DNA of 64,000 nucleotides from Hydrogenophaga sp. GTDB lineage: Bacteria > Pseudomonadota > Gammaproteobacteria > Burkholderiales > Burkholderiaceae_C. Numbering within the stretch: the stretch's first letter is position 1; every line of letters starts with the position of its first letter. Below are positions 1 through 64,000 of this stretch, piece after piece. The stretch is taken from positions 31,444 through 95,443 of the forward strand of contig NZ_CBFHOP010000007.1 in the NCBI RefSeq assembly GCF_965657535.1. The letters are read 5' to 3'. A model generated the notes under the pieces. It was not told where the DNA came from. It did not search any database and saw only the letters and a list, made by a program, of their open reading frames with translations. The translations under genes and the position numbers were made by a program.

Positions 1-1154
1 CCGGCGAGGGCGGCGGGGAAACCGCGCTGCTGGACGTGGCGCTGTCGCTGGGCTGGCGGCTGACCCTGGCAGCGGCGGTGATGTATGTGCTGATGCGCTG
101 GCTGCTGCCAGCGGTGGTGGCGTCGATGGCACGCTCGCAAGAGCTGCTGCTGGTGTTTGCCATTGCCTGGGGCGTGGCACTGGCGGCCCTGGGCGAATGG
201 GCCAGTTTCAGCAAAGAGGCGGGCGCCTTCATAGCGGGCTTTTCGCTGGCTTCCACGCCCTACCGCGAAGCCATGAACGCCCGGCTCACCGGCATCCGCG
301 ACTTTCTGCTGCTGTTCTTTTTCATCGACCTGGGGGCCAAGCTCGACTTCTCGACGCTGGGCGCCGAGGTGGTGCCAGCCATCGTGCTGTCGGTGTTCGT
401 GCTGATCGGCAACCCGCTGATCGTGATGGCCATCATGGGTTACATGGGCTACCGCAAGCGCACCGGCTTCATGGCCGGGCTCACGGTGGCGCAAATCAGC
501 GAATTTTCCATTGTGTTTGTGGCCATGGGCATCACGCTGGGCCACATCGGCGTGCAGGCGCTGGGCCTCACCACGCTGGTGGGGCTGATCACCATCACCC
601 TGTCGACCTACATGATTCTGTATTCGCAACCGCTGTACGAACGCCTGGCACCGTGGCTCGGCGTGTTTGAGCGCAAAAACCCGTTCAGAGAATTGGCCGC
701 CGAGCAGCAGCCGGCGCTGAGCCACCCGGCCGAGGTGGTCGTGTTTGGCCTGGGCCGCTACGGCAGCCGCCTGCTGGTGCAACTGCGCGCGGCCGGCATT
801 GAAGCTGTGGGCGTGGACTTCGACCCCGAAGCCGTGCGCAAACTGCAGGCACGGGGCTTGCCGGTGTATTTTGGCGACGGCGAAGACGCCGACTTTCTGG
901 AAAGCCTGCCGCTCAAGCACGCCCGATGGGTGATCACGAGCTTTCCGCAATGGGAGTCCAACCGCGCACTGCTGCATGCCTTGCAGACAGCCCGCTACAG
1001 TGGTGAGGTGGCAGGCGTGGTGCGCGATGCGGCGCACGGCCGCGCCATGGCCGAAGCGGGCATACAGCGCATCTTCAACCCGTTTGACGATGCGGCCGAC
1101 CACGCCGCCGAACGCCTGGCCCACGACATTCGCCACAAGGAGCACGCCCCATGA
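1..1154 (+). CDS. Kef-type (CPA2) cation:proton antiporter, C-terminal ~380 aa including a TrkA-N/RCK domain; 5' end lies outside the window
   Basis: The frame of ORF 36..1154 stays open back to nt 3, so the gene starts upstream. Hydrophobic helices (FLLLFFFIDLGAKL, SEFSIVFVAMGITLG) are followed by a Rossmann-type VVVFGLGRYGSRL motif as in TrkA-N. The stop overlaps the next start (ATGA at 1151-1154). Confidence 0.8.
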   Translation, partial: GEGGGETALLDVALSLGWRLTLAAAVMYVLMRWLLPAVVASMARSQELLLVFAIAWGVALAALGEWASFSKEAGAFIAGFSLASTPYREAMNARLTGIRDFLLLFFFIDLGAKLDFSTLGAEVVPAIVLSVFVLIGNPLIVMAIMGYMGYRKRTGFMAGLTVAQISEFSIVFVAMGITLGHIGVQALGLTTLVGLITITLSTYMILYSQPLYERLAPWLGVFERKNPFRELAAEQQPALSHPAEVVVFGLGRYGSRLLVQLRAAGIEAVGVDFDPEAVRKLQARGLPVYFGDGEDADFLESLPLKHARWVITSFPQWESNRALLHALQTARYSGEVAGVVRDAAHGRAMAEAGIQRIFNPFDDAADHAAERLAHDIRHKEHAP

Positions 1155-2044
1155 ACCCGACGCAGCCAATCCTGGCGGTGACCGATTTTTCGCCTCTGGC
1201 CCGCCACGCCGCCGAGCGCGCGGCCCGTCTGGCCCATGAAACCGGCGCACCGCTCACGCTGATGCATGTGCTGTCGGGCGGCGCCCTGCACAGCCTGCGG
1301 GAGTGGCTGGGCGCCAGCCACCCGCTGGCCGCCCAGCTGCAGGCCGACGCCCAACAACAGCTCGACCATCTGGCGGCCGATCTGCACGCCGCGCGGCACG
1401 TGAGCGCGCACACCGCACTGGCCAGCGGCTCGGTGCTGGACGAGATTGGCCAAAAAGCCGACGAACTGAACGCCGCGCTGCTGGTGTTGGGCGCGCGCGG
1501 TGAGGGCTTCTTGCGGCGCCAGGTGCTGGGCTCCACGTCAGAACGGCTGCTGAGCCGCACCACCCGCCCCTTGCTGGTGGTGCGCCAGACGCCGCACACC
1601 GCCTACCGGCGCGCGCTGGTGGCGCTGGATTTTTCGCCCTGGTCGCTGCAGGCGCTGGCGGTGGCGCGCCGGGTGGCGCCCCACGCGCACCTGGTGCTGT
1701 TCAACGCGTTTCAGGTGCCTTTTGAGGAAAAACTGCACTTTGCCGGGGTGGACGCCAACACCATTGAGCACTACCGCCAACAAGCCCGCACCCAGGCTGT
1801 GCAGCAGGTGCATGCGCTGGCTGAGAGCGCTGGGCTCAAGGCCAGCCAGTGGGAGCCTTGCATTGTGGAGGGCGACCCGTCGCAACGGATGGCCCAACAA
1901 GAGCTGGCGCTCGACTGCGACCTGGTGGTGCTGGGCAAACACGGCCAGTCGGCCACCGAAGACCTGCTGCTGGGCAGCGTGACCAAGCACATGCTGGCCG
2001 AGGGCAGCGCCGACGTCTTGGTGTCCACCGCCCACGCCAGCTGA
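1151..2044 (+). CDS. Universal stress protein, tandem Usp domains
   Basis: Two Usp-like halves: ILAVTDFSP...LTLMHV and ALVALDFSPWS...LVLFNAF. The C-terminal DLVVLGKHGQS...LLGSVTKHML is the ATP-binding type motif. Confidence 0.85.
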   Translation: MNPTQPILAVTDFSPLARHAAERAARLAHETGAPLTLMHVLSGGALHSLREWLGASHPLAAQLQADAQQQLDHLAADLHAARHVSAHTALASGSVLDEIGQKADELNAALLVLGARGEGFLRRQVLGSTSERLLSRTTRPLLVVRQTPHTAYRRALVALDFSPWSLQALAVARRVAPHAHLVLFNAFQVPFEEKLHFAGVDANTIEHYRQQARTQAVQQVHALAESAGLKASQWEPCIVEGDPSQRMAQQELALDCDLVVLGKHGQSATEDLLLGSVTKHMLAEGSADVLVSTAHAS

Positions 2045-2045
2045 C

Positions 2046-3413
2046 ATGGCACTGCCCATGCCTGCCCCTTGGCTGCGCGCGCTGGCTTGCGGTGCGCTGG
2101 CCGCTGCCGTGCACCAGGCCGTGGCCGGGCCCGAGGCCTTGCGCGCCGGGCTGGCCTTGTTCACACTCATCGGCGCGCTGTGGATGACCCAGGCACTGCA
2201 CCTGACCGTGACCGCCCTGCTGGTGCCGCTGCTGGCGGTGGCCGCCGGGCTCATGGGCATGCGGGAGGCTCTGGCGTCGTTTGCGCACCCCATCATTTTT
2301 CTGTTCATGGGCGGCTTTGCGCTGGCCGCCGCCTTGCAGCAGCAAGGTCTGGACCGCGCCCTGGCCCATGCCGTGCTGCGCCTGGCCTCAGGGCAGCGCA
2401 CACGCGCGGTGGCGCTGCTGTTTGGACTGACCGCCCTGCTCTCCATGTGGATCAGCAACACCGCCACCGCCGCCATGGTGCTGCCCATGGCGCTGGGTCT
2501 GCTGCACGACGGCGATGAAAACGAACCCGAAACACCGAGCGCCATCGGCCAGCGCGAGCGCATCTTCGTGCTGCTGGGCGTGGCCTACAGCGCCAGCATT
2601 GGCGGCATTGGCACGCTGGTGGGCAGCCCGCCCAACGCCATCGCGGCCGCGCAGGCGGGCATGGGCTTTGCCGACTGGATGCGCCTGGGTTTGCCCATGG
2701 TGGCGCTGCTCATGCCGTTGATGTTGGGGGTGCTGTACCTGATGCTGCGTCCGACCCTGGGTGGCCGCATCGAGCTTGCACCGCAGGCCTTTGCATGGAC
2801 CCCCGCCCGGCGCACCACGCTGCTCATCTTTGTTCTGACGGCAGCGGGCTGGGTCGGCTCCGCACCACTCGGCCAGGCACTCGGCATCTCCGCCGACCTC
2901 GACAGCTGGGTTGCCATCGCGGCATTGGTGGCCCTGGTCGCAACCCGTGCCCTGGACTGGAACACCATTGAGCACCAAACGCACTGGGGCGTGCTGCTGC
3001 TGTTTGGCGGCGGGCTGGCGCTGAGCCAGGTGATGCAGGTCAGTGGCGCCAGTGCCTTCATGGCGGGTGCGCTGGTGAGCGCGGTACAAGACGCACCGGC
3101 GCTGTGGCTGCTGCTGGGGGTGGTGGCCTTTGTGGTGTTTCTCACCGAGCTGGTGAGCAACACCGCCAGCGCCGCGCTGTTGATCCCGATCTTCATGGGT
3201 GTGGGGCCCGCCCTGGGCTTGTCGGGTCCGCTGCTGGCTGCGGCCATTGCCGTGGCGGCTTCCTGTGCCTTCATGCTGCCCGTGGCCACACCGCCCAACG
3301 CCATGGTGTTTGCCACCAGCCTGGTGCCGCAAGCCACCATGATGCGCTGCGGCCTGGTGCTCAACGTGGTGTGCATTGGCGCCATTGCCTTGGTGGCCGA
3401 GGTGGTATTTTGA
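2046..3413 (+). CDS. DASS/SLC13-family anion:sodium symporter (ArsB/NhaD permease superfamily)
   Basis: Polytopic membrane protein with duplicated signature blocks SNTATAAMVLPMALGL / GSPPNAIA and SNTASAALLIPI / ATPPNAMV, typical of DASS transporters. Confidence 0.85.
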   Translation: MALPMPAPWLRALACGALAAAVHQAVAGPEALRAGLALFTLIGALWMTQALHLTVTALLVPLLAVAAGLMGMREALASFAHPIIFLFMGGFALAAALQQQGLDRALAHAVLRLASGQRTRAVALLFGLTALLSMWISNTATAAMVLPMALGLLHDGDENEPETPSAIGQRERIFVLLGVAYSASIGGIGTLVGSPPNAIAAAQAGMGFADWMRLGLPMVALLMPLMLGVLYLMLRPTLGGRIELAPQAFAWTPARRTTLLIFVLTAAGWVGSAPLGQALGISADLDSWVAIAALVALVATRALDWNTIEHQTHWGVLLLFGGGLALSQVMQVSGASAFMAGALVSAVQDAPALWLLLGVVAFVVFLTELVSNTASAALLIPIFMGVGPALGLSGPLLAAAIAVAASCAFMLPVATPPNAMVFATSLVPQATMMRCGLVLNVVCIGAIALVAEVVF

Positions 3414-4996
3414 ACAACCTATGGCAATCCAGCAGCCTGCTGGTCGGCGGCCTGGGCCTGTTTCTCATGGGCATGTCCATGATGACCGACGGCCTCAAGC
3501 TTGCCGCCGGCCCGGCCTTGCACAACATCTTGAGCAATGCCACCCGCACCCGCTGGCACGCACTGGGTTCGGGCGCCCTCGTCACGGCCATGGTGCAATC
3601 GTCCACGGCGGTGGGCGTGGCCGCCATTGGCTTTGTCAACGCGGGCCTGCTGGGGCTGGCCCCGGCGGTGTGGGTGGTGTTTGGCGCCAACGTGGGCACC
3701 ACGATGACCAGCTGGGTCGTGGCCCTGGTGGGCCTGAAATTCAAAGTGGAAGCGCTGGCGCTGCCGCTGGTGGGCCTGGGCGCGCTGATGCGAATGACCG
3801 GCGAACACCAGCGACGCGGCGCGCTGGGCACGGCGCTGGCTGGCTTTGGCTTGCTTTTCATGGGCATCGGGCTGCTGCAACAGGCTTTTGTGGGGCTGGC
3901 CGACCAGATCCACCTGCCGCAGGGAACCGACGCCGTTTCGGTGCTGGCCCAGCTGGGCATCGGCCTGATGATGACGGTGCTCATGCAGTCGTCCAGTGCG
4001 GCCATGACGATCACCCTGGCGGCCGCCCAGAGCGGGCTGATTGGCCCGCAAGGCGCCGCCGCGGTGGTGATTGGCGCCAACATTGGCAGCGCGGTGACCA
4101 CCGCCCTGGCCGGCATTGGCGCGACACCCAACGCCCGGCGCACCGCAGCGGCCCATGTGATCTTCAACCTGCTCACGGGCACGGTGGCGCTGATGCTGTT
4201 GCCCTGGCTCATGGGTGCCCTCTCCACCGCGCGCGAGGCGCTGGAACTGCCTCCAGACCCCGCCACCAAGCTGGCACTGTTTCACACCACCTTCAACCTG
4301 CTGGGCGTGGTGCTCATGTGGCCGCTGGCCGACCACCTCACGCGCTGGCTGCTGCAGCGCTTTCGGGAGCGCGAAGAGGACGAAGCCCAGCCCCGCTTTC
4401 TGGACGACAACGTGTTGGCCGTACCCACCCTGGCGCTGGACGCGCTGGAGCGTGAGGTCACCCGCTTCGGCCAGCTGTGTGTGCGCATGGCGCATGCCGC
4501 GCTGAGCGGCGCCACCCCGGCTGCGATGGTGAGCGACCAGACCGTCATGACCCAGCTCGACGCCGCCGTGGAGGCTTTTGTTGAACGCATGAGCCGCTCC
4601 GCACTGACGGCACAGGGCAGCGAACGGCTGGCCGAGCTGCTGCGCATACAGCGCTATTACGAAACCTGCGCCCGCCAAGCGCTGGCCGCTGCCCCGCTGC
4701 AACCACCCGCAGCCGCCAACGCCGTTTTGATGGAGCGCCACCAGGCCTTTGTGGCCGCCACACAGGCACTGCTGAGCGCCCACGACGAACCCACGCCAGC
4801 CGATACGGCGCTGGACCCGCAAGCCATGGAGCAACACTACCAGGCGCTGAAGGCGGCGGTGCTGGCTCAGGCCGCTGCGGGCATGGTGCCGCTGGCCGAC
4901 ATGGAAACCTTGCTGGGCCGCTACAGCGCCCTGAGGCGCGCCGTGCAGCAAGCCCTCAAGGCACGCACCCGGTTGCACGCCCAAACCGCCGCATAA
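3410..4996 (+). CDS. Na/Pi cotransporter family protein (NptA/YjbB-like) with C-terminal PhoU-like helical region
   Basis: GLFLMGMSMMTDGLKLAAG, VTAMVQSSTAVGV and MTVLMQSSSAAMTITL are the duplicated Na_Pi_cotrans repeats. I place the start at TTG 3410, which overlaps the stop of the previous gene. The 3104 start in the ORF track lies inside the DASS gene in another frame. Confidence 0.8.
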   Translation: MNNLWQSSSLLVGGLGLFLMGMSMMTDGLKLAAGPALHNILSNATRTRWHALGSGALVTAMVQSSTAVGVAAIGFVNAGLLGLAPAVWVVFGANVGTTMTSWVVALVGLKFKVEALALPLVGLGALMRMTGEHQRRGALGTALAGFGLLFMGIGLLQQAFVGLADQIHLPQGTDAVSVLAQLGIGLMMTVLMQSSSAAMTITLAAAQSGLIGPQGAAAVVIGANIGSAVTTALAGIGATPNARRTAAAHVIFNLLTGTVALMLLPWLMGALSTAREALELPPDPATKLALFHTTFNLLGVVLMWPLADHLTRWLLQRFREREEDEAQPRFLDDNVLAVPTLALDALEREVTRFGQLCVRMAHAALSGATPAAMVSDQTVMTQLDAAVEAFVERMSRSALTAQGSERLAELLRIQRYYETCARQALAAAPLQPPAAANAVLMERHQAFVAATQALLSAHDEPTPADTALDPQAMEQHYQALKAAVLAQAAAGMVPLADMETLLGRYSALRRAVQQALKARTRLHAQTAA

Positions 4997-5203
4997 GCAA
5001 CCGGCAAACCGAGGCCGCGCTAGGCGCCAGGCCCGCGACCAGAAACCGCGAACCATGCCACGCCTGCGCTCATCGGGTTTACCCTCAACTTCACAACTGC
5101 AACATCCTGTTTTAACGAAGAAATCATCCATATTTGTCTGCTTTTTAAAGGGTTATGAATGCTCTAACCTGAGATCCGTTCTATTCCCTTTCTAACGGAG
5201 ACC

Positions 5204-6127
5204 TTGATGAAGAAGTCCCTTTCGCTGCTGGCCATGGTGTTTGCCTTGGGCCTGTCCACCGTGGCCATGGATGCCGAGGCGGCTCGCCGCATGGGCGGTG
5301 GCAAGTCGTTGGGCATGCAACGCGATGCCACCCCGCCCAAAGCGCCCACAGCAACCCCTGCACAAACGCCGTCGGCTGCGCCCGGTGCAGCGGCTGCCGC
5401 TCCGGCTGCCGCTGCCGCTTCCAACCGCAGCAAATGGCTGGGTCCCATCGCTGGCCTGGCGGCGGGTATCGGCCTGATGGCATTGGCCTCGCACCTCGGC
5501 TTTGGTGAAGGCCTGGCCAACATGCTCATGATCGGCCTGATGATCATGGCCGTGCTGGCGGTGGTGGGCATGGTGATGCGCAAGCGCGCGGCCGCCCAGG
5601 CGGGCTCTAGCGGTGGCATGGCCTACGCTGGCGCTGGCGCCGCAGGTGGCTCGCAGCCCATGCCTGCCTTCAAAGCAGCCATGCCGCCAACCGCTTCGGG
5701 TGGCTCCATGATCGGCGCCGGCATTGGGGCCAACGCGCCCACCGGCAACCGCATCCCTGCCGACTTTGACGTAGCTGGCTTCGTGCGCAACGCCAAGGTC
5801 AACTTCATCCGCCTGCAAGCCGCGAACGACGCCGGCAACCTGGACGACCTGCGCCAGTTCACCACGCCTGAAATGTTTGCCGAACTGAAAATGGACCTCG
5901 CCGACCGCGGTGCTGCCGAGCAACACACCGACGTGGTGCGTATCGACGGCGACGTGATCGACGTGGAAGAGAACGCCGACGGCTACGTGGTGAGCGTGCG
6001 GTTCACGGGCGAAACCCGTGAAGGTGACGGCGCCGAGACCGAAGCGTTTGACGAGATCTGGCACCTGAGCAAGCCCCGCCATGGCTCGGGCGGCTGGCTG
6101 CTCGCCGGCATTCAGCAAATGCAGTAA
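5204..6127 (+). CDS. Tim44-like domain protein (signal peptide, Ala/Pro-rich linker, TM helix, C-terminal Tim44-like domain)
   Basis: N-terminal MKKSLSLLAMVFALGLSTVAMDA signal sequence, a low-complexity AAAAAPAAAAA tract and a TM segment LMIGLMIMAVLAVVGMV. The C-terminal FVRNAKVNFIRLQAANDAGNLDDLRQFTTPEMF...WHL matches bacterial Tim44-like proteins. AGGAG-like GGAGA lies upstream of the ATG. Confidence 0.75.
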   Translation: MMKKSLSLLAMVFALGLSTVAMDAEAARRMGGGKSLGMQRDATPPKAPTATPAQTPSAAPGAAAAAPAAAAASNRSKWLGPIAGLAAGIGLMALASHLGFGEGLANMLMIGLMIMAVLAVVGMVMRKRAAAQAGSSGGMAYAGAGAAGGSQPMPAFKAAMPPTASGGSMIGAGIGANAPTGNRIPADFDVAGFVRNAKVNFIRLQAANDAGNLDDLRQFTTPEMFAELKMDLADRGAAEQHTDVVRIDGDVIDVEENADGYVVSVRFTGETREGDGAETEAFDEIWHLSKPRHGSGGWLLAGIQQMQ

Positions 6128-6172
6128 ACCCTTTCCGCGCCTGGCCACAGCGCCAGGCACGGTGGTTTCACA

Positions 6173-6206
6173 AGCCCCCGCGCACCAGCGCCGGGGCTTT
6201 TTTTTT
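6173..6206 (+). terminator. Rho-independent terminator after the Tim44-like gene
   Basis: AAGCCCC-CGCGCACCAGCG-CGGGGCTT stem-loop (6 + 4 bp stem) followed by nine T residues. Confidence 0.65.
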
Positions 6207-6356
6207 GCTGATGGGCTGCGCCGGTTTGGCCGGCGAAAGCCTTGCGGCCACACGGCGACGGGCTCGAACGGGAGGCCACGCCGCTTTAATTAATTCTTAA
6301 GGCGTATATTGATGCAATAACGCATACCCCACCCACCTGAAAAAAAGCCGTTAACC

Positions 6357-6782
6357 ATGGCCCTGCAAGAAATCGTTTATGTCAGTCTCGCCAGCAAGCC
6401 CCTGCAGGACAGCGAGCTGTGCGCGTTGCTCTCCCAGTCGCGGAGGGACAACACGGCGCTTGGCGTCACTGGCATGCTGGTCTACCACGCCGGCAAATTT
6501 TTGCAGCTGATCGAAGGCGAGCAGGCGGTCATCGCCGACCTGTACAACGCCATTGCCCAAGACAGCCGGCACCAGTCGATAGAAAAAATCTGGGATGCCC
6601 CGCTGAGAGCCCGCAGCTTTTCAGACTGGTCCATGGCTTTTGTGACCGACCACCCGCTGGCGCTGGCACCCGCCGAGGGCTACGCGCTGCTGAGCGCCCA
6701 GGAGCTTTTTACCCACGGCAGCGACGCCACCGGCAAGAAACTGCTGCTCGGCCTGCGCGACCATCTGCTGCGCAGCCATTGA
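6357..6782 (+). CDS. Short stand-alone BLUF domain protein (FAD blue-light sensor)
   Basis: IVYVSLASKPL...LLSQSRRDNTALGVTGMLVYHAGKFLQLIEGEQAVIADLYNAIAQDSRH carries the BLUF signature (Y-x-S, N, ITG-like, Q..EG, D.RH). Total 141 aa with a short C-terminal extension. An AT-rich promoter-like region lies upstream (6290-6350). Confidence 0.85.
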   Translation: MALQEIVYVSLASKPLQDSELCALLSQSRRDNTALGVTGMLVYHAGKFLQLIEGEQAVIADLYNAIAQDSRHQSIEKIWDAPLRARSFSDWSMAFVTDHPLALAPAEGYALLSAQELFTHGSDATGKKLLLGLRDHLLRSH

Positions 6783-6844
6783 GCGGCTGAAAGTCTGCGG
6801 TCGAGTCACGCGTGGCACGCTGCGCGGGGCCCGACAATAGCCGC

Positions 6845-7453
6845 ATGGACACTTACCTCATCATGCTGGCCTTGGGCGTGGGCGCCTACGTCATGAAAAA
6901 CGTCGAACAGCGCCAGCGCATTGGCTTGCTCAGCGGCTACCTGCGCAAGTACCAGCTGGAAAAGCTGATGGAAAACCTGACCGAAGGCTACCTGCGGGCG
7001 CTGGGTGAAAGCGACCCGCAGCGCAGCGAACCGATCTGGCGCATGCTGGTGAGCACCGAGCAATCGGTGGCCGACCAGATGGGTCGCCTGGCTGCCGACA
7101 TGGCCCACATGGGTGAAGAACAGGCCCGCGTGCTGCGCTGGCCACTGGCGGTGCCCCTGGCCACACGCTGGCTGCCCGCCGCCACCTTCGATCTGCGCCA
7201 GCTCATGGCGATTCACGCCAAAGGTTTCGCCAGCGCCGTGCACAACACCGCCGGCTTGGGCCGCAAAGAACAGGCGTACACGCTGTCGGCCGAGTTGTTT
7301 TTGTTCCAGCACACCTGCCACTGGTTTTGCCGTTCCAAGGCAGTGGCCTCGGCCCGCCTGATGGCGCGGCAAAAAACCGCCCACGCACAGGTGCTGGCCG
7401 CCGTGTCGCCCCAGACGCGCCAGGCCTACACCGCGCTGGTGGGCGCGGTTTGA
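6845..7453 (+). CDS. Conserved hypothetical protein with N-terminal TM helix
   Basis: Coherent ORF with GC3 bias. MDTYLIMLALGVGAYVM is a hydrophobic N-terminus. Start uncertain: GTG 6812 or ATG 6845. No family recognised. Confidence 0.5.
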   Translation: MDTYLIMLALGVGAYVMKNVEQRQRIGLLSGYLRKYQLEKLMENLTEGYLRALGESDPQRSEPIWRMLVSTEQSVADQMGRLAADMAHMGEEQARVLRWPLAVPLATRWLPAATFDLRQLMAIHAKGFASAVHNTAGLGRKEQAYTLSAELFLFQHTCHWFCRSKAVASARLMARQKTAHAQVLAAVSPQTRQAYTALVGAV

Positions 7454-7469
7454 AGACCCGGGTGGCACC

Positions 7470-8117
7470 TTGGCTGCGCTGCCGATTCTGTATTCGTTCC
7501 GCCGCTGCCCGTATGCCATCAGGGCGCGGCTGGCGCTGAGCCATGCCGGCGTGGCCGTGGCGCTGCGCGAGGTGGACCTGAAACGCAAACCGGCCGAGCT
7601 GCTGGCGGTGTCGCCCCGGGCCACGGTGCCGGTGCTGGTGACCGAAACCGGCGACGTGCTCACGCAGAGCCTGGACATCATGCACTGGGCACTGGTTCAG
7701 GCCAGCAACACAGACTGGCTGCAACGGGGCGACGGCGCCACCACGCGCCAGCTGGTGAACGCCAACGACGGCGACTTCAAACACTGGCTGGACCGCTACA
7801 AATACCCGGAGCGCCATCCCGATCGCGCACAAGCGGCCTACCGGGACGAAGCGGTGCGTTGCCTGATCGAACCGCTGGAAGCCGCCCTGCTGGCCAGCGG
7901 GCACCTGGGTGGGGGTGGCCCGTGCTGGGGCGATGCGGCTGTGTTTCCGTTTGTGCGGCAATTCGCGGCGGTGGACGCCGCATGGTGGGCGCAAGCGCCC
8001 TGGCCCGCCACCCAGGGCTGGCTGACCCGCTGGCTGGACAGCGCCTTGTTTGCCGCCTGCATGCACAAATACCCGGTGTGGCAGCCTGGCGATGGGCCGC
8101 AGCGTTTTCCTGGCTAG
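7470..8117 (+). CDS. Glutathione S-transferase family protein
   Basis: PILYSFRRCPYAIRARLAL...VPVL is a GST N-terminal thioredoxin-like fold motif, followed by a helical C-terminal domain. The only in-frame start is TTG at 7470. Confidence 0.8.
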   Translation: MAALPILYSFRRCPYAIRARLALSHAGVAVALREVDLKRKPAELLAVSPRATVPVLVTETGDVLTQSLDIMHWALVQASNTDWLQRGDGATTRQLVNANDGDFKHWLDRYKYPERHPDRAQAAYRDEAVRCLIEPLEAALLASGHLGGGGPCWGDAAVFPFVRQFAAVDAAWWAQAPWPATQGWLTRWLDSALFAACMHKYPVWQPGDGPQRFPG

Positions 8118-8121
8118 CGCG

Positions 8122-8289
8122 TCAATCTCCGCCGTCTTCGGCGGCGTCTATCGCAGGCTCGTCAGCGGGCGATGACGGTGTCTTTTCGGGAAAACACATG
8201 CGCTCACCGTTCCACTGCTGGCCGCACCAGCAGAGGCCTTCGTCGTTGATGATGCAAGTGCCTGTGCCGCAGCAACGGTCGTCATCCAT
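8122..8289 (-). CDS. Small cysteine-rich protein (55 aa), below the ORF-track size cut-off
   Basis: My own translation of the minus strand: MDDDRCCGTGTCIINDEGLCWCGQQWNGERMCFPEKTPSSPADEPAIDAAEDGGD*. Six Cys in the first 32 residues and an acidic tail. AGGA lies 9 nt upstream of the ATG, and codon third positions are GC-biased like real genes. Confidence 0.45.
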   Translation of the reverse strand: MDDDRCCGTGTCIINDEGLCWCGQQWNGERMCFPEKTPSSPADEPAIDAAEDGGD

Positions 8290-8406
8290 GGAGGTGGTCC
8301 TGATATGAAGGGTGCAGCGGCTACACGTGCGCTGCGTTGGCCGCCAGCTTACGCGGGTCGCAAAGACCTGTCAGCCAACGGCCCTTGGCGGCACCAGGCC
8401 AAACGC

Positions 8407-9171
8407 TCAGAGCTGCGAAAAGTCGGGCTTGCGGCGCTCCATGAACGCGGTAAAGGCTTCGCGCGCGGCCGGCTCGCTGAGCATGCGGCCAAAGCTCTGG
8501 CCTTCTTCGGCCATGGTGGCCATGACCTGCTGTGACTGGCCCTTTTTCATTAGCCGCTTGGTCTCGATGAGCGAGCTGATGGGCTTGGCCGCCAGCTTGC
8601 GGGCAACGCTCTGCGCATAGCCTGCGGCTTCGGTGGGCGGCAGCACGCGGTTGACCAGGCCCACCTCCAGCGCCGCCTCGGCCATGAAGGGTTCGCCCAG
8701 CAGCAGCGCTTCTGCCGCGCGGTGGTAGCCCAACATCTGGGGCACCAGCAGGCTAGAGGCGGCTTCCGGGCACAGGCCCAGGTTCACGAAAGGCATGGAA
8801 AACGCTGCGTTGTCGCCGGCGTAGACCAGGTCGCAATGGAACAGCAGCGTGGTGCCAATACCCACCGCCGGGCCACACACGGCAGCAATGACGGGCTTGG
8901 GAAACTGCGCGATGCCGCGCAAGAAGCGAAACACCGGCGAGTCGTGTGAGGCGGGCGGGTTGTTCAGGAAATCGCCAATGTCGTTGCCGGCGGTGAACAC
9001 CGTCTCGACACCCTGGAAAACCACGCATCGCACGCTGGCATCGGCCTCAGCGGCCTGCAGTGCGTCGGCCAGGGCGCCGTACATGGCGGCGGTGATGGAA
9101 TTCTTCTTGTCGGGGCGGTTGAACGTGAGGGTGCAAACGCCGGCTTCGGTATGGACGAGTATGTCGCTCAT
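8407..9171 (-). CDS. Enoyl-CoA hydratase/isomerase (crotonase family)
   Basis: MSDILVHTEAGVCTLTFNRPDKKNSIT...FTAGNDIGDF...AAVCGPAVGIGTTLLFHCDLVYA is the crotonase fold signature. The long N-terminal extension of ORF 8407..10416 is antisense to the patatin gene, so I reject it. Confidence 0.9.
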   Translation of the reverse strand: MSDILVHTEAGVCTLTFNRPDKKNSITAAMYGALADALQAAEADASVRCVVFQGVETVFTAGNDIGDFLNNPPASHDSPVFRFLRGIAQFPKPVIAAVCGPAVGIGTTLLFHCDLVYAGDNAAFSMPFVNLGLCPEAASSLLVPQMLGYHRAAEALLLGEPFMAEAALEVGLVNRVLPPTEAAGYAQSVARKLAAKPISSLIETKRLMKKGQSQQVMATMAEEGQSFGRMLSEPAAREAFTAFMERRKPDFSQL

Positions 9172-9393
9172 GGTGGGTGAAATGGGTAGGGTGTGAACGG
9201 CCCGCAGTGCTCCAGTGCGGTGCATGGAGCCGGGCCGTCGGGAACGAACGGGTGGCCAAATTACCACGAAAGGCGCGCGCCGTCTGGGTCGGCATGCCCA
9301 ATGCGGGACACGCCCCCTACACTTTGCGCTGCTGCCAAGGGACTGGCCCTTGGCACCGATTGACCGACCCCGCTCATTCTGCGCGCCGCACCC

Positions 9394-11688
9394 ATGCCCA
9401 ACACCCACCCCATCCAGCACCCGCTGCACCGCCTGATGTGCTGGTGCCTGGCCGCTGCCATGCTTGTGCTGGCCGGCCCGTTGTGGGCTGCCGAGCCTGG
9501 GCCTTCCGCCCAAACCGCCAGCCGCCCGGTGGTGGGGCTGGTGCTTTCGGGTGGCGGAGCGCGCGGGTTTGCGCATGTGGGCGTGCTCAAAGCGCTGGAG
9601 GCTGCGCAAGTGCCGGTGGACCTGATCGTGGGCACGTCCATGGGCGCCATCATTGGCGGGCTCTATGCCAGCGGCATGAGCGCCGACGAGCTGGAGCGCG
9701 AAATTCTGGCGGTGGAGTGGGGCGATCTGTTCGACCGCCGGGAGCCACGCCAGCTGCTCTCGCAACGCCGCAAGGAAGAAGACTTCGAGCTCTCGCCGGC
9801 ATTGCAGCTGGGTTTTCGGGACGGCGAGTTTCGGCTGCCCAGCGGCGCTGTGTCGACCCGCTCGCTGGAAATGCTGCTGCGGCGCTACACCTTGTCGACC
9901 CGCCACCTGGCCACGTTTGACGGACTGCCCACACCCTTTCGCGCGGTGGCCACCGACATGGAAACCGGCCGACCGGTGGTGATGGAGCACGGCGACCTGG
10001 CCGCTGCCCTGCGTGCCAGCATGTCGGTGCCGGGCGTGTTTGCACCGCTGGAAGTGGATGGCCGGTTGCTGGGCGACGGCGGGCTGGTGAACAACCTGCC
10101 GGTGGACGTGGCCCGGCGCATGGGTGCCGACGTGGTGATTGCGGTGAACATAGGGACGCCGCTGGCTGGGCGCGAGACCCTGGGCAGCGTGCTGGGCATC
10201 ACGGCGCAAATGGTCAACATCCTGACCGAGCAAAACGTGCAGGCCAGCATCGCCACACTGACCAAAGAAGACCTGCTGCTGCTGCCGCCACTGGGTCAGC
10301 TCACGTCGGCCGATTTCAACCGGGCGGCCGAGCTGGTGAAGATTGGGAACGATTACGCCGAGAGCATCAGCGAGGCCCTGGTGCGCTTTGCGGCCGAGGC
10401 GCCACGCTACCAGCAATGGACCGCCGCGCGGCGCACGCAGCTGGAGGCCAATACCCAGCGCATCGGGCGCCTGGCGAGCGTGCGTTTTGAAGGGGTCAGC
10501 GAGGAACGCGCCCAGCGCCTAGCTGTGGCCCTGGACACCGCAGCGGGCTTGCGCGTGGACGTGCCACTGATTGAAGGCGACCTGCAAAAACTGGCCGCCA
10601 CCGGCGACTACGAGCGGGTGGACTACCGCCTGAGCCGGCGTGAAAACAGCGGCGAAGAGGACCTGACGATACAACTGCGACCCAACGACTGGGGGCCCAA
10701 CTACCTGCGCGTGGGGCTGGACTTGCGCACCGATTTCCAGGGCCAGGGGGCGTTCAACCTGCGCATCAGCCACAACCGCCACTGGCTCAACGAGCGCGGT
10801 GCAGAGTGGCGCAACCGCGTGCAACTGGGCGAAACGGTGGGCTTGTATTCTGAAATTTATCAGCCGCTGGACACCGCCAGCGAACGCTTTGCTGCAGCGT
10901 ATGTGGATGCCAGCCTTCGCAAAGTGGAGCTGTTCAATGCCAACGGCGATGCGCTCGCGCTGGTGCAGCGCCAAGGTATTCAGGTGGGTGCCGACCTGGG
11001 CTGGCCCATGGGCCTGCTGGGCAACCTGGGCGACATGCGCGTGGGCGTGGTGGCCTCGCAGCGGCGCACCACGCCCGAGCTGGTGGCAGGACTGGTACCC
11101 AAGGACGTGGTGCAGTCGCTCGGGTGGCGCGAGCTGGGCCTGCGCGCGGCCGTCATATCAGACCAGCTCGACTTCGCCAACTTCCCGTCGGACGGCTACC
11201 GCTTGAAAGGCGAGTTGGTCGCAGGAAGGCGCAGCTTCGAGGGCAACAGCAGCACCAGCTTCACCCGCATGGAAGGCAGCGCCACCGGGGTCAAAACCTG
11301 GGGCGTGCACACCTTCAACCTGGGTGCGCGCTTTGCCCGCGCCAGCCAGATCCCACCGGGTGCCATCGACGAATATTCGCTCGGCGGCTTCCAGCAACTC
11401 TCGGGCTACCGCGTGGGCCAGGTGGCGGGCAACTACCTGCTGTTCGGGCGCCTCACCTACTACCAGCGCCTGCCCGTTCGCATCGGTGTGGCACGGGCTC
11501 TGTTTGCGGGTGGATCGCTGGAAGCGGGCAACGCCTGGGCGCAAAGGCGCGACATCAGCTTTGACGGTCTGCGCGCGGGCGGTAGCCTGTTTGTGGGCGC
11601 AGACACCGGCATTGGCCCGCTGTACCTGAGCCTGGTCAGCGCCCCTCGCGGCTACACCGGGCTGTACCTGTTCCTGGGCCGGCCGTGA
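9394..11688 (+). CDS. Patatin-like phospholipase fused to a POTRA/Omp85 beta-barrel (PlpD-like, type Vd autotransporter architecture)
   Basis: Signal peptide (CWCLAAAMLVLAGPLWA). Patatin motifs GLVLSGGGARGFAHVGVLKAL, GTSMGA (serine) and DGGLVNNLP (aspartate). The C-terminal ~350 aa has alternating beta-strand character and ends ...GLYLFLGRP. Confidence 0.85.
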   Translation: MPNTHPIQHPLHRLMCWCLAAAMLVLAGPLWAAEPGPSAQTASRPVVGLVLSGGGARGFAHVGVLKALEAAQVPVDLIVGTSMGAIIGGLYASGMSADELEREILAVEWGDLFDRREPRQLLSQRRKEEDFELSPALQLGFRDGEFRLPSGAVSTRSLEMLLRRYTLSTRHLATFDGLPTPFRAVATDMETGRPVVMEHGDLAAALRASMSVPGVFAPLEVDGRLLGDGGLVNNLPVDVARRMGADVVIAVNIGTPLAGRETLGSVLGITAQMVNILTEQNVQASIATLTKEDLLLLPPLGQLTSADFNRAAELVKIGNDYAESISEALVRFAAEAPRYQQWTAARRTQLEANTQRIGRLASVRFEGVSEERAQRLAVALDTAAGLRVDVPLIEGDLQKLAATGDYERVDYRLSRRENSGEEDLTIQLRPNDWGPNYLRVGLDLRTDFQGQGAFNLRISHNRHWLNERGAEWRNRVQLGETVGLYSEIYQPLDTASERFAAAYVDASLRKVELFNANGDALALVQRQGIQVGADLGWPMGLLGNLGDMRVGVVASQRRTTPELVAGLVPKDVVQSLGWRELGLRAAVISDQLDFANFPSDGYRLKGELVAGRRSFEGNSSTSFTRMEGSATGVKTWGVHTFNLGARFARASQIPPGAIDEYSLGGFQQLSGYRVGQVAGNYLLFGRLTYYQRLPVRIGVARALFAGGSLEAGNAWAQRRDISFDGLRAGGSLFVGADTGIGPLYLSLVSAPRGYTGLYLFLGRP

Positions 11689-11711
11689 GCCATGGGGCCA
11701 CGGCATCGGAC

Positions 11712-12533
11712 TCAGTTTTTGTAATACACCACCTGGTGGGTGGTGGCCAGCAGGTGCCCGGCTTCGTTCCATAGCTGGGCCGTCTGGTCAAAAAACCCAT
11801 TGCGAAACGCCTGAGCGCGCGCTTGGCCCAGCACCCAGCCCTGGCCCACTTCGGCCAGCTGCGCCGAACCTGCATGGAAATACACCGTCATCGACACCGT
11901 GCCCGCAGGCACGCGTGTGGCGCGGCGCAGCCAGACGCGTGGAAAAAACACATCGGCCAACGCTGCGAGACCGCACAGGTCCAAAGCGCGTGGATGGGCC
12001 TCACGCATCCAGAGGAGCGAGAGACTGTCGCTCCCCGTGCCGTCCCAGCTGTGCGGGATCGCCCCTTCGATGGGGCGCATCTCGTAGCGCCTGATCCACT
12101 CGACCGGGGAAGGCACGGTGTACGGCGGCACCTCGGCCGGGGTCGGAACAGCGGGCATGGGCTCGTCGTCCACACTCCAGGTTTCGCGGCGCGCGGCCGT
12201 CACCGCCGATGCAGTCACCACAGTCTCAGCCTCGCCCGACGGTGCGGTCTGCGTGAGCGCCATCACCCAGTGCTGGGTCGAGCGGTTGGTGCGCACCGGC
12301 TGCGCAGACACCGTGAAAGGCCCGTCGGCCAGGGCCGCGCAAAAGTTCACCGTGAGCGACAGGGGCTCCCCCAGCAAGGCGGGATGCTGCAGCACCGCAT
12401 TCAGCACGGTGGCCGCCGTGATACCACCAAACGGCCCCACCATGTTGGCGTAGGCGGGTGAGGTGGCACCTGTGTACTCGCCATCGGCGGTGGCGATGAG
12501 CGCAATGGCTTGGTCAAAAACGTGTGGATTCAT
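11712..12533 (-). CDS. Acyl-CoA thioesterase (TesB-like double hotdog)
   Basis: MNPHVFDQAIAL...PAYANMVGPFGGITAATVLNAV...RSTQHWVMAL...FFDQTAQLWNEAGHLLATTHQVVYYK resembles thioesterase II-type proteins. Start taken at ATG 12533. It is the last gene of the minus-strand fad operon. Confidence 0.75.
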   Translation of the reverse strand: MNPHVFDQAIALIATADGEYTGATSPAYANMVGPFGGITAATVLNAVLQHPALLGEPLSLTVNFCAALADGPFTVSAQPVRTNRSTQHWVMALTQTAPSGEAETVVTASAVTAARRETWSVDDEPMPAVPTPAEVPPYTVPSPVEWIRRYEMRPIEGAIPHSWDGTGSDSLSLLWMREAHPRALDLCGLAALADVFFPRVWLRRATRVPAGTVSMTVYFHAGSAQLAEVGQGWVLGQARAQAFRNGFFDQTAQLWNEAGHLLATTHQVVYYKN

Positions 12534-12675
12534 GGACGACAGTGTGCAGAAGACGCCCTCAATTCCGAGTCGTTTGCGCGACGAGGTGCCTTCAACAAGG
12601 GCACCGCGGAACCGCCTTTGCCGGGCCGCCAGTGCCACCCGGAGGCGGACCCGAAGCGGCGCGGGGGGAACCTGG

Positions 12676-13881
12676 CTACACGCGTTCGAAGATGCCGGCA
12701 GCGCCCTGCCCCATGCCCACGCACATCGTGACCATGCCGTACTTTTTTTGGTGGCGGCGCAGCGCATGCACCACGGTGGCCGCACGGATGGCCCCGGTAG
12801 CCCCCAGCGGATGGCCGAGCGCAATGGCGCCGCCCATGGGGTTGACCTTGGCAGGGTCCAGGCCCAGCGTGTTCATAACCGCCAGCGACTGCGCGGCAAA
12901 GGCTTCGTTGAGTTCAAACCAGTCAATATCGTTCTGGTGCAGGCCGGCGTATTTGAGCGCGGCTGGAATGGCTTCGACCGGACCAATGCCCATGATGTGC
13001 GGCGGCACACCACGGCTGGCGTAGCTGACAAAGCGCGCCAACGGTGTGAGGTTGTAGCGCTGGATGGCCGCCTCGCTGGCCAGGATCAGCGCACCCGCGC
13101 CGTCGCTGGTTTGCGAGCTGTTGCCCGCCGTGACCGAGCCGCGTGCTGCAAACACCGTGCGCAAGCGCGCCAGGCTCTCGGCCGTGGTGTCGGGGCGTGC
13201 GCCTTCGTCCAGGCTCACGGTGCGGGTGGTGGTGGTGACCTCGGCGGTCTCCAGGTTCACCTGGCGCTCGGTCACTTCCACCGGCGTCATCTCGTCGGTG
13301 AACTCGCCGGCCTGCATGGCCGCCACGGCGCGGGCGTGTGACTGCACCGCAAACGCATCTTGAGCGTCGCGCGACACCTTCCACTGCTGCGCCACCTTCT
13401 CGGCCGTAAGGCCCATGCCGTAGGCAATGCCGTAGCTTTCCACGTCGTCTGTGTTGCTGAAAATGGCGGGCGACAGGCTGGGAGAATTGCCCATCATGGG
13501 CACCATGCTCATGCTCTCCACGCCGGCGGCGATCATCACGTCGGCCTCGCCCACACGGATGCGGTCGGCCGCCATCTGCACCGCAGACAGGCCCGAAGCA
13601 CAAAAACGGTTGACCGTGATACCGCCCACGGTGTTGGGCAGCCCGGCCAAGATAGCGCCAATGCGTGCCACGTTCAGCCCCTGCTGCGCCTCGGGGATGG
13701 CGCAACCACAAATGATGTCTTCAATGGCTTTGGGGTCCAGCCCAGGGGCCTGGGCCAGCGCCGAGCGCAGCGCAATGGCCAGCAGGTCGTCCGGGCGCAG
13801 GTGCTTGAAAGAGCCCTTGTGCGAACGGCCAATGGGAGTGCGGGTGGCGGCGACGATGTAGGCGTCTTGGGTTTTTTTCAT
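12676..13881 (-). CDS. Acetyl-CoA C-acyltransferase (3-ketoacyl-CoA thiolase, FadA-like)
   Basis: Thiolase signatures: VNRFCASGLSAV (active-site Cys), NEAFAAQ, GGAIALGHPLGATG and MCVGMGQGAAGIFE. Confidence 0.95.
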   Translation of the reverse strand: MKKTQDAYIVAATRTPIGRSHKGSFKHLRPDDLLAIALRSALAQAPGLDPKAIEDIICGCAIPEAQQGLNVARIGAILAGLPNTVGGITVNRFCASGLSAVQMAADRIRVGEADVMIAAGVESMSMVPMMGNSPSLSPAIFSNTDDVESYGIAYGMGLTAEKVAQQWKVSRDAQDAFAVQSHARAVAAMQAGEFTDEMTPVEVTERQVNLETAEVTTTTRTVSLDEGARPDTTAESLARLRTVFAARGSVTAGNSSQTSDGAGALILASEAAIQRYNLTPLARFVSYASRGVPPHIMGIGPVEAIPAALKYAGLHQNDIDWFELNEAFAAQSLAVMNTLGLDPAKVNPMGGAIALGHPLGATGAIRAATVVHALRRHQKKYGMVTMCVGMGQGAAGIFERV

Positions 13882-13899
13882 AGCGAGGTGCTTTCGGTA

Positions 13900-14340
13900 T
13901 TACCCCCTCTCCCGCACGCGGGAGAGGGTTGGGGTGAGGGCCTGCAACGTCTGGCAGATCTTCTCCAGCACGGCAGGGGTTTCATTCATCACTTCGTGAT
14001 TCCAGAACCTGATCACAGTCAGACCCTGGCTTTCAACCAACATGGTTCGCGCCTGATCGTAGGCTTGTTGTTCGGCGTGCTGACCGCCATCGACTTCAAT
14101 GACCAGGCCCGCTTCAAGACAGACGAAATCGAGGATGTAAGGACCCAGCGCACGTTGTCGACGGAACTTGAAGCTCTGGAAGCGACGACTGCGCAGTTGC
14201 TGCCACAGCAGTTTTTCCGCCTCTGTCATGCACTCACGCAGTTCACGCGCTTTGTCCTTGGCGCCCGCCCTCACCCCAACCCTCTCCCGCAAGCGGGAGA
14301 GGGGGTAAGACATCTCAGCCTCAGAGGGTTTCATGGGCAA
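13900..14340 (-). CDS. DUF559 endonuclease-domain protein (Vsr/restriction-endonuclease-like fold)
   Basis: ARELRECMTEAEKLLWQQLRSRRFQSFKFRRQRALGPYILDFVCLEAGLVIEVDGGQH...VIRFWNHEV is the DUF559 signature. Both ORF ends (PLSRLRERVGVRA.. and ..TLSRVRERG) are encoded by the flanking palindromic repeat, so the true start is uncertain. The body is visibly lower in GC than its neighbours. Confidence 0.8.
   Translation of the reverse strand: MPMKPSEAEMSYPLSRLRERVGVRAGAKDKARELRECMTEAEKLLWQQLRSRRFQSFKFRRQRALGPYILDFVCLEAGLVIEVDGGQHAEQQAYDQARTMLVESQGLTVIRFWNHEVMNETPAVLEKICQTLQALTPTLSRVRERG
13902..13941 (+). repeat. Palindromic ~40-bp repeat, copy A (CCCTCTCCCGC-AC-GCGGGAGAGGG + TTGGGGTGAGGGC)
   Basis: Perfect 11-bp inverted arms at 13905-13928. 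The same unit recurs at 14267-14308 (inverted) and 14369-14409 (direct). Confidence 0.75.
14267..14308 (-). repeat. Palindromic ~40-bp repeat, copy B (reverse complement of copy A apart from the 2-nt loop)
   Basis: GCCCTCACCCCAACCCTCTCCCGCAAGCGGGAGAGGGGGT equals the reverse complement of copy A, with the loop GT changed to AA. Confidence 0.75.
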
Positions 14341-14368
14341 AACTTTTGGGTGTTGTTTCTGCGATTTC

Positions 14369-14409
14369 TCTCTCTCCCGCTTGCGGGAGAGGGCGGGAGT
14401 GAGGGTCTG
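14369..14409 (+). repeat. Palindromic ~40-bp repeat, copy C (diverged direct copy of A)
   Basis: CTCTCTCCCGCTTGCGGGAGAGGGCGGGAGTGAGGGTCTGC has the same hairpin core and a diverged tail. It lies between the DUF559 gene and the 3' end of the FadB-like gene. Confidence 0.7.
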
Positions 14410-14430
14410 CTCATGCTTGGCAGCAAACGA

Positions 14431-16830
14431 TCAGTTCCGCACAGGCCGGCCAGTGTTCAGCATCCCCAAAATCCGCGCCTGCGTCTTCGGGTGCACGATC
14501 AGCGAACAGAAGGCGCGGCGCTCCAGCGTCATTAAATAATCCTCACTCACCAGCGTGCCCGGCTCCACGTCGCCGCCGGTCACCACGTTCGCGATCAGCG
14601 AGGCGATGTGGAAGTCGTGCTGGCTGATGAAACCGCCGTCGCGCATGTTGACCAGGCTGCCCAGAATGGTCGCCTTGCCCGAGCGGCCAGCCACCGGGAA
14701 CAGGCGCTTGTGCGGCGCATGGTAGCCGCCCACAAACAAGGCCTTGGCTTCGTTGATGGCCACAAACAGCAGCTCGTCCTTGTGCGGCACGATCACATCG
14801 GAATGCAACACGTAGCCCAGCTGGCGCGACTCCAACGCGCTGGTGCCCACCTTGGCCATGGCGGCGGCGGTGAAGCCTTCGGTCAGGAACGGCAGCAGAT
14901 CCTTGCCGGTCGAGGTCTCGGCATTCTCGGCCGCGCGACGGGCAATGTAGGTCAGGCCGCCGGCACCCGGCACCAGGCCCACGCCCACCTCCACCAGACC
15001 GATGTAGCTCTCCATGTGCACCACGCGGCGCGCGCTGTACACGGCCAGCTCGCAACCTCCGCCCAGAGCCAGGCCGCGCACGGCGGACACCACCGGCACG
15101 TTGGCATACCGCAGGCGCAGCATGGTCTGTTGCATGAAGCCTTCGGCGTCTTCAATCGCGCTCACGCCCACCGCCATGAAGGCGGGCAACATGGCTTGCA
15201 AATCGGCGCCGGCGCTGAAGGGCTCGTCGCCCGACCAGACCACCAGGCCCTGGTACTCTTTTTCGGCCAGGTCCACGGCGGCCATCAGGCCTTCGCACAC
15301 ATCGGGGCTGATGGCGTGCATCTTGGTTTTTATGCTGGCGATCAGCACCTCACCGTCGAGCGTCCAGATGCGCAAGCCGTCGTTCTCTTCGATGGTGGTG
15401 CCTGCGGTCTCGAACTTCGCACCGGCTTCGCCCAGCAGCAGCTCGGGGAAGTGTTGCCTGGCGTAGACCGGCAAGCTGCGGCGCGCTTCAAACACACCTT
15501 TGCTCGGGTTCCACGAACCCTGGGCGGTGTGCACGCCACCGGCCTCGGCCACCGGGCCCTTGAACACCCAATCGGGCAGCGGCGCCTGGCACAGCGCCTT
15601 GCCGGCGTCGATGTCTTCCTGGATCATCTTCGCCACGTCGAGCCAGCCGGCTTCTTGCCAGAGTTCAAACGGCCCCTGCTTCATGCCGAAGCCCCAGCGC
15701 ATGGCCTGGTCCACGTCGCGGGCGGTGTCTGCAATGCTGGCCAGATGCACGGCAGCGTAATGAAAGCTGTTGCGCAAAATGGCCCAGAGGAACTGGCCCT
15801 GCGGCCCTTCGCTGTTGCGCAGCAACTGCAGGCGCTCGGCGGCGGGGCGCTTGAGCATGCGGCCATACACCTCGTCGGCCTTGGCGCCGGCGGGTACGTA
15901 TTCACCGCTCTCCAGCTCAAAGCGCAAGATGTCGCGGCCCACCTTCTTAAAGAAGCCCGCCTTGGCCTTCTGGCCCAGATGGCCCGCATCGATCAGCGCC
16001 TTCAGCACCGGCGGCGTGCCGAAGCTCTCATAGAAAGGGTCTGTCTCCAGAGTCAGGTTGTCCTGCAGCGTCTTGACCACATGGGCCATGGTGTCCAGCC
16101 CCACCACGTCGGCGGTGCGGAAGGTGCCGCTGCTGGCGCGGCCCAGGCGCTTGCCCGTCAGGTCGTCCACCACGTCATACGTCAAGCCGAAGTTTTCCAC
16201 TTCCTTCATGGTCGCCAGCATGCCGGCGATGCCGATGCGGTTGGCGATGAAGTTGGGGGTGTCTTTGGCGCGCACCACGCCCTTGCCCAGGCCGCTGGTG
16301 ACGAAGGCTTCCAGGTCGTCGAGGATCTGGGCTTCGGTGGTCGGGGTGTTGATCAGCTCCACCAGCGTCATGTAACGCGGCGGGTTGAAGAAGTGGATAC
16401 CGCAAAAGCGCGGCTTGATCGCCTCGGGCAGCCCTTCGCTCAGCTGGGTGATCGACAAGCCCGAGGTATTGGACGCGACGATGGCGTGCTCGGCGACGAA
16501 GGGCGCGATCTTTTTGTAGAGATCGAGCTTCCAGTCCATGCGCTCGGCGATGGCCTCGATGATGAGGTCGCAGTCGCGCAGCAGCTCTATGTGCTCTTCG
16601 TAGTTGGCCTGGCCAATCAGGTCGGCGTCAGCGGCCACGCCCAGCGGCGAGGGTTTGAGCTTTTTCAGGTTGTCGATGGCGCGGGTGACGATGCCGTTCT
16701 TCGGGCCTTCCTTCGCAGGAAGATCGAACAGCACCACCGGCACCTTGACGTTGACGAGGTGCGCAGCAATTTGCGCACCCATCACGCCTGCGCCGAGCAC
16801 GGCGACTTTTTTGACTTGAAATCGGTTCAT
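14431..16830 (-). CDS. Multifunctional fatty-acid oxidation protein: 3-hydroxyacyl-CoA dehydrogenase (N-terminal) plus enoyl-CoA hydratase (C-terminal), FadB-like, 799 aa
   Basis: VAVLGAGVMGAQIAAHL Rossmann motif and 3HCDH blocks (IVASNTSGLSI, CGIHFFNPPRYMTLVEL), then a crotonase module (VVWSGDEPFSAGADL, AVRGLALGGGCELA). Confidence 0.95.
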   Translation of the reverse strand: MNRFQVKKVAVLGAGVMGAQIAAHLVNVKVPVVLFDLPAKEGPKNGIVTRAIDNLKKLKPSPLGVAADADLIGQANYEEHIELLRDCDLIIEAIAERMDWKLDLYKKIAPFVAEHAIVASNTSGLSITQLSEGLPEAIKPRFCGIHFFNPPRYMTLVELINTPTTEAQILDDLEAFVTSGLGKGVVRAKDTPNFIANRIGIAGMLATMKEVENFGLTYDVVDDLTGKRLGRASSGTFRTADVVGLDTMAHVVKTLQDNLTLETDPFYESFGTPPVLKALIDAGHLGQKAKAGFFKKVGRDILRFELESGEYVPAGAKADEVYGRMLKRPAAERLQLLRNSEGPQGQFLWAILRNSFHYAAVHLASIADTARDVDQAMRWGFGMKQGPFELWQEAGWLDVAKMIQEDIDAGKALCQAPLPDWVFKGPVAEAGGVHTAQGSWNPSKGVFEARRSLPVYARQHFPELLLGEAGAKFETAGTTIEENDGLRIWTLDGEVLIASIKTKMHAISPDVCEGLMAAVDLAEKEYQGLVVWSGDEPFSAGADLQAMLPAFMAVGVSAIEDAEGFMQQTMLRLRYANVPVVSAVRGLALGGGCELAVYSARRVVHMESYIGLVEVGVGLVPGAGGLTYIARRAAENAETSTGKDLLPFLTEGFTAAAMAKVGTSALESRQLGYVLHSDVIVPHKDELLFVAINEAKALFVGGYHAPHKRLFPVAGRSGKATILGSLVNMRDGGFISQHDFHIASLIANVVTGGDVEPGTLVSEDYLMTLERRAFCSLIVHPKTQARILGMLNTGRPVRN

Positions 16831-16877
16831 CAGTTGGTTTCCTTTAAGCGCCGCTCACTGGGCAGCGCTGGAGGGGG

Positions 16878-16990
16878 ATTCGGTCAAGAGGCACCGCAGA
16901 ACCGGCCTTGCCGGGCTGCTGGCGCCACCCCCTTGAGGGGCTCGCGCGAAGCGCCGCGGGGGTAGGTCACACCCCGCAGCGGGGGGGTCA
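16878..16990 (-). repeat. Gene-3'-end intergenic repeat family, copy 3 (minus orientation)
   Basis: The reverse complement, CCCCCGCGGCGCTTCGCGCGAGCCCCTCAAGGGGGTGGCGCCAGCAGCCCGGCAAGGCCGGTTCTGCGGTGCC, aligns with the copies at 50626 and 53777. It starts right after the stop of the DUF2147 gene. Confidence 0.6.
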
Positions 16991-17428
16991 GTTGGTCACC
17001 CGAACCCAGGTTTGCGTGCGCCCAATGCCAAACACCGAGCCGCGCACTTCCAGTTTTTTGCCAGCTTCGATCGGTGTCAGCCGCAGGGTGTAGGCCTTGC
17101 CGTTTTCGGGGTCCAGAATCTTGCCGCCTTCCCACACGTCCTTACCCTCGGTTTTCTTGGCATCACGGATGATTTCCATGCCCAGAACGGGTTTGTCTTT
17201 GCGGTCGTCGGTGCACTGATCGCACACCACATCCTGCTTGGCGTCTTTGCGCAAGAGCTTGGCCACCTTGCCAAAAAGCACGCCACCGTTGTCAGCAATG
17301 ACGATCTCGGACTTGATCTCTTTGGTCTTGTCGTCGATCGAATGCCAGGTACCCACCGGGGTGTTCTGGGCCCAGGCACCGGTCGCAAACAACGCCAGAG
17401 CAACGGCACTGAGGAAAGTCTTGATCAT
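16988..17428 (-). CDS. DUF2147 domain protein (secreted)
   Basis: Signal peptide MIKTFLSAVALALFATGAWA, then PVGTWHSIDDKTKEIKSEIVI...GKILDPENGKAYTLRLTP...LEVRGSVFGIGRTQTWVRV, typical of DUF2147. Start taken at ATG 17428. Confidence 0.85.
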   Translation of the reverse strand: MIKTFLSAVALALFATGAWAQNTPVGTWHSIDDKTKEIKSEIVIADNGGVLFGKVAKLLRKDAKQDVVCDQCTDDRKDKPVLGMEIIRDAKKTEGKDVWEGGKILDPENGKAYTLRLTPIEAGKKLEVRGSVFGIGRTQTWVRVTN

Positions 17429-17472
17429 GTAGACACCTGTGATAGTTGGATGTGAAAAAGGGAACAACCGGC

Positions 17473-19284
17473 TCAAGCCAAGGCTGCGTCGGTATCCATC
17501 AGCACCTTGCTGCCCGCACGTGCCGTGCGCATCAGCGTGGCGGTTTCGGGGAACAACTTGGCAAAGTAAAAACGCGCGGTTTGCAGCTTGGCCAAGTAAA
17601 ACGGGTCGGTCGGCTCGCCCCTTGATGCAGCGGCCGCCATTTCACGCAGCGCCACCTGTGCCATGCGGGCCCAGAAATAGCCAAACACCAGGTGACCTGC
17701 CACGCGCAGGTAGTCCACCGCAGCAGCGCCCACTTCGTCAGCGTTTTGCATGCCCTTGAAGCCCAGTTCCATGGTGAACTTGGTGATCTGTTCACCCAGC
17801 ACCGCAATGGGGTTGATGAACTCGGCCATCTTTTCGTTCACGCCTTCTTCTTGCACCAGCGCGCCCACCAGCTTGCCAAATTTCTTCAGCGTGGCGCCGT
17901 TGTTGCCCAGCACCTTGCGGCCCAGCAGGTCCAGGCTCTGGATGGTGTTGGTGCCTTCGTAAATCATGTTGATGCGGGCGTCGCGCACATGCTGCTCCAT
18001 GCCCCATTCCTTGATGTAGCCATGGCCACCAAACACCTGCTGGCACTGGGTGGCGGCGTTGTAACCGTTGTCGGTCAGGAAGGCTTTGACGATGGGCGTC
18101 AGCAGCGACAGCATTTCGTCGCTGTCTTTGCGCACCTTTTCATCGGGGTGGTTGTGCGCTTTTTCCAGCAACACCGAGCTGTAGATGGCCAGCGCGCGGC
18201 CACCTTCGGCGTAGGCCTTGGCGGTGAGCAGCATGCGGCGCACGTCGGGGTGCACGATGATCGGGTCGGCCGGTTTGTCTTTGGCCTTGGGGCCGGTGAG
18301 GCTGCGCATCTGGATGCGGTCTTTGGCATAGGCCAGGGCGTTTTGGTAGGCCACTTCGGTCAGGCCCAGCGACTGGTTGCCCACGCCCAGACGGGCGGCG
18401 TTCATCATCACAAACATGCCTTGCATGCCCTTGTTGGGCTGGCCCACCAGGGTGCCCACTGCGCCGTCCAGCACAATCTGCGCGGTGGCGTTGCCATGGA
18501 TGCCCATCTTGTGTTCCAGGCCACCGCAATAAATGCCATTGCGCTCGCCCAGCGTGCCGTCCTTGTTCACGTTGAATTTGGGCACGATGAACAGGCTCAC
18601 GCCCTTGATGCCGGGCGGCGCATCGGGCAGGCGAGCCAGCACCAGGTGGATGATGTTGTCGGCCATGTCGTGTTCACCGGCGCTGATGAATATCTTGTTG
18701 CCGGTGAGTTTGTAGGTGCCGTCGGGTTGGGGCTCGGCCTTGGTGCGCATCAGACCCAGGTCGGTGCCGCAATGCGGTTCGGTCAGGCACATGGTGCCGG
18801 TCCATTCACCGCTGGTCATCTTGTGCAGGTAGGTCGCTTTCTGCTCGTCGGTGCCGTGCGTGTGCAGGGAAGCGTAGGCACCGTGCGTCAGGCCGGGGTA
18901 CATGGTCCAGGCCTGGTTGGCCGAGTTCATCATCTCGTACAGGCACTGGTTCACCACCAGCGGCAAGCCTTGGCCGCCATAGGCGGGGTCGCAGCTCAGG
19001 GCCGCCCAACCACCGTCCACGTAAATTTTGTAAGCTTCCTTGAAACCCGTGGGCGTTGTCACCTCGTGGGTGTCGCGGTTGAGCTTGCAGCCCTCGGTGT
19101 CGCCGCTGATGTTGAGCGGGAAAATAACCTGCGAAGCAAACTTGCCCGCCTCTTCCAGCACCGCGTTGATGGTGTCCACATCGGTGTCGGCGTGCTGCGG
19201 CATCGACTTCAGTTCGTCGGTGACGTGCAGCACCTCGTGCATCACAAACTGCATGTCACGCAGGGGTGGGTTGTAGACGGGCAT
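17473..19284 (-). CDS. Long-type acyl-CoA dehydrogenase (~600 aa, with C-terminal extension domain)
   Basis: ACAD N-terminal, middle and C-terminal domain blocks (GWAALSCDPAYGGQGLP, TGTMCLTEPHCGTDLG, QVFGGHGYIKEWGMEQHVRDARINMIYEGTN) plus a ~150-aa C-terminal extension. Confidence 0.9.
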   Translation of the reverse strand: MPVYNPPLRDMQFVMHEVLHVTDELKSMPQHADTDVDTINAVLEEAGKFASQVIFPLNISGDTEGCKLNRDTHEVTTPTGFKEAYKIYVDGGWAALSCDPAYGGQGLPLVVNQCLYEMMNSANQAWTMYPGLTHGAYASLHTHGTDEQKATYLHKMTSGEWTGTMCLTEPHCGTDLGLMRTKAEPQPDGTYKLTGNKIFISAGEHDMADNIIHLVLARLPDAPPGIKGVSLFIVPKFNVNKDGTLGERNGIYCGGLEHKMGIHGNATAQIVLDGAVGTLVGQPNKGMQGMFVMMNAARLGVGNQSLGLTEVAYQNALAYAKDRIQMRSLTGPKAKDKPADPIIVHPDVRRMLLTAKAYAEGGRALAIYSSVLLEKAHNHPDEKVRKDSDEMLSLLTPIVKAFLTDNGYNAATQCQQVFGGHGYIKEWGMEQHVRDARINMIYEGTNTIQSLDLLGRKVLGNNGATLKKFGKLVGALVQEEGVNEKMAEFINPIAVLGEQITKFTMELGFKGMQNADEVGAAAVDYLRVAGHLVFGYFWARMAQVALREMAAAASRGEPTDPFYLAKLQTARFYFAKLFPETATLMRTARAGSKVLMDTDAALA

Positions 19285-19322
19285 GGAAAATCTCCTGAAG
19301 TGGGTTTGTGAGAGAAAAAAGA

Positions 19323-20033
19323 TCAGGCGGCGCCTGGTTGGGGTGTGCGAGCGGTACGAGGAGTTCGAGGGGTGCTGGTCATGGCGGCGGGTGCGCTGAA
19401 GCGCCCCACAATGCCTTCGAAGGCTTTAACGGCACGGCGCAACGAGTCGGGGCTGCGCAAAAAGCGGGCCTCGTAGTGCAGCGCCAAAATGAGAGCGTGG
19501 ATTTCAAAAGCCATCTGGTCGGCGTCGGTGTCGGGGTTCAGGTGGCCTTCGGCCACGGCTAGTTCCACCGCCCGGCGCATGGCCGACAACCAGGTGTTGA
19601 CCGAGCTGGCCAGCGCGTCGCGCACAGGGCCCGGGCGGTCGTCAAACTCCACCGCACCACTGATGTAGATGCAGCCCGAGTCAATCTCGACCGAGGTGCG
19701 CTTCATCCAGTTGTCAAACATGGCCCGCAGGCGCGGCAGCCCGCGCGGTGCGGCCATGGCGGGGTAAAAAACCTCCTCTTCAAAGCGCGCGTGGTATTCG
19801 CGCACCACCGAAATCTGCAGCTCTTCACGCGAGCCAAAGTGGGCAAACACGCCCGACTTGCTCATTTGCATGACGTCAGCCAACGCACCGATGGACAGCC
19901 CCTCCAGACCGATCTGCGTGGCCAGGCCCAGCGCAGCCTCGACGATGGCGGCCTTGGTTTGCTGGCCTTTTTGCATGGGTTTGCTGGCAGCGCTGGCGCT
20001 GAGCGAACGGCGGGCAGGGGAAGTGACACGCAT
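19323..20033 (-). CDS. TetR/AcrR-family transcriptional regulator (first gene of the fad operon)
   Basis: TKAAIVEAALGLATQIGLEGLSIGALADVMQMSKSGVFAHFGSREELQ is a TetR HTH. Alternative start at ATG 19976. Confidence 0.85.
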   Translation of the reverse strand: MRVTSPARRSLSASAASKPMQKGQQTKAAIVEAALGLATQIGLEGLSIGALADVMQMSKSGVFAHFGSREELQISVVREYHARFEEEVFYPAMAAPRGLPRLRAMFDNWMKRTSVEIDSGCIYISGAVEFDDRPGPVRDALASSVNTWLSAMRRAVELAVAEGHLNPDTDADQMAFEIHALILALHYEARFLRSPDSLRRAVKAFEGIVGRFSAPAAMTSTPRTPRTARTPQPGAA

Positions 20034-20115
20034 GCGGTGTGAGCGGCAAGGCCGCGTTGGGTGGCAAAAAAAGCAAACCGCGCGATAAATCGAACGGTCG
20101 TGCTATTTTTACCGC

Positions 20116-20151
20116 AAAAAAAGCCCTGCGGTGCAAAACAGGGCATTTTTT
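20116..20151 (-). terminator. Bidirectional-looking Rho-independent terminator downstream of slmA
   Basis: GCCCTG-N10-CAGGGC hairpin (20123-20144) flanked by A7 on one side and ATTTTTT on the other. On the minus strand it is followed by TTTTTTT. Confidence 0.55.
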
Positions 20152-20257
20152 ATGGGGAATTGCGTAGAGCGCCAGCCCTATAACCGCTTGGAAAACCGCA
20201 AACCAAGGGTTAACCCCCGAGTCAAAGCCCACCCAGGACGGCGGTAAAGGCTGACGT

Positions 20258-21031
20258 TCAGAGCCGGCCAGCGGGCAGCAGCAACGACAGGCTGTGCTCC
20301 AGACTTTCGGTGGGCAAGCGCTTGAAGCCGCTGCGAGCAAACCGTTGCAACCGCCCGGCGCAGAACGCGGTGATGACCGAAGCGTCTGCCTGCGCGTCTA
20401 CGGTGGGCGTTGACGTGCCCACCAGCACCGCTGCCTCGCGCAGGTTCTGCCGCAGGGCAGCTTCGATCTTGTCAAAGAACAAATTCATACGCTGCTGCAG
20501 GCGCTCGTTTTCAAACACCAGCGCATCGCCCACCATGACACGCGCCATACCAGGGTTCTTCTCGCCAAATTGCAGCAACAGCGTGACCAAGCGGCGCGCG
20601 CGCAGCAGCGGGTCGGGTTCGCGCTCGCCCAGCTGGTTGATCAGGCCAAACACCGCTTGCTCGATGAATTCGATCAAGCCTTCAAACATTTGCGCCTTGC
20701 TGGCGAAGTGGCGGTACAGGGCCGCCTCGCTCACATCGAGCCGCGCAGCCAGCGCGGCCGTGGTGACGCGTTCGGCACCCGGCTGCTCCAGCATGCTGGC
20801 CAGGGCTTGCAGAATTTGCACCCGGCGCTCACCTGGCTTGGGGCGTTTGCGCCCCGCTGCGCCTTCGGCGGGCTCGGCGGGCTCGTGGCGCTGGGTGTCG
20901 TCAGATGCGGCGGTGGGCATGGGCTCTGAGCCGTTGGGTGTCATGGGCAGTCGGTCCGTTCGTGTTCGGCTGGCGGGCTGCGTTCCCGGCCCGGTGGTTG
21001 TCATCCCCTGCTTGCGTTTTGATTTTCGCAC
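20258..21031 (-). CDS. slmA: Nucleoid occlusion factor SlmA (TetR family)
   Basis: RRVQILQALASMLEQPGAERVTTAALAARLDVSEAALYRHFASKAQMFEGLIEFIE...LLLQFGEKNPGMARVM is collinear with E. coli SlmA (EILQSLALMLES...VSEAALYRHFPSK.RMFDSLIEFIE). The N-terminal ~55 aa are low-complexity, so the true start may be internal. Confidence 0.8.
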   Translation of the reverse strand: MRKSKRKQGMTTTGPGTQPASRTRTDRLPMTPNGSEPMPTAASDDTQRHEPAEPAEGAAGRKRPKPGERRVQILQALASMLEQPGAERVTTAALAARLDVSEAALYRHFASKAQMFEGLIEFIEQAVFGLINQLGEREPDPLLRARRLVTLLLQFGEKNPGMARVMVGDALVFENERLQQRMNLFFDKIEAALRQNLREAAVLVGTSTPTVDAQADASVITAFCAGRLQRFARSGFKRLPTESLEHSLSLLLPAGRL

Positions 21032-21080
21032 AGGGGTTTACGGCCCCTGGCTGCGGGCCGCACGCTGAAAACAACAGCGC

Positions 21081-21986
21081 TCAGTGTGAGCGGATCATGG
21101 TGCCGAAAGGCTCGTTGCCCAGCACCTCCAACAGCAGCGCGTGGGGAACGCGGCCATCAATGATGTGCACCGCGTTCACGCCGCTCTTGGCCGCATCCAG
21201 CGCCCCGGCGATCTTGGGAATCATGCCGCCGCTGATGGTGCCGTCTTCGCAGAGTTCGTCGATGCGGCGCGGCGTCAACTCGGTGAAGAGTTGGCCTTCT
21301 TTGTCGAGCACGCCGCGGATGTTGGTGAGCATGAGGAGCTTTTCGGCCTGCAACACGGTAGCGAGCTTGGCCGCCACCACATCGGCGTTGATGTTGTAGC
21401 TCTCGTTGTGCTCGCCAAAACCAATCGGGCTGACCACAGGAATGAACTGGTCGTCCTGCAAGGCCTTGACCACGCTCGGGTCGATGCTGACGATGTCACC
21501 CACCTGGCCCACGTCGTGCTCCCGGCTGGGGTCTTGCTGATCGGCCAGGCGCAGCTTCTGGGCGCGAATCATGGCTCCGTCGCGCCCGGTCAAGCCCACC
21601 GCCTTGCCACCGGCGGCGTTGATCAGGCCCACAATGTCTTGCTGCACCTGACCGGCCAGCACCCACTCCACCACCTCCATGGTTTCGGCGTCGGTCACGC
21701 GCATGCCCTGAATGAACTCGCCTTTTTTGCCCAGACGCTGCAACAGCGTTTCAATCTGCGGGCCACCGCCGTGCACCACCACCGGGTTGATACCGACCAG
21801 CTTCAAGAGCACCACGTCTTCGGCAAAGTCTTGCTGGAGGGCTGGGTCGGTCATGGCGTTGCCGCCGTACTTGATGACCATGGTTTTGCCGTGGTACTTG
21901 CGGATGTAGGGCAAGGCCTGGGCGAGGATTTCGGCTTTTTCTCGGGGCTGGATGTGGGAGAGGTCGGCGGGTGTGTGGGTGGTCAT
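21081..21986 (-). CDS. argB: Acetylglutamate kinase
   Basis: [12 protein letters not shown]...[10 protein letters not shown]...GMRVTD...VVSPIG...[13 protein letters not shown]...GGMIPK are ArgB signatures. Start at ATG 21986, giving 301 aa. The upstream part of ORF 21081..22073 is not needed. Confidence 0.9.
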
Positions 21987-22098
21987 TCTTTGCTTTCCGG
22001 CGGGTTGACGTTTGGCAAATTGTAGGCGCCGGTGGAGCGTTTCTTCTCCTGTGGCTTGCCGGGTCTCGGCCAAACCAAGCCTCAGAAAACCACAAATC

Positions 22099-24084
22099 CT
22101 AGAAGTGAATCCCCCGCATCATCTGCTGCATAGCCACCGCCTCCGGCGACAACTGCGGCTTCGCACCCTTCTCGCCCTTGGCCGCCGAAGAATCCGGGAA
22201 CATGCGAAAGCTGGTGTTCATCACGATCTGCGCCACGCGCGGCACAAAGGCGTGCAACACCTGCCCCGTCACACCCAGCCGCGTCGCAATGCGCACCGGC
22301 TTGAAAATACAGGCTTGCGCAATCATGTCGGCCGCTTCTTCGGGCGCCAGCGTGGGCACGTTTTTGTAGATCTGCGTGGGCGCGATCATGGGGGTGCGCA
22401 CCAATGGCATGTTGATGGTGGTGAACGAAATGCCCTGGTCGGCGAACTCGCTGCTCGCACAACGGGTCCAGGCATCCAGCGCCGCCTTGCTGGCCACGTA
22501 GGCGCTGAAGCGCGGTGCGTTGGTCAACACGCCGATGGAGCTGATGTTGACCACATGCCCCTTGCGCTTGGCCACCATGCCCGGCAGCAGGCCCATGGTC
22601 ACACGCAGACAACCGAAGTAGTTGAGCTGCATGGTGCGCTCGTAATCGTGGAAGCGGTCGTAGCTGCCTTCGATCGCGCGGCGGATGGAGCGGCCCGCGT
22701 TGTTGATCAGGAAATCGACCCCACCGTGGTTGGCGATCAGCAGCTGCACGAAACGGTCGGCGTCGGCCATGTCGGCGATGTCGGCCGGATAAGCGATGAA
22801 CTGGTAGCCCTTGTCCTTGGCTTCCTTGCAGGCTTCGTCCAGCTTGTCCTGGTCGCGCCCGCAGATGAGGGTGATGGCGCCGGCCTCGGCGAACTTGTGC
22901 GCTGCGGCCAGGCCAATGCCCGAACTGCCGCCGGTGACCAGCACCACCTTGCCCGCCACGGTGCCCTTCAAGCTGCGGTCGATGTGCAGGTCGGGGTCGA
23001 GGTGGCGCTCCCAATAGTCCCACAGACGCCAGGCGTAGTCCTTGAGGTTGGGGCATTCAATGCCGCTGCCCTTGAGCGCGGCCAGCGTTTCACGGCAGTC
23101 GAAGCGCGTCGGGTAGTTGACGAAATTCATCATGTCCTCGGGCAAGCCGAGGTCCTGCATGATGGCGCGGTAGACGCGGCGCACCGGCGCCAGCGCCATC
23201 AGGCCCTTCTTCACACTCTTGGGAATGAAACCCATCAGCGCGGCGTTGATGAACAGGTTCATCTTGGGCGCGTGCGCGGCCTTGCTCAGGATGTCGAGCA
23301 CATCGCCCACGCGGTACCCCATCGGGTCGACCAGGTGGAAGCACTGGCCGCTGGCGCGCTTGTGGTGGCTGATGTGGTTGAGCGCGTCCACCACGAAGTC
23401 CACCGGCACGATATTGATACGCCCGCCCTCCAGCCCCACGCTGGGCATCCACGGCGGCAAAATCTGGCGCATGCGCTGGATCAGCTTGAAGAAGTAGTAC
23501 GGCCCGTCGATCTTGTCCATCTCGCCGGTGCGGCTGTCGCCCACCACCAGCGCCGGCCGGTACACGCTCCACGGCACCTTGCACTCGGTGCGCACGATCT
23601 TTTCGCTCTCGTGCTTGGTCATGAAATACGGGTGGTCGATGTTCTCGGCCTCATCGAACATGTCTTCGCGGAACACGCCTTCGTACAGGCCGGCTGCAGC
23701 GATGGACGACACATGGTGAAAATGTTTCGCGCCAATAGCCTTGGCCAGTTCCACGGTGCTGCGCGTGCCGTCGATGTTGACAGCGATCTGGCTTTCGGCA
23801 TCCGCCTCCAGGTCGTACATGGCCGCGAGGTGGTAGAAGTGATCGATCTGCCCCTTGAGCGCCTTCACACCGTCGGCGCTCACACCCAGCTTTTTGCTCG
23901 TGAGGTCACCAAACACGGGCACGGCCCGCGCGGCGCTCACGCCCCAGTATTCCCGCAGCGCGGGCACCTTGCCTTCGCTCGCCTGGCGAATCAGAAAGTG
24001 CACCACCGAGCCCTTGCGCTCCAGCAGTTTTTTGACGAGGCGCTTGCCAATGAAGCCGGTGGCTCCGGTGACGAAGTAATGCAT
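22099..24084 (-). CDS. Two-domain reductase: N-terminal thioester-reductase ('male sterility' NAD-binding) domain plus C-terminal classical SDR; fatty acyl-CoA/aldehyde reductase-like, 661 aa
   Basis: [17 protein letters not shown]...HLAAMYDL...[12 protein letters not shown]...YRPALVVG forms the reductase domain. [16 protein letters not shown]...[10 protein letters not shown] forms the SDR domain. AGGAG lies 6 nt upstream of ATG 24084. The size and architecture match, as far as I recall, the ~660-aa Marinobacter fatty acyl-CoA reductase type. Confidence 0.8.
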
Positions 24085-24372
24085 AAAGGCTCCTGATTTC
24101 GGTTTTTGGCGTTCGCGGTACTGAAAAACAACGGCCATTCGACCCAACATTCTTGACCATGAAGGCGGCGGAGCGATTCCGCAATAACCCGCGTGCGCCC
24201 CCGCACCCCACCGTTTTCGGCCGTACACCGACGCGCGCCCAAAGCGCACCGCCGGATCGCGGCTTTAGTTGCGCACCCCTACACAGGCTGGCCGCTGCCG
24301 ACTTACATTGACAACACGTCAAGGGCCAACAGCCCTGCTCACCCGTCATCAACGCATCCCTCGGAGTTCACC

Positions 24373-25005
24373 ATGGTCAAGAAAATTCAGAAATCTGGCA
24401 CCGACAAAAAAGCCGCTGCAGCCAGCTTCAACTCGCCCCTGTCGGGCGCCATCAAAGATTCGGCACAGCAGATCTGGCTGGCGGGTCTGGGCGCTTTTTC
24501 CAAGGCCCAGGAAGAAGGCGGCAAGGCATTTGACTCGCTGGTGAAAGAGGGTCTGTCGATTCAGCGCAAGACACAGGCCGTGGCCGAAGAACGCATTTCC
24601 GAAGCCACCAACCGCGTGAGCAACATGGCCACCGACATCTCCAGCAAAGCCGCCGGCCAGTGGGACAAGCTGGAAAATATTTTTGAAGACCGTGTGGCCA
24701 AGGCGCTGAACAAGCTCGGCGTGCCCTCAGCGCGCGATATTGAGTCGCTGATGGAGCGGATCGACACCCTAAGTGAGGCCGTGCACCGCATGGGCGCAAA
24801 GGCCCCGGCCAAAACGGTAGCCAAGGCACCCGTCAAGGCGACGACCAAACCCGCTGCACGCAAGGTTGCCGTGAAAGCCCCCGCCAAAACGGCCGCAAAA
24901 ACCCCTGCGAAACCGGCCGCGAAGGCGCCAGTGAAAGCCGCAGCCAAAGTGGCCCGCAAGGCCGCACCCCGCAAAGCCGCTGAGCCGGTGGTGGAAGCTG
25001 CCTGA
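24373..25005 (+). CDS. Phasin-family PHA/lipid granule-associated protein with histone H1-like AKP-repeat tail (PhaF-like)
   Basis: SAQQIWLAGLGAFSKAQEEGGKAFDSLVKEG...WDKLENIFEDRVAKALNKLGVPSARDIESLMERIDTL matches the granule-associated phasin family. The C-terminal ~70 aa consist of AKAPAKT/AKAPVKA/AKTPAKPAAKAPVKAAAK repeats. GGAG RBS upstream of ATG 24373. Confidence 0.8.
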   Translation: MVKKIQKSGTDKKAAAASFNSPLSGAIKDSAQQIWLAGLGAFSKAQEEGGKAFDSLVKEGLSIQRKTQAVAEERISEATNRVSNMATDISSKAAGQWDKLENIFEDRVAKALNKLGVPSARDIESLMERIDTLSEAVHRMGAKAPAKTVAKAPVKATTKPAARKVAVKAPAKTAAKTPAKPAAKAPVKAAAKVARKAAPRKAAEPVVEAA

Positions 25006-25040
25006 GCCAACCCGTAGCGGCTTGCCGCAGGATGCAAACA

Positions 25041-25064
25041 GGGGCGCTTGACGCCCCTTTTTTT
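25041..25064 (+). terminator. Rho-independent terminator after the phasin gene
   Basis: GGGGCG-CTTGA-CGCCCC followed by T7. Confidence 0.7.
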
Positions 25065-25126
25065 CGCCCGTTCAACATGCTGCACCGCAGCACTTTTATG
25101 AACACCCGAGGTCTACACTCGAAAGC

Positions 25127-26410
25127 ATGATGCAACCCCGCCAAGCCCCCGCCCGCTCCAACGCGCCTGCTGCGCGCCAGCGCACCACACGGCGTGCGCG
25201 CCCCCGCATTGCGGTGGCCCTGGCGGGCGGCGGGCCGCTGGGTGCCATTTACGAAATCGGTGCGCTGTGCGCCCTGGACGACTGCCTGCAAGGCCTGGAC
25301 TTCAACGCCTGCGACCACTACGTGGGCGTATCGGCCGGGGGCTTCATTGCTGCGGGGCTGGCCAACGGCATGGCGCCGCGCCAACTTTGCGCCCTGTTCA
25401 TTGAAGACCGGCCCAATGAAGAAAATTTCGACCCCTCGTGGTTGCTCAAGCCCGCCTGGGCCGAGTTCGGCCACCGCCTGCAACGCGTGCCAGGGCTGTT
25501 GGGCAGCGCCCTTTGGGCCTGGGGCGTGCAAGGCAAGCCGCTGACCACCGCCTTTGAGCGGCTGGGCGCGGCCTTGCCCACCGGCCTGCTCGACAACGAG
25601 GGCATTCACCAACACATTGAGCGCCTGTTCAGCCGCGAGGGCCGCAGCAACGATTTCCGTCGGTTGCGAGCGCGCCTGACGCTGGTGGCCACCCAGCTTG
25701 ACACCGGCGACGCCGCGCCGTTTGGCCGCCCCGGCTGGGACCATGTGCCCATTTCGCGGGCCATACAGGCCAGCGCCGCTTTGCCCGGGCTGTTCCCGCC
25801 GGTTGCCATTGACGGCAAACACTATGTGGACGGCGCACTCAAGAAAACCCTGCACGCCACCGTGGCGCTGGACGAGGGTGTGGGCCTGCTGCTGTGCCTG
25901 AATCCGCTGGTGCCGTTTCACGCCAGCGAGCACCCGCGCAGCGCCAAACGCATCCCCTCGCTGGTCGACGGCGGCTTGCCTGCGGTGATGAGCCAGACCT
26001 TTCGCTCCATGATCCATTCGCGGCTGGCGCTGGGGCTGAAGCACTACGAACGCGCCTACCCCGAGAGCGACATCGTGCTGATCGAACCCGACCAGCGCGA
26101 CGCGGAGCTGTTTTTTGCCAACACCTTCAGCTACCGCCAGCGCCGCGAAATGGCCGAACACGCGTACCAGCAAACCCGGCAGCTGCTGAGCGAACGCCAG
26201 GCCGAACTGGCACCGAAGCTGGCCCGACACGGCGTGCAAATAGACGCTGTGGCGCTGCACGACCCCGCACGGCACCTGCTGCCGCCGGCGCCACGCAGAG
26301 CCCAGGCGCAGAAGCGGCGAGGCGCATCGGCCACCCTGCGGCTGCACGACACACTGGACACCCTGCAGCACCAGCTCGGGCTGCGCAAACAGCCAACGCG
26401 CAGCCACTGA
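25127..26410 (+). CDS. Patatin-like phospholipase/lipase
   Basis: IAVALAGGGPLGAIYEIGAL (oxyanion G-G-G-x-x-G), GVSAGG (G-x-S-x-G nucleophile) and DGALKKT (catalytic Asp). Confidence 0.85.
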   Translation: MMQPRQAPARSNAPAARQRTTRRARPRIAVALAGGGPLGAIYEIGALCALDDCLQGLDFNACDHYVGVSAGGFIAAGLANGMAPRQLCALFIEDRPNEENFDPSWLLKPAWAEFGHRLQRVPGLLGSALWAWGVQGKPLTTAFERLGAALPTGLLDNEGIHQHIERLFSREGRSNDFRRLRARLTLVATQLDTGDAAPFGRPGWDHVPISRAIQASAALPGLFPPVAIDGKHYVDGALKKTLHATVALDEGVGLLLCLNPLVPFHASEHPRSAKRIPSLVDGGLPAVMSQTFRSMIHSRLALGLKHYERAYPESDIVLIEPDQRDAELFFANTFSYRQRREMAEHAYQQTRQLLSERQAELAPKLARHGVQIDAVALHDPARHLLPPAPRRAQAQKRRGASATLRLHDTLDTLQHQLGLRKQPTRSH

Positions 26411-26433
26411 GCGAGCCAAAGGACACACGACAC

Positions 26434-27093
26434 ATGGTCAAAAAAGCCCCTCGCCGCACCGCCGAGCGCATCTTGGAGGTGACGCTCGAGCTGTTCAACC
26501 GCTTCGGTGAACCCAACGTGTCGACCACGCTGATTTCGGCCGAACTCGGCATCAGCCCCGGCAATCTGTACTACCACTACCCGGCCAAAGACGAGCTCAT
26601 CAACGCCCTGTTTGAGCGCTACGAACGCTCACTGAACGAGCTGCTCAATGCCAGCGATGGTGTGCGCAACGTGGAAGACGCCTGGTTTTTCATGCACTCG
26701 CTGTTTGAAACCATTTGGGCGTACCGCTTTTTGTACCGCGACCTGAACGACCTGCTGTCCAAAAACCGGATGCTGGAAACCCACTTTCAGGCGGTGCTGA
26801 AAAACAAAACCCGGGCCATCCGCGCCCTGCTGGCCGGCATGAGCCGCAGCGGTGCGGTAGACGTTGACGCACGCGAAGTGGAGCCCACAGCCCATTGCAT
26901 GGTGGTGGTGCTGACCTACTGGCTGAGCTTTGAATATGTGCGCGACCCCCGCAACGCGCTGGAAACCGACAACGCGCAGCAAGCGCTGATGCGCGGCGCT
27001 TACCATGTGCTCAACCTGTTGGCCCCCTACCTGGAGACCAGCCAGCGCCAGCACCTGCTGCAGCTCACGGGCGCTTACAACACCCCCACCTGA
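26434..27093 (+). CDS. TetR/AcrR-family transcriptional regulator
   Basis: TAERILEVTLELFNRFGEPNVSTTLISAELGISPGNLYYHYPAKDELI is a TetR HTH. Start at ATG 26434, inside the longer spurious ORF 25894..27093. Confidence 0.85.
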   Translation: MVKKAPRRTAERILEVTLELFNRFGEPNVSTTLISAELGISPGNLYYHYPAKDELINALFERYERSLNELLNASDGVRNVEDAWFFMHSLFETIWAYRFLYRDLNDLLSKNRMLETHFQAVLKNKTRAIRALLAGMSRSGAVDVDAREVEPTAHCMVVVLTYWLSFEYVRDPRNALETDNAQQALMRGAYHVLNLLAPYLETSQRQHLLQLTGAYNTPT

Positions 27094-27113
27094 ACCGGTC
27101 CGCGCCACACACC

Positions 27114-27887
27114 ATGCACCTCTGGACCCCTTTCCCCTATCCGGGCGCTTACCGCTTCGATACCGCGAGCCTGCCCGACCACTGGGCACGCCTGCACCGC
27201 GGCGACGCGGAACCCCTGCCGACCGAGCCCGACGTGCTGCAGGCCTGGGCGCTGTTTCACAACGGCGACTTCCAGCAAGCCAACGAGGCGGGCCTGGCCT
27301 TGGGCGCGGCGGGCACCACCGTGGCCAACAAGGCCACCTGCATCTACGCCAACTACCTCGAACCCCGCGAAGAAGCGCGCCTGCTGTTGCTGAAAACCGC
27401 AGCCAGCCGGGCAGAGGCCCAGCAACAGCAGGCCCCCGCACTGGCCGGCGCCTGGTATTGGCAGGCCTATGCACTGGGCCGCTACAGCCAGGGCATCAGC
27501 GTGGCCAAGGCATTGGCACAAGGGCTGGGCGTGCGCGTCAAGACCGCGCTCGAAACCACCTTGCAGCTGGCGCCCCACCACGCAGACGGCCATCTGGCGC
27601 TGGCCACGTTCCATGCCGAGGTGATCGACAAGGTGGGCAGTCTCATTGGCAGCATGACCTACGGCGCGCGAAAAGACACCGGGCTGGCCCTTTACCAGCA
27701 GGCCATGGCGCTCAACCCGGACGCACCCACCACGCTGGGCGAATACGCCAACGGGCTGCTGATGTTGGAAGGTGAGAGTGCGGCCCCGCAGGCGCTGAGC
27801 CTGCAAGAACGCTGCGCCGCCTTTGAGCCGCTGGATGCGATGGAGCGGCTGTATGTGGAAGCCGCGCGCCAGGCGCTGCAAACGTAG
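27114..27887 (+). CDS. Conserved hypothetical protein (helical, TPR-like)
   Basis: Coherent 257-aa ORF with good coding bias. No motif recognised. Confidence 0.55.
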   Translation: MHLWTPFPYPGAYRFDTASLPDHWARLHRGDAEPLPTEPDVLQAWALFHNGDFQQANEAGLALGAAGTTVANKATCIYANYLEPREEARLLLLKTAASRAEAQQQQAPALAGAWYWQAYALGRYSQGISVAKALAQGLGVRVKTALETTLQLAPHHADGHLALATFHAEVIDKVGSLIGSMTYGARKDTGLALYQQAMALNPDAPTTLGEYANGLLMLEGESAAPQALSLQERCAAFEPLDAMERLYVEAARQALQT

Positions 27888-27903
27888 CGCGGTGTTTCGC
27901 TGG

Positions 27904-29004
27904 TCAGGGCGCGCTCAAGCCATCCACCGCCTGAAACAGCGCCTGCCGGGCCTGCGCCACCACCTGCGCACGCCAGGTGTCGGTGTTCACATAAAACGTG
28001 TCCAGCATGCGCTGCTTGATGGCCTGATGCAGCGCCGCCGGCGCATCCGGGTGCTGGTGCAACCAGTGGTCGCCACGCAGGGCGTTGATCACCTCATCGA
28101 TTGGCAAGGTCCCATATTCCAGAGCCATGCCGGTGTACTCGGCTTGCGGGCATTCTTCGTAGGCAGCACCCCACATGAGCCCGGTCAGGCGCGCCGAGGT
28201 GGAGCTGCCGTCGTAGATGGAGGTGACCGGCGTCTGGCCGCGGCCGTCCCACCAGCGGCGTGCACGCGCCAGTGCAGCGGGGTCGTCGCGGCAGGCACAA
28301 ATGCGCTCGCCCACCCCGCTCGGGCCAAGGCCGGTGTGCAAGTCGATCCAGGCCAACCGGCGGGCCTTTTGCGCCTGGCTTCGCAGCACCTGGCGCAGGG
28401 TCAGGTTGCTCCAGGTGGGCGCAGTGCCGCCGAAAAACAGGCCGTCGGCAAACGCATGCTGCCCCTGCGACACCGCCGCCTGGTAACGCAACAGGCCGTG
28501 GGTGGCCACGTAGGCGTCAATGGCGGCCTGGTTGTCGGGCCCGGGTGGCCAATCGGCGGGCAACAGCAAGGCATGCAATTCGGCGTAGGCCGGATTCTCG
28601 GGCAGCGGCTGGCTGAAATCCTGGAAGTTGCGATTCAGGTCCACGTTTTCGTGGGTGACCCGGCGCACAAATGAAAAACCATGTGGGTTGAGCGCGTGGA
28701 TGTACAACACAGCCACCCCGGCGGCGCGGGCGTGCGCGCGCCATTCGGCGTCGTGCGCGGCAAACACCTGCACGCCGGAACCGCAATAGCCTTCAGCGCC
28801 ATGGCAGGCGCTGCTGACGATCAGCAAACGCTCCGCATCGGGCGCACCGTCCAGCGCCACATCCATGGCAAGGGTTTCGCCGTCGCGGCCGGGCAGCGGG
28901 TGGTTGTGGCTGGTGATCGACATGCCCGCAGTGGCCGCACCTTCCAGAAACTGCACCCGGGCGCGGGCGTAGGACGGCGAAAACGCGGCTTGCGGGCTGA
29001 TCAT
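27904..29004 (-). CDS. M14-family metallopeptidase-like protein (DUF2817)
   Basis: LLIVSSACHGAEGYCGSGVQ...LYIHALNPHGFSFVRRVTHENVDLNRNF is typical of DUF2817/succinylglutamate desuccinylase-like proteins. ATG 29004 overlaps the stop of the upstream gene (ATGA). Confidence 0.75.
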   Translation of the reverse strand: MISPQAAFSPSYARARVQFLEGAATAGMSITSHNHPLPGRDGETLAMDVALDGAPDAERLLIVSSACHGAEGYCGSGVQVFAAHDAEWRAHARAAGVAVLYIHALNPHGFSFVRRVTHENVDLNRNFQDFSQPLPENPAYAELHALLLPADWPPGPDNQAAIDAYVATHGLLRYQAAVSQGQHAFADGLFFGGTAPTWSNLTLRQVLRSQAQKARRLAWIDLHTGLGPSGVGERICACRDDPAALARARRWWDGRGQTPVTSIYDGSSTSARLTGLMWGAAYEECPQAEYTGMALEYGTLPIDEVINALRGDHWLHQHPDAPAALHQAIKQRMLDTFYVNTDTWRAQVVAQARQALFQAVDGLSAP

Positions 29005-30224
29005 GCGCTTGCCCCGTTGCGGGGCTGGGCCAGCCATTTTTCAGCCAGGCGCACCCAGAAAGTGGCACCCAGCGGAATCAGGTCGTCGTTGAAGTCGTAG
29101 CTCGGGTTGTGAAGCATGCAGGGGCCACCGCCGTGGCCCATCTCGCGGTGCGCGCCGTCGCCATTGGCAATGAAGGCGTAGCAGCCGGGACGCTCTTGCA
29201 GCATGTAGGCAAAGTCTTCGGCACCCATGGTAGGTTCCTGGTCCAGCACCTGCTCTGCACCCACAATCTCGGCCATCACGGCCCGCGCAAAAGCGGTTTC
29301 CACCGGGTGGTTGATGGTGGGTGGGTAGTTGCGCTTGAACTGGAATTCGCAGGTGGCGCCAAAGGCGGCGCAAGTATGCTGGGCGATCTCGCCCATACGG
29401 CGCTCGATCAGGTCCAGCACCTCGTAGGTGAAGGTGCGCACCGTGCCCTGGATCTCGCAGCTGTCGGGCACCACGTTGGTGGCCTCGCCGGTGTGGATCA
29501 TGGTGACCGAGATCACGCCCGCGTCCACCGGCTTTTTGTTGCGGGTGATGATGGTCTGAAAGGCCTGCACCATCTGGCAGGCCACCGGCACCGGGTCGAT
29601 GCCGTTGTGCGGCAGCGCGGCGTGCGCGCCCTTGCCACGTATGACGATGTGAAACTCGTTGCTCGACGCCATCACCGGCCCGGTGCTGGCTGCAAACGTG
29701 CCCACCCGCAAGCCGGGCCAGTTGTGCATGCCAAACACCGCTTCCATCGGAAACTGCTCAAACAGGCCGTCCTTGATCATCTCGCGAGCGCCACCACCGC
29801 CCTCTTCAGCGGGCTGAAAAATAAGGTACACCGTGCCGTCAAAATGGCGGTGCTTGGCAAAGTGCTGTGCCGCCGCCAGCAGCATGGCGGTGTGGCCGTC
29901 GTGGCCGCAGGCGTGCATCTTGCCTGCGTGCTGGCTGGCGTGTGCAAAGGTGTTGTGCTCCTGCATGGGCAGGGCGTCCATGTCGGCGCGTAGGCCAATG
30001 GCGCGGCCGCAGGCGCCGCCATCGCGCCCGTGCACGATGCCCACCAGGCCGGTGGTGCCCAGACCGCGGCGCACCTCAATGCCCCATTCGGCCAGCTTCT
30101 GGGCCACCACATCGGCGGTGCGCACTTCTTGAAAACAGAGTTCGGGGTGGGCGTGAATGTCACGCCGCACAGCAGCAATGCCCGCCGCCTGGGTCAGGAT
30201 GGAGTCGATCAGTTGCATAGACAC
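29001..30224 (-). CDS. M20-family amidohydrolase (hippurate hydrolase / N-acyl-amino-acid amidohydrolase-like)
   Basis: RRDIHAHPELCFQE...MHACGHDGHTAMLL...FQPAEEGGGGA...HNPSYDF are signature blocks. Confidence 0.9.
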   Translation of the reverse strand: MSMQLIDSILTQAAGIAAVRRDIHAHPELCFQEVRTADVVAQKLAEWGIEVRRGLGTTGLVGIVHGRDGGACGRAIGLRADMDALPMQEHNTFAHASQHAGKMHACGHDGHTAMLLAAAQHFAKHRHFDGTVYLIFQPAEEGGGGAREMIKDGLFEQFPMEAVFGMHNWPGLRVGTFAASTGPVMASSNEFHIVIRGKGAHAALPHNGIDPVPVACQMVQAFQTIITRNKKPVDAGVISVTMIHTGEATNVVPDSCEIQGTVRTFTYEVLDLIERRMGEIAQHTCAAFGATCEFQFKRNYPPTINHPVETAFARAVMAEIVGAEQVLDQEPTMGAEDFAYMLQERPGCYAFIANGDGAHREMGHGGGPCMLHNPSYDFNDDLIPLGATFWVRLAEKWLAQPRNGASA

Positions 30225-30341
30225 CTCTCAATGCCGCAGACCGGCACCAGGTTGAAAAAACAATCATGGTACCGAAGACCCGGCAGATACCTGCGCCCCG
30301 CGGGCGACACCCCCAACAGCAGCCGGGTGGCTGCATGAGGC

Positions 30342-31493
30342 TCAGCGGCGGATGCGGCCGTCCTCGGTCAGCAAGGTCAGCTCCACAAACTTGGAGCCGG
30401 TGTGCTTATTGGGGCCGAAGTCCACCGGAAAGCCGCCCAGGTTGACGTTTTGCATGCCCTGAATGGCGGCAATGAAAGCCTCGCGCGTGAGCGCGCGCCC
30501 GGCCCGCTTCACCGCTTCCGCAAACACCTTGGCCGCCACGAAACCTTCCATGCCCGAATAGTTGGGCACCACACCGCGCTTGTCTTTCAAAGCGGCCAGG
30601 TAGTCACCCGACAAACGGGTCACGGGGGCGTAGGGAAAGGGCATCACCTGGCTCACGACCACGCCACGGGCCTCGGCACCCAGCTCGTCCATGAGCGCCT
30701 GCGTACCCACGAAGGACACGTTGTAAAAATTGCCGATGAAGCCTTGCCGGCGCGCAAGCCGGATGAAGGTGGCGCAGGCCTTGTAGGCGCCAATCTGCAC
30801 AATCGCCTCGGGCTTCACCGCCATGATGGTTTTGAGCGCCTGCTCCACGTCGGAGGTGTTGCGCTCCACCGTGCCCAGGGCAGCGGGCTCCAGACCAACG
30901 CCTTTCAAGGCCCGGGCCACGCCCTCCAGACCCGTCTTGCCGTACGCGTCGTTTTGGTAGAAAACCGCCATTTTTTTGATGCCCACCGCCGTCACCTGGC
31001 GCACGATGGCCGCTGTCTCATCGAAATACGATGCCCGCACATGAATGGCGTAGCGGTTGAAGGGCTCACGCAAGGCCTCTGCGCCCGTGAAGGGTGCAAA
31101 AAAGGGCACCTTGGCCGCCGTTGCCAGTGGCAGCGCTGCCAGGCTGGTGGGTGTGCCGATGTAGCCAAACAGGGCAAACACATCGCCGCTGATGAGTTGT
31201 CTCGTGTTGGCCGCGCAGCGCTCGGGCTCGTAACCATCGTCCAGCCGCCTGATCTCGATGCGGCGGCCGTTCACGCCGCCCTTGGCGTTCAGATCTTCAA
31301 AATACAACTGTGCGCCCAGGTGAAATTGCAAGCCCAGCTGCGTGGCCGAGCCGCTGAACGGCGCCGACTGGCCCAGCACAATGCGTGTGTCGCTCACCCC
31401 GGCACCTTGAGCCTGCGCGGTGCTGCTCCAAGCCCCAATGGCCGCAGCGCCCAGAAGCGTGCTCGCGTTTGAAATGACCTCACGACGTCGCAT
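30342..31493 (-). CDS. ABC transporter substrate-binding protein (LivK/branched-chain amino acid type, family 1 PBP)
   Basis: Tat/Sec-like N-terminus (MRRREVISNASTLLGAAAIGAWS), then VLGQSAPFSGSATQLG...GGVNGRRIE..DDGY, typical of Leu/Ile/Val-binding family proteins. Confidence 0.85.
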   Translation of the reverse strand: MRRREVISNASTLLGAAAIGAWSSTAQAQGAGVSDTRIVLGQSAPFSGSATQLGLQFHLGAQLYFEDLNAKGGVNGRRIEIRRLDDGYEPERCAANTRQLISGDVFALFGYIGTPTSLAALPLATAAKVPFFAPFTGAEALREPFNRYAIHVRASYFDETAAIVRQVTAVGIKKMAVFYQNDAYGKTGLEGVARALKGVGLEPAALGTVERNTSDVEQALKTIMAVKPEAIVQIGAYKACATFIRLARRQGFIGNFYNVSFVGTQALMDELGAEARGVVVSQVMPFPYAPVTRLSGDYLAALKDKRGVVPNYSGMEGFVAAKVFAEAVKRAGRALTREAFIAAIQGMQNVNLGGFPVDFGPNKHTGSKFVELTLLTEDGRIRR

Positions 31494-31592
31494 ACGGTAT
31501 CTCCTGATATGCTGTTTTTCTTTGTCCGATTGCTGCGCGGCAGACCCCGGTATGAATACTTATGTACCCTACAACAACCACCGGTTTTGACC

Positions 31593-33677
31593 ATGTCTGA
31601 ACCGACCTCCGGCACCCATCAGCCGACGAGCCCGGTGAGCGGTACCGTGCGCGGCGCCTGCCCGCACGACTGTCCAGACACCTGCGCGCTCATCACCACC
31701 GTTGAAAACGGCGTGGCCATACGCGTTCAGGGCAACCCGGCGCACCGCCACACCGATGGCGCGCTGTGCACCAAAGTATCCAGGTACACCGAGCGGAGCT
31801 ACCACCCAGAGCGCCTGCTGCAACCGCTCAAGCGGGTGGGGCCCAAAGGCAGCGGGCGCTTTGAGCCCGTGGCCTGGGACACTGCGCTGGACGACATCGC
31901 TGCCCGCCTGAAAGCCATTGCAGCGCGCGACCCGCAGGCCATCCAGCCCTACAGCTACGCGGGCACCATGGGCCTGGTGCAGGGCGAAGGCATGACTGCG
32001 CGCTTTTTCAACCGCCTGGGGGCTGCGCACCTGGAACGCACCATTTGCGCATCGGCCGGAGCCGAGGGCCTGATGAACACCCTGGGTGGCAAGGTAGGCA
32101 TGAAGGTGGAGCACTTCGCCGAGTCCAAGCTCATCGTCATCTGGGGTAGCAACTCCATAGCCAGCAACCTGCATTTCTGGCGGCTGGCGCAGCAAGCCAA
32201 GCGCGACGGCGCGCGGCTGGTGTGCATTGACCCACGGCGCAGCGAAACGGCCGAGAAGTGCCACGAACACATTGCGCTGCGTCCCGGCACCGACGCCGCT
32301 CTGGCGCTGGCGCTGATGCACGAACTGATACAGCACGACTGGCTGGACCACGACTACATTGCGCAGTACACCGAGGGCTGGGAAGGTCTGCGCGAGCGTG
32401 CTTTGCAATGGCCCCCTGAGCGCGCGGCCGCCGTGTGCGGTGTGCCGGTGCAGCAAATCACCGACCTGGCGCGCGCCTACGGCACCACAAAACCGGCGGC
32501 CATTCGCCTCAACTACGGCATGCAGCGCGTGCGCGGCGGTGGCAACGCGGTGCGCGCCGTGGCCTGTCTGCCAGCGCTGGTGGGCGCCTGGCGCCACCGG
32601 GCGGGTGGTTTGCTGCTGTCGGCATCGGGGCATTTTCCGGTGCAGCGGGCGGCGCTGCACCGGCCTGATTTGCTGGCTGGCCGCACACCGCGAACCATCA
32701 ACATGGTGACCATTGGCAACGACCTGCTGCGCGAAGCGTCGCCCGATTTCGGCCCGCGCATCGAGGCGCTGATCGTCTACAACAGCAACCCGGTAGCGGT
32801 AGCGCCCGAGTCGGGCAAGGTGGTGCAAGGCTTCGCTCGCGACGACCTGTTCACCGTGGTGCTGGAACATTTTCAGACCGATACGGCCGATTACGCCGAC
32901 TACATCTTGCCGGCCACCACCCAGCTGGAGCACTGGGACATCCACGCCAGCTACGGCCACACCGACGTGTTGCTCAACCGCCCTGCCATCGCCCCACTGG
33001 GCCAGGCGCGCACCAACACCGACATCTTTCGCGCGCTGGCTACGCGCATGGGTTTTGACGACCCGTGCTTTGCGGACGATGACCTGCAGTTGTGCCGCAC
33101 CGCCTTTGGCGACGCGGTGAGCTTTGAGACGCTGTTGGAACACGGTTACGCCACGCTGCCCCTGCCCGACGCACCGTTTGCCCATGGCGGCTTTCCCACT
33201 CCCTCGGGTCGCTGCACTTTTTTCAGCCCCAGGCTGGCCGCTCAGGGCCAAGACGGTCTGCCCGACCACCTGCCCAACTTTGAAACCGCAGGCAGCAGCC
33301 CCCGCTTTCCATTGGCCATGATCTCGCCCCCGGCGCGTAACTTCCTGAACTCGACCTTTGTCAACGTGAAAAGCTTGCGCGACATGGAGGGCGAGCCGCT
33401 GCTGGAGATGCACGCCGACGACGCACTGGCGCGCGGCATCCAGACCGGGCACCTGGTGCGCGTGTTCAACGACCGCGGTGAATACCGATGCAAGGTCAAG
33501 GTGAGCGCGCGCGCCCGCCCGGGCGTGGTCAACGGGCTGGGCGTGTGGTGGCGCAAGCTGGGGCCGTCTGGCACCAACGTGAACGAACTCACCAGCCAGA
33601 AGCTGACCGACATGGGCAACGGCCCGGTGTTTTACGACTGCCTGGTTGAAGTGGCCGGGCTGCCCGAAAGCACCTGA
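31593..33677 (+). CDS. Cytoplasmic molybdopterin-dependent oxidoreductase (MopB superfamily, BisC/YdeP-like)
   Basis: N-terminal 4Fe-4S motif CPHDCPDTCAL...C, MopB core blocks (VIWGSNSIASNLHFW, YNSNPVAV) and a C-terminal MopB_CT beta-barrel (VRVFNDRGEYRCKVKVS). No Tat signal. Start at ATG 31593. Confidence 0.85.
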   Translation: MSEPTSGTHQPTSPVSGTVRGACPHDCPDTCALITTVENGVAIRVQGNPAHRHTDGALCTKVSRYTERSYHPERLLQPLKRVGPKGSGRFEPVAWDTALDDIAARLKAIAARDPQAIQPYSYAGTMGLVQGEGMTARFFNRLGAAHLERTICASAGAEGLMNTLGGKVGMKVEHFAESKLIVIWGSNSIASNLHFWRLAQQAKRDGARLVCIDPRRSETAEKCHEHIALRPGTDAALALALMHELIQHDWLDHDYIAQYTEGWEGLRERALQWPPERAAAVCGVPVQQITDLARAYGTTKPAAIRLNYGMQRVRGGGNAVRAVACLPALVGAWRHRAGGLLLSASGHFPVQRAALHRPDLLAGRTPRTINMVTIGNDLLREASPDFGPRIEALIVYNSNPVAVAPESGKVVQGFARDDLFTVVLEHFQTDTADYADYILPATTQLEHWDIHASYGHTDVLLNRPAIAPLGQARTNTDIFRALATRMGFDDPCFADDDLQLCRTAFGDAVSFETLLEHGYATLPLPDAPFAHGGFPTPSGRCTFFSPRLAAQGQDGLPDHLPNFETAGSSPRFPLAMISPPARNFLNSTFVNVKSLRDMEGEPLLEMHADDALARGIQTGHLVRVFNDRGEYRCKVKVSARARPGVVNGLGVWWRKLGPSGTNVNELTSQKLTDMGNGPVFYDCLVEVAGLPEST

Positions 33678-34765
33678 TGCGCCTGCGCACCGCCGCCCTG
33701 GTACTTGCGTTCAGCCTGACGGGCTGCGCCAGCCCCGAACTGGGTGTGGGCTACTACTGGCAATCGGTGACCGGGCATCTGAGCCTGATGCAGGCCGCCC
33801 GGCCGGTGCAAGACTGGATCGACGACGCGCAAACCCCCGACACCCTGAAAGAGCGCCTGCAAAGGGCCCAGCGCATGCGTGCTTTTGCAGTGAACGCGTT
33901 AGGCCTGCCCGACAACGCCAGCTACCACCGCTATGCCGACCTGCAGCGCCGCGCGGCGGTGTACAACGTGGTCGCAGCCCCGGCACTGTCGCTGACGCTG
34001 CAAACCTGGTGTTTTCCCGTGGCGGGATGCGTGGGCTACAAGGGCTATTTCAGCGAGGCCGACGCACAGGCTTTTGCACGCAGCCTGCCCGACACACTGG
34101 AGGTGACGGTGTACCCGGTACCCGCCTATTCCACGCTGGGCTGGATGAACTGGGCCGGAGGCGACCCGCTGCTCAACACCTTCATCGGCTCCCCCGAAGG
34201 GGAGCTGGCGCGCCTGCTGTTCCACGAACTGGCACACCAGGTGGTGTACGCCAAGAACGACACCGTGTTCAACGAGTCGTTTGCCACGGCGGTAGAGCGT
34301 CTGGGCGGCGCTCGCTGGCTGGCCCAAGAGGCCAGCGAAAACGCCCGCGAAACCTACCGGGTATTTGACGAACGGCGGCAACAGTTTCGCGCCCTCACGC
34401 GGGTGGTGCGCGGGCAACTGCAGGGCATTTACAGCAACAGCCAATGGGATGACGCAGAAAAGCTGCGCCGCAAAGCCGAGGTGATGACCGCTTTCCGGCG
34501 CGACTACGCAGCGATCAAAACCCGCTGGGGCGGCTACGCGGGTTACGACGCCTGGGTGGCGCGGGCCAACAACGCCAGCTTTGGCGCCCAGGCGGCTTAC
34601 GACGAACTGGTCCCAGCGTTCACCGCGCTGTTTGAACGCGAGGGCCAGGAATTCAACCGGTTCTATGATGCGGTAAACGCCTTGGCGGCACAGCCCAAAG
34701 CGGCGCGGCATGCGGCCTTGGGGCGGTTGAGTCCCGTCACCATCACGCAATCAGTTCGCCCCTGA
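33677..34765 (+). CDS. Predicted zinc aminopeptidase lipoprotein (COG4324-like)
   Basis: Lipobox LAFSLTGC, and HELAHQ (HExxH) in a conserved context. The start overlaps the upstream stop (TGATG). Confidence 0.75.
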   Translation: MRLRTAALVLAFSLTGCASPELGVGYYWQSVTGHLSLMQAARPVQDWIDDAQTPDTLKERLQRAQRMRAFAVNALGLPDNASYHRYADLQRRAAVYNVVAAPALSLTLQTWCFPVAGCVGYKGYFSEADAQAFARSLPDTLEVTVYPVPAYSTLGWMNWAGGDPLLNTFIGSPEGELARLLFHELAHQVVYAKNDTVFNESFATAVERLGGARWLAQEASENARETYRVFDERRQQFRALTRVVRGQLQGIYSNSQWDDAEKLRRKAEVMTAFRRDYAAIKTRWGGYAGYDAWVARANNASFGAQAAYDELVPAFTALFEREGQEFNRFYDAVNALAAQPKAARHAALGRLSPVTITQSVRP

Positions 34766-34788
34766 ACCCCAGCTCAACGGAACCCGAC

Positions 34789-35106
34789 ATGGCAGACATT
34801 CACATTCGACGCGACCACCACCTGGGCCTGAGCGGCGCGCGCAAGGTCGCTTGGCAATGGGCCGAACAGGCCGAAGCCGACTTCGACATGAGCTGCACCT
34901 ACGAAGAGGGTGACGCTGTAGACGAGGTTCAGTTTGCCCGCACTGGCGTCCATGGCACGCTGCGGGTATCAGCCGACCACTTTGAACTGGACGCCAAGCT
35001 GGGCTTTCTGCTGGGCGCGTTCAAAGAGCGCATTGAAGGTGAGATTGTGAAAAACCTCGACCAGTTGCTGGCGGCCAAAAAGCCCGCCGTGCGCAAAAAA
35101 AAATAG
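34789..35106 (+). CDS. Putative polyhydroxyalkanoic acid system protein (PHA_gran_rgn family)
   Basis: 105 aa. MADIHIRRDHHLGLSGARKVAWQWAEQAEADFDMSCTYEEG...GTLRVSADHFELDAKLGFLLGAFKERIEGEI matches my memory of this small family. Confidence 0.7.
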   Translation: MADIHIRRDHHLGLSGARKVAWQWAEQAEADFDMSCTYEEGDAVDEVQFARTGVHGTLRVSADHFELDAKLGFLLGAFKERIEGEIVKNLDQLLAAKKPAVRKKK

Positions 35107-35121
35107 CCCCACAACGGGGCT
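35095..35121 (-). terminator. Rho-independent terminator for the ACBP gene (shared convergent hairpin)
   Basis: AGCCCC-ACAAC-GGGGCT hairpin. On the minus strand it is followed by a T9 run. It overlaps the stop of the + strand gene. Confidence 0.6.
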
Positions 35122-35150
35122 GTTGAACGCAGAAGCTGGCGCGTGGCCGT

Positions 35151-35405
35151 TCAGCTCAACGATTCGATCAGGTCCACGTACTGCTGCATCGCCGCCTCGC
35201 TGGCGGTGCCTTTCAGGCTGTTCCAGGCGTCCCATTTCGCGCGGCCCACCATGTCGCTGAAGCCGGGTTTTTTCTCGGCGTTGTCGCCGGTGCTCGCTTG
35301 CTTGTAGAGCGCGTAGAGCTTCAGCAGCGTGGCGTTGTCCGGGCGCTCGGTCAGGTTCTTGGAGTTGGCGACGGCGGCATCGAAACGGGTTTGAAGGTCG
35401 GACAT
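35151..35405 (-). CDS. Acyl-CoA-binding protein (ACBP)
   Basis: F..A......L...P....LL.LYALYKQA..GD......PG......KWDAW....G is the canonical ACBP signature over the full 84 aa. Confidence 0.9.
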   Translation of the reverse strand: MSDLQTRFDAAVANSKNLTERPDNATLLKLYALYKQASTGDNAEKKPGFSDMVGRAKWDAWNSLKGTASEAAMQQYVDLIESLS

Positions 35406-35727
35406 GCGGTTTCTCCAGATAGTTAAAAGGGCGTCGGGCAGGTGAACAAAAAACGCTCAACGCATCAGGGCCAGCCCGGTATCTTACGGGCAGCCTTGTC
35501 GGCAAAATAGACGCCAACACCCACAACCCGCCGCGCTCCGGCCCACCGTCCGGTGGCGCCGCGCAGGGCTGGCAGCAGGAGATGACATGGTTCAGCGCGT
35601 TGCCCCAGCAGCCAAAGCCCAGGCCCCATCGGGTCGCCTGGCCACACCGAGCGCAAAACCCGGCGCGCCTGCGCTACCCGGTGCCATGCAAGCGCTGGCT
35701 GCCACCCTGGGGCTGGAAGGCGAGCGC

Positions 35728-37167
35728 ATGAGCAAGGTCGACACCGCCTGGCTGCGCATGGACTCGCCATCCAACCTGATGATGATCGTGGGGGTGTGGA
35801 TTCTGCGGCCCGGCATCGACCACGCGGCCTTGAGCGAGCGGGTGCGCGAACGCATGCTGCCTTACCGCCGCTTTGTGCAAATCGCGCGCCAGGACGCCGC
35901 CGGCGCGCACTGGCTGAACGACCCCGCCTTCCAGCTCAGCCGCCATGTGGTGAGCCACACGCTGACACGCCAACGCGACCAAAGCGAGCAAGACGCCCTG
36001 CAAGCGCGGGTGGCCGAACTCGCCATGCAGCCGCTGGACCACAACCACCCGCTGTGGCGGTTTGAGCTGGTTGAGCAGTACGGCGGCGGCTCGGCTTTGA
36101 TCGCGCGCATTCACCACTGCATTGCAGATGGCATCGCGCTCATCAGCGTCATGATGAGCCTGGTGGACGGCGGCGCCCTGCCCCCGCAACGCAAGAAAAA
36201 ACAGCCCAGCCGCACGGGGCTGGAAGGCGCCGAAGGCTGGGTAGCCGACACCCTGATTCGCCCACTGGGCGACCTGACCGCCCGGGCACTGGAAGTGGCC
36301 GGTGGTGGCGCGGCCAAATCGCTTTCGCTGCTGGCCGCGCCGCAGCAAGGCCTGAGTGACACGCTGGCCCAGGCCATGGACCTGGCCCGCATGGGCGGCC
36401 AGCTCGCCAGCGATCTGGCTGCACTGGCGCTGATGCCCGACGACTCGCCGACCCGGCTCAAGGGTCAGCCCGGCCAACATAAGCGGGTGGCCTGGTGCGA
36501 GCCGATCCCGCTGGACGAGGTGAAAGCCATCGGCAAGGCGTTGAACTGCTCGGTCAACGACGTGCTGCTGAGCTGTGTGGCCGGCGCACTTGGCAACTAC
36601 TTGCGGGCCATGGGCGACGACCCCGCCGGGCAAGAAATTCGCGCCATGGTGCCGATCAACCTGCGCCCTATGGAAGATGCCTGGAAGCTGGGCAACCGGT
36701 TTGGGCTGGTGCCGCTGGTGCTGCCCATTGGCACCGACAACCCGGTCGAGCGGGTGTTTGCTGTGCGCTCGCGCATGAACAGCCTCAAGGGCAGCCTGCA
36801 ACCCCTGCTGACGTTTGGTTTGCTGTCGGTGGCAGGGCTGCTGGTGAAGCCCGCACAAGACGCGCTGCTGAGCCTGTTCGGCCGCAAGACCACGGCCGTG
36901 ATGACCAACGTGCCCGGGCCGGTGGGCAAAATGAAACTGTGTGGCTCCACGCTGGAGCAAACCATGTTCTGGGTGCCGCAAACGGGCACGGTAGGCCTGG
37001 GCGTGTCCATCCTGAGCTACGGCGGCGGTGTGCAGTTTGGCGTCATTGCCGACAGCACGCTGTGCCCCGAGCCCCAACGCATCATTGACCAGTTTCACCC
37101 AGAATTTGCCCGGCTGCTCACCCTGACGCTGATGCTGCCCTGGGGCGAGGCGGCCGAGCCGGGCTGA
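35728..37167 (+). CDS. Wax ester synthase/acyl-CoA:diacylglycerol acyltransferase (WS/DGAT family)
   Basis: Catalytic HHxxxDG motif HHCIADG at nt 36112-36132. N-terminal VDTAWLRMDSPSNLMMI, C-terminal TNVPGP and WVPQ...LGVSILSY blocks. Start at ATG 35728 with GGAAGG upstream; the 35587 ORF start is low-complexity. Confidence 0.85.
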   Translation: MSKVDTAWLRMDSPSNLMMIVGVWILRPGIDHAALSERVRERMLPYRRFVQIARQDAAGAHWLNDPAFQLSRHVVSHTLTRQRDQSEQDALQARVAELAMQPLDHNHPLWRFELVEQYGGGSALIARIHHCIADGIALISVMMSLVDGGALPPQRKKKQPSRTGLEGAEGWVADTLIRPLGDLTARALEVAGGGAAKSLSLLAAPQQGLSDTLAQAMDLARMGGQLASDLAALALMPDDSPTRLKGQPGQHKRVAWCEPIPLDEVKAIGKALNCSVNDVLLSCVAGALGNYLRAMGDDPAGQEIRAMVPINLRPMEDAWKLGNRFGLVPLVLPIGTDNPVERVFAVRSRMNSLKGSLQPLLTFGLLSVAGLLVKPAQDALLSLFGRKTTAVMTNVPGPVGKMKLCGSTLEQTMFWVPQTGTVGLGVSILSYGGGVQFGVIADSTLCPEPQRIIDQFHPEFARLLTLTLMLPWGEAAEPG

Positions 37168-37182
37168 CGCGCTTGAGGCGTT

Positions 37183-37953
37183 TCAGATGGCCAGCAGCCG
37201 CCGGTCCGCGATCTCCAGCAAACCATCAAAAATAAGGCTGTCAACCAGCTCCACCTGGGTGGACATGCTGGGCGCCATCTTCCAGCCGGCGCCACCGGTC
37301 ATGTAAACCACCGGGTCGGCGCCGCAATGCTGGCGCAGGTTTTCCACCATGCGCTGCACCGCGCCGGCAATGGCAAAGGTCCCGCCGCTGGTGAGCGCGT
37401 CGCTGGTGTTGGTGGGGAAGTCGCGCACCTCGCCGGTGGGCACGTGCAGCCCGGCCGTGCCTGACTCCAGCGCCCGCAGCATGATGCCGTGGCCCGGCAA
37501 AATGATGCCACCCAGAAAGCAGCCTTCGGCGTCAATGGCCTCGACCGTGACCGCGGTGCCCACCATCACGACCACACAGGGCCGCGAAGGCCCTGCGGCC
37601 AGCACCCGCTGGCGCGCACCGATCATGGCCACCCAGCGGTCCGAACCCAGCCGCGCCGGGTGGTCGTAACCATTGACCAGCCCCGCTTCGGCACTGCTGG
37701 ACACCACCCACTGCGGCGCAACGTCCCACAGCTCCAGCTGCTCCTGCACACGCCGCTTGACGGCGTCGCCCGCCACCACGCAACCCACCACCCAGCGCGG
37801 TGCGGGCAGGTCGCACCAGTCGCCTTCGGCCAGCTTTTCAATATTTTCAAGGAACTGCGCCCCGTGTGCCAGCAGCCTTGCGCCAGCGCAGGGTGCGTCA
37901 TACAGAGCCCATTTCAAGCGGGTATTGCCAACGTCGAGGGCCAAAAAAGTCAT
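37183..37953 (-). CDS. coaX: Type III pantothenate kinase
   Basis: [19 protein letters not shown]...[14 protein letters not shown]...GGIILPG are CoaX ASKHA motifs. Start at ATG 37953. Confidence 0.85.
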
Positions 37954-38032
37954 GCGCGCATTATCACCATGCGCGGCGGGCGGTCTTGCGGCGGTGCAGC
38001 ATGGACACCGCAAGCGCCCTCACCAGATCAGA

Positions 38033-38755
38033 TCAGATAAGCCCGATCCAGCAGGCCCGTTGCACGGCGGCTAGCTTGTTGTCGGTCTGGAGCTTGGCCA
38101 TCGCATTGGCCAGGTGGTAGTTCACGGTGCGCTCCGAGCAATCCATACGCAGCGCCGTTTCGCGGGCGGTGAGGCCTTCAAAAGCCAGGTTGAGGCTTTC
38201 CTGCTCGCGCGGGCTCAGGCTCACACGCTGCTCGGCAATGGCCCGGCGCAGCATGGGCCAAATATTGAATGCCGACCAGGCCAGCGTAGCCGCTTCGGCG
38301 CGCCCTGCAAACATGCGCGGGCTGAACAAAAAACACTCAAACGAGCGACCAGCCGGCAGGGTAAAAGCCACCCGAACCAGGGTTTGGTAACCGTGGGCCA
38401 GCCACAGCCGGCGCCAGCGACTGGTCGGGTCCAGGGCCGCCTTGGAAATGTCCTGCCAGGCCACCAACGGCGCATCGCTGTCACGCCAGCTGGCGCCAAA
38501 GTCGCGGCTCTCGGCCAGCGCCTGGGCGGGCCCCAGCAAACGCGGCGGATGCACAGCCAGCACCTCGCGGTCGTCTGCACCGCCCAGCGGGTTGGGCCCC
38601 AGCACCAGCACCGACTCCACCCCCTGGTCGCTCAGGGCGCTCACCCAGTCGGCCAAGACAGCGTCGACACCCACGCTGTCAAAGTTGACAGGCAAAGTCA
38701 TGGCGGCTGTGTGCGGTTGTATGGACAATGCCCAGTTGCTCGATGTGCACAGCAC
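38033..38755 (-). CDS. LuxR-family transcriptional regulator (C-terminal GerE/LuxR HTH; N-terminal ~170 aa of autoinducer-binding-like size)
   Basis: LSPREQESLNLAFEGLTARETALRMDCSERTVNYHLANAMAKLQTDNKLAAV is a LuxR-type HTH. The N-terminal region has scattered W/DP/G features but is not a clean AHL-binding signature. Alternative start at ATG 38701 (MTLPVNF). Confidence 0.8.
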   Translation of the reverse strand: MLCTSSNWALSIQPHTAAMTLPVNFDSVGVDAVLADWVSALSDQGVESVLVLGPNPLGGADDREVLAVHPPRLLGPAQALAESRDFGASWRDSDAPLVAWQDISKAALDPTSRWRRLWLAHGYQTLVRVAFTLPAGRSFECFLFSPRMFAGRAEAATLAWSAFNIWPMLRRAIAEQRVSLSPREQESLNLAFEGLTARETALRMDCSERTVNYHLANAMAKLQTDNKLAAVQRACWIGLI

Positions 38756-38790
38756 AAACGGGCGCCATTGAATGATGGAAGGAAAACATA

Positions 38791-40113
38791 GTGCCCCTGG
38801 ACCGGTTGAGGTTCCACAGCGCTAAAGCGCGCCTTTGGCGGTGGCTGCTGGACGAAGTCGTTCACGCACCGCTAGAGCCTATTTTGCATCCATCGCGGGA
38901 ACGCCTCCAGTGGCTGGGTACATTCACGCTTTTTGGGCACTTGGCTTTCGCATGGATTTGGGGTGTTGCCATGCCCCAACCCTATGAGAACGTTGCGTTG
39001 CGGTGCGGCATTGCCTGCTTAGGTATTCCTTTGCTACTCAACCCAATCAATCGCGACCTAACATCCCGGCTGACGACGGGTGTCTTCGTTGCCTCCAGCT
39101 GGCTTCAACTTCCACTGTTCTTTTCCTGGATGTACTGGATGAACAATGGGAACGCCGTGTGGTTCGCCAGCATGGCGAGCATGCTGGTCATTTATTACCA
39201 CCTGACCGACTGGCGACTGGCGACACTGGGTGCAGTTGTCGGTATCGTCCTAAGCTATTGGCTCGCCAACCCGGAAGTGGCAACGGCGCACAGCCCCGCG
39301 ACTGGATCGGACCAACTGGTTGTACTGGTATTTGCCTGGGTATCGGCGATATTGCTCGGGGCGTCCAGCGCCAACCTTCGAAGAACCCGCCTTCTGAACA
39401 CACTCAGCACCATGGGGGTCATGGCACACGAACTGCGCACGCCCCTGGCCACAGTGAACCTCATGGGCGATGTGCTCCGCACGCTGGCCAAGCACGACCT
39501 TCCTGAAACCAAACGCAAGAAAATTGACGAGCTGTCCACCCGTCTGCAAAGCCTGGTGCGCAGCATGAACCGCCAGATCGACACCCAGATTTCCAACGCA
39601 CAACTGATGCGCCTGCCCAGCGAACAGGACGCCATCATGGCGGCCGAATTGGTCCAGGAAGTGGTTAGTGGCTACCCCTACCGGTCTACCCGCGAGAGGG
39701 ACTGTGTTCGCATTCACATACAGCAAGACTTCTGTTTTGTAGGCTCGCGCCCGCTGTTTGCCCAGGTGCTGACAAACCTGCTGAAAAATGCCTTGCACTC
39801 GCTGGCCTCTACCAGCATCGCACCCAGCCCAGGCGACCTGCGGCTGGAAGTGGGTCTGCACCATGGTAGGGGCCGCATCGCCGTCTCTGACGACGGCGTG
39901 GGCATTGCCCATGCGGAACAACACCGGATCTTCGAACCCTTCTTTTCCACCCAACGCGGCGCAGGCAGCGGCCTTGGACTCACGTTCTGCAAAAACGCCG
40001 TCGAAGCGGCCCATGGCACGCTCAGCGTGCATTCCGAACCGGGTTTGGGCGCCGTGTTCATGATCGATCTGCCCCTGAATGCTGAGCGCATTTTGACCAC
40101 CACCCCGCTCTGA
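38791..40113 (+). CDS. CqsS/LqsS-like membrane sensor histidine kinase (six TM helices, HisKA + HATPase_c, no receiver domain)
   Basis: About six hydrophobic segments in the first ~200 aa. H-box MGVMAHELRTPLA; N-box LLKNALHS; G-boxes DDGVGI and GSGLGLTFC. The N-terminal block MPQPYENVALRCGIA resembles, from memory, the conserved Y-E-N-L-x-L-R block of CqsS-type receptors. GTG start. Lower GC than the flanks. Confidence 0.8.
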   Translation: MPLDRLRFHSAKARLWRWLLDEVVHAPLEPILHPSRERLQWLGTFTLFGHLAFAWIWGVAMPQPYENVALRCGIACLGIPLLLNPINRDLTSRLTTGVFVASSWLQLPLFFSWMYWMNNGNAVWFASMASMLVIYYHLTDWRLATLGAVVGIVLSYWLANPEVATAHSPATGSDQLVVLVFAWVSAILLGASSANLRRTRLLNTLSTMGVMAHELRTPLATVNLMGDVLRTLAKHDLPETKRKKIDELSTRLQSLVRSMNRQIDTQISNAQLMRLPSEQDAIMAAELVQEVVSGYPYRSTRERDCVRIHIQQDFCFVGSRPLFAQVLTNLLKNALHSLASTSIAPSPGDLRLEVGLHHGRGRIAVSDDGVGIAHAEQHRIFEPFFSTQRGAGSGLGLTFCKNAVEAAHGTLSVHSEPGLGAVFMIDLPLNAERILTTTPL

Positions 40114-40140
40114 AAACCCACGTACCCGGCTTATTTCCTG

Positions 40141-41127
40141 ATGGCACTGACGATTTCTCTTTTTCAACGTCCCGGCAGCATTTTGTTTCTGGACGACGAC
40201 CCGGACTACCTGGACATGCTCGGCATGGTGGTGCCAGAAACGTGGCGCGTTGAGCTGTTTTCACGCCCATCGGGGTTTGCCGAGCGCATGCGTGAAGAGC
40301 CCGCCCGCTGGGAAGCCGATGCCGCTGCCCAGCTGCACATGATCGATCGCTGGCGCCAGGGCCAGCCACTCATGCCGCAAATACTGCACTATTGGGCCAC
40401 CACGCCCTCGCGCTATGCGCTGGCCAAAACCTGCTTGATAGACTACGCCATGCCCGGCACCAATGGCTTGCATGTGCTGGACACCTTGCTCGACTGGCCG
40501 GGCTCAAGGGTCTTGCTCACGGGGCAAGCGGACGAACAAGTGGCGGTCAAGGCCTTCAACAGCGGTCTGATTGACCAGTTTGTTCCCAAGCAAGATCCCG
40601 ACATCACCCGCCACCTACTCAGCGTGTTGCGCAAGCTCTCAATAGCCGCACACCCGAGGCTCAACACGCTGTGGCGGGCGGCGCTGCGGCCCGCTCAGCA
40701 GTCCTTGCTGCAAGTGCCATCGGTGTCGCAGGCGCTGCAAGCCTACACAGAGCAACACTGGGTTGAATACGTGGTGCTCGGTGAGCCTTTTGGCCTGCTT
40801 GGGCTCACCGCCGCAGGCGAATGTCACTGGCTGCAATTAGAGCCTGCCAGCGGCCTGAGCGATCTCGCTGAGCTCGCCGGTTCGGCTGGGCTGGGTTTTG
40901 ACCTGGTGCGCTCGATCGAAAACGGCCAACAACTGGCCGCCATTGAACTGCACCAGCAATTGCACTTGGCAGGGCCGGTGCGCATCGCACCGACCCTACC
41001 CATGGGGAACGACGGCAGCTTGCACGCTGCCTGCTTCGTGCTCGATGCGGCAGATCTGCCGCAGCCCGTTTATGCCTACAGCCACTTCCTGACGGCGCAA
41101 GACGCCCGCATCATCCAGGACAGTTGA
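40141..41127 (+). CDS. LqsR-like receiver-domain protein (no recognisable DNA-binding domain)
   Basis: Receiver hallmarks: ILFLDDD (acidic pocket), LIDYAMPGTNGL (putative phospho-Asp D101), LLTGQAD and KAFNSGLIDQFVPK (conserved Lys). There is a ~50-aa insertion between beta1 and the phospho-Asp, plus a ~190-aa C-terminal domain of unknown function. Size and layout resemble Legionella LqsR. Confidence 0.65.
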   Translation: MALTISLFQRPGSILFLDDDPDYLDMLGMVVPETWRVELFSRPSGFAERMREEPARWEADAAAQLHMIDRWRQGQPLMPQILHYWATTPSRYALAKTCLIDYAMPGTNGLHVLDTLLDWPGSRVLLTGQADEQVAVKAFNSGLIDQFVPKQDPDITRHLLSVLRKLSIAAHPRLNTLWRAALRPAQQSLLQVPSVSQALQAYTEQHWVEYVVLGEPFGLLGLTAAGECHWLQLEPASGLSDLAELAGSAGLGFDLVRSIENGQQLAAIELHQQLHLAGPVRIAPTLPMGNDGSLHAACFVLDAADLPQPVYAYSHFLTAQDARIIQDS

Positions 41128-42361
41128 GCCCTGCGGCCCGGGCGCGCCGCGCAATGGGCCAGTCCCACGGTTTCACCAGTGGCGCAATTTCCCGCGCCAC
41201 AGCTGTGACGTGATCCAGCTCGGCATCTGTCAGTGCCGCGTGAAGGGTCAAGCGAACCATGGTGCGGTTGCGGCTGGTAGCTGGTGCACAAAACACTGCA
41301 CCAAAAACATTTCGCTCTTCCAACAAGTCGCGCAACACCATGGTGTCGGGCTCGGTCCCTGCCTCCAAGGCAATGATCTGTTCGGTACCCTGATGAATGG
41401 GATAGCCAAGATTGGTGAGGGACTCGCGCAACGCGCTGGTGTGTGCATGTAGGTGTTGTCGCTCGGCTTCACTTCTCCTGATGACATCCAGCGTAGCATC
41501 CAAAGCGGCGATCTCGTGGGGGAGCAGGCACGAGCTAAACATATTGGGATAGCTTGTGCTCAACACATAGTTGCGCATGGCCGCTGGCACCGTGAGGAAT
41601 CCAGCCCGCCCAGCGAAGGCTTTGGCCAGGCTGGCAGTGATGAAGTGAACTCGATCACTCAAACCCAATGCGGCACACAAGCCTGCACCCTCTGGGCCAT
41701 GGGTGCCCAAAGAATGGGACTCATCTACAAGAATCATGCAATTGCGATGCTCCGCCACCTCCACAACGGCTTCCAGTGGGCATACAGCGCCCGTGGTGCT
41801 GTAAACCGAATCGATCACCACCAGGCCTGGCCCGTGCCGCTTGATCAAACGATCCAGATGCTGAGAATCGTTGTGGCGGAAGGGATGTGCACAAGCCCCA
41901 GCGCGGCGCGCGCCCTCCCACAACGAAGTGTGAGCCAGACTGTCCATGTAGATGGTGGTCTTGTCGTCAGCAATAGACTGCAGCAGACCCAGGTTGGCTG
42001 CATACCCAGACTGACAGATAAGCCCATCCTCCTTACCGAGAAACCCCGCCAATCTGAGTTCAAGTCTCCTGGCTGGATGCGCATCAAGCAAAAACACGCC
42101 GGACTGGATCACAAACTCTGCATCCGTCTTGATGGCGTTGGTCTGCGCTTGAATAATCTGGGGATGCCCGGTCAGACTTAGATAGTCATTCCCGTTCAGG
42201 CGAACCGCATCACGCCCGGCTTCGCGGCCATGCAGAAGCGAACGGCCACTCCACAATGTGTCCCATCGGGTCGTGAATTCACGCTGAATACGCGCTTGCA
42301 AATGCGCCGACAGTGCAGGATTGATCGGTGTTTTTTCGCGGGTCAGTTCAAGCAGGTCCAT
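41111..42361 (-). CDS. Alpha-hydroxyketone-type autoinducer synthase (CqsA/LqsA family, PLP-dependent, BioF/Kbl superfamily)
   Basis: Collinear by eye with V. cholerae CqsA: NDYLSL, QSGYAANLGLLQSI, SLAHTSLWEGAR, HPFRHNDSQHLDRLIKRHGPGLVVIDSVYSTTGAVCPL, LVDESHSLGTHGPEGAGL, VHFITASLAKAFAGRAG (PLP lysine), FSSCLLP, VFGAVFCAPATSRNRTMVRLTLHA. AAGGAG RBS 7 nt upstream of ATG 42361. Confidence 0.85.
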   Translation of the reverse strand: MDLLELTREKTPINPALSAHLQARIQREFTTRWDTLWSGRSLLHGREAGRDAVRLNGNDYLSLTGHPQIIQAQTNAIKTDAEFVIQSGVFLLDAHPARRLELRLAGFLGKEDGLICQSGYAANLGLLQSIADDKTTIYMDSLAHTSLWEGARRAGACAHPFRHNDSQHLDRLIKRHGPGLVVIDSVYSTTGAVCPLEAVVEVAEHRNCMILVDESHSLGTHGPEGAGLCAALGLSDRVHFITASLAKAFAGRAGFLTVPAAMRNYVLSTSYPNMFSSCLLPHEIAALDATLDVIRRSEAERQHLHAHTSALRESLTNLGYPIHQGTEQIIALEAGTEPDTMVLRDLLEERNVFGAVFCAPATSRNRTMVRLTLHAALTDAELDHVTAVAREIAPLVKPWDWPIARRARAAGLNCPG

Positions 42362-42420
42362 GGAGTTCTCCTTAAGGAAAAGAAAACCCCATTGAAAAAA
42401 GAAATGCGTGAAAAAATGCA

Positions 42421-42448
42421 CGACCCCTGTCAACCTTGACAGGGGTCG
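42421..42448 (-). terminator. Perfect 13-bp-arm hairpin; likely intrinsic terminator of the csoR-pdo operon, lying 60 bp upstream of the synthase gene
   Basis: CGACCCCTGTCAA-CC-TTGACAGGGGTCG. On the minus strand it is followed by TGCATTTTTTCACGCATTTCTTTTTT. Confidence 0.55.
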
Positions 42449-42527
42449 CTACGCTTTTCTCTCAAGTTTGGTGCGGCCTTGCCGACGGGCTGCGCCAAAA
42501 AGCAACAGCGAACGGTTTCGGGGCGCC

Positions 42528-43667
42528 TCAGTTTTGGCGCCAGGGAAGCCCGTGGTGGCGCCAGCCACCCTTGTGCCCACGCTGGGCGCTGGCATCGGGG
42601 TCGCCCTCAAAGCCTTCCAGAATGTTGTAGGCTTCCAGCCCCAGCTCGGTTGCCCGCTTGGCGGCAGCGATAGACCGCACCCCACTGCGGCACAACAGCA
42701 CCAGCTTTTTCCCGCCGGCGGCGGCTTGGCGCGCCGCGTCGTCGAACTGCGGGTTCAGGGCCATGCCGGGCCACTGCTTCCAGGCCACCGGCACGGCGCC
42801 CGGCACAAAACCGACCCACTCGCGCTCGGCATCGGTTCGCACATCTACCAGCACCGCTTCGCCCGATTGCTTCCATTGCCAGGCCAGCTGGGGCGACACA
42901 TCGCCAGCATACGAACCCGCGTGGGCGCCAGACGCCGGGCGCGGCTGCATCAGCAAGGCGCCGTCGGCGTCGTGCCGGATGCCGGACGTGAGGTTGGCCG
43001 GCACCGCTTCGTCAATGCGGCGGGGCTTGGGCAGACCCAGCGCGTCCATGATGGCCACAAACTCGGCCTCGGTCTTGCCGGCCACGCGGGCGTTACTGGC
43101 CTTTTCCTGCCCAATGGTGGAGTGCGTGCGGCCCTGGTAGTCATGCCCTGGCCAGACCGTGGTGGCGTCCGGCAGCGCAAACAGCACCGCCGTAAGGCTT
43201 TGGTACAGGTCGTGGGCGCTGCCCGACTGGAAATCGGTGCGGCCGCAACCGTTGATGAGCAAGGTGTCGCCGGTGAACACATGGCCCCCTTCGGGGGTTT
43301 GCCAGACAAAGCTCATGCTGCCGGCGGTGTGGCCGGGCGTGTGCAGGGCGCTCAGCGTCTGGTCCCCAAAGCGCAAGGTGTCGCCGTGTTGCAGCTGCAC
43401 ACCCGCCGTGCCAATACCGCACCCCACAGGCGCCGCCGTTTTGGCACCCGCCAGCTCGGCCAGCTTGCCCGCGCTGGTGATGTGGTCGGCGTGGGCGTGC
43501 GTTTCCACCGCCCAGACCAGCTTGAGCCCATATTCGCGCAGCATGGCCAGGTCGCGCTCAAGCTGCTCGTCCACCGGGTCGATGATGATCGCGTCGCGAG
43601 TGGCCTGGTCAAACAGCACATAGGTGTAGGTGCTGGAGGCGGGGTCGAAAAGCTGGATGGGGTTCAT
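42528..43667 (-). CDS. Persulfide dioxygenase (ETHE1-like MBL fold) fused to a rhodanese domain
   Basis: MBL motif ETHAHADH, HTPGHTAGS, FTGDTLL, RTDF and WPGHDY form the ETHE1/PDO pattern. The C-terminal rhodanese has VLVDVRTDAEREW and the active-site loop LLCRSGVRS. GGAG RBS upstream of ATG 43667. Confidence 0.85.
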   Translation of the reverse strand: MNPIQLFDPASSTYTYVLFDQATRDAIIIDPVDEQLERDLAMLREYGLKLVWAVETHAHADHITSAGKLAELAGAKTAAPVGCGIGTAGVQLQHGDTLRFGDQTLSALHTPGHTAGSMSFVWQTPEGGHVFTGDTLLINGCGRTDFQSGSAHDLYQSLTAVLFALPDATTVWPGHDYQGRTHSTIGQEKASNARVAGKTEAEFVAIMDALGLPKPRRIDEAVPANLTSGIRHDADGALLMQPRPASGAHAGSYAGDVSPQLAWQWKQSGEAVLVDVRTDAEREWVGFVPGAVPVAWKQWPGMALNPQFDDAARQAAAGGKKLVLLCRSGVRSIAAAKRATELGLEAYNILEGFEGDPDASAQRGHKGGWRHHGLPWRQN

Positions 43668-43707
43668 GGCGGCTCCGTCAAAGTCTCGGTTAAAGCCCAG
43701 TGCAGGC

Positions 43708-43953
43708 TCAGGAAAAGCGGGCGAGCATATCGGCCACATCATCGGGCGGCACGTCGCCTTGCGCAATGACGCAGCCCACCATGGTGAAAAAGGTTTTGTC
43801 GAGTGCCTTGCGGGCTGCGGCCAGCTGCTGGGCCACTTTCTCGCAGTCGGCATCGGTCTCGATCAACTTCTGGATACCGCGCAACTGCCCCTCAACACGC
43901 TTAAGGCGCAGCACCAGGGCACGTTTGCGTTCGGGGTCGTGTACGGTGGTCAT
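43708..43953 (-). CDS. CsoR/RcnR-family (DUF156) transcriptional repressor, two-Cys/no-His variant (CstR-like candidate)
   Basis: LRLKRVEGQLRGIQKLIE...DC.KV.QQL.A...AL is the DUF156 signature. Cys37 and Cys61 are the only candidate ligand/sensor residues, and the only His is H5. Confidence 0.85.
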   Translation of the reverse strand: MTTVHDPERKRALVLRLKRVEGQLRGIQKLIETDADCEKVAQQLAAARKALDKTFFTMVGCVIAQGDVPPDDVADMLARFS

Positions 43954-44124
43954 GGTGGTTCCTGGTTGCGGGGTTTTGCACGCTCTGACGGGCTTTTGCT
44001 GGACTCAAACATACCCCATCAAATATTTTAATGCGGTGGTTTTTCCGAGCGGGATGGTGCACAGTGGGTGCCTTGCGCCGCGCGTGCGCTGGGTCCCCTT
44101 TTTCGCCAAACCGGGTTACCATTA

Positions 44125-44140
44125 ACGTTTACGTAAACGT
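44125..44140. promoter_or_regulatory. Perfect 16-bp palindrome ACGTTTACGTAAACGT (candidate operator)
   Basis: Self-complementary over all 16 nt. It sits in the csoR/ppk2 divergent intergenic region, 69 nt upstream of the PPK2 ATG. Confidence 0.3.
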
Positions 44141-44150
44141 CAACGAAAAA

Positions 44151-44164
44151 CCCCCTATTGGGGG
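44151..44164. promoter_or_regulatory. CCCCC-TATT-GGGGG inverted repeat (candidate CsoR-family operator)
   Basis: A G/C tract interrupted by an AT-rich spacer and flanked by A/T, which is the general form of CsoR/RcnR/CstR operators. Located 45 nt upstream of the PPK2 ATG and ~200 nt from the csoR ATG. Confidence 0.3.
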
Positions 44165-44208
44165 CATGTGCCCTCGGGCCACGACGCCACACACCCGCAA
44201 CGAAACGC

Positions 44209-45114
44209 ATGTCCAACACCAGCGAAGCCCAACGCCCCGCCCTGCCGTTTCCCCCTGCGGCCATTCAGGCGACCAAAGGCAGCCTGTGGCACAGCTGGCA
44301 AGTGCCACCCTGGACGGACAAAAACGGCAACGGTCACAAGGCCGTGCCCCTGACTTCGTTTGACCCGGGCGCCAAGCCCTTTTCCAGCGGGAGCAAAGCG
44401 GCCGATCAAGGTGCCGTGCAAACCATCGCCGAGCAACTGGACCGGTTACAAAACCTGTTTTATGCCGACGGGCGCCACAAGCTGCTGCTGGTGCTGCAAG
44501 GCACCGACACGTCGGGCAAAGACGGCACAGTGCGCGGCGTTTTTTCACGCTGCAGCCCGCTGGGCGTGCACACCGTGGGCTGGAAAGCCCCGACCGAATC
44601 CGAGCGCGCGCACGACTACCTGTGGCGCATTCACCAGAAAGTGCCTGGGGCAGGCGAGATCATGGTGTTCAACCGCAGTCACTACGAAGACGTGCTGGTG
44701 CCGGTGGTCAATGGCTGGATCACCCCCGAGCAAACCCGCCAGCGTCTGGCCCACATCAACGACTTCGAGCGCATGCTGGCCGAGACCGGTACCGTGATCC
44801 TCAAGTGCATGCTGCACATCAGCAAAGATGAGCAGCGCCAGCGCCTGCAAGACCGCATCGACGACCCGGACAAACACTGGAAATTCAGCCGGGGCGACCT
44901 GGATGACCGCAAGCAATGGGACGACTACCAGCGCGCCTACGAGGTGCTGCTGAACGAAACCAGCACGCCGTGGGCGCCCTGGACGGTGGTGCCTGCCGAC
45001 TCCAAAACCCACCGCAACCTGATGATCGCCACCCTGGTGCGCGACACCCTCAAAGCACTGAACCTGCGCTACCCGCCCGAAGACCCGACCCTCGCCGGCC
45101 TGCGGGTGACCTGA
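44209..45114 (+). CDS. Polyphosphate kinase 2 family protein (PPK2)
   Basis: [18 protein letters not shown] (Walker A-like), [39 protein letters not shown] and [12 protein letters not shown] are PPK2 blocks. Start at ATG 44209 preferred over 44158. Confidence 0.85.
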
Positions 45115-45163
45115 AGCCGCCCGCAGCCCCACCGCATTCCCACCCCAAAAAGAGAGAGACACC

Positions 45164-48100
45164 ATGAGCAACCTGTCCGCCGAATACCAGGCCTTGGCCA
45201 ACTACCGCCCCACCAACAAGGTGCGCTTTGTCACCGCAGCCAGCCTGTTTGACGGCCACGACGCGGCCATCAACATCATGCGGCGCATTTTGCAAGGCAT
45301 GGGCGCCGAGGTGATCCACCTGGGGCACAACCGCTCGGTGGACGAGGTGGTGACGGCCGCACTGCAGGAAGACGCCCAGGGCATTGCCATCAGCTCCTAC
45401 CAGGGCGGCCATGTGGAGTATTTCAAGTACATGGTGGACCTGCTCAAGAGCCGGGGCGGCGAGCACATCCAGGTGTTTGGCGGCGGCGGCGGCGTGATCG
45501 TGCCCGACGAAATCCGCGAGCTGCAGGCCTACGGCGTAGCCCGCATTTACAGCCCCGAAGACGGCCAGAAAATGGGCCTGGCCGGCATGATTGGCGAAAT
45601 GGTGATGCGTTGCGACCAAGACATCAGCGCTTTCGCCCCGACCGAGACCTGCGCCATTGAAGGCCAGACCGAAATGCATTGGCGCGCCCTGGCGCAGCTG
45701 ATCACAGCGCTGGAGAACGACAAAGCCGACGTCGCCCTGGTGCAGCGCATCCGCGCCGAAGCGGCCACCAAAAAAGTGCCCGTGCTGGGCATCACCGGCA
45801 CCGGCGGCGCCGGCAAGTCCAGCCTGACGGACGAACTCATTCGCCGCCTGCGGCTGGACCAGGACGACGCGTTGCGCGTGGCGGTCATTTCCATCGACCC
45901 CAGCCGCCGCAAGAGCGGTGGCGCGTTGCTGGGCGACCGCATCCGCATGAACGCCATTGCGCCTTGGCAAAAAGGCCAACGTGTCTTCATGCGCTCACTG
46001 GCCACACGCGACTTTGGCAGCGAGATCAGCGCCGCCCTGCCCGACGTGATCGCCGCCTGCAAGGTCTCGGGTTTTGACGTGATCGTGGTGGAAACCTCGG
46101 GCATTGGCCAGGGCGACGCGGCCATCGTGCCGCATGTGGACGTGCCCATGTACGTGATGACGCCCGAGTTTGGCGCCGCCAGCCAGCTCGAGAAAATCGA
46201 CATGCTCGACTTCGCCGAGTTCGTGGCCATCAACAAGTTTGACCGCAAGGGCGCCAGCGACGCGCTGCGCGACGTGGCCAAGCAGGTGCAGCGCAACAAG
46301 GAAGCCTGGACCACGCCCACCGAGCAGATGCCGGTGTTTGGCACCATGGCCGCACGCTTCAACGACGACGGCGTGACCGCGCTGTACCAGGCGCTCAAAA
46401 CGCGCCTGGGTGCGCTGGGCCTGCCACTGACCGAAGGCCGCCTGCCGCGGGTGGCGGTGCGCCACAGCACCAACCAGACCCCCATCGTGCCGGGCGCGCG
46501 CACGCGCTACCTGGCCGAAATTTCTGACACCGTGCGCGGCTACAAAAAGCGCGCCCGCGAGCAAGCCCGCCTGGCCCGCGAAATCCAGCAGCTCAACGCC
46601 AGCGCGCAGATGCTTCGGGTGGAAAAGCCCACCCGGGCCAAAGCCGCCGAGGCAGTGATCGACCTGGCCCAACAGCGCGAACTCGACCAGGACCCGGCTG
46701 CCCGCAAGCTGCTGACGCAATGGCCCGACATGCAAAAAGCCTACGCGGGCGACGAGTACGTGGTGAAGATCCGCGACAAGGAAATCCGCACGGCACTCAC
46801 CACCAAGAGCCTTTCGGGCACCACCATCCGCAAGGTGGCGCTGCCCACGTTTGAGGACCATGGCGAAATCTTGAAGTGGCTGATGCTGGACAACGTGCCC
46901 GGCAGCTTCCCCTACACCGCCGGCACCTTCGCCTTCAAGCGCGAGGGCGAAGACCCGACCCGCATGTTTGCCGGCGAAGGCGATCCGTTTCGCACCAACC
47001 GCCGCTTCAAGCTGCTCAGCGCGGGCACACCCGCCAAGCGCCTGAGCACCGCGTTTGACTCGGTCACGCTCTACGGTAACGACCCCGATCCGCGCCCGGA
47101 CATTTACGGCAAGGTCGGCAACTCGGGCGTGAGCATTGCCACGCTAGACGACATGAAGGTGCTCTACGGCGGCTTCGACCTGTGCCACCCGGCCACCTCC
47201 GTGTCGATGACGATCAACGGCCCCGCCCCCAGCATTCTGGCGATGTTCATGAACACCGCCATCGACCAGAACCTGGAGAAATTCAAAGCCGACAATGGCC
47301 GCGACCCGACCGACACCGAAGCCCAGAAAATCCGCGAATGGGTGCTGGCCAACGTGCGTGGCACGGTGCAGGCCGACATCCTGAAAGAAGACCAGGGCCA
47401 GAACACCTGCATCTTCAGCACCGAGTTTTCGCTCAAGGTGATGGGCGACATTGCCGAGTATTTCGTGCACCACGACGTGCGCAACTTCTACTCGGTCAGC
47501 ATCTCGGGCTACCACATCGCCGAAGCCGGCGCCAACCCGATCAGCCAGCTGGCGTTCACGCTGTCCAACGGCTTCACGTTTGTCGAAGCGTATCTCGCGC
47601 GCGGCATGCACATCGACGACTTCGCGCCCAATTTGTCGTTCTTCTTCAGCAACGGCATGGACCCGGAATACACCGTGCTGGGCCGCGTGGCGCGCCGCAT
47701 CTGGGCGGTGGCCATGCGCGACCGCTACGGCGCCAACGAGCGCAGCCAGAAGCTGAAATACCACGTGCAGACCAGCGGGCGCAGCCTGCACGCGCAAGAA
47801 ATTCAGTTCAACGACATCCGCACCACGCTGCAGGCGCTGATTGCCATTTACGACAACTGCAACAGCCTGCACACCAACGCGTTTGACGAAGCCATCACCA
47901 CGCCCACCGAAGAGTCGGTGCGCCGGGCCATGGCGATCCAGCTCATCATCAACCGGGAGTGGGGCCTGGCCAAAAACGAAAACCCGAACCAGGGCGCCTT
48001 CATCATCGACGACCTCACCGAGCTGGTGGAAGAAGCGGTGCTGGCCGAGTTCGAAAAAATCGCCGAACGCGGTGGCGTGCTGGGCGCCATGGAAACCGGT

Positions 48101-48457
48101 TACCAGCGCGGCAAGATCCAGGACGAGTCGATGCACTACGAAATGCTCAAGCACACCGGCGAATACCCGATCGTGGGCGTGAACACCTTCCGCAACCCGC
48201 ACGGCGACGCGGTGATGGACAAGCTGGAGCTGGCCCGCTCCACCGAAGAAGAAAAACAAAGCCAACTGGAACGGCTGGCCGACTTCCACACCCGCCATGC
48301 GGCGCAAGCCCCAGCCATGCTCCAGCGCCTGCAGCAGGCGGTGATTGAGAACAAGAACGTGTTCGAGGTGCTGATGGACGCGGTGCGCTGCTGCTCACTG
48401 GGCCAGATCACCAGCGCGCTGTTTGAGGTGGGCGGGCAGTACCGGCGCAATATGTGA
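45164..48457 (+). CDS. icmF: Fused isobutyryl-CoA mutase IcmF (B12-binding domain + MeaB-like G-protein + mutase TIM barrel), 1097 aa
   Basis: N-terminal B12 domain ([10 protein letters not shown]), P-loop [13 protein letters not shown] with NKFD of the MeaB-like GTPase, then the methylmalonyl-CoA-mutase-like catalytic domain ([22 protein letters not shown]). Confidence 0.9.
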
Positions 48458-48485
48458 GCGCGTGACCCACGTGCCCGGCCCGACC

Positions 48486-49574
48486 TCAGTCGGCCCGGGC
48501 CAGTGGCAAATTCAGCAGCAGGTTTTGCGGCTTCAGTTTCAGCAGGCCGTCGGCCGTCATGGCCAGACCCAGGTACACCGGCTTGCCCTGCACGTCGGCG
48601 CGCATGTGTTGCGGGTCGTCAAACCGCAGCTTGAACAAACTGATCAGCCGCTGCTGGCGCTCGGGCGCCACGGTTTGGCCTGCGTACAAGTCGTTCAGCA
48701 GTTGGGTGGATTCCACGTCCAAGCCCAGGTGCCAGCGCCAGGCGGGGTCTTCAATGCGCGATTCGGCCTGAATTTTCACCCCCAAGCCCAGAAAATGCTG
48801 CACCCACTTCTCCAGCACCTGCGCCAGCGCCTTCAGGCCCGACTGGGCACGGTTCATGGTCAGCGTCAGGCCGTGCGGCAGCTCGCGCTGAATCTCGTGC
48901 GTCAGGTCCAGCAAAAAGTTGAACCGCCCCACGCCGGCCAGGCTGTTCATGTAGCGCCCGGCGCCGTCTTCGCCCAGCACTTCCATTTGCACCGTGGGCA
49001 GTGAAGCGCCGCTCTGCATCAGCAGCCGGCCCACCGAACCCAGCCCGCCGGTCTCGTGGGCCATGTCCAGCACCTCGCTGTCGCCACTGAGCACGCGGCC
49101 GTCTTGCACGCTCACGCGTTGGCGGCGAAACAGCATCTCGGCTGCGCGCCATGGCCAGGCGTCGGGTTCGTCCTGCAGCAGGTTGCACACAATGGCCTGC
49201 ACCATCAGATCCAGGAACAAAGGCGGCACCGAAATGGCACCGGCCTTGAAGAACCCGGCGTAAGCCGCCTCCAGCGAACCGGCTGCGATCACCGCATCGC
49301 GAAAGCTCAGAAACAGGCGGTGGTTGGCGCGCGCGTCGTCATCTTCCAACGCGTCCAGCTCGGCGGCCGGTACCGGCCGCGTGGGGTCGGCCATGAGCGC
49401 GGCGTGCAAGGCCTGCTCGGCCGGGCAAGACTCTTCTACCAAAGCCAGTTCGGGCCGGCCTAGCCACAGGCGCCAGTAGGCATCGGTCGGGCTGAGCCAG
49501 CCGCGGGGCGTGCGTTCCAGCAGCGCAAAGCCACAGGGAGACCAGATGGGAAGAGCAGACGGAAACAGGGCCAT
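48486..49574 (-). CDS. Conserved hypothetical protein
   Basis: Coherent 362-aa ORF with coding-like composition. No motif recognised. Confidence 0.55.
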   Translation of the reverse strand: MALFPSALPIWSPCGFALLERTPRGWLSPTDAYWRLWLGRPELALVEESCPAEQALHAALMADPTRPVPAAELDALEDDDARANHRLFLSFRDAVIAAGSLEAAYAGFFKAGAISVPPLFLDLMVQAIVCNLLQDEPDAWPWRAAEMLFRRQRVSVQDGRVLSGDSEVLDMAHETGGLGSVGRLLMQSGASLPTVQMEVLGEDGAGRYMNSLAGVGRFNFLLDLTHEIQRELPHGLTLTMNRAQSGLKALAQVLEKWVQHFLGLGVKIQAESRIEDPAWRWHLGLDVESTQLLNDLYAGQTVAPERQQRLISLFKLRFDDPQHMRADVQGKPVYLGLAMTADGLLKLKPQNLLLNLPLARAD

Positions 49575-49706
49575 GTGAAGGTGCAGGCTGCGGTTGAAAA
49601 ACGTGAGCGATTGTGCGTTACCCGTGCAGCGGGCGTGCGGCGGGCCAAAGTCACCGCGCGCCCCAGGGGGTTGGGTGCTTCACACCTCACGCATCACAAT
49701 AGCGCG

Positions 49707-50624
49707 ATGCAACACCCCATCAGTCTTATTGGCGTCCCCACCGACATTGGCGCAGGCGCACGCGGCGCGTCCATGGGGCCCGAAGCGCTGCGCGTGGCGG
49801 GCATCCAGGCGGTGCTGGAAAGCCACGGCCTGCAGGTGACAGACTGCGGCAACCTGAGCGGCCCGGCCAACCCCTGGCAACCGCCCACCGAAGGCTACCG
49901 CCACCTGGCCGAGGTAGCGGCCTGGAACCAGACCCTGCACGAGGCGGTGCACGCCGAACTGGCGCGGGGCCACATGCCCATCGTGCTCGGTGGCGACCAC
50001 TGCCTGGGCCTGGGCTCCATCAGCGCCGTGGCGCGTCACTGCCGCGAGACCGGCAAAACCCTGCGCGTGCTCTGGCTCGACGCCCACGCCGACTTCAACA
50101 CGGCCGCACTCACGCCCAGCGGCAACATCCACGGCATGCCGGTGGCGCTGCTGTGCGGCCGGGGGCCGGCGCTGCTCACCGGCATTGGCGGCCACACGCC
50201 GGCCATCGAAGCCAGCGTGGTGCGCCAGATCGGCATACGCAGCGTGGACGCCGGCGAAAAGCGCCTCGTGCACGAAGCCGGGCTGGAGGTGTTTGACATG
50301 CGCTATATCGACGAAATGGGCATGCGCCACACCATGGAACAGGCCCTGATGGGCATGGACGACAACACGCACCTGCACGTGAGTTTCGACGTCGACTTTC
50401 TGGACCCCGAGATCGCCCCCGGCGTGGGCACCACCGTCCCCGGCGGCCCCACCTACCGCGAAGCCCAGCTGTGCATGGAAATGATTGCCGACACCGGACG
50501 CATGGCCAGCATGGACGTGATGGAGCTCAACCCGGCGCTGGATGTGCGCAACCGCACCGCGCTGCTGGCGGTGGATTTAATCGAGAGTTTGTTTGGCAAG
50601 TCGACGCTGATGCGGAAGAAATAG
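49707..50624 (+). CDS. rocF: Arginase
   Basis: ISLIGVPTDIGA..RGASMGP, GGDHCL, LWLDAHADFNT, GNIHGMP and SFDVDFLDP are ureohydrolase Mn-binding motifs in arginase-type context. Start at ATG 49707. Confidence 0.88.
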   Translation: MQHPISLIGVPTDIGAGARGASMGPEALRVAGIQAVLESHGLQVTDCGNLSGPANPWQPPTEGYRHLAEVAAWNQTLHEAVHAELARGHMPIVLGGDHCLGLGSISAVARHCRETGKTLRVLWLDAHADFNTAALTPSGNIHGMPVALLCGRGPALLTGIGGHTPAIEASVVRQIGIRSVDAGEKRLVHEAGLEVFDMRYIDEMGMRHTMEQALMGMDDNTHLHVSFDVDFLDPEIAPGVGTTVPGGPTYREAQLCMEMIADTGRMASMDVMELNPALDVRNRTALLAVDLIESLFGKSTLMRKK

Positions 50625-50625
50625 G

Positions 50626-50736
50626 TTCCCCCCGCGCCGCCTGCGGCGTCACCCCCCAGGGGGCGATGCTTGCGGCCTGGCAAAGCCAGTTCCGCGGCAT
50701 CCTGGGTTTCGGTGTCGCGCGCCGGATGCGGTTGGG
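50626..50736 (+). repeat. Gene-3'-end intergenic repeat family, copy 1
   Basis: TTCCCCCCGCGCCGCCTGCGGCGTCACCCCCCAGGGGGCGATGCTTGCGGCCTGGCAAAGCCAGTTCCGCGGCATCC... begins 2 nt after the arginase stop and aligns with the copy at 53777. Confidence 0.6.
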
Positions 50737-50737
50737 A

Positions 50738-51037
50738 TCAAGTCTTGCCGACCAGCTCCAGGTGTTCGACCACCGGCGGCTGCGCAAAGAACGGCCCCAC
50801 GATGCTGCGCCATTCGGCAAACGACGGCGACTGGCGAAAGCCCACGGTGTGGTCTTCCAGCGTGTCCCAATAAATCATCAAGATGTAGCGCCCCGGGCTC
50901 TCGATGCTGCGGTTGACTTTGTAGCCCTTGAAACCGGTGGCCTGGGCAATCACGGTGCTCGCGCCGCGCAGGATGGCGGCTTCAAACTCGGCTGAGCGGG
51001 CGGGGTCGATGCGGATGTCGGCGTGTTCGAGGATCAT
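50738..51037 (-). CDS. Antibiotic biosynthesis monooxygenase (ABM/Dabb-fold) family protein
   Basis: 99 aa. MILEHADIRIDPARSAEFEAA...GYKVNRSIESPGRYILMIYWDTLEDH...FR has the ABM-domain pattern. Confidence 0.8.
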   Translation of the reverse strand: MILEHADIRIDPARSAEFEAAILRGASTVIAQATGFKGYKVNRSIESPGRYILMIYWDTLEDHTVGFRQSPSFAEWRSIVGPFFAQPPVVEHLELVGKT

Positions 51038-51068
51038 GGTGGCTCCGAAAAAAGAGGTTGTGCCAGCG

Positions 51069-52700
51069 TCAGACCAGCGCGGCTTGACGGTCTTCCCGAA
51101 TCATATCCACCGCTTTTTCCGCCACCATGATCACCGGGGCATTCGTGTTGCCGCCCACCACGCGCGGCATGACCGACGCGTCCACCACACGCAGGCCCGC
51201 CACACCGTGCACGCGCAGGCGGGCGTCCACCACGGCCAGGGCGTCGGTGCCCATGCGGCAGGTGCCCACCGGGTGGTAGATGGTGTCGGCGTGGTTGCGC
51301 ACGAATTGTTCAATTTGCGCATCGCTCTGGGCCGATCGCGAGGCGGCGGACTCCTGGCCGCCGTGGCGAGCCAAAGCGGGTTGCTGCATCAACTCGCGCA
51401 CGCGCTTGAAACCGCGCACGAGGCGGGCCACATCGTCCGGGTCTTTCAAAAAGGCCGGGTCAATCAGCGGCGCCACTTGCGGGTCGGCACTGGCCAGGCG
51501 CAGCCTGCCCCGGCTCTTGGGCCGGAGCAGGCACACATGGCACGAATAGCCGTGGCCAAACACGGTTTTGCGGCCATGGTCCACCAGCTTGCCCACCACA
51601 AAGTGCAATTGCAGGTCGGGTATGGCTTCGTCGGAGGCGCTCTTGATGAACCCCCCCGCCTCGGCAAAGTTGCTGGTGAGCGGCCCGCTGCGCGCACGGC
51701 GCCACTCAGCGATGCCCTTGAGCGTGGTCACCATGCCCGGCAGCGACAGGCCAAACAGGTCGGTCAACTTCGGGGCGTTCACCACCATCACCACGTCGGG
51801 GTGATCGTGCAGGTTCTCGCCCACGCCGGGCAGGTCGTGCAGCACATCAATGGCCATTTCGCGCAGGTGCTCAGCCGGGCCAATGCCCGAGAGCATGAGC
51901 AACTGCGGCGAACCAAAAGCCCCCGCGCTCAGCAGCACCTCGCCGCCCGGTTTCAGGCGCAGCGTTTGTGGTGCGCCCCGCCCGCCGTTGGGCCGGTATT
52001 CCACCCCCACGGCGCAGGGCTGGCTGTTCACGGTTTCCACCAGCACCCGGGTAGTGAGCGCGCTGGTGATCACCGTCAGGTTGGGCCGCCCCAGGTGGGG
52101 CGTGAGGTAGCCCTTGGCGGCGCTCCAGCGCTCGCCGTTTTTGTGCGTCACCTGGTAGGCGCCCACGCCTTCCTGATCGGAGCCGTTGAAGTCGGCGTTG
52201 TGCGCGTAGCCGGCTTGCTGGCCGGCTTCGATGAACGCGGGCAGAAACGGGTTGGGGCTGCGCAGGTCCATCACGTTCAGCGGGCCGCCCTGGCCGTGCA
52301 GCGCGTCGGCGCCGCGCTCGTTGTGCTCGGCGCGCTTGAAATAGGGCAACACGTCGGCATACGACCAGCCGGGATTGCCCTGGGCAGCCCAATGGTCGTA
52401 GTCTTGCGCATGGCCGCGGGCGTACACCATGGCGTTGATGGAACTGGAGCCGCCCAGCACCTTGCCGCGCGGCTGGTAGCCCCGGCGGCCGTTCAGCCCC
52501 GGCTGCGGCACGGTGTTGTAGCCCCAGCCGTTGAGCTCAAACTTGGCCATCAGGGCCAGGCCGGCGGGGCAATGAATGAGCACGCTGCTGTCGGCCGGAC
52601 CGGCTTCGAGCAGCGCCACGCGCACGGCAGGGTCTTCGCTCAGACGCCCCGCGAGCACGCTGCCCGCCGAGCCGCCGCCAACGATGATGAAATCAAACAT
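51069..52700 (-). CDS. GMC-family FAD oxidoreductase (choline/alcohol dehydrogenase-like)
   Basis: FDFIIVGGGSAGSVLAGRLSED...LLEAG, GKVLGGSSSINAMVY, and a C-terminal HPVGTCRMG...VVDASVMP. Confidence 0.9.
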   Translation of the reverse strand: MFDFIIVGGGSAGSVLAGRLSEDPAVRVALLEAGPADSSVLIHCPAGLALMAKFELNGWGYNTVPQPGLNGRRGYQPRGKVLGGSSSINAMVYARGHAQDYDHWAAQGNPGWSYADVLPYFKRAEHNERGADALHGQGGPLNVMDLRSPNPFLPAFIEAGQQAGYAHNADFNGSDQEGVGAYQVTHKNGERWSAAKGYLTPHLGRPNLTVITSALTTRVLVETVNSQPCAVGVEYRPNGGRGAPQTLRLKPGGEVLLSAGAFGSPQLLMLSGIGPAEHLREMAIDVLHDLPGVGENLHDHPDVVMVVNAPKLTDLFGLSLPGMVTTLKGIAEWRRARSGPLTSNFAEAGGFIKSASDEAIPDLQLHFVVGKLVDHGRKTVFGHGYSCHVCLLRPKSRGRLRLASADPQVAPLIDPAFLKDPDDVARLVRGFKRVRELMQQPALARHGGQESAASRSAQSDAQIEQFVRNHADTIYHPVGTCRMGTDALAVVDARLRVHGVAGLRVVDASVMPRVVGGNTNAPVIMVAEKAVDMIREDRQAALV

Positions 52701-52923
52701 GAGATCTCCAGGAAGTGCCGCACCAAGCGCCGGACCGGACGAATCGAACCGCTGTCATGCCCTTGCAAGATGGGGCGCGACAATCAACGGCTAAGTTAGC
52801 ACGCAGGCCTGCGAGCCGATAGACGCGCCCGCCTAGGCGTGACGCATGCGTGACCCAGCGTGCCAGCCCCCAGCGCACACGCGCTGGACAATTCTTTTTT
52901 TGAAACACACAGGAGTGAACCCT

Positions 52924-53775
52924 ATGAGCAGCATCCAGACCGTCGGCATTATTGGCTCGGGCACCATGGGCAACGGCATTGCGCAGGCCTGCGCCACCAG
53001 CGGCATTCAGGTGGTGCTGGTCGACATTGCCCAGGCGGCGGTGGACAAAGCCATGGCCACCGTGGCCAGCAGCCTGGACCGGCTGATCAAGAAAGAAAAA
53101 ATGACCGCCGCCGAAAAAGACGCGGCGCTGGCCCGCATCAAAGGGTCGACCCATTACGAAGACCTCAAGGGCGCCCAACTGGTCATTGAAGCCGCCACCG
53201 AAAACGAGGCGCTGAAGGTCAAAATCTTGCAGCAGCTGGACGGCTTGCTGGGTGCCGACGTGATCGTGGCCACCAACACCAGCTCCATCAGCATCACCAA
53301 GCTGGCCGCCGCCACGCAGCGCCCCGACCGCTTCATCGGCATGCACTTCTTCAACCCCGTGCCCATGATGGCGCTGGTGGAAATCATTCGCGGCCTGCAA
53401 ACCAGCGACGCCACGCACGACGCCGTGAAGGCACTGGCCGAAGCCCTGGGCAAGACGCCCATTACCGTGAAGAACGCGCCCGGCTTCGTGGTCAACCGCA
53501 TTCTGGTGCCCATGATCAACGAGGCTTTCTTTGTGCTGGCCGAAGGTCTGGCCACACCGCAAGACATCGACGCCGGCATGAAACTGGGCTGCAACCAGCC
53601 CATTGGCCCGCTGGCCCTGGCCGACATGATCGGCCTGGACGTGTGCCTGGCGGTGATGAACGTTTACATGGCCGAGTACAACGACAGCAAATACCGCCCG
53701 GCCCCGCTGCTGAAAGAAATGGTGGCGGCTGGCTGGCTGGGCCGCAAGACCGGGCGCGGCGTGTTCACTTATTGA
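52924..53775 (+). CDS. hbd: 3-hydroxybutyryl-CoA dehydrogenase
   Basis: VGIIGSGTMGNGIAQ, IVATNTSSISIT, GMHFFNPVPMMALVEIIRG, PGFVVNRILVPMINEA and MKLGCNQPIGPLALADMIGLD. AGGAG RBS upstream of ATG 52924. Confidence 0.9.
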   Translation: MSSIQTVGIIGSGTMGNGIAQACATSGIQVVLVDIAQAAVDKAMATVASSLDRLIKKEKMTAAEKDAALARIKGSTHYEDLKGAQLVIEAATENEALKVKILQQLDGLLGADVIVATNTSSISITKLAAATQRPDRFIGMHFFNPVPMMALVEIIRGLQTSDATHDAVKALAEALGKTPITVKNAPGFVVNRILVPMINEAFFVLAEGLATPQDIDAGMKLGCNQPIGPLALADMIGLDVCLAVMNVYMAEYNDSKYRPAPLLKEMVAAGWLGRKTGRGVFTY

Positions 53776-53776
53776 C

Positions 53777-53900
53777 TCCCCCCGCGCCGCTTCGCGTCAC
53801 CCCCCAGGGGGCGATGCCTGCGGCCGGGCGAAGCCCATCCTGCGGCATCCTTTGGCGCAGAGCCCCCGCGCTGGCCGCCGGTGGCGCAGTTTGTTTGCGC
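53777..53900 (+). repeat. Gene-3'-end intergenic repeat family, copy 2
   Basis: CTCCCCCCGCGCCGCTTCGCGTCACCCCCCAGGGGGCGATGCCTGCGGCCGGGCGAAGCCCATCCTGCGGCATCC... begins 2 nt after the hbd stop. Confidence 0.6.
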
Positions 53901-53930
53901 CAGATCAAGCTGCTGCGGCGCAGCATTTTT

Positions 53931-54509
53931 ATGATGAACCCAACTTTCACTGCCCAGGGGTTTTTCATGAACGCTGCTGCCCGCACCCAACCGTCGCTCG
54001 CTGTTTTTGAGTTTCTTGACAGCACCCACCGCGAGATTCAGCAGCAGCTGCAACAGCTGCACACGCTGGTGGACGCGATTGAAAACAATGGCCTGAACCA
54101 GGCCAACCGGGAACAGTCCCGCAGCGTGCTGGCCTACTTCAACGGCGAAGCGCGCCAGCACCATCTGGACGAAGAAAAGCACATCTTTCCCGCACTGCTG
54201 AACAGCCAAAACGCCGAGCTGGTGCAGGCCACCGAACACCTGGTGCAAGACCACGGCTGGCTGGAAGAAAACTGGATTCAGATTGCGCCCAGCCTGGAAG
54301 CCGCCACCCACGGCAACCTGTGGTTTGACACCGTGGAACTGCGCCACGCGCTGGAGGTGTTTGAAGCCCTTTACCTCGACCACATCGTGCTGGAAGAATT
54401 GATCGCCTACCCGGCCGCCAAACAGCGTCTGGCCAGCTTGGACACGGTGGGCATGGGCCGTGAAATGGCCAAACGCCGGGCACTCAAAAACATGCCGTTG
54501 CCCGTCTGA
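53931..54509 (+). CDS. Hemerythrin-like domain protein
   Basis: FEFLDSTHREIQ..., RQHHLDEEKHIFPAL and LVQDHGWLEE show H/E cation-binding spacing typical of hemerythrin-like domains. Start ambiguous (ATG 53931, 53934 or 53967). The upstream part of ORF 53643 is repeat-derived. Confidence 0.7.
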   Translation: MMNPTFTAQGFFMNAAARTQPSLAVFEFLDSTHREIQQQLQQLHTLVDAIENNGLNQANREQSRSVLAYFNGEARQHHLDEEKHIFPALLNSQNAELVQATEHLVQDHGWLEENWIQIAPSLEAATHGNLWFDTVELRHALEVFEALYLDHIVLEELIAYPAAKQRLASLDTVGMGREMAKRRALKNMPLPV

Positions 54510-54525
54510 CCCGCGCGCGCTCAGC

Positions 54526-55281
54526 TCACCAAGGCACCTCCACCCCCCGGTGGTCAAAAAACCCGCCCGAGCTGCCCGGCGGCAAGCCGTCCAGCACGCC
54601 CAGCAGCTCGACCGCCGCCACGTCCGGCGGGCGCACCTGCAGCCCGGACTTGGCAAAGGGTTGAGACAGCGCCGTGTCCACCGTGCCCGGGTGCAGCGCC
54701 ACGCACAGCGCGTCTCGGTTGCGCCGCGCCAGTTCAATGGCCGCCGTGTGCACCAGCTGATTGAGCGCGGCTTTGGATGCTCGGTAGGCATACCAGCCGC
54801 CCAGCGCGTTGTCGCCAATGCTGCCCACCCGCGCCGACAAAAACGCCGCCACACAGCGCCCCTGGCGCGGCAGCAACGGCAAAAAGTGTTTCATCACCAG
54901 CGCCGGTCCGATGGCGTTGACGGCAAAGCTGTGCGCCAGGGCGTCGGCGTTCAGGTGCTGCCACGAACGCTCGGGCTCGGCGCGCTGGCCGCTGGCGGTG
55001 GTGCCGTGCAAAAACCCGGTGGCCACGACCAGCCGGGTGAGCGCCAAACCGGTTGGGCTCAGCTGCGCCGCCACATGCTGCGCACAAGCAGCCACCGTGG
55101 CCTCGGCGGCGTAGTCCAGCGCAGGCTGGGTTTGCCGCCCCAAGGCCAGCACCGTGCTGCCCTGCGCGCGCAGCTGCGCCACCAGGGCCGCACCAATGCC
55201 GCCGGTGCCTCCCAGCACCACACTCAGGCCGGGTTGTGGGGTCGCCTGATCGGTGGGCGCGGAGGCAGGGGTCGGGTTCAT
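54526..55281 (-). CDS. SDR-family oxidoreductase
   Basis: VVLGGTGGIGAALVAQL (cofactor motif) and YRASKAALN (catalytic YxxxK). Confidence 0.85.
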   Translation of the reverse strand: MNPTPASAPTDQATPQPGLSVVLGGTGGIGAALVAQLRAQGSTVLALGRQTQPALDYAAEATVAACAQHVAAQLSPTGLALTRLVVATGFLHGTTASGQRAEPERSWQHLNADALAHSFAVNAIGPALVMKHFLPLLPRQGRCVAAFLSARVGSIGDNALGGWYAYRASKAALNQLVHTAAIELARRNRDALCVALHPGTVDTALSQPFAKSGLQVRPPDVAAVELLGVLDGLPPGSSGGFFDHRGVEVPW

Positions 55282-55442
55282 GGGCGCATTATGGGCAGAC
55301 AGCGTCAGCGCGCGTTGGCCCGCACACCCAAGGCCCCTGCCGACAGCCGGCCATGACAGGCCTCAATGCAGCGGCACCGATGGCCGCTTAACATGAAGCC
55401 CCTCACCGGTTGCCGTGAGGCCTGTTTTGCCAAGGATTTGAG

Positions 55443-56849
55443 ATGAGCACGTTTGACTTCGACCTCTTTGTGATTGGCGGCGGCAGCGGTGGCGTGCGCG
55501 CTGCCCGCATGGCTGCCCAGCGCGGCGCCCGCGTGGCCCTGGCCGAGACCCTGGGGCAAGACGGCCTGGGCGGCACCTGTGTGAACGTGGGCTGCATCCC
55601 GAAAAAGCTCTACAGCTACGCAGCGCACTACCACGATGGCTTTGAAGAAGCACGCGGCTATGGCTGGGAACAAGACAGCGCACCGCGCCTGAACTGGTCC
55701 ACCCTCAAAGCCAACCGCGCCAAAGAGATCAGCCGCCTCAACGGGGTTTACGGCAACTTGCTGCGCGGCTCGGGCGTGACCGTGTTCAACGGCTTTGCCC
55801 GCATTGACGGCGAGCACGCCATCACACTGGCCACGCTGCACGCCGACGGCAGCCCCGGCCACCAGCATTTCACCGCCAAAAACATCCTGATTGCCACCGG
55901 CGGCACGCCGCATGTGCCGCACTTTGTAGGGCGCGAACACGTCATCACCTCCAACGAGATTTTTGACCTGGAGCCTTTCCCGCAGCGCCTGCTGGTGGTG
56001 GGCGGCGGCTACATTGCCTGCGAATTTGCGTCCATCTTCAACGGCCTGGGCGCCCAGGTAACACAGCTGTACCGGGGCGAACAGATATTGCGCGGTTTTG
56101 ACGACGAGATTCGCCACTTCGTGGCCGCGGAAATGCTGAAGTCGGGCGTGGACCTGCGTCTGAACGCCGGCGTGGTGGACATCCAGAAGACGGACGAAGG
56201 CCTGCGTGTGGAGCTGGAAGACGGCAACGTGGTGATGGCCGACGCGGTGCTGTATGCCACCGGCCGCGTGCCCAACGTGCAAGGCCTTGGGCTGGACACC
56301 GTGGGCGTGGCCCAAGGCGGCCAAAACGAGGTACTGGTGAACGCGTACTACCAGACCAATGTGCCCAGCATCTACGCCGTGGGCGACGTGACCAACCGCG
56401 TGCAGCTCACCCCGGTGGCGCTGGGCGAAGCCATGGTGGTGGTGGACCAGCTGTTTGGCCCCGCTGCAGGCAAGCCCCCGCGCGACATGAGCTACGACTT
56501 CATCCCCACCGCCGTGTTCACCCACCCCAACATCGGCACCGTGGGTTTCAGCGAAGCCGCAGCGCGTGAACAGTTTGGCCAGGTCACCATCTTCCGCAGC
56601 GAGTTCAAGGCGCTCAAGCACACGCTCTCGGGCAGCAGCGAGCGCACGCTCATGAAGCTGGTGGTGGACACCGCGACCGACCGCGTGGTGGGCCTGCACA
56701 TGGTAGGCGCCGATGCGGGCGAAATCGTGCAGGGCTTCGCCGTGGCCCTGAAAGCCGGCGCCACCAAGGCCGTGTTTGACAGCACCATCGGCATCCACCC
56801 CACCGCGGCCGAAGAGTTTGTAACGATGCGCGAACCGACCCGGAACTAA
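55443..56849 (+). CDS. gor: Glutathione-disulfide reductase
   Basis: FDLFVIGGGSGGVRAAR, the redox-active GGTCVNVGCIPKK, a second Rossmann motif LVVGGGYIACEFA, and the dimerisation-domain HPTAAEEF. Confidence 0.9.
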   Translation: MSTFDFDLFVIGGGSGGVRAARMAAQRGARVALAETLGQDGLGGTCVNVGCIPKKLYSYAAHYHDGFEEARGYGWEQDSAPRLNWSTLKANRAKEISRLNGVYGNLLRGSGVTVFNGFARIDGEHAITLATLHADGSPGHQHFTAKNILIATGGTPHVPHFVGREHVITSNEIFDLEPFPQRLLVVGGGYIACEFASIFNGLGAQVTQLYRGEQILRGFDDEIRHFVAAEMLKSGVDLRLNAGVVDIQKTDEGLRVELEDGNVVMADAVLYATGRVPNVQGLGLDTVGVAQGGQNEVLVNAYYQTNVPSIYAVGDVTNRVQLTPVALGEAMVVVDQLFGPAAGKPPRDMSYDFIPTAVFTHPNIGTVGFSEAAAREQFGQVTIFRSEFKALKHTLSGSSERTLMKLVVDTATDRVVGLHMVGADAGEIVQGFAVALKAGATKAVFDSTIGIHPTAAEEFVTMREPTRN

Positions 56850-58123
56850 GCGCGCGCCAGCCAGTAAATGCCGGCTGCGCCCAACGCCATGTGCCCCCAC
56901 AGGCCGGGCGCCAGCCAGGCCAGGTAGCGCCAGCCGCCAGCAAGCCCGGCAGACACGCTTTTGCCTCCGGCGTGCGCCAGCAGCGCCAGCACCACCGCCC
57001 ACACTGCGGCACCACCCGGCAGCGGCTCGCCCGACGCGAACACCGCCGCCACCGCAGCGTGCAGGTCGGCCAGCGACGCCAGGGCCGAGCCCAACAACAG
57101 CCCTGTCGAGCCCAGCCAAAGCGTCAGCGCGTACACGCCGGCCTGGATGCCACTGAGCAACGCGGCCACGCCTGCCGCTGCCCAGAGGCTGAACAGGCGG
57201 TCTTCGTCTGGCTCTGTCAGGACGTCGGCGGCACGGGGCGCGCCATGCACCATCCACCCGCCCCAGGCCAGCGCCAACACAGCGGCGGCCAGCGATGGCA
57301 GCCACAAAACCGGCAGCCAGGCCGGTTGCACCGCAGCGGCCACCAGCAGCACCTGCAGCTGGGTGGACACACAAGACAGCAGGCCACCACCGGCCAGCAA
57401 CCGCACGTCGGCAGGTCGCTCGCGCACCGCCAGTCCCAGCGTGGCAATGGTGGCCGTGCTGGAAACAAAGCCCGAAGCGAGCGCCGAAAACGCCACCGCG
57501 TGCCGCGCCTGCAGCAAGCGGCGGCTCAGGTGGGCCAGCGACTGCACACCCAGCAGCAAGGCCACCAGCTGCACTATTCCCTGCGGGTTGAGCACCGGCC
57601 CCCACAGCGGCCGGTTGGGCACCAGCGGCAGCGCCATCAGCACCAGCGCCGCCAGGATGATGCCGTCGCGCACCTCGCCCGGGCTGAGCCACTGGCTGGC
57701 AAAGTGGTGCAGCCGCTGGCGGCCCGCCAGCAAACCCGTCAGGCCCACCGCCGTGGCCGCCGCCAGCGGCAGGCTCCAAGCGCAAAGCACCCCGATCAGG
57801 TAGGTCAGCAGCAGCGCCACTTCGGTGGTCGCGCCGGGGTCGTCCGAGCGGTCGCGCCAGTAGGCCATGGCCGCCAGAGCTGCCACCAGCGCCGCACCCG
57901 TCACCACCAGCCCGGCCAGCTGGGTGAGCGCGGCCAGGGCGCCGACCACACAGGTCAGCGCAAAGGTGCGCAAACCGGCAAACGCTCGGTGGGGACCGCT
58001 GCCCTTGCGCCGTTCCCGCTCAACGCCGATCAGCAAACCGCAGCCCAGCGCCGCGGCCAGCACGGCCACCGCACCGGCCGGATCGGCGGGCAAGCCCATG
58101 GCGGCGGTTTCGGAATTGAACAT
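56846..58123 (-). CDS. MgtC/SapB-family plus DUF4010 integral membrane protein
   Basis: LGCGLLIGVERERRKG...AGLRTFAL is the MgtC-type N-terminus, followed by ~10 further TM helices. Its stop overlaps the gor stop (convergent, 4 nt). Confidence 0.8.
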   Translation of the reverse strand: MFNSETAAMGLPADPAGAVAVLAAALGCGLLIGVERERRKGSGPHRAFAGLRTFALTCVVGALAALTQLAGLVVTGAALVAALAAMAYWRDRSDDPGATTEVALLLTYLIGVLCAWSLPLAAATAVGLTGLLAGRQRLHHFASQWLSPGEVRDGIILAALVLMALPLVPNRPLWGPVLNPQGIVQLVALLLGVQSLAHLSRRLLQARHAVAFSALASGFVSSTATIATLGLAVRERPADVRLLAGGGLLSCVSTQLQVLLVAAAVQPAWLPVLWLPSLAAAVLALAWGGWMVHGAPRAADVLTEPDEDRLFSLWAAAGVAALLSGIQAGVYALTLWLGSTGLLLGSALASLADLHAAVAAVFASGEPLPGGAAVWAVVLALLAHAGGKSVSAGLAGGWRYLAWLAPGLWGHMALGAAGIYWLARA

Positions 58124-58187
58124 CGGGTTGTGGGCCGTTGCGGGCGCTCATAGGCGGGTTGTCATGTGGCGGCGCCACAATAGCGCC

Positions 58188-59684
58188 ATGCACAAGACCC
58201 CCGACTTTACCGCCCCGGTTTTCTTTCGCGAACCCGCCGCTGCGCTCGCGCAGGTGCAACGCATCTACCGTGACAACGTCGAATTTCTGCGCAGTGCCAT
58301 GCGCGGCTTTGTGGCGGGAGAAGATTTCAGCAGTGCGCGCGTGCGCGCCTGCTACCCGTTTGTGCGGCTGCACACCCACAGCGTGTCGCACCAGGGCACG
58401 GGGCCACAGAGTCGCCTGAGCTACGGTTTTGTGGCTGGCCCTGGCCGGTTTGAAACCACCCTCACCCGGCCCGACCTGTACGCCCACTACCTGCTCAGGC
58501 AGTTTGAACTGCTGCTGGCCAACCACGGGGGCGAGCTTGAAGTGGGCACCAGCACCCAGCCCATTCCCATTCACTTCTCGTTTGCCGAACACGACCATGT
58601 GGAAGGCAGCCTGAGCGCGCAGCGCCGCGCCCTCATGCGCGACGTGTTTGACCTGCCCGACCTGGCCGCCATGGACGACGGCATTGCCAACGGCACGCAC
58701 GAGCCGCGCCCCGGTGAGGCCCAGCCGCTGGCCCTGTTCACCGCGCCGCGGGTCGACTATTCGTTGCAGCGCCTGCGCCACTACACCGGCACCGCGCCCG
58801 AGTGGTTTCAAAATTTCGTGCTGTTCACCAACTACCAGTTCTACATCGACGAGTTCATCCGCCTCGGCCATGCCGAGATGGCCAAGCCCGACAGCGAGTA
58901 CATCGCCTTCGTGGAGCCCGGCAACGTGGTGACACGCCGCGTCGATCTGCCCCAGGAAACAGGCGACGACCTGGGCGCCCCACCCCCACGCCTGCCGCAA
59001 ATGCCGGGCTACCACCTCATGCGCGCCGACCGCAGCGGCATCACCATGGTCAACATCGGCGTGGGCCCGGCCAACGCCAAAACCATCACCGACCACATCG
59101 CCGTGCTGCGCCCGCACGCCTGGCTCATGCTTGGCCACTGCGCCGGCCTGCGCAACAGCCAGCAACTGGGCGACTACGTGCTGGCCCACGCCTACGTGCG
59201 CGAAGACCATGTGCTCGACGAAGAACTGCCGCTGTGGGTGCCCATTCCGGCGCTGGCCGAAATCCAGGTGGCGCTGGAAGCCGCCGTGGCCGACGTCACC
59301 GGCGTGGCCTCCGCCGAACTCAAGCGCATCATGCGCACCGGCACCGTGGCCAGCACCGACAACCGCAACTGGGAACTGCTGCCCGACAACAAGCCCCAGC
59401 GCCGCTTCAGCCAGAGCCGCGCCGTGGCGCTCGACATGGAAAGCGCCACCATCGCCGCCAACGGCTTCCGGTTTCGCGTGCCCTACGGCACCCTGCTGTG
59501 CGTGAGCGACAAACCGCTGCACGGCGAGATCAAGCTGCCCGGCATGGCCAACCACTTCTACCGCGAGCGGGTGGACCAGCACCTGCGCATCGGCATCCGC
59601 GCCGTGGAACTGCTGCGCCAAGGCGGCGTGGGCCAGTTGCACAGCCGCAAGCTGCGCAGCTTTGCCGAAGTCGCGTTTCAATAA
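58188..59684 (+). CDS. amn: AMP nucleosidase
   Basis: 498 aa. The N-terminal regulatory domain (YPFVRLHT...) and C-terminal PNP/UDP phosphorylase-like domain (ITMVNIGVGPANAKTITDH, LMLGHCAGL, VALDMESATIAA) match Amn. Start at ATG 58188. Confidence 0.88.
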   Translation: MHKTPDFTAPVFFREPAAALAQVQRIYRDNVEFLRSAMRGFVAGEDFSSARVRACYPFVRLHTHSVSHQGTGPQSRLSYGFVAGPGRFETTLTRPDLYAHYLLRQFELLLANHGGELEVGTSTQPIPIHFSFAEHDHVEGSLSAQRRALMRDVFDLPDLAAMDDGIANGTHEPRPGEAQPLALFTAPRVDYSLQRLRHYTGTAPEWFQNFVLFTNYQFYIDEFIRLGHAEMAKPDSEYIAFVEPGNVVTRRVDLPQETGDDLGAPPPRLPQMPGYHLMRADRSGITMVNIGVGPANAKTITDHIAVLRPHAWLMLGHCAGLRNSQQLGDYVLAHAYVREDHVLDEELPLWVPIPALAEIQVALEAAVADVTGVASAELKRIMRTGTVASTDNRNWELLPDNKPQRRFSQSRAVALDMESATIAANGFRFRVPYGTLLCVSDKPLHGEIKLPGMANHFYRERVDQHLRIGIRAVELLRQGGVGQLHSRKLRSFAEVAFQ

Positions 59685-59705
59685 GCCCCGCAAGGCAGAA
59701 GACCC

Positions 59706-60830
59706 ATGAACGACATTGCGCTGCGACTTCAGCAGGACACAGGCCTGGAGCTTTGGCTCGTCACGTTGCTGGCCATTGGCTTCTTGACGCTGCTGGCCAA
59801 CCAGGCCGTGCGCCTGTTGCTCAGGCACGCCGCCCGCTGGACCCAGCACACCGCCAACCACTGGGACGAAGCGCTGCTGACCGCCGCCAGCAAACCGCTG
59901 CGGCTGATTTTGTGGCTCATCAGCCTGGGCTGGATGGCCCGGGTGCTCAACACCCAATGGCCCAACCCCGAGCTGCTGGCCGACGCACTGCAATGGCGCA
60001 ACATCGGCATCGTGGTCTGCGTGGCCTGGATGCTCTGGCATTTTGTGGGCGAGGTCACGCAAACCAGCATCCAGCGCGGCACCCGAGACGGTGGCGACTT
60101 CGACGTCACCACCGCCACCGCCCTGAGCAAGCTGGTGCGGCTGGTGGTGTTTGTGGTCACGGTCATGACCATCGCCCACACGCTGGGCTTTCAGATCGGC
60201 GGCCTGCTGGCCCTGGGCGGTGTGGGCGGTATTGCCGTGGGCCTGGCCGCACGCGATCTGCTGGCCAATTTCTTCGGCGGCCTCACCATCTACCTCGACC
60301 GCCCGTTCAGCGTGGGCGACTGGATTCGCTCGCCCGACAAGAGCCTGGAAGGCACGGTGGAATACATCAGCTGGCGCCACACCCGCATCCGCGCCTTCAA
60401 CAAAAACCCCATTTACGTGCCCAACGCCGTGTTCACCACCATCGTGGTGGAAAACCCCTCGCGCATGAGCCACCGCCGCCTGAAAGAAACCCTGGGCCTG
60501 CGCTACGACGACTTCGCGCAGGTGGAAGGCGTGGTGGCCGATATCAAGGCCATGCTGCTCGCCCACGAGGGTATCGACACCACGCAAACGCTGATCGTGA
60601 ACTTCAACGGCTTCGGCGCCAGCTCGCTCGACATCATGATCTACGGCTTCACCAAGACCACCGTCTGGGTCGAATTCCACGCCATCAAGCAAGACGTGCT
60701 GCTGCGCATCGGCCACATCGTGGCGGCACACGGCGCTGAAATTGCTTTTCCCACCCAGACGCTGCACCTGGCTGGAAGCGCAGCAGACCCTCGGCCCGAT
60801 GCCGAGGCCCCACCGCGTGCAACCCCTTGA
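59706..60830 (+). CDS. Small-conductance mechanosensitive channel family protein (MscS)
   Basis: N-terminal TM helices, then GGIAVGLAARDLLANFFGGLTIYLDRPFSVGDWI...GTVEYISWRHTRIR..N..IYVPNA are MscS pore and beta-domain blocks. Confidence 0.85.
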   Translation: MNDIALRLQQDTGLELWLVTLLAIGFLTLLANQAVRLLLRHAARWTQHTANHWDEALLTAASKPLRLILWLISLGWMARVLNTQWPNPELLADALQWRNIGIVVCVAWMLWHFVGEVTQTSIQRGTRDGGDFDVTTATALSKLVRLVVFVVTVMTIAHTLGFQIGGLLALGGVGGIAVGLAARDLLANFFGGLTIYLDRPFSVGDWIRSPDKSLEGTVEYISWRHTRIRAFNKNPIYVPNAVFTTIVVENPSRMSHRRLKETLGLRYDDFAQVEGVVADIKAMLLAHEGIDTTQTLIVNFNGFGASSLDIMIYGFTKTTVWVEFHAIKQDVLLRIGHIVAAHGAEIAFPTQTLHLAGSAADPRPDAEAPPRATP

Positions 60831-60949
60831 AGACGGCTACCGCCCTGGCGGCTTGACGCCCCCGGTGCTTTACCGGAACTTCACCCCACGCTCACGCTCT
60901 GTTGTGTGCGCTTGCGCACAATGGAGGCGCTGCATACAACGTATGCTGA

Positions 60950-62464
60950 ATGAACAACATGAACTCCCTATTGACTCCCCCCTCACAGAACCGGCGGCCG
61001 GGCCTGGCTGTGGCCCTGCTGGCTGGTGTGCTGCTGTCGGGCTGCGCCAGCCTGGCGCGGCCCGACGCGGCCTTGCCTGAAACCCCCACGCCCGCCGCGT
61101 GGTCTGGCGCGGCCACGCCAGCGGCTCCGGGGCAAGCCGCCACCGATCTGGCGCTCTGGTGGCAGCGCTTCAACGACCCCACACTCACCACGCTGGTGAC
61201 CGAAGCCCTGCAAGCCAACACCACCGCGCGCAGCGCGCAGGCGGCGCTGCTGCAAGCGCGTGCGCAGCGCGATGTGCAGCAAGCGGGCATGGGGCCTTCG
61301 GTGGGGGCCTCGGGCTCGGCGCGGCGCGGCAAGTCGGGTGGCAACGACGCCACCAACAGCTTTCAGGCCGGGTTTGACGCCAGCTGGGAGCCCGATGTGT
61401 TTGGCGGCAACCGCGCCGCGCTGAGCGCGAGCGAGGCCGAGGTGCAAGCGTCTGCCGCGAGCCTGGCCAACGTGCAGGTGTCGTTGGCGGCCGAGGTGGC
61501 GGTGACCACCATTGAACTGCGCAGCCTGCAGACGCGGCTGGCCATTGCCCGCCGCAACCTGGCGGCGCAAACCGAAACGCTGCAAATCACGCGCTGGCGC
61601 GGCCAGGCGGGCCTGGTGTCGTCGCTGGACGTGGAACAGGCCGTGGCCGCCAGTGAACAAACGGCGGCGCAAATTCCGGCGCTGCAAACCAGCATCACCC
61701 AGGCGCTGAACAGCCTGGCGGTGTTGACCGGCCAGGCTCCGGGCGCACTGCAAGGCCGGCTGGCCACCGCCGCCCCGGTGCCGCAAGCGCCGACCGAGCT
61801 GGCCCTGGCCCTGCCGGCCGAAACGCTGCGCCAGCGGCCCGATGTGCGCACCGCCGAGTACCGCGTGAGCGCCGCCCTGGCGCGCGTGGCGCAGGCCGAC
61901 GCGGCGCGCTACCCCAGCTTTCGGCTCAGCGGCTCGCTGGGCCTGAGCGCGCTCACGCTGGGTGCGCTGACCAACGGCGCGTCGGTGGCCAACTCGTTGC
62001 TGGCCAGCGTGTCGGTGCCGCTGTTTGACGGTGGCGCGGCCCGCGCCCAGGTGCGCTCGCAAGAGGCTGCACTGGAGCAGGCCCGCCTGGGCTACCAGAC
62101 CACGGTGCTGACCGCGCTGAAAGACGTGGAAGACGCGCTGGTTTCGCTGCAAGGCAACCGCGAGCGCCTGGCCCGGCTGCAGGCCGCCAGCGCAGCGGCG
62201 GTCAACGCCGAGCTGCTGGCGCGCCAGCGCTACGAAAGCGGGCTGATCGACTTCCGCGCCGTGCTGGACACCCAGCGCACGCTGCTGTCCACCCAGGACA
62301 GCGTGGCCAGCACCCAGGCCACCCTGAGCGCCGACATGGTGCGCCTGTACAAGGCCCTGGGCGGCGGCTGGGCCGGCCCCGCCAAGGCCGATCGCGCAGC
62401 CGATGCGAGCCCTTCTGACGGTCTCACCACCAGCCCCATGGCCCGCCCTGCCGCCAGCCGCTGA
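60950..62464 (+). CDS. Efflux outer-membrane lipoprotein (NodT/OprM family)
   Basis: Lipobox LLSGCAS, WWQRFNDPTL, and two TolC-like repeats (LDVEQA.., YPSFRLSGSLG, LYKALGGGW). Confidence 0.88.
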   Translation: MNNMNSLLTPPSQNRRPGLAVALLAGVLLSGCASLARPDAALPETPTPAAWSGAATPAAPGQAATDLALWWQRFNDPTLTTLVTEALQANTTARSAQAALLQARAQRDVQQAGMGPSVGASGSARRGKSGGNDATNSFQAGFDASWEPDVFGGNRAALSASEAEVQASAASLANVQVSLAAEVAVTTIELRSLQTRLAIARRNLAAQTETLQITRWRGQAGLVSSLDVEQAVAASEQTAAQIPALQTSITQALNSLAVLTGQAPGALQGRLATAAPVPQAPTELALALPAETLRQRPDVRTAEYRVSAALARVAQADAARYPSFRLSGSLGLSALTLGALTNGASVANSLLASVSVPLFDGGAARAQVRSQEAALEQARLGYQTTVLTALKDVEDALVSLQGNRERLARLQAASAAAVNAELLARQRYESGLIDFRAVLDTQRTLLSTQDSVASTQATLSADMVRLYKALGGGWAGPAKADRAADASPSDGLTTSPMARPAASR

Positions 62465-62488
62465 GTCCGCCCAACCCCACACCGTTTC

Positions 62489-63829
62489 TTGCCCATGACC
62501 ACCCCGAACACTCCCACCCCGGCGGCTCCGAACAAAGCGGCGGCCAACCTCAACACCTTGCTGGGCGACGACAAGCCAGCGCCATGGTGGCAACGCCCGT
62601 CGCTCTGGCTGGGCGTGGCTGCCGTGCTGGTGGCGGCGGGTGGCATCTACTACTGGCAGGCGCAAAAGCAGACCAGCGCCGCACCGGTCTACGTGACCGA
62701 AGCCCTGCGCAAGGGCAACCTCACGCTCACCGTGTCGGCCAACGGCACGCTGCAGCCCACGCGTGCGGTGAACATTGGCAGCGAACTGTCGGGCACGGTC
62801 AAGCGCGTGCTGGTGGACGTCAACGACCGCGTGAAAACCGGCCAGGTGCTGGTGGAGCTGGACACCGCCAAGCTCAACGACCAGGTGCTGCGCTCTAGCG
62901 CGGCGCTGGCGGCGTCGCAGGCCCAGCTGGCCCAGGCCCAGGCCACGGTGAAAGAAGCCCAGTCCAACCTGGCGCGTTTTGAAGAGGTGGCGCGCCTCTC
63001 AGGCGGCAAGGTGCCGTCGGCTGCCGAGCTGGACACCGCCCGCGCTGCCGTGGAACGCGCCGTGGCCTCTGAGGCCAGCGCACGCGCCAACGTGGCCAGC
63101 GCGCGCGCCACGCTCGCCACCGACGAAACCAACCGGTCCAAAGCCTCGATCCGCTCGCCGATTGACGGCGTGGTGCTCTCGCGCTCGGTGGACCCGGGCA
63201 ACGCCGTGGCGGCTTCGCTGCAGGCCGTCACGCTGTTTTCGGTGGCCGAAAACCTGTCGCAACTGCGGCTGGACGTGAACGTGGACGAGGCCGACGTAGG
63301 CTCAGTGAAAACCGGCCAGAAAGCCAGCTTCACCGTGAGCGCCTACCCGTCGCGGCGCTACCCGGCCACCATCAACCGCGTGGCTTTTGGCTCCACCAAG
63401 ACCGACAACGTGGTGACCTACGTGACCACGCTCGACGTGGACAACACCGACCTGAGCCTGCGTCCGGGCATGACGGCAGCGGCCACCATCGTGGCCGTCG
63501 AACGCAATGGGGTGCTGCTGGTGCCCAACACGGCGCTGCGCTTCTCGCCCACCACCACCACGGACAACGGCGCCGCGGCGGCGCCGAGCAGCAGCATCTT
63601 GTCCAAAATGATGCCGCGCATGCCCCGCAGCACCACCCCGCGCAGGGCCACCGAAACCAACGGCGGCGCGCCGGGCCTGCGGCAGATCTGGGTGCTCAAA
63701 GACGGCCAGGCCGTGGCGCAGGCCGTGAAGACCGGCATCAGCGATGGCCGCAACACCGAGGTGAGCGGCGAGGGCTTGAGCGAAGGCATGGCCATCATCA
63801 CCGACCAGCGCAATGGAGTCAGGCCATGA
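62489..63829 (+). CDS. macA: Efflux periplasmic adaptor (HlyD/MacA-like membrane fusion protein)
   Basis: N-terminal TM helix, [19 protein letters not shown] lipoyl motif, a long coiled coil ([21 protein letters not shown]...), IRSPIDGVV and [11 protein letters not shown], typical of MacA-type MFPs. Confidence 0.8.
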
Positions 63830-64000
63830 GCGATGCCGACCGACCCCTGATCCGGCTGCGCGGCGTCACCAAGGTGTACGGCGAAGGCAGCACCGCGTTT
63901 CAGGCGCTCAAAGGGGTGGACCTGGACATTCAGGCCGGTGACTTTGTGGCCATCATGGGCCCCAGCGGCTCGGGCAAATCCACCGCCATGAACACGCTGG
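63826..64000 (+). CDS. macB: MacB-type ABC transporter ATP-binding/permease protein, N-terminal fragment (continues past window end)
   Basis: [46 protein letters not shown] is the Walker A region of MacB/LolD-type ATPases. The ATG overlaps the macA stop (ATGA). Confidence 0.85.

Follow-up and report, generated by a model that had tools for sequence, protein, structure and literature searches.

Alpha-hydroxyketone (AHK) quorum sensing is known from the V. cholerae CqsA/CqsS system, with the signal CAI-1, and from the Legionella Lqs system (LqsA, LqsR and LqsS, with LAI-1). CqsS signals via LuxU and LuxO, and Vibrio is not known to have an LqsR-type protein or a LuxR-fold neighbour. For a further system, jqsA/jqsS/jqsR of the betaproteobacterium Janthinobacterium, deletion mutants have been made, cqsA and lqsA have been shown to cross-complement, and a promoter motif and RNA-seq regulons have been described (PMC3566124, PMC5080296). 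Moreover, the LqsR-type protein PhcX of Ralstonia solanacearum is functional and persistent without an AHK synthase, and the same paper surveyed lqs clusters across the Proteobacteria, including Hydrogenophaga (PMC10653808). A preliminary description of the locus studied here held that such systems are experimentally characterised only in Vibrio and Legionella, and that homologous clusters elsewhere had only been noted bioinformatically; given the Janthinobacterium system and the study of PhcX, the first of these statements is outdated.

Here we analyse a window of 64 kb from a Hydrogenophaga-like member of the Comamonadaceae. We read the locus as a four-gene module for AHK quorum sensing, built on the Legionella Lqs pattern, and give the full reading, LuxR-type control included, a probability of about 0.65. 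The Lqs-type signalling cluster is genuine but ordinary, and the new part consists of a fourth conserved, LuxR-like gene and two matching DNA sites. We take this to be a known system with a transcriptional add-on, the latter probably undescribed. Clusters of this kind have already been surveyed across the Betaproteobacteria and are auto-annotated in Hydrogenophaga, where the closest proteins carry the NCBI name 'alpha-hydroxyketone-type quorum-sensing autoinducer synthase', and the novelty claimed for the cluster itself fails.

The three Lqs-type genes

Three genes had been proposed, and all three lie where they were placed:

38791..40113, plus strand: LqsS-type sensor histidine kinase, 440 aa, GTG start, with a six-TM sensor domain (residues 1-200), H213 and HATPase_c, and no receiver domain
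40141..41127, plus strand: LqsR-type response regulator, 328 aa, with an insertion in its receiver, D101 as predicted phospho-acceptor and a C-terminal domain of non-DNA-binding type
41111..42361, minus strand: PLP-dependent synthase of AHK autoinducers, LqsA/CqsA type, 416 aa from ATG (NCBIfam NF005526 and PDB matches), with predicted PLP lysine K247

By their ORF coordinates, the receiver and synthase genes are convergent and overlap by 17 bp. Profile searches and pairwise alignments agree with the family that the preliminary description had assigned to each protein.

Homology marks the 416-aa PLP enzyme as an orthologue of LqsA/CqsA. It scores 567.9 bits against NF005526, the curated AHK autoinducer synthase model (cut-off 428), and its best PDB matches are V. 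cholerae CqsA structures (342 bits, 5e-101). The sequence blocks HPF.HN, LVDESHSLGTHGP.GAGL, VHF.TASLAK and VFG.VFC.PATS, previously picked out by eye, are present in the residue-level alignment with V. cholerae CqsA (44.6% identity over 377 aa). That the enzyme would instead be a housekeeping acyltransferase of the BioF/Kbl type, and not a signal synthase, finds some footing in their common alpha-oxoamine synthase superfamily (Pfam Aminotran_1_2) and in sub-threshold matches to four models, BioF, Kbl, ALAS and SPT. Each of these, however, scores far under its own cut-off (232.8 against 426 for BioF, 192 against 460 for Kbl), whereas the AHK synthase model passes its cut-off. Furthermore, the next PDB match after CqsA is Kbl (138 bits, 4e-39), a score that no other non-CqsA structure exceeds, and a CqsS/LqsS-type kinase gene is linked to the synthase gene in every locus examined. 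A housekeeping role is thus highly improbable.

In the 440-aa kinase, Pfam places HisKA at residues 210-259 and HATPase_c at 322-430 and finds no receiver domain; the protein is therefore of the LqsS type. Hydropathy and sequence reading give about six TM helices within residues 40-197, joined by short loops only, and H213 is the histidine of the H-box MAHELRTPL, all of which is in line with the non-hybrid kinase claimed beforehand. While gene callers picked forms of 380 or 410 aa elsewhere, conservation of the first 31 residues in Hydrogenophaga homologues favours the long form with the GTG start. A profile of the sensor domain matches kinases adjoining Legionella lqsR (E 1e-30 to 1e-38) as well as V. 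cholerae CqsS (E 3.6e-36), and gave no match to 18 kinases adjoining orphan LqsR-like genes. In BLASTP, the kinase is 27% identical to CqsS over 412 aa (8e-39) and 27% identical to L. shakespearei LqsS over 437 aa (7e-29), in both cases collinear from TM1 to the ATPase. A lack of alignment between its N-terminal domain and CqsS or LqsS had been named as an argument against the assignment; the domain matches both families, and homology identifies it as a CqsS/LqsS sensor domain in a non-hybrid kinase. CqsS positions W104, S107 and F162 are kept, and the chain-length position C170 lies opposite L or G depending on the alignment used, from which no reading of signal length follows.

The 328-aa protein likewise belongs, by homology, to the LqsR-family receivers. 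It carries the acidic residues D18-D20, D101 in the motif DYAMPG, T127 and K150. About 80 residues separate the acidic pocket from D101, and the insertion in the receiver is therefore real. No HTH and no Pfam match were found in the C-terminal half, so that every LqsR-like feature named in the preliminary description is borne out. The best PDB match is 6sy9, a 'Response regulator' (3.3e-14, residues 82-174), which can be identified as LqsR because its fragment is 76-94% identical to proteins of the Legionella loci. In addition, a profile of Comamonadaceae receivers aligns with the Legionella proteins across the receiver and about 100 residues of the C-terminal domain.

A fourth conserved gene and two palindromic boxes

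The cluster had been called complete within 38791..42361. The three genes are indeed there, but these limits are too narrow, because at or just beyond the edges there is also a fourth conserved gene, which had been missed, along with a pair of conserved sites resembling operators:

38033..38701, minus strand: LuxR-receptor-fold transcription regulator, 222 aa from a conserved ATG (GerE HTH and predicted fold), divergent from the kinase gene
38675..38692, no strand assigned: box B, palindrome GCTGTCAAAGTTGACAGG, in the LuxR-type gene, its centre lying some 107 bp upstream of the GTG of the kinase gene
38724..38729, plus strand: -10-like hexamer GACAAT, 31 nt downstream of box B, towards the kinase-receiver operon
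42391..42396, minus strand: -10-like hexamer TTCAAT, lying 29 nt past box A, with the synthase ATG about 30 nt further downstream
42426..42443, no strand assigned: box A, a perfect palindrome, CCTGTCAA-GG-TTGACAGG, which its flanks extend to 22 bp (CCCCTGTCAAGGTTGACAGGGG); its start is 81 nt upstream of the ATG of the synthase gene

The mechanical ORF of the regulator is longer, with a GTG at 38755 beyond the conserved ATG. In the 222-aa form, a GerE/LuxR HTH occupies residues 161-215 (Pfam GerE, 4.5e-14), whereas the N-terminal stretch of about 160 aa has no Pfam family and no Autoind_bind signature, and a profile search of the PDB with this domain returned nothing at E<=10; any dependence of the regulator on a ligand is therefore putative. 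The AF2 model (pLDDT 84.9) places TraR, QscR, RhlR, LasR, SdiA and CviR at the top of a Foldseek search against the PDB, as full-length matches (E 1e-9 to 1e-6), with separate matches to the LasR ligand-binding domain and to GAF (E ~2e-3), and VqmA-DPO structures are also among the hits. The predicted fold therefore resembles LuxR-type receptors such as TraR, QscR and RhlR.

This gene adjoins the kinase gene in 24 related loci with the four-gene arrangement (Hydrogenophaga, Polaromonas, Ramlibacter, Variovorax and Acidovorax), although the loci that have gene and boxes together all come from a single family, the Comamonadaceae, and their co-occurrence partly reflects shared ancestry and not many independent events. 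Look-ups in reverse, from LuxR-type homologues, led to the same cluster in all three cases. Neither the gene nor the boxes occur in the loci of Legionella, Nitrococcus or Massilia. Three remnant loci (L059, L066 and L081) keep the LqsR-type protein without an AHK synthase; two of these, L066 and L081, have lost kinase and synthase and retain the regulator, box B and the receiver. In Hydrogenophaga, the neighbouring pantothenate kinase gene is syntenic as well.

The two sites share the lux-box-like palindrome CCTGTCA-N4-TGACAGG. With up to two mismatches, the window holds just two matches, boxes A and B, where 0.14 would be expected, and at <=1 mismatch no further copies occur in 1.5 Mb of related loci. 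The arms of box A are invariant across the five genera and its central 4 nt vary; its layout CCTGT-N8-ACAGG is that of the V. fischeri lux box, ACCTGTAGGATCGTACAGGT (PMC4444344). TTCAAT, TCCAAT or TTCAAA follows 29-31 nt past box A in 23 of the 24 loci. Box B falls within the LuxR-type gene, over codons 4-9 (PVNFDS). It keeps its position within two mismatches in 22 of 24 four-gene loci, L055 and L070 being those where it was not found, and does so in the remnants L066 and L081 too. Its third codon positions in CCT, AAC, TTT and GAC are 100% conserved; in codons 20-40 the corresponding figure is mostly 38-76% and reaches 86% at most. Among 23 non-redundant loci scanned, 14 have GACAAT 30-32 nt past box B; in Ramlibacter-type loci it lies farther off.

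Proposed regulation and alternative readings

By analogy with Legionella and Vibrio, the synthase would make a 3-hydroxy- or 3-amino-alkan-4-one type signal, which the kinase would detect in the membrane, thereby setting the phosphorylation state of D101 in the receiver. Fold, motif and co-occurrence suggest that the divergent LuxR-type protein is the cluster's dedicated DNA-binding regulator, most likely binding as a dimer to the two palindromes, each of which is followed some 30 nt downstream by a conserved -10-like hexamer. Predicted targets are the synthase gene (box A) and the kinase-receiver operon (box B, within the regulator's first ten codons). A regulator bound at both boxes would therefore bring signal production and reception into one transcriptional feedback loop, and through box B it would probably also regulate itself. 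The LqsR-type protein has no DNA-binding domain of its own, and our preferred guess is that the signal reaches the LuxR-type protein through it. Activation or repression at the boxes would likewise be a guess.

Could the LuxR-type protein instead be a cytoplasmic small-molecule receptor, driving the boxes in parallel with, and not downstream of, the kinase-receiver pair? Its ligand would then be either the AHK made by the cluster or a signal from elsewhere, e.g. an acyl-homoserine lactone. The modelled fold, N-terminal domain included, is that of ligand-binding LuxR receptors, the operator has a lux-box layout, and LuxR-fold receptors for other ligands exist, as the VqmA-DPO matches illustrate. 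Conversely, the autoinducer-binding signature is missing from the N-terminal domain, and in L066 and L081 the regulator is still paired with the receiver gene after loss of synthase and kinase, which suggests that its tie is to the receiver and not to the signal. We consider a direct receptor role unlikely.

Even less probable is that the LuxR-type gene is merely a syntenic neighbour of a three-gene Lqs unit, just as the pantothenate kinase gene is syntenic, with the palindromes being terminators, repeats or another factor's sites. A scan did flag box A as terminator-like in the window, where with its following T-run it fits an intrinsic terminator of the upstream MBL-rhodanese gene; in most other loci, however, the T-run is not conserved. 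Furthermore, the palindrome recurs inside the regulator's coding sequence with its synonymous sites frozen, the distance to a conserved -10-like hexamer is constant at both boxes, and no further copies occur at <=1 mismatch in the related loci. Polaromonas keeps gene and boxes despite different outer flanks, and L061, the only S-R-A locus cited without the LuxR-type gene, also lacks the boxes. Dedicated control by the LuxR-type protein stays our preferred reading.

Comparison with known systems

The Legionella Lqs system shares with the window its three protein families, the non-hybrid kinase and the inserted receiver without an HTH. Contrary to the earlier statement that the gene order differs from Legionella, the arrangement of S and R followed by a convergent A recurs, in position and orientation, in three Legionella loci (L007, L008 and L010) as well as in Nitrococcus (L020). 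The window's order is positionally A-R-(insert)-S, and lacks, relative to some Legionella, solely the gene between S and R, which is hdeD in L. pneumophila (PMC3376566) and another insert in L007. The Legionella synthases are just 40-42% identical to that of the window, and their loci have neither a LuxR-type gene nor boxes. V. cholerae CqsA/CqsS has a homologous synthase and six-TM sensor domain, but CqsS, at 686 aa, is a hybrid kinase whose C-terminal part is a receiver.

The Janthinobacterium/Duganella JQS system (JqsA, JqsS and JqsR, with JAI-1) likewise combines a betaproteobacterial AHK synthase with a non-hybrid kinase and an LqsR-type regulator. Related Massilia loci differ in their order, a divergent A followed by S and R, and have no LuxR-type gene or CCTGTCA-N4-TGACAGG box. 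The reported JQS promoter motif TTGAN6/7TCAA is absent at the window's cluster. The receptors TraR, LasR, RhlR, QscR and SdiA resemble the predicted regulator in two-domain fold and C-terminal GerE HTH, and CCTGT-N8-ACAGG is common to both boxes and the V. fischeri operator; unlike these receptors, however, the regulator has an N-terminal domain unrecognisable by sequence as autoinducer-binding, its cluster has no LuxI gene, and its apparent targets are AHK-type signalling genes. Finally, PhcX belongs to the same receiver family, is detached from lqsA and lqsS and, like the receivers of the remnant loci, persists without the AHK synthase. While PhcX adjoins phc genes, the receiver of the window lies in an intact lqs-type cluster, paired with a LuxR-fold gene.

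Layout of the cluster and its surroundings

The locus holds four genes and two copies of an inverted repeat (consensus CCTGTCA-N4-TGACAGG):

38033..38701, minus strand: LuxR-type gene (222 aa, GerE/LuxR HTH), directly to the left of the kinase gene and divergent from it
38675..38692: box B, upstream of the kinase gene and within codons 4-9 of the LuxR-type gene; second copy of the repeat, GCTGTCAAAGTTGACAGG
38791..40113, plus strand: kinase gene (440 aa)
40141..41127, plus strand: receiver gene (328 aa)
41111..42361, minus strand: synthase gene (416 aa), convergent with the receiver gene and overlapping it by 17 bp
42426..42443: box A (18-bp core), upstream of the synthase gene; perfect palindrome CCCCTGTCAA-GG-TTGACAGGGG

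The preliminary description had read the kinase, receiver and synthase genes as a complete Lqs/Cqs-type cluster for alpha-hydroxyketone (AHK) signalling, and ORF calls in the window place all three exactly where it had put them. An assembly of a public read set has an identical 6.5-kb contig. For all cluster proteins the nearest named relatives are Hydrogenophaga species (identities of 84-85% for the synthase, about 74% for the kinase and at most 91% for the LuxR-type protein), and a 4.8-Mb Hydrogenophaga contig carries the same wider order of PPK2, MBL-rhodanese, the cluster, pantothenate kinase, wax-ester synthase and ACBP. The bacterium is accordingly a Hydrogenophaga or a near relative in the Comamonadaceae. 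No paralogue of any of the four cluster genes was found elsewhere in the 64-kb window. The G+C content is 57.6% in the synthase gene, 59.0% in the kinase gene and 61.7% in the receiver gene, as against 65.8% in the LuxR-type gene and 65% in the 10-kb flanks; the lower G+C of the three Lqs genes is compatible with a history different from that of the regulator.

Beside the cluster, a protein with an MBL fold and a rhodanese domain is encoded at 42528..43953 (minus strand; called as 379 aa in relatives), and its gene is preceded by one for a small CsoR/CstR-like repressor (PF02583), a pair that looks like a persulfide/sulfide module. This module is syntenic with the cluster in Hydrogenophaga, yet unrelated to it. 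Further along, 45164..48457 (plus strand) encodes a 1097-aa, IcmF-like fusion of B12-binding, MeaB-like GTPase and methylmalonyl-CoA-mutase domains, which is also present in the Hydrogenophaga comparison locus L003.

Family assignment of the synthase, kinase and receiver

By its sequence, the synthase can be placed in the CqsA/LqsA family of AHK autoinducer synthases. It scores 567.9 bits against the NCBIfam equivalog NF005526 (‘alpha-hydroxyketone-type quorum-sensing autoinducer synthase’; cut-off 428), while the sister models BioF (232.8; cut-off 426), Kbl (192; 460) and ALAS (179.5; 338.6) all stay far under their cut-offs and the serine palmitoyltransferase models reach at most 207 bits (cut-offs at least 500). 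Among PDB structures the top match is V. cholerae CqsA (E 5e-101, 342 bits), and the remaining alpha-oxoamine synthases give at most 138 bits. With such gaps in score, a grouping with BioF or Kbl is clearly refuted. The alignment to solved CqsA spans synthase residues 14-388 and pairs the predicted PLP lysine, K247 in TASLAK, with the CqsA lysine; identity is 44.6% to CqsA over 377 aa, and 40-42%, 50% and 47-48% to the Legionella, Nitrococcus and Massilia homologues, respectively. Close homologues already carry such specific names at NCBI and JGI.

In the kinase, Pfam detects HisKA and HATPase_c only, and the protein ends 10 residues past HATPase_c, leaving no receiver domain and thus pointing to the LqsS rather than the CqsS subtype. 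The phospho-accepting histidine is H213. Residues 1-200/210 match no NCBIfam or Pfam model even at E<=10, and since no curated model covers these N-terminal ~200 residues, we built our own sensor-domain profile, for which 31 kinases were taken from loci outside Legionella that contain a synthase gene. Reference LqsS and CqsS proteins were obtained by synteny, the former from Legionella loci and the latter from a metagenome contig on which the CqsS ORF (686 aa) is convergent with a cqsA gene whose product shows 100% identity to V. cholerae CqsA. The profile matches this V. cholerae CqsS at E 3.6e-36 and the kinases adjoining Legionella lqsR at E 1e-30 to 1e-38 over nearly the whole domain, and gives no match to 18 kinases beside orphan LqsR-like genes. 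Furthermore, BLASTP aligns the window kinase with CqsS (27% over 412 aa, 8e-39) and with Legionella shakespearei LqsS (27% over 437 aa, 7e-29), and both alignments run collinearly from TM helix 1 through to the ATPase. The window kinase shares the motifs PQ.YEN..LR and LP.FF with the CqsS/LqsS sensor domains and keeps CqsS residues W104, S107 and F162, reported as ligand-specificity positions (Ng et al. 2010). V. cholerae CqsS carries a receiver domain (Response_reg 570-682); the Legionella, Massilia and window kinases have none. As such, the kinase is best assigned to the CqsS/LqsS receptor kinase family and, much as the preliminary description had it, to the LqsS subtype, with a six-TM sensor that aligns to both receptors.

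When the sensor domain was searched against 1.84 billion representative proteins, 198 clusters reached E<=1e-3; most are 420-460 aa long, and a few are hybrids of 600-930 aa. Look-ups of these clusters gave no protein names, so that neither CqsS nor LqsS was identified that way. Position C170 of CqsS has been linked to signal chain length (PMC3285556). It falls on G190 of the window kinase by BLASTP and on L189 by the profile alignment, and because of this one-residue disagreement a prediction of chain length was abandoned. Public gene calls for the kinase and its homologues use three starts (380, 410 and ~440 aa); homologues conserve the first 31 residues of the longest form, which supports the GTG start at 38791. 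Two matches on one Hydrogenophaga contig, considered as a possible second, LqsT-like paralogous kinase, proved to be one gene called from different starts (99.8% identity). In the window and in all synthase-containing loci the kinase gene is linked with the synthase gene.

The receiver has 6sy9 as its top PDB match (E 3.3e-14). We identify this structure as LqsR because the aligned fragment (93 residues) is 76-94% identical to Legionella loci; a text search of the literature for 6SY9 as LqsR gave no match. D101 lies within DYAMPG, a block invariant against the Legionella sequence, and D18-D20, T127 and K150 complete the receiver signature. The distance from the acidic pocket to D101 is about 80 residues, which bears out the insertion described before the phospho-Asp. 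A profile built from Comamonadaceae receivers can be aligned with the Legionella proteins up to about window residues 260-300, within the C-terminal domain, and in this output domain Pfam finds neither an HTH nor any other domain. Together, these matches indicate an LqsR-family response regulator, and the family interpretation of all three Lqs proteins was thus right, given NF005526, CqsA, the sensor profile and 6sy9.

LqsR-like genes are very common, with matches in at least 473 species-level genomes. In comparison loci L023-L054, from gammaproteobacterial and other MAGs, many such genes have as their neighbour a convergent kinase gene without the CqsS/LqsS sensor domain, and no synthase gene lies close by. 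Judged from sequence, the LqsR-like receiver family extends far beyond AHK signalling.

A predicted LuxR-receptor fold in the fourth gene

The LuxR-type gene is found at this place beside the kinase gene in 24 loci, which come from Hydrogenophaga, Polaromonas, Ramlibacter, Variovorax and Acidovorax-labelled genomes. It is still in place in Polaromonas eurypsychrophila, where the outer flanks differ, and all three reverse look-ups from LuxR-type homologues led to the same cluster. None of the Legionella, Nitrococcus, Massilia and gammaproteobacterial loci examined has the gene.

The C-terminus of the protein is a GerE/LuxR HTH (PF00196 at 4.5e-14), and RhlR and QscR, through their HTH domains, are its top PDB sequence matches. 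The N-terminal 160 residues match nothing at E<=10, neither in Pfam (Autoind_bind included) nor in a profile search of the PDB. Lacking an Autoind_bind signature by sequence, the protein is not classed here as an AHL receptor, and no LuxI-type synthase gene is present in the cluster or its immediate flanks. An AlphaFold model (30 homologues, pLDDT 84.9), in which the first eight residues are disordered, gives full-length Foldseek matches to TraR, QscR, RhlR, LasR, SdiA and CviR (E 1e-9 to 1e-6) and matches to LasR ligand-binding domains alone at E ~2e-3, with target-normalised TM-scores of 0.48-0.52. The model shows a predicted two-domain LuxR-receptor fold.

In three remnant loci (L059, L066 and L081) the LuxR-fold and receiver genes lie side by side and the kinase and synthase genes have been lost; L066 and L081 retain box B, and L081 still adjoins pantothenate kinase, as in the window. 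The only examined Comamonadaceae-type locus with kinase, receiver and synthase genes that is devoid of the LuxR-fold gene is L061, from a Burkholderiaceae MAG, and no box was found anywhere in its 15 kb.

Two lux-box-like repeats

Allowing up to two mismatches, boxes A and B are the only matches in the 64-kb window, where 0.14 would be expected; across related loci totalling 1.5 Mb, the box A and box B positions are the only ones with a match at up to one mismatch. Box A is present in every locus with the LuxR-type gene whose synthase-upstream region is available, with invariant arms and a central four bases that are free to vary; 29-31 nt beyond it lies a conserved TTCAAT-type hexamer in 23 of 24 cases (counting TTCAAT, TCCAAT and TTCAAA). 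Box B is found in 22 of the 24 four-gene loci, with a conserved, -10-like GACAAT about 30-40 nt after it that is oriented towards the kinase gene.

Within box B, the third positions of the codons CCT, AAC, TTT and GAC, which are unusual choices for a genome of 65% G+C, are 100% conserved; for comparison, third positions in codons 20-40 of the LuxR-type gene are mostly 38-76% conserved, and at most 86%. Such frozen third positions, in a stretch that overlaps the codons of the eight disordered N-terminal residues, argue for conservation of box B at the DNA level. Both boxes share their core, CCTGT-N8-ACAGG, with the V. fischeri lux box ACCTGTAGGATCGTACAGGT. We therefore regard them as candidate lux-box-type inverted repeats at conserved positions.

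An alternative for box A is a terminator, followed as it is by a run of T in the window. This run is not conserved in other genera, which leaves termination as only a possible secondary role in the window. Together with it, two other natural controls agree with the operator reading: L061 has neither the gene nor a box, and L066 and L081 have kept the regulator, box B and the receiver.

Discussion

So how might such a circuit work? The synthase would make an AHK-type signal, which the kinase would sense and thereby control phosphorylation of D101 in the receiver. The LuxR-fold protein would bind boxes A and B, so that transcription of both the synthase gene and the kinase-receiver operon would respond to one regulator, with autoregulation through box B being likely. 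As for how the signal reaches this regulator, we favour control by the LqsR-type receiver, because that protein has no domain for binding DNA and, in the remnant loci, its gene is still found next to that of the regulator. That the receiver and LuxR-fold genes persist together after loss of the synthase and kinase suggests that LqsR-family receivers and the LuxR-fold protein are functionally paired. A serious rival is direct binding of a ligand by the LuxR-fold regulator itself. The predicted receptor fold, with its matches to LasR ligand-binding domains, is what one would look for in such a sensor; the N-terminal region carries no recognisable Autoind_bind signature, and the partner with which the gene persists is the receiver.

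The boldest reading covers both routes: in Comamonadaceae, an AHK (Lqs-type) pathway may be wired to a sequence-orphan protein of the LuxR-receptor fold, which would be either the missing transcriptional output of the LqsR-family receiver, through protein-protein control, or else the first cytoplasmic receptor of an AHK-type signal. We hold this tentatively, at a probability of roughly 0.3. If true in either version, the circuit would bring together in one system the two principal quorum-sensing designs of Gram-negative bacteria, and would offer a tractable route to how LqsR-type proteins, devoid of a DNA-binding domain, alter gene expression. If confirmed, the box sequence could furthermore read out the regulon directly from the genomes of these widespread freshwater and soil bacteria.

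The three-gene cluster alone is ordinary and already known. Clusters of lqsA and lqsS, some with lqsR, have been reviewed for Polaromonas, Burkholderia xenovorans, Ralstonia eutropha and Nitrococcus (PMC3376566), LqsR orthologues are recorded in 310 representative genomes, 206 of them betaproteobacterial (PMC10653808), and the Janthinobacterium JQS system has been studied by mutants, cross-complementation, RNA-seq and a promoter motif (PMC3566124, PMC5080296). With these surveys and experiments, and with the NCBI and JGI names, the novelty claimed for the cluster in the preliminary description does not hold. Neither does its claim of a gene order unlike that of Legionella, since Legionella loci L007, L008 and L010 and Nitrococcus locus L020 share the order of the window, kinase and receiver genes in tandem with the synthase gene convergent. 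In L007, from Legionella shakespearei, the gene between the kinase gene and lqsR (8288..9571) encodes a 427-aa protein with a weak lactonase beta-propeller match; as this is not hdeD, the gene inserted at that position varies among Legionella species.

The Massilia loci, by contrast, have the JQS order, with the synthase gene divergent from jqsS-jqsR, an arrangement not seen in the window, where the synthase gene instead converges on the receiver gene. The JQS (JAI-1) motif TTGAN6/7TCAA is likewise not found at the cluster, its sole match in the window (24308) being at chance level. Within the literature searched, we found no lqs cluster of Polaromonas or Hydrogenophaga described as containing a LuxR-type gene, and the LuxR-fold regulator and the two lux-box-like sites appear to be undescribed there. 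While the three Lqs genes thus add nothing to systems that are auto-annotated, covered by surveys of Betaproteobacteria and known from experiments in a related order, the LuxR-fold regulator, conserved as it is, and the two operator-like sites do add a concrete and cheaply testable model of transcription control for an Lqs-type system, its own signal genes included.
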